Positions 1 to 41,678 of a stretch of 41,678 bases of DNA are shown piece by piece (position 1 is the stretch's first letter; each line of letters starts with the position of its first letter). The stretch spans positions 26,590,189-26,631,866 of the forward strand of contig NC_068991.1 in NCBI RefSeq assembly GCF_001194135.2. Reading direction: 5' to 3'. A program made the translations under genes and the position numbers. The DNA is from Octopus bimaculoides. Its lineage: Eukaryota. The notes beneath the pieces were generated by a model. It saw only the letters and a list, made by a program, of their open reading frames with translations. It ran no database searches and was not told the origin of the DNA.

Positions 1-220
1 AAAAAATATTCAGACAAATACATAACAAAAACACCAGGACTTACAAATATATATAACATACAGAAAATTGCACTACTGGGTACTGCACACATTCTACGCA
101 AAACACTTTCAATACAGTAAACATAAGAGCACCACAGCAAACCACAGCAGATACCCAAGGCGCACAGAGCTGTGCTCGGTAGTGAAGTGAAAGCACGTTA
201 TAAAAATAAAACTACTGAAC
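1..220 (+). mobile_element. 3' end of an R4/Dong-like (RLE-endonuclease) non-LTR retrotransposon, copy A (C-terminus plus 3' UTR)
   Basis: Frame 1 reads KKYSDKYITKTPGLTNIYNIQKIALLGTAHILRKTLSIQ* (stop at 118-120). This is homologous to the C-termini of the copies ending near 1225 and 5850. A ~100 bp 3' UTR and an (AAT)n tail follow. Confidence 0.8.
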
Positions 221-256
221 AATAATAATAATAATAATAATGTTAATAATAATGAC

Positions 257-338
<82 letters not shown>
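221..338 (+). repeat. (AAT)n microsatellite, tail/target of copy A
   Basis: Near-perfect AAT run directly after the 3' UTR; source of the spurious poly-Leu ORF 109..408. Confidence 0.97.
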
Positions 339-399
339 GCCCGATGTTAGAATTTTTTTCTTTTCCAACGGTATAAGCTGTTGTGTAAATATGCTTGCA

Positions 400-1394
400 T
401 ATTCGCAACAGAACTCAGCGTTAATTCTGAATTAGATGAAGAACCTGAAACCACGGCAACCAAACAAGCAAAACGGATCAAAGAGACAGTAAAAATGAAC
501 AGGTAGAAACAAATTCAGTATCGGTGAAGCCAGAAGCCTCTGCATATATTCTTCGAAGTCAAATGCTTATGTAGACCAAGCATCAACTTAACAGTGGCTG
601 AAAAGCTCAAGTTTGATATTGAATGCACAAGACCAAATATTGCTTGCCAAAAACCACCAGGTTAAAGTTCTTCAAAACGGTTCTGCGATACATTTGACGA
701 AACAATAGACCGTCACTTCTCGGATATCCTGTTTTGACGCCAAACGAATACAAAAATCGTCACGATTGGGAAGGACAGTATTTATATTGGAAAATATGTA
801 AACACTACAAAATCAGCACTCCTACTTACTGGTATGAACATCATCATGAGCCAGTCGGTCAAGGTAAAAATGTCACTATCTTCTGGGATTTTCCAGTCAA
901 CACCGACAGAACGATCCAGGCTAATCGACCAGGTATAATCATTAAAGACAGGTAAGATAATACTTGTGGACTAATAGATGTGTTTCCATTGATAAACGTA
1001 TATCTGTGAAGGAATTTGACAAATCAAGTAAATATAAGGAGTTGGAAATCGAAATACAAAAGATGTGTAGAGAACTGTTCCTGTTATTGTGGGTGCCCTA
1101 GGTATGATAAGAAAGGGATGTCAGAAACATCTATATAATATTCCAAGCGAACCATGTCTCAGAGAAATCTAAAAGATTGTGCTAACAAGTACTGCCCACT
1201 TCCTTAGAAAGACACTATCAATTTAAATGTATGTGTTGTATTACATGAAGATACTTCGCTACTGCCCCTGCTACTGCCCCTCCCCAAGCTTTCAGTCATA
1301 CTGTAACATCTCTTATCCTTTACTCGCCCAAGGATGTTGGGTGTGTCTCGGCAAGTGATTGTAAGAAACATACAGATTAAGTAATAATAATAAT
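400..1394 (+). mobile_element. 5'-truncated, frameshifted R4/Dong-like retrotransposon, copy B (zinc-knuckle and RLE region, 3' UTR, short AAT tail)
   Basis: Broken frames give QKPLH, VDQASTQQWLKSS, AQDQ, ETID, RHDWEGQYLYWKICKHY, IFWDFPVNTDRTIQANRPGIIIKD, SKYKELEIEIQKM, VPVIVGALGMI and KIVLTSTAHFLRKTLSI*. Tail aataataataat at about 1383-1394. Confidence 0.85.
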
Positions 1395-2089
1395 GTGCTA
1401 CACCGGAATATCCATTCGAAAAAAATCTAATCTAATAGCATCGGTGGAATGGGATAAAGGAACCTGTGGAAGACTTGAAGGAAGCAGTCTTTTAACGAAA
1501 ATAATCACAAAAAACGAAATTTTACTGCCATGCAAAATACAGTTTCTCCTATACACGATATGTCAGGGAAAGACGTGCCAAACTTACACACGAAATCAAC
1601 ACCGGAAAGTTTACAAATTATAAAATATAAATGGAACAAAAGAGTAAGTATATAAATTGAGTAATTACGCACACACTCGGATGTCTACACAATCATATAT
1701 ACATTTTAATACCCATAGGACTACACATACATACCAATGTTTAAACAACTACGTTAAATTTACAGCACACACATACACGCATATGAAAATACGTGTCTCA
1801 AACAAGCAAAAGCAAAAAAAAAAAAACATTTTTTTTATTTTTCGAACTAACACAGACAGAGTAAACAGATTCATAAGTTTAAAGACACCATAAAAAACTA
1901 TGCCTGGAGATAAATCTATAAAAAAAAATACAGACGAATACAGATCTGTTAGCCATAAGAAGCTACGTTAAGAACAATGTTTACATGCAGAGAGCTCGGA
2001 GGCGGTGCTGTATCAAAAAATTAACCCTAAACAGACAGATCCAAGCTCGTCATGTCTTAATGATAACAAAGCAAAACACAAACGGATCG

Positions 2090-5000
2090 GGTGTCAGCCG
2101 GAACACCAACGACCAAGTAGTCGAATGATGAAACAGATTTGATTTGAAAGGTCAGCTACTGGTTGAAATCTTCCCGAAACACAGGAGCTGGAAGTCCCCA
2201 CAACCGGAATATTCCAACAGATGACTATCCATGCTCGTCATCAAATAATAAAAAGAAAGATCATGAAAAATGTTCTAGGGGAGATGGTAAAGAAATTCTT
2301 ACAGCCTTCTATCAGGCCATATATTTCCTCACAAATAAATCTAATACTGTACAAACTATTTAAAATGTAGACAGAAACACCTTGAAGTAAGGACCATACA
2401 TAGACAGTAACAAACTTGCCAACGTCAGAAGAAACATTATGAAAAAAAAATTACTAACTGAAATGGAGATTGGCCAAATTAAACAATCAGCAAGGGATAA
2501 TAGGAACGAAGTTGCAGCTAAAGAAGATACTACAGAGGTAATAAATATAGACCAGCCTAGGGCTGATAAAAATGCAATGATGTTTGAAAGAGTTAACGTA
2601 ACTGATAAGCAAAATAAAATAATCTCTGAACCAACCATAGACACTAAGGCAGATGAAAATCAAATAGATGGAGATAGTCACGCAGAAATTGCCCCAACAG
2701 AACAACATGATCTATAAAATCAAAACATGATTAAATAGCTGAAAAATGAAAGGAACCCAAAATTTCGCATCTCTAACCAAAACCTGAAAATAATTGGTAA
2801 AGTCGACTTTGCACTTAAGGGTATAATTTCAGGTAATGATGTTAATATTACAGATTTCAACCTCCTGTATATGCGTCAGCGAAAATCTCAACGATTCTAC
2901 TTGGTGAAAAGATTGGAAAACAACAACATTTCCACAAAAAGCCTATCTGGCAAGAGCGTATTCAACACCAAATTCAGCTACTTAGGTCTGACATAGAATG
3001 TTTAAAAGACCTTAAGTTTGACAAGACTATCAAACCAACAAAAACCGAACAATAAAGAAAAAATATAATATGAAAACCATATTTCACATCGATACCATCA
3101 TAGAAACCATCAAGCAAAAGTTATCTGCTAACGCTGCCCCCATAACAAGGTATAAAAAGGGCGAAAAGAAAATCAAACTGGAGGAGTAGAATTGAAACTG
3201 AGATTGACTCATTGCGAAGGGAGATATCAGTATTAACTGCACTAATGTCTGGAAATGGTGTAAGATCAAGAAAAGGCAGGAAGATCGTGAGAAAAAATAG
3301 ACTCTCAACAAGAGAAGAACTAATGTCAGCCAATGAAACACTTAAACAAAAAGTTCAAGCAAAAGCTCAGAGAATACGCAGATTTGAGAAAAGAATCAAA
3401 TTCTACAAGCAAAATAAGATGTTCAAATAAAATTTTCAAATTCAATACCAAATTATTTCACAGGGAAATAGGGAAAGAAAAAATAACCATTGAAAATCCA
3501 CCCCTAATGGAAGAAGTGAAAACGTTTGGAAAGGGATCTGGAGTGATGAGAAACAATACAATGAAAATGCAGACTGGATCAAACGCACCCAAGATGCCTA
3601 CAAAAATCTACAAGAACAGGTATGGGAAGACATCTCAATCGCCGACCTAAGGACGTCACTAACGAAGGCTCATAAGTAGAAATCCCCTGGTACTGATAGA
3701 GTACAAAATTTCTGGCTCTCATCACTCTCTTCCGCAAACAAAATGTTAGTAATACTATTTAATAGTATTATGAAAGACCCAGAAAAAACTCCCCATTCGA
3801 TGGAAAATGGTATTACTTACCTCCTCCCGAAGAATAACGAAACAAAAGACCCCAAAAACTACCGGCCTATAACCTATTTGTCTATTACCTATAAGATTTT
3901 GACATCTATTCTAGTGGAGAAAACATATACGTTTATGGAAGAGAATAACCTCTTTCCCACTGACCAAAAAGGATACAGACGGGGCTCATACGGATGCAAA
4001 GATCAGCTCTTAATTAATCGCATGATCCTTGAGAACTGCCATAACAAGCGCAGAAATCTCAGCTCTTCATGCATTGATTATAAAAAAGCCTGTGGCAGCA
4101 TACCACATTCGTAAATTCTGAAATCGATGGACATTTTCAAAATTTCTCATGTGATTTCACATTTTTTAAAGTATAATATGTCACTATGGAACATGAGGTT
4201 CCAATTATGTCATTTTAATGGAGTATTGCGCTCAAACAATATTAGCATAAACTGTGGCATTTTCCAAGGTGACTCACTTTCACCACTAATTTTCTGCATA
4301 GCACTAATACCACTCTCAAGTGAACTGAATAGAATAGGGTATGACTACAAAATTGACAACAGGAAAATAAGCCATCTATTTTATATGGATGATTTAAAAC
4401 TATATGGCGGAGATGATGAAGAGCTTCAAGGACTACTACATACTGTGAAAGGATTCAGTGAGGATATCGGGATGGAGTTTGGCCTTGAAAAGTGTGCCAA
4501 AGCCACTTTTAAGAGAGGAAAACTGGTAAAGTCAAGTTCAATAGAATTAGATGTCGAAACAGTAATAAAAGAACTTGAGCAGGAACAAACCTATAAATAC
4601 CTAGGAATAAATGAAGGCTCTGGTATCCAGAATACAAGCATGAAAGAGAAGGTTAGGAAGGAATGTTATAGAAGAGTTTGTTCGAGCAGTTCTGAAGTCT
4701 GAGCTGAATGTATATAATAAGGTGTTAGCCATAAATTCCTTAGCACTCCCAGTTGTTCTTTATAGCTTCAATGTGCTTAACTAGAATACCAGTGAAATAG
4801 TCAAAATTGATAGAAAAAACCACAAGTTACTGACTTGTAATACGATGCACCATCCAAAGGCAGACGTGGATCGTTTTTACCTTCCCAAATCTCAGGGAGG
4901 TCAAGGCTTGATCCAGCTTGCACTTACATACAAAACCATTACAATCGGACTGGCCAAATACCTTGAAACAACCAATGATTGGATGCTGAAACTTGTTGAA

Positions 5001-6012
5001 AAACATGAAAGACCGAAAAAACTTTACTCTTTTCTGAAAGCTTGATCAGGTTGAAGGAAATGCGCCAACTGCTGCTGCAAATAAAATAAAATTAATTGCA
5101 AAGACAAAAGCAAATAAAAAATTATCTAGCAGATGGGAACAGAAACCTCTGCATGGCAAGTATGTGGCTCGTAGCAAACAAGCTGATGTCGACCAGAAAC
5201 ACACACATCAATGGTTACGAAGCTCAGGGCTAAAAGTAGAGAGTGAAGATTTCATATTAGCTGCTCAAGACCAAAGCTTATTAACCCGGAACAACCAAGC
5301 CAATGTGATAAAAATGGAGCTGACCAAAAATGCCGATTCTATAACGATGCGATTGAAACTATAGACCACCTAATCTCAGGGTGTAGAATATAAAGCAAGA
5401 CATGACAGAGTCGGCCAGTATTTACACTGGACAATATGTCGGCATTATAAAATGAAAACCGCTGACAAATGGTATAGACACCATCCTGAAGCTGTGACTG
5501 AGGGAGAAAATGTATCCATTCTCTGGGACTTCCCTGCACATACCGACAAAACTATAAAAGCTAATAAACCGGATATTATTATAAAAGATCAGACAAAAAA
5601 GATGTGTTTATTAATAGCGGCGAAAGAATTTGACAGGATCAGTAAATATAAAGACTTGCTAATAGAAATTGAAAAAATGTGGCACCTCAAGGCAACTACC
5701 GTACCAGTGATTGTATGATCTCTAGGAATGATAAAAAAGGTTACTGAAGCCTATTTGAAAATGATATCAGGCTTACCATCTCTACAGGAAGTGCAAAAAA
5801 TGGTGTTAACTGGAACGACTCATGTACTGAGAAGAGCATTATCGCTGTGAAAAGAACATCCATTCATGAATTTATTTATTTATTAATTTTTTTTAATACA
5901 TATTTTACCTGTGAATTTGCTTGTGTAAACTGGGAATGCATACTATGAGTTTCTCTGCCCTGGGTGTACGGAAAACACTCGGTGAAAAATGGAAGAAAAT
6001 TTGAAGAAAACA
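2090..6012 (+). mobile_element. Near full-length but inactivated R4/Dong-like non-LTR retrotransposon, copy C (5' boundary uncertain, may extend to ~1395)
   Basis: Colinear pieces of one large ORF: N-terminal domain (KKKLLTEMEIGQIK, ~2160-2500), RT (3743-4702), post-RT HHPKADVDRFYLPKSQGGQGLIQL (4845), degenerate CCHC knuckle KCRFYNDAIETIDHLISGC (~5328-5385), RLE NKPDIIIKD (~5563-5590) and C-terminal VLTGTTHVLRRALSL* (~5850). Many stops and frameshifts. Confidence 0.9.
3743..4702 (+). pseudogene. Reverse transcriptase domain of copy C (disrupted)
   Basis: Motifs PKNYRPIT, QKGYRRGSYGCKDQLLIN, DYKKA..SIPH, GIFQGDSLSP (Q at 4265-4267), HLFYMDDLKLY (YMDD 4382-4393), DIGMEFGLEKCA and YKYLGI. A premature TAA at 4112-4114 replaces the expected Trp. 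Confidence 0.93.
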
Positions 6013-6022
6013 AATAATAATG

Positions 6023-6105
<83 letters not shown>

Positions 6106-6171
6106 AAGAAGAAGAAGAAGAAGAACAACAACAACAACAACAACAACAAGAACAACAACAGCAACAACAAC
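6013..6171 (+). repeat. Compound microsatellite (AAT)n-(AAG)n-(AAC)n at the 3' end of copy C
   Basis: Directly visible; source of the spurious low-complexity ORFs between 5905 and 6450. Confidence 0.97.
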
Positions 6172-7086
6172 GATAGAAATTGGCATTTCTGGAATGTATT
6201 TGTGGCTCAACTAAGAAAAGAAGAGAGATTGCTTCATGACAATGAGTGGGTCTGGTATTTTGATATGGAATGTCTAAGATTCTTGCATTTAGCCATTCAA
6301 CCTTTTAACAATCTTGCCGCAATATATCTCTATAAGACAACAAGTTACAACTGGAATTATTACAACGAATCGCTGGCGTCTGGCATTCTTTCAAGTGATA
6401 TCGTACAAAAGACAGAACATTTGATGGAACGATTTACGGTTACAACCTAATATTAACTGTCATTAAAATATTGGGTTATTTTTACGAAACCACGAATGTT
6501 TAGTTTATTTTATAATTGATTAACCTAACTCTGTAACCTACAATCATAAATATTGATTTTATATTTTTATCGTCTGTTGATTATAATATATGCGTGACTT
6601 ACCACAACTGCATTTCTTTAGAAACAACTGATATTCTTTTGGCAGTGTAATATATTGTTATGGAGGAAATGCGACGCTTTGCTTAATAGCTGAAGATGGT
6701 GGGATATATAAATGCATTCTCTTTCTCTTTGTGTAGATAAAAGTTGAGAGTTTTCCAAGAGGTGCAAAGAAAATACAACCGTACTTTTCTCTTTTGCGAT
6801 GCCGTGTACTAAAGGTTGCAATATATTTCTTTACAAATGAAATTGTAAGTAGAATTTATAAAATTGTATACTATTTTCTTTGATTTTCAACCAAATTACT
6901 TCAGGAGATATGACTAATATTTTTTGGAACGCTATTCATATTTAATTTGAAACTCTATCAAGTTTTTCTGAAACTTATCGAAAAGAATTTCTTTGATGTT
7001 ATTCAACACGGCAATAACGGAACTGGGAAAAAATATTTGAAATCGTCAATAGAAATAGCTGCTGTCATTCCAAGAATATTGCTTAA

Positions 7087-9491
7087 CCTTCCGTCTACCA
7101 GTAGATCCAATGAACCCATGTCAGTTTTTTCAGTTGCTTTTTCTTACTGTTTATATTATTTGATTCTGCTGATTTCTTGTGACTCTTATTTTATATTGAC
7201 TCTTTTATTTGTAAAATGGGAAATTTTCTGTATGTTTATAAAAGTTAGAAAATTCCACTTCATGCATTAATTACCGTATGGGTCCATTCCTCCCTCGCAT
7301 TAAATTAAGACACTAATCTCATCATTCGAAACAGAATAAAAGCATTATCAAATATGATTTTCTTAGATATTTATCAGATATAAAATAGATAAAATTGTCT
7401 TCAATTTATTTGCTGAATTTTAGATAAAATAGGAAAAATTATGAAAATAATCCTGTAAATTTGTGTGGTATTGCATTACCTTCAATCTGCTAGGTTATAG
7501 TGTGATGCAAACTTTCTGTGATGACGCATTTCTTACAATGTATTGCATCATCTTTCAGGAGAGTATAAATATGTGGGAGAGCAATGTCTGCCTTTAGTCT
7601 GTTATCAAGTTTCATGCAGTTCAGTTGTGCTTTCCAGTATGGTTAGACGTGGAAACCTAAGTGAAGACCAAATATCAAAAAGTTTATTGGAATTGTCTGA
7701 AGATGATGGTGTAAGTGATTTGTGCTGGACAGTTTAGGTTCTGTGTCATTAGGTGATGAAGATACTCAAAAACAATTATCTACAAGCCACCCAATTATGA
7801 ATGAGCAATATGTTTCTAGAGACAGACAAGAAGTTTGGCATTCTAATCTTCTTTCTCAAGCCGCAGTAAGGACTTCATCCTGCAATATTGTGCGCAAGAA
7901 TGTGGGCCATCCCGTTTTGCTAAAAGGTCTTGCAATAGCATTAAGACATATTTTACTATCTTTATGCGCCATGGACAAATGTTGAAGATCAGGTTGTTTA
8001 CAAAGATAAATGGAAGGAAATTCATCACTCTGAACTAAAGAAATTTATTGGACTGATTATTCTTATAGGTGTTTAAAAATCTAAACATGAAAATGTCACA
8101 CAGTTATGGAGTCAAGAAGCTGGCTGCCCAATATTCAACAAAATAATGAGTCGGAGAAGATTTCAACAGATTTTTCAAATATTGCGTTTTGATGATGCTT
8201 GTGCAAGACGGAAACAGAGAAGTGATGGTAAATTGGAGCCCATAAGAGAAGCATTTGAAATGTAAAATCACAATTTGCAAGGTGGATATGTTCCAAGTTG
8301 ATGCATGACAATTGATGAAAAATCAATTTCATTCAGAGGGCGCTGCTCATTCTGGGTGTGTATATTCCTTCAAAACCAGGGAAATATGGAATTAAAATTT
8401 GGGTAATATGTGACGGTGAAACATCTTACGCCTGAAAAATTCAAATCTACACTGGAAAAGTCCCAGTAAAAGGGAGAGAGACACATCAATGTTCAAGAGT
8501 TGTTGAAGACCTAGTAAATGAACTTGAAAATACTGGTCACAATATAACTTGTGATGAATTCTTTACAAGTCTAGGATTGGCTCGAAAGCTGCTTATCAAG
8601 AAAACTACTTTAGTTGGAACAATTACACAGAACAGAGTTGAACTTCCAAGTGCTTTCACAAATGGAAAAGAAAGAGAAATCAACAACACAATATTTGGAT
8701 CTCAAAAGGATTCTATGGTCCTATCTTATTGTCCCAAGAAAAATGTTGTTGTCACACGTATGAGCACAATGCTCTTAGCCTTCACTTGATACAAAAAGTG
8801 CTGAAAAGGAACCTGAAGATATTACATGTTACAACAAAACAAAAGGAGGAGCAGATATCTTAGATAAGATGGTAAGGACATACACTTGCAAAAGAATGAA
8901 TCGAAGATGACCTATGGTTATATTCTACAACATGATTGATATAAGTGCAGTGAATGCTAAACACCTTCACTTGCAAAGTTTCAAGGATAATAGAAGACAG
9001 TGCCTAATTCAGTTAGGAGAGGAACTTGCTGGAGCTACCTCTAAACAAGAACATGATAAACAATCTTCTAATTCTGCTAACATTTCTCAACCAAACAAGA
9101 AAAGCGGACGATCTTCAACCTCATTTGAGATTCTTCAACCAAAGAAAAATGGAAGATATTCTTTGTTTGACCTAAAAAAAAAACACAGGAAAACTTGTAC
9201 TAGATGTAAGAATTGTAATATCCATGTTTGCCAAGAACATTCCAATGTTGTCAGCATCCACTGTCGTGAAGAGCTGTACTTCTGTATCTTTGTTATTTTA
9301 AAAATTTATAATATATCCTGTAAGCTGTAGTTTTCTTCTTTAAAATTTGTTAGAAACAGTAATTCTTAATTCAGCTGCTAGCATATGAAATAGTGGTAGT
9401 TTGAATAAACTTTAATTAAGAGAAAAATATTGGGTCCATTGGACCCAGTTGGTAATTAGTGACATAGTTTTTTTCTCTGGTAGACCATGGG
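7087..9491 (+). mobile_element. Full-length (2405 bp) decayed piggyBac DNA transposon
   Basis: TTAA at 7083-7086 and 9492-9495. Left end CCTTCCGTCTACCAG versus reverse complement of the right end CCCATGGTCTACCAG (11/15 identical). Related subterminal motifs on both sides and an internal transposase relic. Confidence 0.88.
7639..9272 (+). pseudogene. piggyBac (PGBD4-like) DDD transposase pseudogene
   Basis: Pieces across frames: MVRRGNLSEDQI, IMSRRRFQQIFQILRFDD, MTIDE (D1), KPGKYGIKIWVICD, NITCDEFFTS (D2), LVGTITQNR, YNKTKGGADILDKM (D3), FYNMIDISAVNA and a Cys-rich C-terminus (CTRCKNCNIHVCQEH). Multiple stops. Confidence 0.9.
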
Positions 9492-10359
9492 TTAATATTT
9501 GTTGCAGTAATTTTATATATTACTCATCCAACCTCACACAAGTGGAAATACAGTGCATAGCAGATAAATCTTCAGGAAACATCACAAAGTTTATTTGCAC
9601 TTTTGTTATATAGTTTATTGTACTGCATTAACATTTATCAATAATAAAATACCAAATAGAAAACTGCAGGACCAGAAAACCTATTCAGGTCTTTCGGTCG
9701 TCTAGTAATATCAAAAATAAAACTCCCTTAAATCACAACCTGACACATGGAAAACGGAAAGATAAAAGGAAATGAGAATAACTTACTATATACTCATCAA
9801 AATACGACTGCCCAGTATCGTACCAATGTTTTACTTATTTCCAGCATTTCAGATATTCTCTCACGTTTTCGTAAAGAAAGGTATTTTGTTTTAACTGAAA
9901 TATAAACTTTCTCATAATGAGGTATGGTTCATAAACGCAGCTCTATATGTACGCAAACAGATGTTCATTGTTTCTAATAAAAACAATACATAGCAAGCAA
10001 AATATTCGAAAGTTCATCATTAATGTGGAAAAAGTATTGAAACACAATTTCATATATAAATAGAAAGTGAAAGATGATATAGATTTGCGCATTACAATAT
10101 GAACATATATATATATATANNNNNNNNNNNNNNNNNNNNNNNNNNNNNNNNNNNNNNNNNNNNNNNNNNNNNNNNNNNNNNNNNNNNNNNNNNNNNNNNN
10201 NNNNNNNNNNNNNNNNNNNNNNNNNNNNNNNNNNNNNNNNNNNNNNNNNNNNNNNNNNNNNNNNNNNNNNNNNNNNNNNNNNNNNNNNNNNNNNNNNNNN
10301 NNNNNNNNNNNNNNNNNNNNNNNNNNNNNNNNNNNNNNNNNNNNNNNNNNNNNNNNNNN

Positions 10360-10740
10360 TTAGGAGCCACATGGTTCCGGGTTCAGTTCCACTGCGTGGC
10401 ACCTTGGGCAAGTGCCTTCTACTATAGTCTCGGGTCGACCAAAGCCTTGTGAGTGGATTTGGTAGACGGAAACTGAAAGAAGCCCGTAGTATATATGTAT
10501 ATATATGTATGTGTGCGTGAGTATATTTGTGTGTCTGTGTTTGTCCCTCCAACATCGCTTGACAACCGATGCTGGTGCGTTTACGTCCCCGTAATCTAGC
10601 GGTTCGGCAAAAGAGACCGATAGAATAAGTACTAGGCTTACAAAGAATAAGTCCTGGGGTCGATTAGCTCGACTAAAAGGCGGTGCTCCAGCATGGCCAC
10701 AGTTAAATGACTGAAACAAGTAAAAGAGTAAAAGAGTATA
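10360..10740 (+). mobile_element. tRNA-derived SINE, family 1 (5' end cut by gap)
   Basis: B-box-like GGTTCAGTTCC, body CCTTGGGCAAGTG...GGATTTGGTAGACGGAAACTGAAAGAAGCCCG, central TA/TG tract, 3' TAAAAGA repeats. Homologous copies at 15570, 18250 and 38716. Resembles octopus SINEs from recall. Confidence 0.8.
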
Positions 10741-10939
10741 TCGGATAAATGAAAACATCTGTAATGATAACTGAAACTTCATAAGTGCAAAGAACTGATG
10801 TCGAAGATGAACCATCAATAAACACTAATAAAAACACAAATTAACAAAGTCCCGGAAAATTAATCCATATAGAGCTAAACCGGTGTACGCTTGGATGAAA
10901 TACACTCCTGAGAAAGTGCAACCTGTTTCCAGTAGAAAT

Positions 10940-10978
<39 letters not shown>

Positions 10979-11644
10979 TTCTCTATGTATGTGTGTGTGC
11001 GTGCGTGCGAGCGTGTTAGCGTGTGTGTGTGCATAGATGCTTATATATACATAGACATGAATATGTAATTATGTATGCATGCATGTATTTACGTAGTACG
11101 TATTTATGTTGCTAAGTTCAGTGAAATTCAATGAGCACTAATACACAAGAGACACCATTATTTCATTTCAACATGAGCCATTATGAAAAATGACATGAAG
11201 CGATAAAAATCTGAAATAGCTAACATATTTATATATATTTAAACACTGCTATAATTCTTTGATAAACCTATGTTATAAAATGGATGCAAGGATTTCAGAA
11301 AAAATATACATGAATCATTTATGGAATTCTATGTAACAGAAAAATAACAAATGTTGCACACCTATAATTTTATATTCCATTATATATTCGATATAGCGAA
11401 AAACAAAATGTGGTTCATTAGCCATGAAATGTGAATAAATTTTTCCTTGGTACAGTTAATATAAATAGTGTTTATCAAAATAGTTCGCATAAACATAGCA
11501 TCCGATTTATTAAGTAGTAAAACGCATTTATCAAAAAATATGATTGGTTTAATTCTGTATCTTCATGAATATTACAAGTATTACTAAAGAAAAATAAGAA
11601 TAATATTCTTTTGTTCTCTGGGCGCAAGGCTCGACATTTTAGAG

Positions 11645-11760
11645 GAAAGGACACCAGTACGTAACTGGTACTTAATTTATCGACCCCAAATGGATAAAAA
11701 GCAACGTCAACTTCGATGGAATTTGAACTCAGAAGGTAAAGACAGACGAAATAAAAATAA
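11645..11760 (-). mobile_element. SINE family 2 fragment
   Basis: ggtacttaatttatcgacccc...ggaatttgaactcagaa...gacagacgaaata is clearly homologous to 24690-24835. The reverse complement contains the B-box-like GAGTTCAAATTCC. Confidence 0.75.
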
Positions 11761-11914
11761 GAAATATATTGTAAATACAAAGCATATGTATATTTATGAA
11801 AAAAATGTCGAAGGTACTTCTCGTGGCATTAGCTCGTAAATATATTTTCTTCGCTTGGACGCAACGCTGGTCCGTCGGAGTATTTACTCGTTTTTGCTAA
11901 GAGAATGGAATAGA

Positions 11915-12005
11915 ATAAAGTAAAATGAAGTGTTTTGCTCATGAACGTAATGCGTCGGCCGGTCCAGGAATCGAAACCACAAATTCACGGTCATGACTGG
12001 AACAT
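11915..12005 (-). mobile_element. Degenerate tRNA-derived SINE 5' fragment
   Basis: The reverse complement contains a GGTTTCGATTCC B-box-like motif followed by ...GAGCAAAACACTTCA, similar to the head at 27095-27190. Confidence 0.5.
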
Positions 12006-12173
12006 GGTCTGTAGAATATGGATATAATATTTGGAAAGCAATAAGAATTAAAGAACAAATGCAATCCAGAAAATTTAGTGGCTTTCACTTACCTAGCGGT
12101 CACTAATGATCATGCGTCACATCTCACCGCAGGAGGTGATGTCAAGGATTTCTGTTTACAAAGGGTTAAACAC

Positions 12174-12204
<31 letters not shown>

Positions 12205-12209
12205 TACAT

Positions 12210-13150
12210 ACAGGTGTATATGGGACTTGGTCTGCTCTCACGTTAATTCCGATTTCTTTGACATATTTCTCGAATTTTATTTTTAGTGCTCCGAGTGCTT
12301 CTGCAACTACTGAAATGACACACACTCCTCATAGTGCACATCCTTGCAATTTCGTCTTTTAGTAGTCTGTACTTTTCAATCTTTTCTAGTACTTTTCTTC
12401 TTATGTGTGCATCTCCAGGCATGGCAATATCTATGATCTCGGTTTCTTTTTTGCCTTTATGTACCACAACAATGTCTGGTCTCCGAGCAGCGATTACGGT
12501 GTTACTTTGGATAGTAAAATCTTACAGTATCTTCATGTTCCATGTTCTCGATGACTCCTGGTTCATATTCGTACCTTTTCCGTGCTTTGTTCATGTCGTA
12601 CTTTTCTCATAGCCTCCAGTGAACAAACCTAGCCGCGTTACCGTGCCTAGTTTTGTTAAGATTCTGGGTGAGCTTGCTTCATTCCCTCACAGTATGTGAG
12701 ATTGTTCGTTTCTGCTGCCACATATCCTACGAAGGGTCGATTCGCTCTTCTTATCTATTTGGAACTTGAAGTAATTAGTTCTCATAACTTGTTCCTGAGC
12801 ACTGCATATTAATGTTTCTGTGCATCCTTTCAGAACACTTTTTTTTAGCCATCTCTAAGTGTTCATCTTGCATTTTCTTCCAACCCTCCCTAAATATTGC
12901 CCACGCAGTGCGTTCATTTTCCAATTCCTTACTCTTTTCTAAGTGCATCGCATTTTCGGTAGGTATTATATTGTTAATTCTAAAATCAGCAAGCAAGTAT
13001 TCACTCTGCTGTTTGATGTAACATTCCAGATTGTTCTCATTGGCAACACAGGTCTTGCATACTATGAGACCTCTTCCAACCCAGTTACTAGGCACATACA
13101 ATCTGCCAGTATTGCTCTAGGGGTTGTAGTACCTTGTTAATTGTCATCAC
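12210..13150 (-). mobile_element. R4/Dong-like retrotransposon fragment, C-terminal part (post-RT to RLE), minus strand
   Basis: Minus-strand frames give VMTINKVLQP, RLYVPSNWVGRGLI, RPDIVVVHKGKKETEIIDIAMPGD, KIEKYRLLKDEIARM and ALGALKIKFEKYVKEIG. It ends at a (CA)n tract without the terminal LRK motif. Confidence 0.8.
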
Positions 13151-13575
13151 GGCCTAGTTTCAACAGTGGATATATTCAGTAAAGATATCGGAATAGTATT
13201 TAGGACTAAAATGTGTGGTATGCTTATAGTACAAAGAGACATATAGTGTTGTCTGATGGTGTAGAGCTACCCCATAACGAGAAAAATCAAGAATTTTTAA
13301 AGTGATGGATATAAATATCTGGGAAGTTTAGAATACCACAAATAAAACGGAAAGTGAAATGAAGGAAAACTTTATGCAAGAACATCCCAAAAGAACCATG
13401 TCAGTTAGATTCAATGGAATAAAACAAAATCAGGGCGATAAACACATGGGCTGTTTCTTTAATTCGATATGGCGCAGGTGTTGTCAGATGGACAAAAACG
13501 AACTTGAGGAAATGGACAGGAAAACCTGAAAAGTGATGAAAATTAACAAGAAACTACAAGCCAAAAGCGATTGTT
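13151..13575 (+). mobile_element. Inverted upstream segment of the same R4/Dong-like ORF (RT C-terminal part)
   Basis: Plus-strand frames give FSKDIGIVFRTKMCGMLIVQR, GYKYLG, AINTWAVSLIRYGAGVVRWTK and ELEEMDRKT*KVMKINKKLQAKSD. In an intact element this region immediately precedes the LYVP motif. Confidence 0.75.
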
Positions 13576-13699
13576 GTTGTTGATAATGATCATGCTTTAC
13601 AGAGTAATTCAGTTAACTGAATGTATCATTTTACTCACCCATTCGGGTGTTTTTTCTTAAAGATATTACAGGATTACCCGTGATTCATCCCTGCCTCAT

Positions 13700-15197
13700 T
13701 CGGTAATTAAAAAGGAAATATATATACACTATGCTTCACGTTTTTAACAGTATCCTCGGAAGGAGGAAACTTGTGGATGACATGAATAAGACATATGAAA
13801 CACAGAAACAAAATGCCGATGAATATAAGACTTACTGGAAATGTGATATTAAGTCCCATAATGCTTGAGTCCACACCATGATTCACGATGAAGATTATAC
13901 CATAATTAAGCTCGTTGGCGAACATCATCATAGTTCGTAAGCTTCAAAACCCAAAGTTCGCAAAACTTTAGCGGACCTAAATACAAAAGCAGCTACTTCC
14001 CGGGAATCTTCTCATTCATTAATTGCGATTATTTGTGTAAAGCTTGATGAAACCGAATTGGCTCATATGCCCTCGTCTTCGTGGATAATTTCGCAATATA
14101 GGGAACTGGCGTCAAGCAAAAGTAAGTGCCCTTCCAATCCCTCAGAGTCGATTTGCTTATGAAATAACCGATGAATACAAGTTCCTTGATAATGGCGCAC
14201 TTTTCTTGCAGTTTGATAGTAGTGGAACTGATGTAGACAGATTACTTATGTTTGCAATTGATAAATGTCTTGATAACTTAGTGAATGTAAAATACTGGGC
14301 AGGTGATGGAACTTGTATGTGCTTGCACCTATATTTTATCAGTTGTACACGCTTCATATTCAAGTGGGTTCGTTCAGTGTTCCGCAATTGTTTGCATTAC
14401 TTCCAGACAGGTAAACTAAATGAATTACGTGAAGAACTGAGCCATGAAAAGTATGTGAATTTGGCTTTAAGGAAAGATACCATCATGATAATGAGTTTAG
14501 CATTAAAACCAGATGATTTTCTGCGTTGACTTTTCTTCCTCTCGATGATATCACTGATGGATTTAAAGATCTTGTAGATGACGACGTTCTTCCGCAAGAA
14601 CTTGTGTCCTACTTTGAATTATCGTACATAGGATCCATGCGAGGTAGAGGAATTAGACAATGAAGAACTCTTTTGTTTCCCATTGATAGTTGGAATGTCC
14701 GCTTTGGAACAGAATCGGATATGCCTCGCACTAATAACCATTTAGAGGGATATTACAGCGTACTACAAAGTTCTTTGACTTGCACACATCCGAATCTATG
14801 GACATTAATTACTGCATTGAAAAGGGAAGAACACTTGGCCCAATTGAGAAAGGTTGAATTTGATTGAAGTGAGATCTCCGAGACCAAAAAAAACAAAAAA
14901 ACTATAAAGATATAAACAAACGGGCGCAGATAATCATTGAACGATATCGTCTCGAAAATAAAATGGATTTATTTATGAGCAATAGCTTATAACCTTCATC
15001 ATTATTGAATCGTTTAGTAATATTTCGAAGTATTTTTGTACTTTTTATTTTATCTTTATTTCAACTTTTTATTTTTTTCTAATATCGGGAATGAAATTAC
15101 CTGGAGTGAAATTGGCTGGCAGTCAAATTACTGAGGGTCAAATTACTGGAGTAAAAATACCGAGAGTGAAAGTACCAGGAGTCAATTACCAGCTACC
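13700..15197 (+). mobile_element. Decayed Mutator-like (MULE) DNA transposon
   Basis: Frames give LVGEHHH, RLLMFA...YWAGDGT (Asp at 14305-14307), LVSYFELSYIG and FPIDSWNV...PRTNNHLEGY...HPNLWTLITALKREE (14673-14867). Tandem 15-bp repeats at the right end; boundaries approximate. Confidence 0.72.
15087..15197. repeat. Minisatellite of seven ~15-bp units (consensus ~TGGAGTSAAATTACC)
   Basis: gggaatgaaattacc / tggagtgaaattggc / tggcagtcaaattac / tgagggtcaaattac / tggagtaaaaatacc / gagagtgaaagtacc / aggagtcaattacc. Confidence 0.85.
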
Positions 15198-15569
15198 ATA
15201 TACATAGTAGGTGTAACATCTTTTATCTTTCATTCATTCATCACTGGTTCGGGTTCACATTGCATGCTCAATGGTGAAAGTTGTTATACTTATCAGGAGT
15301 TTATCTTTGGCAATCAGTAGAAGATACTGCATGAACTGCTAAAAGACACCCGCAGCATCCACCGATAGGTCTCAGCTACCTAAAAGGCACAGGTTTTTAT
15401 ATGACATGCTGTGAAGCTGCTTATTTTCCTATACGAATTTATGTACTCGTACCCATCAACGTGGGAACAGTGAACAGAGGATATAAGCCATTTCCTAACA
15501 AACAATGCAGAGGAATGTATTCCCAACAGGAAAATGGAGAAATGATCAATATATATATAGAGAGAGAGA

Positions 15570-15972
15570 GGAGCAGGTGTGGTTTTCCGGTAAGAAGTTT
15601 GTTTCGGAACCGCGTGGTTGGGGTTTCAGTCCCATAGCGTGGGATCATAGGCAAGTGTATTCTACTATAATCTCGGCCCGATTAAAATCTCATGGGTAGA
15701 TTTCGTAGAGGGAAACTGAAAAAAGTCCGTCGTATATGTGTGGGTGTATGTATATGCATGTCTTTGTGCTTTCCGCTACCGCAGCTTGACAGCAGGTGTT
15801 GGTGTGCTTTCGTCCCCGTAACTTAGCAGTTCGGCAAAAAGATAGCGATGAAAAATGTATCAGACTTCAGAAAATAAATACTGGTGCCAATTCGTTCGAG
15901 TAAAACATTTTGAAGGTGAGGTCCCTGTATGACTGCAATCTAATCACTGAAAGAAGTAAAAGAGGTAAAAGA
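15570..15972 (+). mobile_element. SINE family 1, complete but diverged copy
   Basis: Colinear with 10360-10740 from the tRNA-like head (GGAGCAGGTGTGG...GGTTTCAGTCCC) to the TAAAAGA-like tail. Confidence 0.8.
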
Positions 15973-16029
15973 TTAGGCCCATATCAGACCTAGCATGCTA
16001 TTTTAATTAAAAAGAAGCTCTTCAGCAAT

Positions 16030-16875
16030 GGGAGCGGCACGAAATATTCGTTCTGTTTTTGAAACTGATGGCTGTAAGTGTAGTTTGAGCGGTTTATTGG
16101 GAAAATTTTTCTCTCGCTACTTTTCAATCTGGACGCCCAACGTCTGTTAATATTGAAAATCTGAAAATTGCAATTGAGCAAGATCCAAAGCAAACTGCAC
16201 GGCAATTAGGAAAGTAGTTCAACTTAAATCACACTTTGGAAAATATTTAAACTGTTTCAGTGGCTCCCTCCCCATTATATGACTGCTTCTCAGCTCTATC
16301 AAAAGGATGTCTTTTGATCGTTATTGACGATTAGTCTTTGTACCAAACAATTCCAGGTTAGAATCAACACAGGTGATGAAAACTCTCTTCTCTATAATCA
16401 TAATCAGCTACAATGGTTAGTATCCACTGTAAAAGAATGCGTCCCCAACCCAAACTACATCCGAAAATAAGATATAATCTCTGTTTTACGGAATAAGAAA
16501 GGTATCTCCTGTCATAAATGTAAAGAGAAAACGAAGGATTTACTGCGAGGAGGTATCCTTGTAATTGAAAGAATTGAAGAAAGAAATGCAGTAGAAGAGC
16601 TACTCATCGATCACTTGTAAAGGGGTGTTTCTCTTACGCCATAATGCAAGACCACATATTGGTCAAGAAAAAAATTATGGATCACTTTACCTTACCATAT
16701 CTTACATTTTTAAAGATCATCGCAAAATTATTTAGAGCATGTTAATTGTGAAGGGGTTAAAAATCATATTGAGATTTTCTTTACTTCGGAACCTGAAGAA
16801 TTTTATGCCTGAGGGATCAACAATTTCACAAACAGATGGGACTATGTACTCAGTAATGAAGGAAAATATCATCAA
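16030..16875 (+). pseudogene. mariner-family transposase relic
   Basis: Broken frames: AARNIRSVF, SGRPTSVNIENLKIAIEQDPKQTARQLG, INTGDE (D1), KLHPK, HNARPH (D2 region) and the C-terminal FY..GI...[12 protein letters not shown]. No TIRs recognised. Confidence 0.7.
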
Positions 16876-16924
16876 TTAAGACCAAAGAACCACTTGTTAG
16901 TCTTTATTTGCAAACATATAAATA

Positions 16925-17160
16925 TACCTACCTACCTACCTACCTACCTACCTACCTACCTACCTATACACAGACCTACCTACCTTCTTACCTACCTACC
17001 TACCTACCTACCTATCTACCTACCTACTTACCTACCTACCTACCTACCTTCCTACCTACCTACCAACTTACCTACCTACCTACCTACCTACCTTCCTACC
17101 TATACACCCACCCACCCACCTACATACATACATACATACATACATACTTACCTACTTACC
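16925..17160. repeat. (TACC)n/(TACA)n tetranucleotide microsatellite
   Basis: Directly visible; source of the YLPT-repeat ORFs 16894..17175 and 16908..17255. Confidence 0.95.
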
Positions 17161-17639
17161 TGGATAGATACATGAAAACATACTGTGTGTATAAGTGTGC
17201 GCGCGTGAGTATGTATGTGCATGTATGTGTATGTCAACGGATGTGTATGTTATAAGTTTCATTGTACAGTTCTTCAGATTGGACACCGTACTCTTTCTAG
17301 ACAAGAAAATTATAATAATTGATTTTAACATTACAGTTGAATGAGATGCAGGCTAAAAGATAAAGCAGCCTATCACTTCCATTACATATAAATATAAGAT
17401 TTTTGGAGTGTCGTTTGGATATCGCAAATGAAGTGTTGTAGTATTTCTTCTGTAAGTTCAGATCTGAATCACACTGAAGTTACATTAACCTTTCACTGGG
17501 AGTCGGAAAAAATGATTTTGCAGTTTCGTTATGAGGCCATTAGGAAATTTAAAAATACACAGAAATATATATGCATAAGTATACGTGTGCGCACGCATGT
17601 ATGTGTAAACGTTCATGCGCTTGTCCCTGTCTGCGCGCG

Positions 17640-17703
<64 letters not shown>

Positions 17704-18100
17704 TAAGGGATCAGCAACAGGTTGCTTCACCACATACCGAAGTTCAGAAATAGCAGCTAAAATGCTGAAAACTCCAACAGATGGCTAGTTTAGATCGTTA
17801 TTTTTCTTCTTGTTTTGCCTATGTGAGTTGCAGGTAATTGCTATCTGTTNNNNNNNNNNNNNNNNNNNNNNNNNNNNNNNNNNNNNNNNNNNNNNNNNNN
17901 NNNNNNNNNNNNNNNNNNNNNNNNNNNNNNNNNNNNNNNNNNNNNNNNNNNNNNNNNNNNNNNNNNNNNNNNNNNNNNNNNNNNNNNNNNNNNNNNNNNN
18001 NNNNNNNNNNNNNNNNNNNNNNNNNNNNNNNNNNNNNNNNNNNNNNNNNNNNNNNNNNNNNNNNNNNNNNNNNNNNNNNNNNNNNNNNNNNNNNNNNNAT

Positions 18101-18131
<31 letters not shown>

Positions 18132-18249
18132 CATATATACATATACACACATATATACATCCATACATATATGTAAACATATACACATATATACATACAT
18201 GCACATATGTATGCGAATATAGCATACATTTATAGATATGCGTCTTTTT

Positions 18250-18452
18250 ATGTGTCTTCTCTATGACCACGTAAGAATCAGTGTTGGTTTGTTCATGCCC
18301 CCTTAACAGCACAGTTCGACAGGTGGGTTGAATAGAGTAATTACCAGGTTTACAGAAATATAAGTTCTGGGATCGTTTCTTTAGACTAAAGTCCTTGAAA
18401 GGCGGTAAACTAACACGGTTGTAGCCCATAAACTGAAACAAGTAAAAGATAA
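18250..18452 (+). mobile_element. SINE family 1, 3' half (5' half lost in or before the TA-flanked gap)
   Basis: Homologous to 10560-10735 (…gttcgacag…aaggcggt…actgaaacaagtaaaagat). Confidence 0.7.
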
Positions 18453-18493
18453 TATACGTGTGCCTTTGTGTGTGTGTGTGGGGGGGGTATATA

Positions 18494-19773
18494 CAGGTGT
18501 TGGACAAAATAGTGGAAACACCTAGCGTAATAGCATCAAAATTTTGACTTATCTATAAAACTGTCAAAAGCTTGTTTATCTTTTATGTTTTTTGATTTAT
18601 TGTTAGTGTTGCTTAATATGTTTTGCAAAAATCTCTGTTTCTTTTCAGTTATCATCAGAAAACGTTAATTAATATTCATTAAACTGATAGATCTATCGGA
18701 CATTCAAACAGGTCAGATTGTTGGTGTTCCTATGGCAGGCGCTAGCATGACGAAAACAACCGAAATGTTTGGTGTAACAAGAAGTACTGTCTCGAAAGTA
18801 ATGACGGCCTTTGAGAAAGAGGGAAAAACCTCCTCGTCGAAATAAAACTCCGGAAGAACACCAAAACTTTGAACCGTCGGACTCTTACGCGAATTGTTGG
18901 AAGGAATCACAAAATTACAGCTCCGAAAATTACTGCAGAGCTTAATGGCGACTTTGAGAACCCGGTTTCCACAAAAAAAAAAAAAATGTTCACCGGGAGC
19001 TGCACAAAGCCGGATTTTGCGAGCGGGATGCAATCAGAAAGCCACTACTTTCAAAAACAAACATTGCAAAGCGTTTAGAGTGGAGTATAAACCTACTGAA
19101 TTGGTCCCAAGCGCAGTGGAAGAATGTTATTTTATCGGACAAGTCATTCTTTACCGTATTTTCGATCAGCGGCCGAGCATACGCGTGGAGACAGTCAAAT
19201 GCAGTGTTTGACCCAGATTGCCTTCATCCAAATGTTAAACATGTAGTAGGATCTGTGATTATCTGGGGGGGGGGGGCTATATCTTGGAAATCCGCCGGCC
19301 CATTGGTTTCCTCCATGGCAGAATTAATAGTCAAGTCTGTTTAAGCATTTTATCTGATCAAATTCATCCTATGGTTACGGACGTGTTTCCGGAGGGAAAC
19401 GCAATCTTTCAGGATGATAATGTACCAATCACACAGCTAAAGTTGTTACTGAATGGCACGAGGAACAGTCTAGTGAAGTTGAACATCTTATCTAGCCGCT
19501 ACGGTTCCCAGATCTCAATATTCTTGAACACCTATGGTGCATTTTAGAAAAAACAAGTAAGAGGTTGATATCGTCCACCATCATCAATACAAGAACTGGA
19601 GACTGTTGTAGCTGAAGAATGAACAAAAATTCCTTTGGAAACAATTCGAATTTTGTACGAATCCATACCTCGTAGAATTCAAGCTGTAATTATTGCCAAA
19701 GGTGGTCGTACCCCATATTAAGATAAATTTGTTTGAACTTTGAAGGTGTTTCCATTATTCTGTCCAAACCCTG
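18494..19773 (+). mobile_element. Full-length (1280 bp) decayed Tc1-family transposon
   Basis: TA at 18492-18493 and 19774-19775. 30-bp TIRs: caggtgttggacaaaatagtggaaacacct versus reverse complement cagggtttggacagaataatggaaacacct (26/30). Transposase pieces: QIVGVPMAGASMTKTTEMFGVTRSTVSKVM, SGRTPKL, RRTLTRIV, SDKSFF (D1), FQDDN (D2) and PDLNILEHLW (E). Confidence 0.92.
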
Positions 19774-20224
19774 TATGTATGTATGCGTGTGTGGGTGTGC
19801 GTGTTATCTATTTATGCATATATATGTGTGTGTGTGTGTGTGTGCGCGCGCGCGTTTGTATATATTATTACTCGTCTATTTTTTGCATATTTGCAATACT
19901 TAACATTGGTGTTATCTTCTCTTGCCGATAAATAAAAACTAAACATATCACACACTATTTTAGTACATTGTTTAAACATAGTATCCACGCCTTCCTTAAT
20001 TTGAAAGACACACACATTAAAAATCAATATATCATTACACTGTGTTTCTTCGAAAATATTTCTTAGTTATATTTCTATTGGAAATAAATATCCATTTGAA
20101 CAACCTAGAAATAATGAATACAATTAGGACACTGTTAACAAAACAATATCCTTCAGTTTTCATCATCGCATATGTTTTATTTCTGCTCAGTTTTGTTTGT
20201 TGGTTCTCTTCTGTGCACTTTTCC

Positions 20225-20577
<353 letters not shown>

Positions 20578-21149
20578 NNNNNNNNNNNNNNNNNNNNNNN
20601 NNNNNNNNNNNNNNNNNNNNNNNNNNNNNNNNNNNNNNNNNNNNNNNNNNNNNNNNNNNNNNNNNNNNNNNNNNNNNNNNNNNNNNNNNNNNNNNNNNNN
20701 NNNNNNNNNNNNNNNNNNNNNNNNNNNNNNNNNNNNNNNNATATTGATTTACTAATAGATATTTTCAACGTATTTAGAAAAAGAATATATCATATAAAAA
20801 GAAAGATCAGTAAGATAGAACATAAAAGACTTGTCTTAGATGCTGCGAAAGTACATAAGAAAATAGTTGAAAGAAATAAATTTGCAAGAAATAATTGAAC
20901 ATACGTGCATAAAATAATGATTCAACTTTGTGGTTTACGCAGTTAAACTTATTTCCATAGATAAACACTGACAGTTACGCCATGTTAAATGCTTACAAAT
21001 TCGATGACGGCTCCTCGGTGGATATTAACAAAAAAGCCACCCTTTTTAATTTGTTGTTTACAGTTTTACCATTTTGAAAATCAGCACCCATTTTTAACGG
21101 TTTTTTCTTATAAGAGTGACAGAGGTAGCTGAGTTTACCCCATAGATGT

Positions 21150-21210
21150 TATAAGCCGCTGATAAGGATTAAGATGGTCAACATCAAAATCCGAAATTGC
21201 GACCCGATTA
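21150..21210 (+). ncRNA. Type I hammerhead ribozyme (repeat unit 1; core mutated, probably inactive)
   Basis: Same fold. The core reads CUGAUAA (21158-64, G8>A), stem II is identical apart from the loop, GAAA is at 21192-95, and the triplet reads ACC rather than AUC (U16.1>C at 21202). Confidence 0.65.
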
Positions 21211-21476
21211 TGTACGCTGGAGACTTACCCAACTTCGTCAGTCAGTAAGACAGAGATTTTGTGGCTTTTGAGTTATTTTAACTCTTATCTTTAGCAAAAC
21301 GGTGTTTGTTAGTACACTCTGTCACTTTTCTGACCTCTATTAATTTTGCCTTTATGTTCTAATTGCTAATAAGCCATCTTTTCTAATTTGTTCTTTACAC
21401 TTTTACCGTTTTGAAAATAAGCACACGTTTTCAACGGTTTTTCTTATAAGATTAACAGAAGTAGTTGAGTTTAACC

Positions 21477-21536
21477 GTAGCCGCTGATGAGGATTAAGAT
21501 GGTCTACATCAAAATCCGAAATTGAGATCCAGCTAT
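21477..21536 (+). ncRNA. Type I hammerhead ribozyme (repeat unit 2; core intact)
   Basis: Stem I GUAGCCG (21477-83) / CAGCUAU (21530-36), 6 of 7 pairs. Core CUGAUGA 21484-90. Stem II GGAUU/AAUCC, 2x2 A loop, GAUG/CAUC, loop GUCUA. GAAA 21518-21. Minimal stem III AU-UGAG-AU. AUC triplet 21527-29, predicted cleavage after 21529. Confidence 0.78.
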
Positions 21537-21658
21537 ATACGCTGGGGTCTTACCACCCTTTGTCAGTTAGTAAGGCATATTTCGTGGCTTTTGAGATAAT
21601 TTTACTCTTATTTTTTAGCAAAAGCGGTTCTAATCAGTATCCTCTGTAAATGTTGTGG

Positions 21659-21734
<76 letters not shown>

Positions 21735-22404
21735 NNNNNNNNNNNNNNNNNNNNNNNNNNNNNNNNNNNNNNNNNNNNNNNNNNNNNNNNNNNNNNNNNN
21801 NNNNNNNNNNNNNNNNNNNNNNNNNNNNNNNNNNNNNNNNNNNNNNNNNNNNNNNNNNNNNNNNNNNNNNNNNNNNNNNNNNNNNNNNNNNNNNNNNNNN
21901 NNNNNNNNNNNNNNNNNNNNNNNNNNNNNNNNNNNNNNNNNNNNNNNNNNNNNNNNNNNNNNNNNNNNNNNNNNNNNNNNNNNNNNNNNNNNNNNNNNNN
22001 NNNNNNNNNNNNNNNNNNNNNNNNNNNNNNNNNNNNNNNNNNNNNNNNNNNNNNNNNNNNNNNNNNNNNNNNNNNNNNNNNNNNNNNNNNNNNNNNNNNN
22101 NNNNNNNNNNNNNNNNNNNNNNNNNNNNNNNNNNNNNNNNNNNNNNNNNNNNNNNNNNNNNNNNNNNNNNNNNNNNNNNNNNNNNNNNNNNNNNNNNNNN
22201 NNNNNNNNNNNNNNNNNNNNNNNNNNNNNNNNNNNNNNNNNNNNNNNNNNNNNNNNNNNNNNNNNNNNNNNNNNNNNNNNNNNNNNNNNNNNNNNNNNNN
22301 NNNNNNNNNNNNNNNNNNNNNNNNNNNNNNNNNNNNNNNNNNNNNNNNNNNNNNNNNNNNNNNNNNNNNNNNNNNNNNNNNNNNNNNNNNNNNNNNNNNN
22401 NNNN
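21735..22404. other. Assembly gap (largest of ten N-runs)
   Basis: N-runs at 10120-10359, 17850-18098, 20578-20740, 21735-22404, 23665-23674, 27191-27200, 29865-30390, 32150-32552, 35107-35238 and 38599-38691. Most abut (TA)n tracts. Confidence 0.99.
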
Positions 22405-22453
<49 letters not shown>

Positions 22454-22885
22454 GTATGTATGTATGTATGTATTGTTAATATTTTTGGGCTAATGTGATT
22501 AAATGTTGAGTAGGGCGCTGGTACAGTTTACGCTACCTGGTGTCCTCCTCAGTCGTGGTATGCGTTCGTTGGATCTACTTCAGAAACTCTGCAGCGTCAG
22601 GGTGGTTATATAAATTTAGTAACGAGAAGATAGATTAGGTATTAAACTTTTTTCTCTACAATGTTCGTTCGAGCTACCCAGCTATTGTCCCCTATGTGTT
22701 GGACTCTGTTCAGCGTGTGTCACATAGGTTTTGCAGTCTGGGCCTCATCAAGTATATTGATAGATAAAGATGCGTTTTACTAAAGATCTTGAGTGTCAGC
22801 TGTCATGTGGTTATATACCCATCTAGTTAGGGAATGAGTAATATGCGACATACTGTAACTGTTAAAAGGATTCTCGGACATCAAT

Positions 22886-23285
22886 GAGAGGAATTTTCGC
22901 CATGGAAACTGCAGTGAATTTGCCTTTTAGCAGTTAAAATATGTCACACATATTCTTTAAATAACTTAAAATTTGCTCATGCCGAAACACTGAGTGACGC
23001 TCAAGTTGCGGTAACTTCCGCGGCCTCAGCGGTCAATTGGCGCAAATCAATGTTCTTCACTGTATTTTATTTAAAGCTTCAATAAGGTCTATCCAGAGAA
23101 GCCTCTCTTAGGCATTTCCCATTCTTAACGGCTAGACAGCTGGAAACATATATGAGAATCCGTACTCTAGGCGACACGGGACAGATAAGGTGGTTTTACG
23201 TCTTTGAACCATAACAGAGAATTTTTCTCCGTAGTAACTGCGGTGAAATTGCTTTTTCGTAGTTGAAATATGTCACAAACATATT
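22886..23285. repeat. Pair of ~70-bp diverged direct repeats, 329 bp apart
   Basis: gagaggaattttcgccatggaaactgcagtgaatttgccttttagcagttaaaatatgtcacacatatt (22886-22954) versus cagagaatttttctccgtagtaactgcggtgaaattgctttttcgtagttgaaatatgtcacaaacatatt (23215-23285). Confidence 0.75.
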
Positions 23286-24689
23286 TTAACTAACCTAACC
23301 ATGATATATATACACACACATAGACACAGAGAGACACGTACAGGCATTTGTAAATACATTCAGATATATACATATTCGTCTTAATATGTACAGATATACA
23401 AATATATACAATAGTGCTCATCCCAAAATACACCAACGCAAATTATATAACATTTTAAAACATTGGTCTTTCATACATAAATATATACATATATATGCAT
23501 ACATACATGTATACATACATATGTGTGTGTATGTGTCTGTCTGCGTATGTATGTATACATAGATACCACACATACTAAAACGCATATATACACATACTGA
23601 CAGGCATGCATGTGCAGGCGCACACATATACATATTAATTTACACGAGCATAAATATATATATANNNNNNNNNNTGTATGTATGTATTTGTGTGTATATA
23701 TGTGCGTGTTTGCTTATATGTGTATATTTATATATATATGTGTGTGTTGTGTGTGTGTAAGTATATTTATATATATGTGTGTGTATATGTATGTATATAC
23801 ATGCGTGTGTAAATCTATGTGTGTGTATACGCTACTCTTCATTTTTTACTTACATCATTCATTGCACATGGTAGAGCAGTCCTGTCAGAGCACTACATCT
23901 TAGAATTTTAGTCGTTCGAATGGATCCTAAAACCTATTTGAAATCTTGTAACTTATTCTACTGGTACACTTTACTGAATCGGTAAGATACGAAAGCTGTT
24001 AGAAAATAATACCTGTTGCTAAGTATTAACTGACATGTACACACCCATGAGTGTCATATATGTACACACGCGCGCCACTTAATACACACTTAAATACACA
24101 CATACGCACACACATATATATGTGTGTATATATATGTATACTATTGAATTAGAAAATCAAAGAAACGATAACAAATGTGGGGAGTCTATTCATATGAGCC
24201 GTTGCATATACAGTTAACATGATGCAGACAAGTGACTATCTTTACATCTGTTTCAAATTATCAATGACTCATTATAATAAGAAGTAATAACGTATGTACA
24301 TTAAATAAAAGCAAAGCAAAATATCAGATACCAAGAATTTTAGTACTTCCATGCAGCTTTTGAGTTATTCGTTATCGTTTTCATTACTCCATTCCTCTTA
24401 ATAGTGCTTTTGTTCCTTCTTAATATAAATCTTCCTACTATTCTTCCATGAATATATTGGGTGATATTTATGGCTATTAGCCTACATAAATGAGTACGGT
24501 TGTAGATGCCTGTGTCTCATGTTTGTGTGTGTATACGTGAGTGTGTAGGCGTATCTGCTACTGCATATGTATGCAGCAAACTACTCCAAGCGTGAATATG
24601 AAGAACGCAAAAATATATTTTGGAAAATTGTTTCACATATTACATTCTAGCTACAAAGTAATATTCCTTTCTATTTTTGGCAAAAGATC

Positions 24690-24835
24690 CGAAATTTTGG
24701 GGGAGGGCGCCAGTCGTTTGGATCGACCTCAGTATGCAAATGTACGCAATTTATTGACCCCGAAAGGATGAAAGGCAAAGTCGACCTCGGCGGAATTTGA
24801 ACTCAGAACATAAAGGCAGACGAAATACACTGCAA
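24690..24835 (-). mobile_element. SINE family 2 fragment
   Basis: atttattgaccccgaaaggatgaaaggcaaagtcgacctcggcggaatttgaactcagaac...gacgaaatac; homologous to 11645-11760. Confidence 0.8.
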
Positions 24836-25977
24836 AGTAATATTATTTCTTCACAGAAGTGTTTACATACAAAGTATGCTTATCCGAAGTAACTCTTACT
24901 ATGATCCAACATATTATTCAAATATATTTATGCTCCTTTTTTTTCTCGTCATGTATATATATATATATATTTCTATATATATATTATACGTAGGAAGCTA
25001 TATGTACTAATAGAACTTGCTCTGAAATTCACGACCCAGCAAACGAGGAACTCGACTTAAGTGGTCGTGAAATGTTCAACTTAGAATAAATACACTCATA
25101 ACTATCGTCCCTCAGTAAAAGAATTGAGAAGAAAACATAAAAATTGAATGAATCTCTAAATACACACAAACGTACACAAAGAGGCGTTCGTACAAATAAA
25201 TACATATACACTTGCACAAATATATACATATATAAACACATACATGTGCGTGTGTGTGTATGTGCGTGCGTGTGTTTATGTATGCCAAACAGATCATTTG
25301 TGAGTGTATGCACAAACAGTCTATTTATGTGTGTACCTCCGTAATATATATAGACTGTGCGAACACGAACTATATATACTATGTATGTGTGTGTGGAATG
25401 AATTCTGTATATGCAACTTTTTGTACATTCGTATGTAAATGCCTCATAATGTTTACAATTCTTAGATATCTGCACCAGCAATTCAGTATGCCAATGAGAT
25501 ATGATATATAACTTTTGTTGACAAAGCGTTATATATAGGAATACAACGTGTAATCAATTAATTGCAAAACATTGAGAATGTTTTATAGGAAATTCATATG
25601 CATTAAAATGTGATTTAGTTGAGAGCAACTAGGCAATGGGCCATTGGCATATATTTTGTTGAACCATATTCCCACATTCAAGACAATATCCAAAATGAGG
25701 AAATCTAATTAGATATTTTTGAGTTCTAATTGTGGTTATTATTTGTATTTTGCTCGAGACGAGAATATTTTCAAAAAATAGCTCCCCGCCTCTCAAAAGA
25801 TATATATACATATATCTAAATGACTGTATTGATTTTTAATCCGTATTTTTGGCTTTAAAATACATGAAATGAACGGTGTAATAAGACCTACTACAAAAAT
25901 ACACACAAACGTGCAAAATTGTGAACTTCACTCACACGCATCTTTCGCGAACATCTATATCGATCTATCTTCTCACC

Positions 25978-25982
25978 GTCTC

Positions 25983-26051
<69 letters not shown>

Positions 26052-26324
26052 TTCTCCATCTCTCTCTGTCTATCTTTTTATCTATCTATTTGTGTGTCTG
26101 TCTGTCTGTCAGTCTACCTCATGTCTGTCTGTCTTTCTCTCTCTCCCTTTTTCTCTGACTATCTGTGTTTGACTGTCTGTCTTTCTCACTTTTCTTCCCC
26201 ACACTCACTCTCTCTCTCTCTCTCTCTGTTGGTCTGACAATCTCTCTTCTAGTTTCTGCCTGACACACTTTCTCTTTTTGTCTCTGTCTATCTAACTCAC
26301 ACACAAGCATTCTTTCTCTTTCTT

Positions 26325-26357
<33 letters not shown>

Positions 26358-26790
26358 TTCTATCTATCTATCTAATTCCCTCTCTCACACAGACATTTTC
26401 TCTGCCTCTCTCTCTTTTCACTTGTATTTGTCAGTTTGTCTCTCTGTCCTCCTCCAAGGCCCGATTTCTTTGTCTACTTCTGACTAGTTAACTGTAGACT
26501 TGTCTGTCTGTTTGCCCCCCCCCTCTCTCTCTCTCTTTTCCTTCTCTTTCCACTCTCTCTTGCACTCCATTTCTCCCCTTCCTCTCTTTATGTACATGAA
26601 CACACACACATACACACACACACGCACATACACTCACACACATGCACTCACAGTCACACACACACACGCACGCACACATGCATGCACACACACATACACT
26701 CACACACACATGCACTCACACACACGCACACACACAGACACACACACACACACACATGCAAAACTATCTTTCTCTTTGTCTCTCTGACAT
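25978..26790. repeat. Low-complexity (CT)n/(CTGT)n/(CTAT)n/(CA)n block
   Basis: Directly visible; source of several spurious ORFs. Confidence 0.9.
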
Positions 26791-27094
26791 GCCTTTCCTC
26801 CAATACTTAACTCCAGGTCTTCTTCTATCCATCCATTTGTCTCCTACACTCCAATGTAGACATCACTCACGTCTCAAGACCCATCAAAGAAGACCTTATG
26901 CCAGTCGTCCACAACATTTTCACATTACAATAAACCTCTACAACCCTCTCCCTTTTTTCATATTCATATAAATTTTTTTTAAACCCAGTTTTCTAAAAAT
27001 TTAATGAAATCTAAACATGATCCTTTCTTTGGTGAAATCCTTATTCCTCAGTTTTTGTTTACAATAAATGTTGCATTGGAGCTCTCATGTGACA

Positions 27095-27190
27095 GCACAT
27101 AGCTTAATGGTTAGGATATTCAGCTCATGATCACAAAGTCGTGAGTTCAATTCCTGGCCTTGCGTTGCGTCCTTGTGCAGAACATCTTAT
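27095..27190 (+). mobile_element. tRNA-derived SINE head (pol III A and B boxes), truncated by a gap
   Basis: A box TAGCTTAATGG (27100-27110) and B box GTTCAATTCC (27145-27154). No acceptor-stem closure of a true tRNA; followed by a CCTTG.GCA SINE-body motif. Confidence 0.7.
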
Positions 27191-27200
27191 NNNNNNNNNN

Positions 27201-28206
27201 AGGACCTCTCCACAAAGTCCTTCCAATTTGAAAATTTACTGATGATCCCTAAATAGCTTGGTGGTAGGGTCACAAATATTAAAATAAAGAATGTGCCTCC
27301 TGAAACAGAAATAAAATGGCTCGTGTCTGCCATTTGCTATGACATCGAGGACGAAATCCATATCTTACAAATGACTGCCATGGACCAGCAAAACTCGATT
27401 GGCCAAGAAACCGAAATTCTTGGTCAAATTAATCCGATGATTTTCGAAAAAATTCCACATCGAATCCAATTGAGAGCGGATTCGAGTTTACAATGTGGCC
27501 GTCGAAGGCAGAAAGCCACGTTGCAATGTTTGTAGTAGCAAAGCACACTTACAAACTACTTTCCCACTAGCACAGAAACAACACCATCATCACCACCACC
27601 AACAACAACAACACCTTCAAAGGAGGAAAAAAGACTCATACCCCACACCCCAGCTGTCACCAACAAGCACGAACATCAACAACAAAGTCAACACACTCAG
27701 AAATAGACCCCGATACACTTCCCCTCCAACCTTCTGATTCCTCTGACATGTCATCAGATGAAGACGACACAGAGGATTGGCAAGTGGCCACAGGGGGAAG
27801 GAGAAAAAAGGTGAAAAGAATAGAGAAACAGACAAACAAAGCAGGTAGCTTTACCACTCCCGGAACCAAAACACCCGCAGAAACGAAAAGCATCAATGCC
27901 AACACACTAACACCAAACACCCCAACAATGTTGACAGCCATAAACACCAACAATCCAGACCTAATGGAATACATTAAGTCAAACACCGCCGTAACAGAAA
28001 AGGATACCAAAACAAAGAATTATCCACGCACAACACCACACAACACATTAAGAGCATACACATAATACAGAACACATCCAGCACCCTGAAATCTCTCTAC
28101 CCTGATGCAGTTGGGAGATTTCAAAAATACCTGTCCAATAAAACTATACAAAAACCTTCTGGGAGAAAACTGTGAGGTGAAGAACAAAGAACTCTTGGAC
28201 AGTAAG

Positions 28207-28251
<45 letters not shown>

Positions 28252-29290
28252 TTCGTCTTCCTTTCGAGTGTTAAACACAACTTTCGATAGGAACATACTC
28301 AAAATAGTCAGTATAAACCTACGTGGCTTGGGGTCGTCTTGGAAACAAGGCTACCTGTGAAACGACATCAAGTCACAAAATTTGCATATCATAGCCATCA
28401 GTGAGACCACACTCCACAGCCCGCAGGCACTCCAGTACATGTTCGGCGCACATTTCGACATTTATTTTTCTCCACGTCTGTCGAGAATAGGCGGAAGTTG
28501 CACCGCGGTGCTTCTTCGGAAGGGTCTGGAACTCAAAGTAATAGCAATTTTCGTAGACCAGGAGGGTAGGCTGGTCGTCATGGATGTCGATGGCAGCAAT
28601 GGGTGTACTTTTCGACTGATAACAGTTTATGCACCATCCTTAAGACAGGCCGGCCAGATTTCTTTCGACTTCTACAGGTTTTCGTGGGAACGTCTCGACC
28701 TTTACTTTTAGTGGGGGATTGGAAAGCAATCCTGGACATGCATCTACACTACATGGGCAGAGATAGTAATAGGAGTGGATGCAAATTCCCCCAAAGACTT
28801 GCTCAGACGTTTCCAACTGTCTGACAGGTACCGACTGGACCACCAGAATGTGCCAATGTGGACATGGAGCAACCGCATCTGGTCGTCCAGATCGTACTTA
28901 GAGTATTCTGTAGGACAGTGGATAAGGATAGTGTAGGTTGTCCACAATTCCATATAGTCAGCTACACAGACCACAAATTTGTGACTTGTTCACTTGACTT
29001 AGATAAGACACATAGTAGGGTCCCAGTTTACTGGAAGCTGAACGCGTCATTCACGGCACGCCAGGCTTACAGGGACCGGATTAGCACATTAGTTAAGAGA
29101 CCATTGACAGGTGCCATCATTAACAACAGATGGTGGTATGCTCTAAAGAAGGCAACTGAAGCAGAATCGGTTATATTGTGCCTTGTCCCGACCCAACCAT
29201 CACCAAACTGGAACGCATACTCTTCCGCTTCCGGTGAAAGGGATGTGTTCCGATGGTTAGGCGATCCATTTGCTGTCAACACCCGCTAAA
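27201..29290 (+). mobile_element. L1/Tx1-like LINE relic: ORF1, APE endonuclease and a short post-RT piece; RT absent
   Basis: ORF1 pieces IKIKNVPPETEIKWLVSAI and a degenerate gag-type knuckle RCNVCSSKAHLQTTFP (~27510-27560). APE from 28298: LKIVSINLRGLG, IIAISET, GRLVVMDV, LITVYAP, LLVGDWK, WTWSN, YLDRVF, YTDHKFV, YWKLNAS. Then CPDPTITKLERILFRF..KGCVPMVRRSICCQHPLK (~29183-29290). Confidence 0.78.
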
Positions 29291-29299
29291 GTAAAGAAG

Positions 29300-29345
29300 G
29301 AGAATTTCACGTTTCGTGCGGAGCTCTTCATCAGATATATGCAAG
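29300..29345 (-). ncRNA. Degenerate Penelope-type minimal hammerhead remnant
   Basis: The reverse complement reads atatatCUGAUGA a GAGC ucc GCAC GAAA CGU g. Stem II has one mismatch, there is an ACGU palindrome in place of stem III, the cleavage-site base is G (non-permissive), and stem I is weak. Confidence 0.45.
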
Positions 29346-29831
29346 AAACTAAAAGAGGTCACAATAGTGACGGAGGGTACTAACTAGCACCGTTTATGCT
29401 AAAATAAGAGTTAAATTAACTCTAAAACCACTAAAGCACTGTACTTAATGTCTGACGAAGGGATGTAGGTCTTTAGCCGTATCTTCTGGGAGTAAGAGCG
29501 AGATATCAAATTCTTATCTCTTATCTCCTTTTGATCATACCCCACTATAACTTTCCGCTTCCTTCACCACTCACCTTAATGAATCTCCTTTATTAACTAA
29601 AAACTATGGAAGATAAATCGTTCTGTGGCCAACGTTCGATAGTGAACACTGAAATGACACGATTGGATTCGTGGAATGTTTTTTTTTTTTTAATGTTTAA
29701 TACATGCACTTGAAGAAAACTTTTTTTTTCACTTGAACCAATAGCTCTAATCATAACAAAAAACACACCTGAAACAGGTGTAGTGAGTGAACCACTAACC
29801 ATACATACATATATATGTATATATACTTATT

Positions 29832-29864
<33 letters not shown>

Positions 29865-30500
29865 NNNNNNNNNNNNNNNNNNNNNNNNNNNNNNNNNNNN
29901 NNNNNNNNNNNNNNNNNNNNNNNNNNNNNNNNNNNNNNNNNNNNNNNNNNNNNNNNNNNNNNNNNNNNNNNNNNNNNNNNNNNNNNNNNNNNNNNNNNNN
30001 NNNNNNNNNNNNNNNNNNNNNNNNNNNNNNNNNNNNNNNNNNNNNNNNNNNNNNNNNNNNNNNNNNNNNNNNNNNNNNNNNNNNNNNNNNNNNNNNNNNN
30101 NNNNNNNNNNNNNNNNNNNNNNNNNNNNNNNNNNNNNNNNNNNNNNNNNNNNNNNNNNNNNNNNNNNNNNNNNNNNNNNNNNNNNNNNNNNNNNNNNNNN
30201 NNNNNNNNNNNNNNNNNNNNNNNNNNNNNNNNNNNNNNNNNNNNNNNNNNNNNNNNNNNNNNNNNNNNNNNNNNNNNNNNNNNNNNNNNNNNNNNNNNNN
30301 NNNNNNNNNNNNNNNNNNNNNNNNNNNNNNNNNNNNNNNNNNNNNNNNNNNNNNNNNNNNNNNNNNNNNNNNNNNNNNNNNNNNNNNNNNGGACACAGTC
30401 GTGTGTCGATAAGCCAGCTGGAGGAGATGTCCTCCTGGGGCTAAAAGCAACAGTAACATCCACCCCTAGGGGTCAGCCACACTTAAGTGGCAATATACTA

Positions 30501-30549
<49 letters not shown>

Positions 30550-31031
30550 TGTTTGTGTGTGTGATTGTATGTGCGTGCGTGTATGCGGGAGTGTGTGTGT
30601 ATGAAAAACAACAGGTGGATTATGTGTCAATTCACTACAGCTATTTCTATGACCAGCAAAGGGTCATTAAACCATGAAAGTAATGAAGGTACACATACCA
30701 TTAGATTTTGAATGTCTTTGAATGTTGAAATTCAAGTATTCACCCCATGAAAACGATTCTTTTCTATTGACGTAATGTTTTCAGAAATCAGTTAAAAATT
30801 CGATTTTATTCATTTATTATTCACCTCACTTGGACTCTACTCCTTGTGTTGATCCGAAGTGTATTAGGGAGCGTATATTTAGCGTGTTTCTTGATTAGTC
30901 TCAAGGCTATTGATGCACTCAGTCAGGTACAGTTAATCCTATACATAACCTCAATGCTTTTCTCCGTGTACTTCCGTACCCGCATATGTATTCCTCTATA
31001 TTAACTTGAATCCTCATCTATAATACACACA

Positions 31032-31082
<51 letters not shown>

Positions 31083-32789
31083 CTATCTATATATGTATTC
31101 GCACACGTCTATACGTATACAGTGTCTTTCACATAAATTGCAGATAAATATATAAATATACAGAGTCTAGCAGATAAATTTTAATCACCCAACTTAGTCG
31201 GTTTAACATTTCATTTTTTGACAAGACCTTGCTTACTTACTTAGCTCTTTATTTTTCAGGTAAATGGCGAATTAATATATTCACATTTCACAAACACACA
31301 CAGGTATAGACTGATCTTTTGCTTGGAAAATTTAGAAATGTGTATTCGTTTCAAAATAAATTGATTGATCAGTCAATCTAATTTAAAATTCTTTTTATAG
31401 AGAAGTTCACATCATACATACGTATATAAATATAAACTCACTCACACATACATATCAAACATTTTTTGACAAGATTCCGTAAAAGCCAACGAAAGCATAA
31501 ATATTTAAACTACACTCTGCCGCGAAACCGAAAGTCTGAACTGAAACGTGTTTACGTCAGATGTACCTATGGATATGTGGCGCATCTGCAACAGCATGAA
31601 GTGCGTGGGACTATTAAAATGGGAGAAGTTACTTGAAACAATATATCATATTAAAATATCTGCAAGATGAGGCATTTTTTTCTTTTTCCTAATCAAAGGA
31701 GCAGCCCTGAATGATGCAATTAAATGAAATCAAATTAAAATCTAATTAGACCTGACAGATGGGTAAATGACTATGAAAATTAATTAGTCGCAATTATGAG
31801 GCCAAGTAATGCAATTAAATATCACTTCTCGTTATGATATTTTTTTTGTATATATATATATATATATGTTTGAATATCATTATTATTGCAGTCCAAATTT
31901 CGCTATAATTGCTTCAGCAATGGTGACGATGACGGCAACAATAAAAACTACTTGTAATACCTTTCTGAAATTCTCAAGAAGCAATTAGAATGTCTTCAGT
32001 AACGTGGCTCATAAAAAATTAATCTTTAAATTACTACTAACAGTGGAATTTGGATTCCGTTTAAGTATGCATATATATATATATACGTACATATAAATTT
32101 ACACATATATATACACACGTGCATATATATTTGCATATGTATATATACANNNNNNNNNNNNNNNNNNNNNNNNNNNNNNNNNNNNNNNNNNNNNNNNNNN
32201 NNNNNNNNNNNNNNNNNNNNNNNNNNNNNNNNNNNNNNNNNNNNNNNNNNNNNNNNNNNNNNNNNNNNNNNNNNNNNNNNNNNNNNNNNNNNNNNNNNNN
32301 NNNNNNNNNNNNNNNNNNNNNNNNNNNNNNNNNNNNNNNNNNNNNNNNNNNNNNNNNNNNNNNNNNNNNNNNNNNNNNNNNNNNNNNNNNNNNNNNNNNN
32401 NNNNNNNNNNNNNNNNNNNNNNNNNNNNNNNNNNNNNNNNNNNNNNNNNNNNNNNNNNNNNNNNNNNNNNNNNNNNNNNNNNNNNNNNNNNNNNNNNNNN
32501 NNNNNNNNNNNNNNNNNNNNNNNNNNNNNNNNNNNNNNNNNNNNNNNNNNNNTATATATATATATATATATATGTCCATATATATACATACATATATATA
32601 TATATTTATACATTTATAAGTCTCTCTCTCTCTTCTCACTCTCTCTCTATGTATGTATATGTACACACGCACACACACACAAATGCACACGTATATTTTC
32701 ATAAACATACATATATAGAATATATGCATATCTTCGATTATATTCTCTTTATGGTTATCCGTAACATTTCGTATTATTTTCTATATTCT

Positions 32790-33260
32790 TGCTGGTTTGT
32801 AATTAATTGAATCTTGTCTAACACTGGACCATGTAAACGAGAGCTACAGTTATTACATGATATGAGATATTTTAGGTTAATAGAGGTGTTTTTCTCCCTT
32901 TTATCAGTTGCAGCTCCACAGCTACAACCACTGGGTCACTTCCTTTAGCTTTGCTACACTTTCTCTCCTTGAAACTTCCTCTGATATGTGGCATTTAGTG
33001 AAGCAATTATAGCGAAACACAGATGAGGTGCCCTCATCTGTGTTTCCTACCTCGTGATAGGTTCATTTACAACTTTTAACAGGAGATCAGTTCTGTTTGG
33101 AAGACAATTCTTATTACCTCAGTTTTTACATTTGTAGTGGCAAAGAACTGTAAGGTTTTGCTGTCTTGCATGTGCCGTAAGGATTGAGTGAAAACACTTT
33201 GAGATTTTTCACTCAGTACCTCACTGATCCGCATTGGTCTTCCCGTTAGGGAACCATATT
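32790..33260 (-). mobile_element. Possible highly decayed APE-endonuclease region of a LINE (RTE-like)
   Basis: Weak minus-strand motifs only: KNLKVFSLN (cf. K-I-x-T-x-N), a GxxG-like stretch and TVALVYMV (cf. xIxVYAP). Heavily disrupted. Confidence 0.25.
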
Positions 33261-33491
33261 TTTGGATGAGCTGCCCTGCCCTCCAATTCTTGGAGGCTGT
33301 TTCTTTTGCATACCTAATAAGGTTTTATGGTTCAATTTATACATTCTATAACACAGATGTTTTAGTCTTCACTTTCTTTTTCATAGGAGCGTTTCAGATT
33401 TTCTCAAACTCCAGTAGTGTTTCCAGTCGAGATTTTTCGCTACCATTGATTCTCCTGTTTAGGTGGTTTAATATATAATTTAATATATATG

Positions 33492-33535
<44 letters not shown>

Positions 33536-35238
33536 CTATGCTTGTCTGCAGGCATTCCCAGGAATGAAAGGAGAAATTTCACTCAAAACATTGGACAATA
33601 ATAGCATAGTTTCTAATTTGGACACAAGTCCAGTCAAATTTTAGAGGCGTGCGTTTATTACATCAATAACTGACTGGTACATTATTTTATAGACTTTGAA
33701 CAGGATAAAGGGGAAATTAACCTCAGGGCTTTTAGAAAGAAATAAAGTAATAATAAAAATTAAAATGGTATAAGTGATGTATGGTATAAGCGAACATGTA
33801 GCATGTGTGTATCTTATTTCCAACTGCACCTTAAAAATATCCAAGAATTTATATCAAAATCCGATGTGTTACTTGCATTCATTTACATTTATCATAGAGA
33901 ATAACTCCAAATCCTGTATTTATATGTGAAACGTTACTGATATGTATGCACGTATGTATGTCATTCTTCAGTTTATTTCAAGATTTCTTGCCAATAGAGA
34001 AAGAGCCGGAACATTTATGCAGATATAACAACTTAAAGGATAAGCATATTACAATGGATAATACTAGGTGGACTTTTCCTTTTTCTCTCTCTTTTGCTTT
34101 TTTCTTTGTGATGTAATCTTGGGACTGAAAATGTTTTGCGGCTGAAGATAGCTTTAAACCACCCTTTCAATCAATTATATACTCATACAATGACAGTTTG
34201 TGTATAAAGCTTGAAACACGTGTACCGCGATATCCTTTGTGTTCTGTTTTCATTTTACGTTTTAACATATATATATATATACATATATATGCATAGATAT
34301 ATATATATATACATATGCTTATACACAAACACTCGCATGCACACAAACACATGCATACATCTGCATGGGCAGATATCCATATCCGGAGTCATTGCATTGA
34401 TTGCATGAGTAAACAGCAGTGCTGAAAGCCCCCAGTATTGTTAAATGAAGCATAAATAATAGTCTCATGTATTGGAGAGTTAGTGTATAGTTGCATGAGT
34501 GTGTATCACCTGTAAATAAGTACTATTGAGCGTTACCTGTTTCCGATATTTTTGTACTGTCTGACTTCTTTGAACATGTCCAATAGAAATTTGATTGTTT
34601 TCTTTCTCACTGTTCTTGATAATCTAATGATTTTTGCTGTTAACTTATCATTGTTTATCTTTTTTACGACGTTGAAACTTGCTTGTAATGTTTTGATGTG
34701 TCTCTCCTTTGATGAATTCCAGCATATTTTCTCGCACTCTTTGAACAATAATATTAAATGTGACTTTATTCCCAATTAATCAGTTGGCCTTTCTCACAAA
34801 GTTAAATTCTGCTGCTAGCTGTTTTGCTTTCATCTCCATTCTTCTTTTCTGTCTATATATATATACATCATATATAACAAAATACAATGAGTTTTCGTTT
34901 GCTCTCGAACTGGTAGTCTTAGAATAAAGAGAAAATGACAAGAGGTGAGTGAATGTGTGAGATTCGTGGAGGTTAAATGCCATTGCGAGACAGTGAATTA
35001 TAATTATATTTAGATCAAGTGAAATGCTTTGTAATGGAATGAGTACCAAAACTTTCAATCAAAATGAATCTACAAATATTTCTCTTAATTTCGAAGAAAT
35101 GAATATNNNNNNNNNNNNNNNNNNNNNNNNNNNNNNNNNNNNNNNNNNNNNNNNNNNNNNNNNNNNNNNNNNNNNNNNNNNNNNNNNNNNNNNNNNNNNN
35201 NNNNNNNNNNNNNNNNNNNNNNNNNNNNNNNNNNNNNN

Positions 35239-35305
<67 letters not shown>

Positions 35306-37089
35306 AGAGAGTGAGAAACAAAACATGATGTATTGTTCGTAAATAAAGAAATTAGGCCAAAACAGTATGAATAAACCAAATTCATATACTCAAGGATACC
35401 AACTGATACACAAATAAGAACACTCACAGATATGCACGTGCAAATTGACACTTTTATAAGCAGAGACAATAAATGATTGGATATTTGAGATGAGAGAAGA
35501 ATTTATGTGTTTGTTGGGTATATGGGGAATTAAAAAGCAGTAAGAAATATCGTTTTTGATTTGACTTCATGGCATATAAGATGTTATGACATGTTTTCTT
35601 ATTACTCAGTTAGGAAAACATCACGTGTGATCCAACAATAATATGAAAATATACAAGTACGCATATAGCACATGCATATATATGTGTACGTGGGGTGCGC
35701 GCGTGCGTGTGTGTATTAGTATGTGTGTAAGCGTTTGTGTGTGTGTGAGTGCGCGAATATGTGTGAATATATATATATATATATTGTTCGAAGTGGTGTA
35801 CAGATTGTATATAATCAGAAAAATGAGGTAGTCAGAGTTTCCGATAATTGTTTATTTGGTGCGTTCACCCCGCTTCAGAGATTCATCAGGATTGACGTAT
35901 TAAAAGAACATTTATGCCTTTTATATACATGTAAGAATTTGTTGAATAAATCTAGAGTTGAATTAGAAAGAGGATGTTCTCTGTTATTGTGAATCTAATT
36001 CTGTGTCTATAGGTGTATGAATGTAATAGGTTACGCAAGAAAAAATAGCCCGTGTTCCGAGGCGTAATGTAAGTACTGAAATAAATTTACACCCAAGAAA
36101 AACACCCAGCCTTTTGTTTACAAGTATCATTGTGTTATTTCAGCTGCTTGTAACTCTTTCACAAAGATGGCGCGCTAATCCGCTGTTTGTTACGTTATCC
36201 TCACTATGTTCTCACCATATTAGATGAAAGTAGGATTACACTGAGTGAAGATCTCTATCCTTTTCTTCACGATGATGCACTCGATATCGGAAGATGTAGA
36301 GACTGTGGAGACATAGTTGAGATCGGGCTCTGTTAAGCAAACGTATGGAATTTTTGAAATCAAGTTTCTAGGTAAAGGCTTACCGGTGAAGAGAATGACT
36401 CAAATGTTAATTGAGAAGTGGTACGCAGCGGGCTTAGTACACATCAACCGAAAAACAAAGAGACCGACAGTTATTCAAAAACCGACAGTTATTCAGGATA
36501 TTCGTCGAACGATTACTCGGAGAAGTCAAAATTGGCACAGCAGTCTCACGTTTGCATGGAGTCATGTTAAAGTGTGTTGAATGGCTAATGTTGAAACTGG
36601 GGGCGTCTAAACATAGTTAGACGTGCGCAGTTGTGTATTTCAAAGCCACAGGGAATCATTTTCAAAATATCCTATGATGGTGAGTATTTACACTTTACTA
36701 CGGAAACCGGGCAACGTTTCTTGTGCGTCATCCTCTATATGCGTTATATGTGTGCAAATTTGTGTGTGGTGAAATTGTGGTACCTTGATTGGGGGGGGGG
36801 GATAGAAGAAAAACAATTGAAAAAAGCCAGGAAGTAAGAAACGGAACAGAAATGAAAGAGAATAGAAAGAAGAAAGACATAATGAAAGAAAGGAAGGAAG
36901 GAAGGACGGAAAAACAAAGAAATAAAGAAAGAAAAGGGTCTTTTCTAGAATGGTTGAAATTGTATTGTGTTCTTTGGTCAATTGTCATGCTACCTAATAG
37001 TAGAAATGCCCCTTTCCTAGAATGGTTGTAGTTGATGACAATTCAAGTTGTCGATTTTGTATTAGTCTGTTTTTTTTTTTTTGTAGATG

Positions 37090-37510
37090 AAAGATTTACG
37101 AGTGAAAAAGACTTTTTTGACCAAAACTTCAAGAAATATCTCATTCAAAAGCCTCCTCGATGATTGCTTTATGCTGGGGGGGCGGAGGAATCAAATAATG
37201 ATCTACGAATATTCGATAACTTTCTAAATACCTTTCGTCCATCTATCATGACAAAAACCAATCATAGTGACTTACTCTTCAAAGACGTTCTCGTAAAAAA
37301 TACGCGACTTCACAGTAACAGCGGATATGTTTTACAACAAACAAACATTCATCAATACCTGAACTTCTACTCTTGCCAGCCTTCCCACATTACAAGAAAT
37401 ATTCCATATAATATGACAAGACGTTTCTATGCAATACTAGTTGATCCGAAAATACGTTAAATTCGACTCAATCAACTCGAAACTACCTAAAGAAAGAGAA
37501 TTACTTCTTG
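37090..37510 (+). mobile_element. Penelope-like element RT C-terminal fragment
   Basis: Frames give LLDDCFML (YxDD-like), NFLNTFRPSI, LLFKDVLV, TNIHQYLNFYSCQPSHITRNIPYNMTRR and RLNQLETYLKKRNY. The HQYL...HPxH..NIP motif is typical of the Penelope RT thumb. Confidence 0.72.
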
Positions 37511-37648
37511 AAATTAATAAATGATGAAAATATAAAGATGAAGAAAGAGGACGCCACACAGTTGAGCACTCTTAAGAAAAAGAAAATTTAAGAAAATACT
37601 CTTCCATTTATCAACGCATAGAATCCAGCAGTGACCAACAATGCTGCT

Positions 37649-37735
<87 letters not shown>
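37649..37735. repeat. (CTA)n microsatellite
   Basis: Directly visible; source of the poly-Val and poly-Ser ORFs. Confidence 0.97.
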
Positions 37736-38715
37736 AAATATTTGGAAACTGGTTCTCATATAAAACTAAGAGTGTATTTTCCTTGCAAGTAAATATACAG
37801 ATATGAACTGCAAGATACAGAGTCTCATATACTGTAGCATAACCTGTTCCGATTGCAAGGAATATTATATTAGCCAAAACAACAATTTCTCTGCGAACGT
37901 GCAAGAATCCACACGCACATTAGACAAAAGGAACTACGCAAGATTCCGTTGAATAAGCATCTGGAAAATTGTGGAAAGAGCAGATTCAAGAACTTTTCCT
38001 TGAGATGACCCAAAGTAGTGGGAAGCAATGCATCTACATTTAACCAAGAAAGTGTTACCTAAATTAATCGTATAATAAAATAAAAATAATATATTGCGCA
38101 TAAAATAATATATTGCGCATAAAGTAACTGCGAATGCATAAGCTATGTGGGAAGACAGAATATAGGGGTTTTTGTTAGCTTATCTCTCCGAAAAAATAGC
38201 TCCCTTTGCTTTTGAAAACAAGTACACTCGCAGAGAGGAGGTTTTAACGTCTTCCTTCAATTTCATTACTCCATATATGTGGTTGTTTCTGGCAAGAAAT
38301 TTCGCTTTCATGTAAAACAATTATATTCTGTAGACATTATCCGTAATCTACTCCCAAACCACTTCCGTAGCTCTATTTTGCATCACTTGCAAACCTATAT
38401 GTTCCATGATCATTAACGTGCAACGATCTCCACAACAACCAGCCTTCAATTTGATTTCTCGTTCCTAGGTTAATCGGAAACATAGACTGCCGTGCTACTC
38501 ATAAATCTTCTCGGTAATTCAATTATTTGGTGAAAAATACCACTAAAGCAACTTAGAGGACGCATGCGTTTGCTAGTATATATATATACATATATATANN
38601 NNNNNNNNNNNNNNNNNNNNNNNNNNNNNNNNNNNNNNNNNNNNNNNNNNNNNNNNNNNNNNNNNNNNNNNNNNNNNNNNNNNNNNNNNNNTGTGTGTGT
38701 GTGTGTGTGTGTGTG

Positions 38716-38862
38716 TAACAGGCTTCTTTAGTTTCCGTCTACCAGATCCATTCACAAGACATCGGTCAGTTGGTAGACACGGGCTAATAGCAGAAAACAG
38801 TCACCCAAGTTGCCCCACAGTTGATCCAAACGCGGAAACATGCAGTTAGAAAGCAATCTCAT
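38716..38862 (-). mobile_element. SINE family 1, 5' half on the minus strand; central TG/TA tract runs into the gap
   Basis: Reverse complement ...caacttgggtgactg...cttgtgaatggatctggtagacggaaactaaagaagcctg matches 10400-10488. Confidence 0.75.
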
Positions 38863-39689
38863 CCAAAAGCAATATAATGAAATTCAGAGAACTGTGCGGC
38901 TGTCATATTAAAATCCTCTAACAGAGTTCGTTATAAGTCTACATAGTAATAATCAGTTGCAAAATAGCGTAATGTAAATGATCTGTGTAACTACAAATCA
39001 AGAAAACTCGAGCAATATATTTTTCAGTGAAGATTTTATTAAACATAAATCAAGAGTAATGTGAGAAGATAGATTTCTTCAATCAAATGACGTCCATACT
39101 TTAAGGCCTTTTCCTCAAACTTTTCATGTAGCATTAATTGCATTATAAAACAAAATATACGTACATTTGTGGGGTGATATGTATAATCTACATTACAGAA
39201 TACGAATGTATATTCACAAATTAATGCAAATAAAGAAATCTATCTCATTAGATGACCATAATACCATGCTTGTATCAGCGGTTCAAATCTTAATATGCAC
39301 ACAAGATTCATTGTTTATATTTACAATGTATGAAAGGGCAAAACTGGAAAATTACATTGATTTTTGTCAATAAAAGGAAAACCACAGAGGAAAGGCATAC
39401 TGTTTTGCTATTCACTATAGAAAAATGTACTCAGGTTAATTAACCTTAATAGCAGATAGAAAATTAAGGAATTCACCGTCCTTAAGTTAAGTAAATAGGA
39501 AGAGATAAGTTAAGCAAGAGGTATCGAGTATCTATTTACATTAATTCAGTGGGACAGGGTTAATGAAATGAAAGTAAAGGGGAAAATATGTAGAAAATTC
39601 TGTATTTCTCACACAAATTATCGTAGTAGTGAAATATATTTTAGCATACGTTCATTTAAAATTTAATATATTAATCTCAAAAGCTTAAG

Positions 39690-40050
39690 GAATGCAAACT
39701 CACCAATCAATCTTTATGAAAATAAGCTTCAAAATAAGCTGAATTTGGAAGTCTTAGATATTTTGGAAACATCAGAGAGCTTAATGTTCAAGTATTTGTT
39801 ATTGAATTGGATCCAATATTTTCCAACAATCCAAGATTACAACAACTAATCACATTGCAATACAATCACTTCTCATAAGCAGGCCCTGCTATATTTAATA
39901 TTATCACAAAAACAGACCAAAAAGCTTAAAAGATCTCATAACCTTCAAACGATATCTGGAGGAATTTCTTCCAGGTTTACGAGAAAATTAACATCACTTA
40001 GATAAAACTCAACCAACGATCCTTTCCTGAGTGGAATATGCTAACACAAC
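39690..40050 (+). mobile_element. Decayed 3' end of a CR1/L2-group LINE
   Basis: Frames give LQYNHFS*AGPAIFNII and KDLITFKRYLEEFL, resembling the conserved G-P-x-L-F-N...F-K-x-x-L-D-x-F-L C-terminus of CR1-like ORF2. From recall, not a database hit. Confidence 0.4.
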
Positions 40051-41678
40051 ACTTAAAAATGACTCTAGCAAGTGTATTAAGTTGGACATGGATTGTGCGA
40101 ACTTTGGCCGAAACATATCGAAATTTTTCTAAGTTTATAATTTATTTACTTAGAAATGAATCTAAATCAACCCGAGATCCACTCCATCTTTCATCATTTT
40201 CACTTCGTTGAAATAAAGTTATAATCAAGTACCACAGTTTATGTAATTTGCAAAATTACACTTTACTGTGCCTAACATAGAAAATACTATTTTTTCAGAG
40301 AAATATGAAAACCTTTAGTGTCTAATTTAGACCACTCTCATCTGTTGAGTTTGGTGGTGTTTGTATTCAGTTTGAACGACATGGAGAACCGTGTGTAAAA
40401 TTTGAACTTGAAGCTAATTCTAAGAAGATTTACTGAGACTTAACTCATGGAAATATTTAGGGTGATGCATTTAGGGTGGTAGATTTGACGAATGTGAAAC
40501 TGATGGCTACATTTGATCTGTACAGCAGATTAATTCACGATCTATTTATTATTCGCCAACCAATTTCCGATCTTCATATATCTAAATTAAAAAAGAAATT
40601 AATAATTCAAACGTATGATACAACTAATATTCGTGTATTATTCTTCCTCCACATTTCACGATAAATGTGTGTATATTTTACTACGTAAAATATAAAACAT
40701 GTATACTCAATTACCAGAATCCTACACCTGAATATTACATTGCTTATGATATAAATCTTCACAATTGATCTATTTTACGTTTTGCTGATGCAGAAAACAG
40801 ATGTTTTTTTTAGTAATTTTTTTTTTTTTAAATACCCGTACCATTGATATTGATATAATACGAATTGCATACATAATTCAAGAAACTATGTTAAATCGAT
40901 AAATTTTTGCAATCTGCTTTTATCATTATATCATAGGTTATGGTGGATATTCGGTTGTCTTTGATTTTTTGTAAATTCTATACTATTGGAAACGATGATT
41001 TTCACCATCACATAATATAAAAAAAAAACTTGAAGGAATTTTAAAAGCTATGTTCAGACTGTATAAATTGCGGATTGCATTATTCCAAAACGTCAATGAA
41101 TATGATTGACAGTGAACATTTGCAGCACAAAAGCAAATTTGCTAAATCAAAAAAAAAAATATATATATAAATAAACCGAAGACATTTCATAGGGATAATC
41201 AATAATGCTACCAATGGCACAGTATATTTTAAAATCGTTTCATCTCCATTTCATAAAAAGATACTCAATGCGTTGTGAGTATTCAATACTGTAATATATT
41301 CACACTTTTAACGTATGGGACTTTTCAAGAAAATGAAGTTAAGTATTAACAGATTGGTGTTTTGACCCAAAGTAGATCAAATTTGAACATCCTGAGCAGA
41401 ACCTGAGATTATGTAGATGCAATAAACTTTTCTTTTTTACCTTATTTGTAGCCGAGGTTTCAAATGTAAAGCATTTTACGTATTAATTTTAGTAGTTATC
41501 ATAATCAGTTCAAGGTTATGAATTTTAAAAAGTAAGCCTTGGGAGAATGAAAAACAGAAAAAAGATGTAGATTTCAACAGTCCAACATAGCGCTGTATAT
41601 ACATAGATACATACATACATACATACATGCATACATATATAAATATATATATGTATATATATATGTATATGTATATAT

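What the first reader, a model, noticed from the sequence alone, without database searches (positions are those of the whole stretch)
21030..21645. Hammerhead-ribozyme tandem repeat: candidate non-LTR retrozyme (small circRNA-forming retroelement) in a cephalopod-like genome
Seen: a non-coding ~326-337 bp unit present twice in tandem. Each unit has a type I hammerhead: stem I, CUGAUGA, a well-formed bipartite stem II (GGAUU/AAUCC + GAUG/CAUC, conserved in both copies), GAAA, a minimal stem III and an AUC site. Predicted cleavage sites after 21203 and 21529 are 326 nt apart. Established: non-LTR retrozymes in metazoans (cnidarians, bivalves, amphibians) are tandem arrays of roughly 150-400 bp units, each with a type I hammerhead. 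Their multimeric transcripts self-cleave to monomers that circularise. Inference: this is a retrozyme family of the host genome. I do not recall one being characterised in octopus but cannot verify that. The ORF track shows nothing here and the unit has no coding frame conserved between copies.
Basis: partly seen in the sequence, partly recalled or inferred. Interest (0 to 1): 0.88.

Follow-up and report, generated by a model that had tools for sequence, protein, structure and literature searches.

The report
Decayed hammerhead tandem repeat in octopus
A ~325-bp non-coding repeat sits twice in tandem in what is almost certainly octopus DNA; one copy carries a complete hammerhead-ribozyme motif and the other a mutated one, so it is most likely a worn-out copy of a known kind of small ribozyme-bearing mobile element (a "retrozyme"), not a new kind of system.

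Summary
The tandem repeat is real. Two units (21023-21345 and 21346-21664) have a period of 325-337 bp and are about 80-85% identical. They lie on a 995-bp island between assembly gaps.

Unit 2 carries every conserved hammerhead position (CUGAUGA / GAAAU / AUC, G10.1-C11.1) in type I topology. It is the only such locus in the window. Random sequence gives a match this good about 0.0017 times per window.

Unit 1 reads CUGAUAA (G8 to A), has C in place of U16.1, and has a broken stem I. This locus could therefore be cut at most once and cannot release the proposed monomer.

Covariance models do not support the motif. Rfam gives 14 bits against a threshold of 52. A model built from three validated retrozyme ribozymes gives E=0.57. 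Helix III is not palindromic, unlike all four validated examples. Covariation cannot be tested with two copies.

One further partial copy lies 8 kb away, so the sequence is dispersed. No Penelope-like element is in the window. Transposon homology places the window in Octopus.

Best reading: a fossil non-LTR retrozyme-like dimer, which would be a new member of a known kind (confidence about 0.6). The main rival is a chance motif in an ordinary duplicated repeat.

The parts
21023..21345 (+). Repeat unit 1 (decayed copy)
   Evidence: nhmmer and BLAST self-matches and the MAFFT alignment
21346..21664 (+). Repeat unit 2; its 3' end runs into a microsatellite
21159..21204 (+). Unit 1 hammerhead remnant: CUGAUAA (G8 to A at 21164), helix II intact, GAAA at 21193-21196, U16.1 to C at 21203, homologue of C17 at 21204
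   Evidence: read from the sequence and the alignment
21477..21536 (+). Unit 2 hammerhead motif with the full consensus core. Stem I is 21477-83 / 21530-36, CUGAUGA is 21484-90, helix II is 21491-21517, GAAA is 21518-21, helix III is 21521-28. The predicted cleavage is between C21529 and C21530.
21523..21552 (+). Competing hairpin (GAGAUCCAGC / GCUGGgGUCUU) that buries C17 in the minimum-free-energy fold
   Evidence: In some searches the hammerhead fold is -7.5 kcal/mol against an MFE of -16.4 to -24.3. Validated retrozyme ribozymes show similar deficits.
21660..21734 (.). (CT)15(TA)23 microsatellite at the right end of unit 2, followed by a 670-N gap (21735-22404). It appears to have grown out of the unit's own CCTCTAT.
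29349..29481 (-). Third, partial, dispersed copy. It matches unit columns 205-337, from about 9 nt after the cleavage site to the end of the unit (84% identity to unit 1 over 116 bp).
   Evidence: BLAST, alignment, nhmmer E=1.6e-22. Flank extensions are not significant.
29308..29334 (-). Hammerhead-core-like string CUGAUGA-A-GAGCUCCGCAC-GAA-ACGU-G, starting 14 nt downstream of the partial copy. It is defective, and it is uncertain whether it belongs to the element.

Best explanation
This is a decayed two-unit array of a short, non-coding, hammerhead-bearing tandem repeat in an Octopus genome. More units may be hidden in the 670-N gap. It is a fossil copy of a non-LTR retrozyme-like, non-autonomous retroelement.

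By analogy with the characterised coral, mussel and axolotl elements, the active ancestor would have worked as follows (all inferred). It was transcribed as a multimer. The type I hammerhead in each unit cut the transcript into monomers of about 325 nt with 5'-OH and 2',3'-cyclic phosphate ends. A host RtcB-type tRNA ligase circularised the monomers. A reverse transcriptase supplied in trans, probably from a Penelope-like element, copied the circle or multimer back into DNA as head-to-tail repeats.

What is shown here is the tandem repeat, the complete hammerhead consensus in unit 2, the inactivating changes in unit 1, the lack of coding signal, and one more dispersed partial copy.

At this locus the system is dead. 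A transcript could be cut at most once, after C21529, and no monomer can be released unless an intact unit lies in the gap.
For: - The tandem repeat has a 325-337 bp period and 80-85% identity.
- Unit 2 meets the CUGANGA / GAAAY / RUH core rule used by Cervera & de la Pena (Supplementary Figure S1 legend). It has G10.1-C11.1 and three helices in type I topology.
- It is the only descriptor hit in the window, with none in 97.5 kb of other invertebrate DNA, 76.5 kb of it Octopus.
- Equally good matches arise about 0.0017 times per random window, which is about 3e-5 for a 640-bp target.
- The best Rfam match for the 91-nt segment is a hammerhead family (HH9) in the same register as the manual reading.
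- The ribozyme segment is the best conserved stretch between the units: 46 of 50 positions, against about 80% overall.
- G+C is 35-36%. There is no codon-position bias and no protein homologue.
- A third partial copy lies 8 kb away on the other strand, so the sequence is dispersed.
- The unit size, low G+C and 2-bp helix III with a tetraloop match the published mussel and axolotl elements.
- Validated retrozyme ribozymes show the same large gap between the hammerhead fold and the local MFE, so that gap is not disqualifying.
- Cephalopod genomes carry Rfam Hammerhead_1 hits and Penelope elements.
Against: - Rfam finds nothing at gathering thresholds, and nothing at E<=10 in the 995-nt island. 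On 91 nt it gives only 14.1 bits against a threshold of 52.
- A covariance model built independently from three validated retrozyme ribozymes ranks the locus second in the window, at 10.9 bits and E=0.57.
- Helix II is unusually long and interrupted (27 nt).
- The 15.1-16.1 segment AUUGAGAU is not palindromic, whereas all four validated examples are perfect palindromes. That feature is held to be typical of metazoan hammerheads.
- Stem I has a mismatch next to the cleavage site.
- Unit 1 has lost essential core bases, and the differences between the units break pairs rather than compensate.
- The monomer is not more structured than shuffles (z -0.2 to -0.7, against -0.9 to -3.4 for validated elements).
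- No further copies were found in 81 kb of other Octopus DNA.
- There is no Penelope-like ORF in the window.
- The right boundary and any target-site duplication are lost in a microsatellite and a gap.
Confidence: 0.6

Rival explanations
1. The hammerhead is a chance motif. The unit is an ordinary interspersed repeat (a SINE-like or other non-autonomous element, or part of one) that was duplicated locally in tandem. Unit 2 happens to spell the 11-13 core bases with foldable flanks. No ribozyme ever acted.
For: - No covariance model is significant.
- The bare core pattern CUGANGA..GAAA is common in this window: 8 matches against 2.6 expected.
- Unit 1 has CUGAUAA, and the ancestral state cannot be polarised.
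- Helix III is non-palindromic, and stem I is weak and mismatched.
- There is no excess secondary structure.
- The partial copy at 29349-29481 lacks the ribozyme part.
- A genome of about 2-3 Gb would hold on the order of 100 equally good chance matches at 0.0017 per 39 kb, and the first stage may have read many windows.
Against: - The chance match would have to fall inside one of the rare tandem repeats of about 330 bp. That is the size and layout of known hammerhead repeats, and the expectation is about 3e-5 for this 640-bp target.
- Features outside my descriptor also fit natural hammerheads: G10.1-C11.1, U7, C17, Y15.2/R16.2.
- The ribozyme segment is the best conserved part of the unit.
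Confidence: 0.25
2. The repeat is a pair of pseudo-LTRs, or a terminal fragment, of a Penelope-like element whose coding part has been deleted or lies in the gaps. It is not an independent retrozyme family.
For: - PLE pseudo-LTRs carry hammerheads with a larger helix II and a minimal helix III.
- Vertebrate retrozymes are homologous to PLE termini.
- PLEs form partial tandems that assemble badly, and some prefer (TA)n targets. Here the array abuts (CT)n(TA)n and a gap.
- The partial copy at 29349-29481 is followed by a string like a PLE minimal hammerhead, with the extra base between A9 and 10.1 and an ACGU segment.
- Penelope elements are reported in cephalopods.
Against: - No ORF of 75 aa or more in the window matches GIY-YIG, and the only RVT_1 hits are the 3680-4699 pair, which I read as LINE-type. 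The other families found are piggyBac and Tc3-type.
- The units are adjacent with no intervening body.
- Unit 2 lacks the unpaired base 5' of helix II that is typical of PLE minimal hammerheads.
- The second motif has G at position 17, a mismatch in helix II and no helix I. Its position next to the copy has about a 2% chance expectation.
Confidence: 0.12
3. It is a host-domesticated hammerhead with a cellular role, such as an intronic or UTR ribozyme like amniote HH9/HH10, rather than a mobile-element relic.
For: The best Rfam match is HH9, but only weakly.
Against: - It sits in a transposon-rich stretch with no host exon detected.
- It is duplicated, with one copy inactivated.
- The score is far below the threshold.
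Confidence: 0.03

Closest known systems
Metazoan non-LTR retrozymes (Cervera & de la Pena 2020, PMC7229834), especially the Mytilus galloprovincialis 350-390 bp repeats
   Same: - Head-to-tail repeat of a few hundred bp (325-337 here), low G+C (35-36% here, 37% for the mussel clone), and non-coding.
- A type I hammerhead core with a 2-bp helix III closed by a tetraloop.
- A mollusc host.
- The sequence is species-specific, with no similarity outside the core, as the paper describes.
   Different: - There are only two units, and one has a dead core.
- Helix II is 27 nt and interrupted, against 13-14 nt.
- The helix III segment is not palindromic.
- Copy number, expression and circular RNA are unknown.
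- The monomer is no more structured than shuffled sequence.
Amphibian satellite 2 / axolotl Rtz_331 and Rtz_353 hammerhead repeats
   Same: The unit length is almost the same (330-350 bp). Helix III is minimal, which implies poor cleavage by a single motif.
   Different: The amphibian motifs rely on a palindromic loop 3 to form an active double hammerhead. AUUGAGAU would give only a weak duplex with two G.A mismatches. The amphibian repeats also have a higher G+C content and huge copy numbers.
Penelope-like element pseudo-LTR hammerheads (Cervera & de la Pena 2014, PMC4209133; Li et al. 2026 preprint 10.64898/2026.07.22.740005)
   Same: Helix II is larger than usual, helix III is minimal and helix I is weak. 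PLE termini are the proposed evolutionary source of retrozymes.
   Different: There is no PLE ORF nearby, no unpaired base between A9 and G10.1, and the units are directly adjacent.
Rfam hammerhead clan CL00010 (Hammerhead_1, HH9)
   Same: The core and the register are the same. HH9 is the top-scoring family for the 91-nt segment.
   Different: The score is 14.1 bits against a gathering score of 52, so it is not a member by Rfam's criterion.

Membership tests
Hammerhead ribozyme, type I | Conserved core CUGANGA / GAAA(Y) / (R)UH | tested here: met
   Unit 2 reads CUGAUGA, GAAAU and AUC. Unit 1 fails, with CUGAUAA and ACC.
Hammerhead ribozyme, type I | Three helices around the core, with helix I open and helices II and III closed, and a G10.1-C11.1 pair | tested here: met
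   Unit 2 has helix I of 6 pairs out of 7, helix II of 5+4 bp, and helix III of 2 bp with a tetraloop.
Hammerhead ribozyme, type I | Score at or above the curated threshold of an Rfam hammerhead model | tested here: not met
   There is no hit at gathering thresholds and none at E<=10 in 995 nt. HH9 gives 14.1 bits against 52 on 91 nt.
Hammerhead ribozyme, type I | Significant match to a model built only from experimentally validated retrozyme hammerheads | tested here: inconclusive
   Model R1 (coral, mussel, axolotl) gives 10.9 bits, E=0.57, rank 2 in the window. A three-sequence model is weak, and the 15-nt insertion in helix II is heavily penalised.
Hammerhead ribozyme, type I | Small palindromic helix III / loop 3 that allows the dimeric active form (typical of metazoan motifs, PMC4209133) | tested here: not met
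   AUUGAGAU is not self-complementary. All four validated examples are perfect palindromes.
Hammerhead ribozyme, type I | Compensatory changes in the helices across family members | not testable with these tools
   Only two copies hold the motif, and their differences in stems I and III break pairs. No Octopus genome is searchable by DNA here. Scans of metagenome, prokaryote and viral collections found nothing related.
Hammerhead ribozyme, type I | Loop 1 - loop 2 tertiary contacts | not tested
   Helix II has an internal A/A loop after 5 bp that could play this role. No criterion was available to score it.
Hammerhead ribozyme, type I | Self-cleavage | not testable with these tools
   This needs in vitro transcription.
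Non-LTR retrozyme | Head-to-tail tandem repeats of about 150-450 bp | tested here: met
   There are two units with a period of 325-337 bp. The array may continue into the gap.
Non-LTR retrozyme | A hammerhead in every unit, so that monomers can be excised | tested here: not met
   Unit 1 is mutated at G8 and U16.1. This is the state expected of an old copy, but this locus cannot yield a monomer.
Non-LTR retrozyme | Low G+C, with no LTR, PBS, PPT or coding capacity | tested here: met
   G+C is 35-36%. Differences are even across codon positions, and there is no protein homologue.
Non-LTR retrozyme | Many dispersed arrays in the genome | tested here: inconclusive
   There is one further partial copy in the window and none in 81 kb of other Octopus loci.
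Non-LTR retrozyme | Highly self-paired monomer RNA | tested here: inconclusive
   z is -0.2 to -0.7 here. Validated elements give -0.9 (mussel) to -3.4 (coral).
Non-LTR retrozyme | Expression as linear and circular RNA of monomer length | not testable with these tools
   No RNA data are available.
Penelope-like element (pseudo-LTR) | Adjacent ORF with a PLE reverse transcriptase and a GIY-YIG endonuclease | tested here: not met
   Pfam scan of 72 ORFs of 75 aa or more found RVT_1 (the 3680-4699 pair, read as LINE-type), piggyBac DDE and Tc3 HTH domains plus four weak, unrelated matches, and no GIY-YIG.

The most novel reading that the evidence does not exclude
Octopus genomes may hold a still-active retrozyme family whose hammerhead has an unusual architecture: a long, interrupted helix II and a non-palindromic loop 3. 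It would produce abundant circular RNAs of about 325 nt in cephalopod tissues. This locus would then be one decayed member of that family.
Probability: 0.2. Interest if true: 0.5.

Novelty: new member of a known kind. Interest (0 to 1): 0.3.

Why it matters
If the family is real, it would extend ribozyme-bearing circular-RNA retroelements to cephalopods. I found no paper in the searchable library that links retrozymes with octopus, squid or cuttlefish. A giant squid genome paper does list 235 Rfam Hammerhead_1 hits. The family would also add a hammerhead variant with an extended helix II.

The practical value is modest. It would give a repeat family to annotate, and a possible source of small circular RNAs in a lineage known for unusual RNA biology. 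This particular locus is a dead copy and has no function of its own.

Tried and rejected
1. Rfam at gathering thresholds on the whole window, and at E<=10 on the 995-nt island, gave no hammerhead. Only a 91-nt search gave a weak HH9 hit.
2. I translated the unit's longest shared frame and searched 5.8 billion proteins, hoping to recover spurious ORFs over other copies and so obtain their DNA. There were no hits.
3. An exact-pattern scan of JGI metagenome contigs for the core plus helix II base gave 28 matches, all unrelated to the unit. Scans of prokaryotic and viral collections for a 23-base conserved string gave nothing.
4. I fetched about 81 kb of Octopus bimaculoides and O. vulgaris DNA around piggyBac homologues, and about 42 kb of a non-octopus invertebrate, and searched it with an nhmmer profile of the unit. 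No copies were found.
5. I looked for a more degenerate unit upstream of 21023. There is none.
6. I tried extending the partial copy at 29349-29481 into the ribozyme region or across the unit junction. The extensions are not significant (p = 0.03-0.6), so I dropped the idea of fixed element termini.
7. I considered the long hairpin 21523-21552 as an alternative helix III. It does not give an A15.1-U16.1 pair next to GAA, so I rejected it.
8. ARAGORN found no tRNA-like SINE head in the window.
9. There is no similarity to the mussel or coral retrozyme sequences outside the core.
10. I rejected a coding interpretation of the shared 101-codon frame.

Full report
**What is there**

The finding lies on a 995-bp island of sequence (20741-21734) between two runs of N (20578-20740 and 21735-22404). 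Within the island, a non-coding unit occurs twice head to tail.
- Direct-repeat families have start-to-start spacings of 323-337 bp and 82-86% identity.
- A pairwise alignment gives 85% identity over aligned columns.
- BLAST gives about 79% over 307-310 bp.
- An nhmmer profile places the units at 21023-21344 and 21348-21664.
- TRF at default settings did not list the repeat.
- There is no more degenerate unit upstream.

On the right, unit 2 runs into (CT)15(TA)23, which seems to have grown out of the unit's own CCTCTAT. Then comes the 670-N gap. The array may therefore be longer in the real genome, and its right boundary is lost.

**The hammerhead**

In unit 2 the sequence reads as follows:
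- stem I 5' strand, 21477-21483
- CUGAUGA, 21484-21490
- helix II, 21491-21517 (GGAUU/AAUCC, a 2x2 A/A internal loop, GAUG/CAUC, loop GUCUA)
- GAAA, 21518-21521
- helix III, 21521-21528 (A-U, U-A, loop UGAG)
- C17, 21529
- stem I 3' strand, 21530-21536 (six pairs of seven, with a C x A mismatch at 1.2/2.2)

This satisfies the CUGANGA / GAAAY / RUH rule that Cervera and de la Pena used to accept motifs (Supplementary Figure S1 legend). It also has the G10.1-C11.1 pair that they describe as highly conserved.

Unit 1 is different. It has CUGAUAA (G8 to A, 21164), C instead of U16.1 (21203), and it loses two stem I pairs. The position homologous to C17 is 21204, so the spacing is 325 nt, not 326. 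The statement that each unit has a hammerhead is therefore wrong. One unit has the consensus and the other is a mutated copy.

**Is it more than chance?**

I wrote a simple descriptor: the core, helix II of at least 3 bp, an A...U-closed helix III, H17, and stem I of at least 3 pairs with at most one mismatch.
- It finds only this locus in the window on either strand.
- Markov-1 random windows of the same size give 0.15 loose matches and 0.0017 matches as good as the observed one.
- That is about 3e-5 for a 640-bp target.

The strict thresholds were set after seeing the hit. A 2-3 Gb genome would also contain on the order of a hundred such chance matches. What makes chance unattractive is that this match sits inside a tandem repeat of about 330 bp.

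Covariance models give no support.
- Rfam finds nothing at gathering thresholds, and nothing at E<=10 on the island.
- On a 91-nt slice the best family is Hammerhead_HH9, in the same register as the manual reading, but at 14.1 bits against a threshold of 52.
- A model I built only from the coral, mussel and axolotl ribozymes printed in Supplementary Table 2 of PMC7229834 ranks the locus second in the window, at 10.9 bits and E=0.57.
- Much of the loss comes from the 15-nt insertion in helix II.

**Controls against validated elements**

The nearest-neighbour energy of the hammerhead fold (-7.5 kcal/mol) is far above the local minimum (-16 to -24). That minimum uses a competing hairpin, 21523-21552, which buries C17. 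The four validated ribozymes show the same kind of deficit: -12.2 vs -22.5, -4.4 vs -15.5, -4.8 vs -25.5, and -3.9 vs -18.0. The deficit is therefore not evidence against the motif.

One real difference remains. In all four validated ribozymes the 15.1-16.1 segment is a perfect palindrome. This underlies the dimeric active form described for metazoan motifs. AUUGAGAU is not a palindrome.

The 325-nt monomer folds no better than shuffles (z -0.14 and -0.53; -0.2 and -0.7 in my own runs). Validated monomers give -0.9 (mussel), -1.4, -2.0 and -3.4. The locus is at the weak end, close to the mussel.

**Not coding**

Both units share a frame of about 101 codons that is broken only by stops in or next to the ribozyme core. 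The differences between the units fall evenly on the three codon positions (17/20/14). The translated alignment finds no homologue among 5.8 billion proteins.

**Other copies and context**

A third, partial copy lies at 29349-29481 on the minus strand.
- It matches profile columns 205-337, with E=1.6e-22.
- It runs from about 9 nt after the cleavage site to the end of the unit.
- Extensions into the ribozyme part or across the unit junction are not significant.
- It abuts what looks like an endonuclease fragment of a LINE on the plus strand; Pfam gave no hit for those ORFs.

Starting fourteen bases downstream of this copy is CUGAUGA-A-GAGCUCCGCAC-GAA-ACGU-G (29334 to 29308). It has the extra base between A9 and 10.1 and the palindromic ACGU of Penelope-type minimal hammerheads. 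It also has G at position 17, a mismatch in helix II and no helix I. The bare core pattern occurs 8 times in the window against 2.6 expected, and the chance that one lands there is about 2%. I record it but do not rely on it.

The window is otherwise made of microsatellites and transposon debris. Pfam finds RVT_1 (the 3680-4699 ORF pair, which I read as a LINE reverse transcriptase), a piggyBac transposase fragment and a Tc3-type HTH, and no GIY-YIG domain. No tRNA-like sequence is present.

**Organism**

The piggyBac-like ORF at 8436-8786 hits only Octopus vulgaris and O. bimaculoides proteins, at 72-77% identity. The window's transposons match loci from GCA_001194135.2 and GCA_951406725.2 at 78-94% nucleotide identity. 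The reverse transcriptase's best ENA relatives are a different organism, at about 65%. An Octopus origin is therefore supported. None of the 81 kb of other Octopus DNA holds a copy of the unit, so the family is not extremely abundant.

**Interpretation**

The anatomy matches the published description of metazoan non-LTR retrozymes: short tandem repeats of about 150-450 bp, low G+C, non-coding, a type I hammerhead, and sequences specific to each species. A 2026 preprint argues that these elements derive from the pseudo-LTRs of Penelope-like elements.

The most likely reading is a fossil two-unit copy of such an element. The mechanism of multimer transcription, self-cleavage, ligation by a tRNA ligase and reverse transcription in trans is inferred from those studies and is not shown here. 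This locus cannot release a monomer, because its upstream ribozyme is mutated.

The rivals are:
- a chance motif in an ordinary duplicated repeat, about 0.25
- a Penelope pseudo-LTR remnant, about 0.12, which overlaps with the main reading
- a domesticated host ribozyme, about 0.03

**Novelty**

Retrozymes are described from cnidarians to amphibians, including a mollusc. A giant squid genome paper already lists 235 Rfam Hammerhead_1 hits and Penelope elements. I found no paper in the searchable library that links retrozymes or hammerhead ribozymes with octopus species. At best this is a new member of a known kind, with an unusual helix II, and this particular copy is dead. The decisive test is a genome-wide copy census with covariation analysis, which the tools here could not run.

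Noticed in passing
window 29308-29334 (-): CUGAUGA-A-GAGCUCCGCAC-GAA-ACGU-G starts 14 nt downstream of the partial repeat copy. It resembles a Penelope-type minimal hammerhead, with an extra base after A9 and a palindromic ACGU. It also has G at position 17, an A x A mismatch in helix II and no helix I.
   Followed up: partly
window 20989-21291 and 21344-21646 (+): Both repeat units share one reading frame of about 101 codons that is interrupted only by stop codons in or beside the ribozyme core (TGA TGA within CUGAUGA). Substitutions show no codon-position bias and the translation has no homologues, so it is probably chance.
   Followed up: yes
window 21657-21734: The (CT)15(TA)23 microsatellite begins exactly where unit 2 should read CCTCTATTAAT. 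It appears to have expanded from the unit's own CTCT/TAT, and it is followed by a 670-N gap.
   Followed up: partly
window 7692-9499 (+): A piggyBac-type transposase fragment (DDE_Tnp_1_7) is 81-85% identical at the DNA level to loci in Octopus bimaculoides and O. vulgaris. Its only protein hits are from Octopus. This identifies the source lineage.
   Followed up: yes
window 3166-5040 (+) and 28300-29290 (+): There are LINE fragments. One has a reverse transcriptase domain (RVT_1, ORFs 3680-4111 and 4115-4699) and is 78% identical to an O. vulgaris locus. The other looks like an endonuclease (APE-like) fragment by eye, though Pfam gave no hit for its ORFs; it has frameshifts and stops and directly abuts the partial repeat copy.
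   Followed up: partly
window 24749-24828; L032 at 332-410, 6406-6466, 16685-16765, 19790-19868, 19972-20050: A repeat of about 80 bp in the window is present five or more times in one 20-kb O. vulgaris locus, at 89-97% identity. It is probably an abundant short interspersed element.
   Followed up: no
whole window: There are ten runs of N (10 to 670 bases) and about 50 microsatellite rows from TRF. The bare hammerhead core pattern CUGANGA(7-30)GAAA occurs 8 times against 2.6 expected from shuffles.
   Followed up: partly
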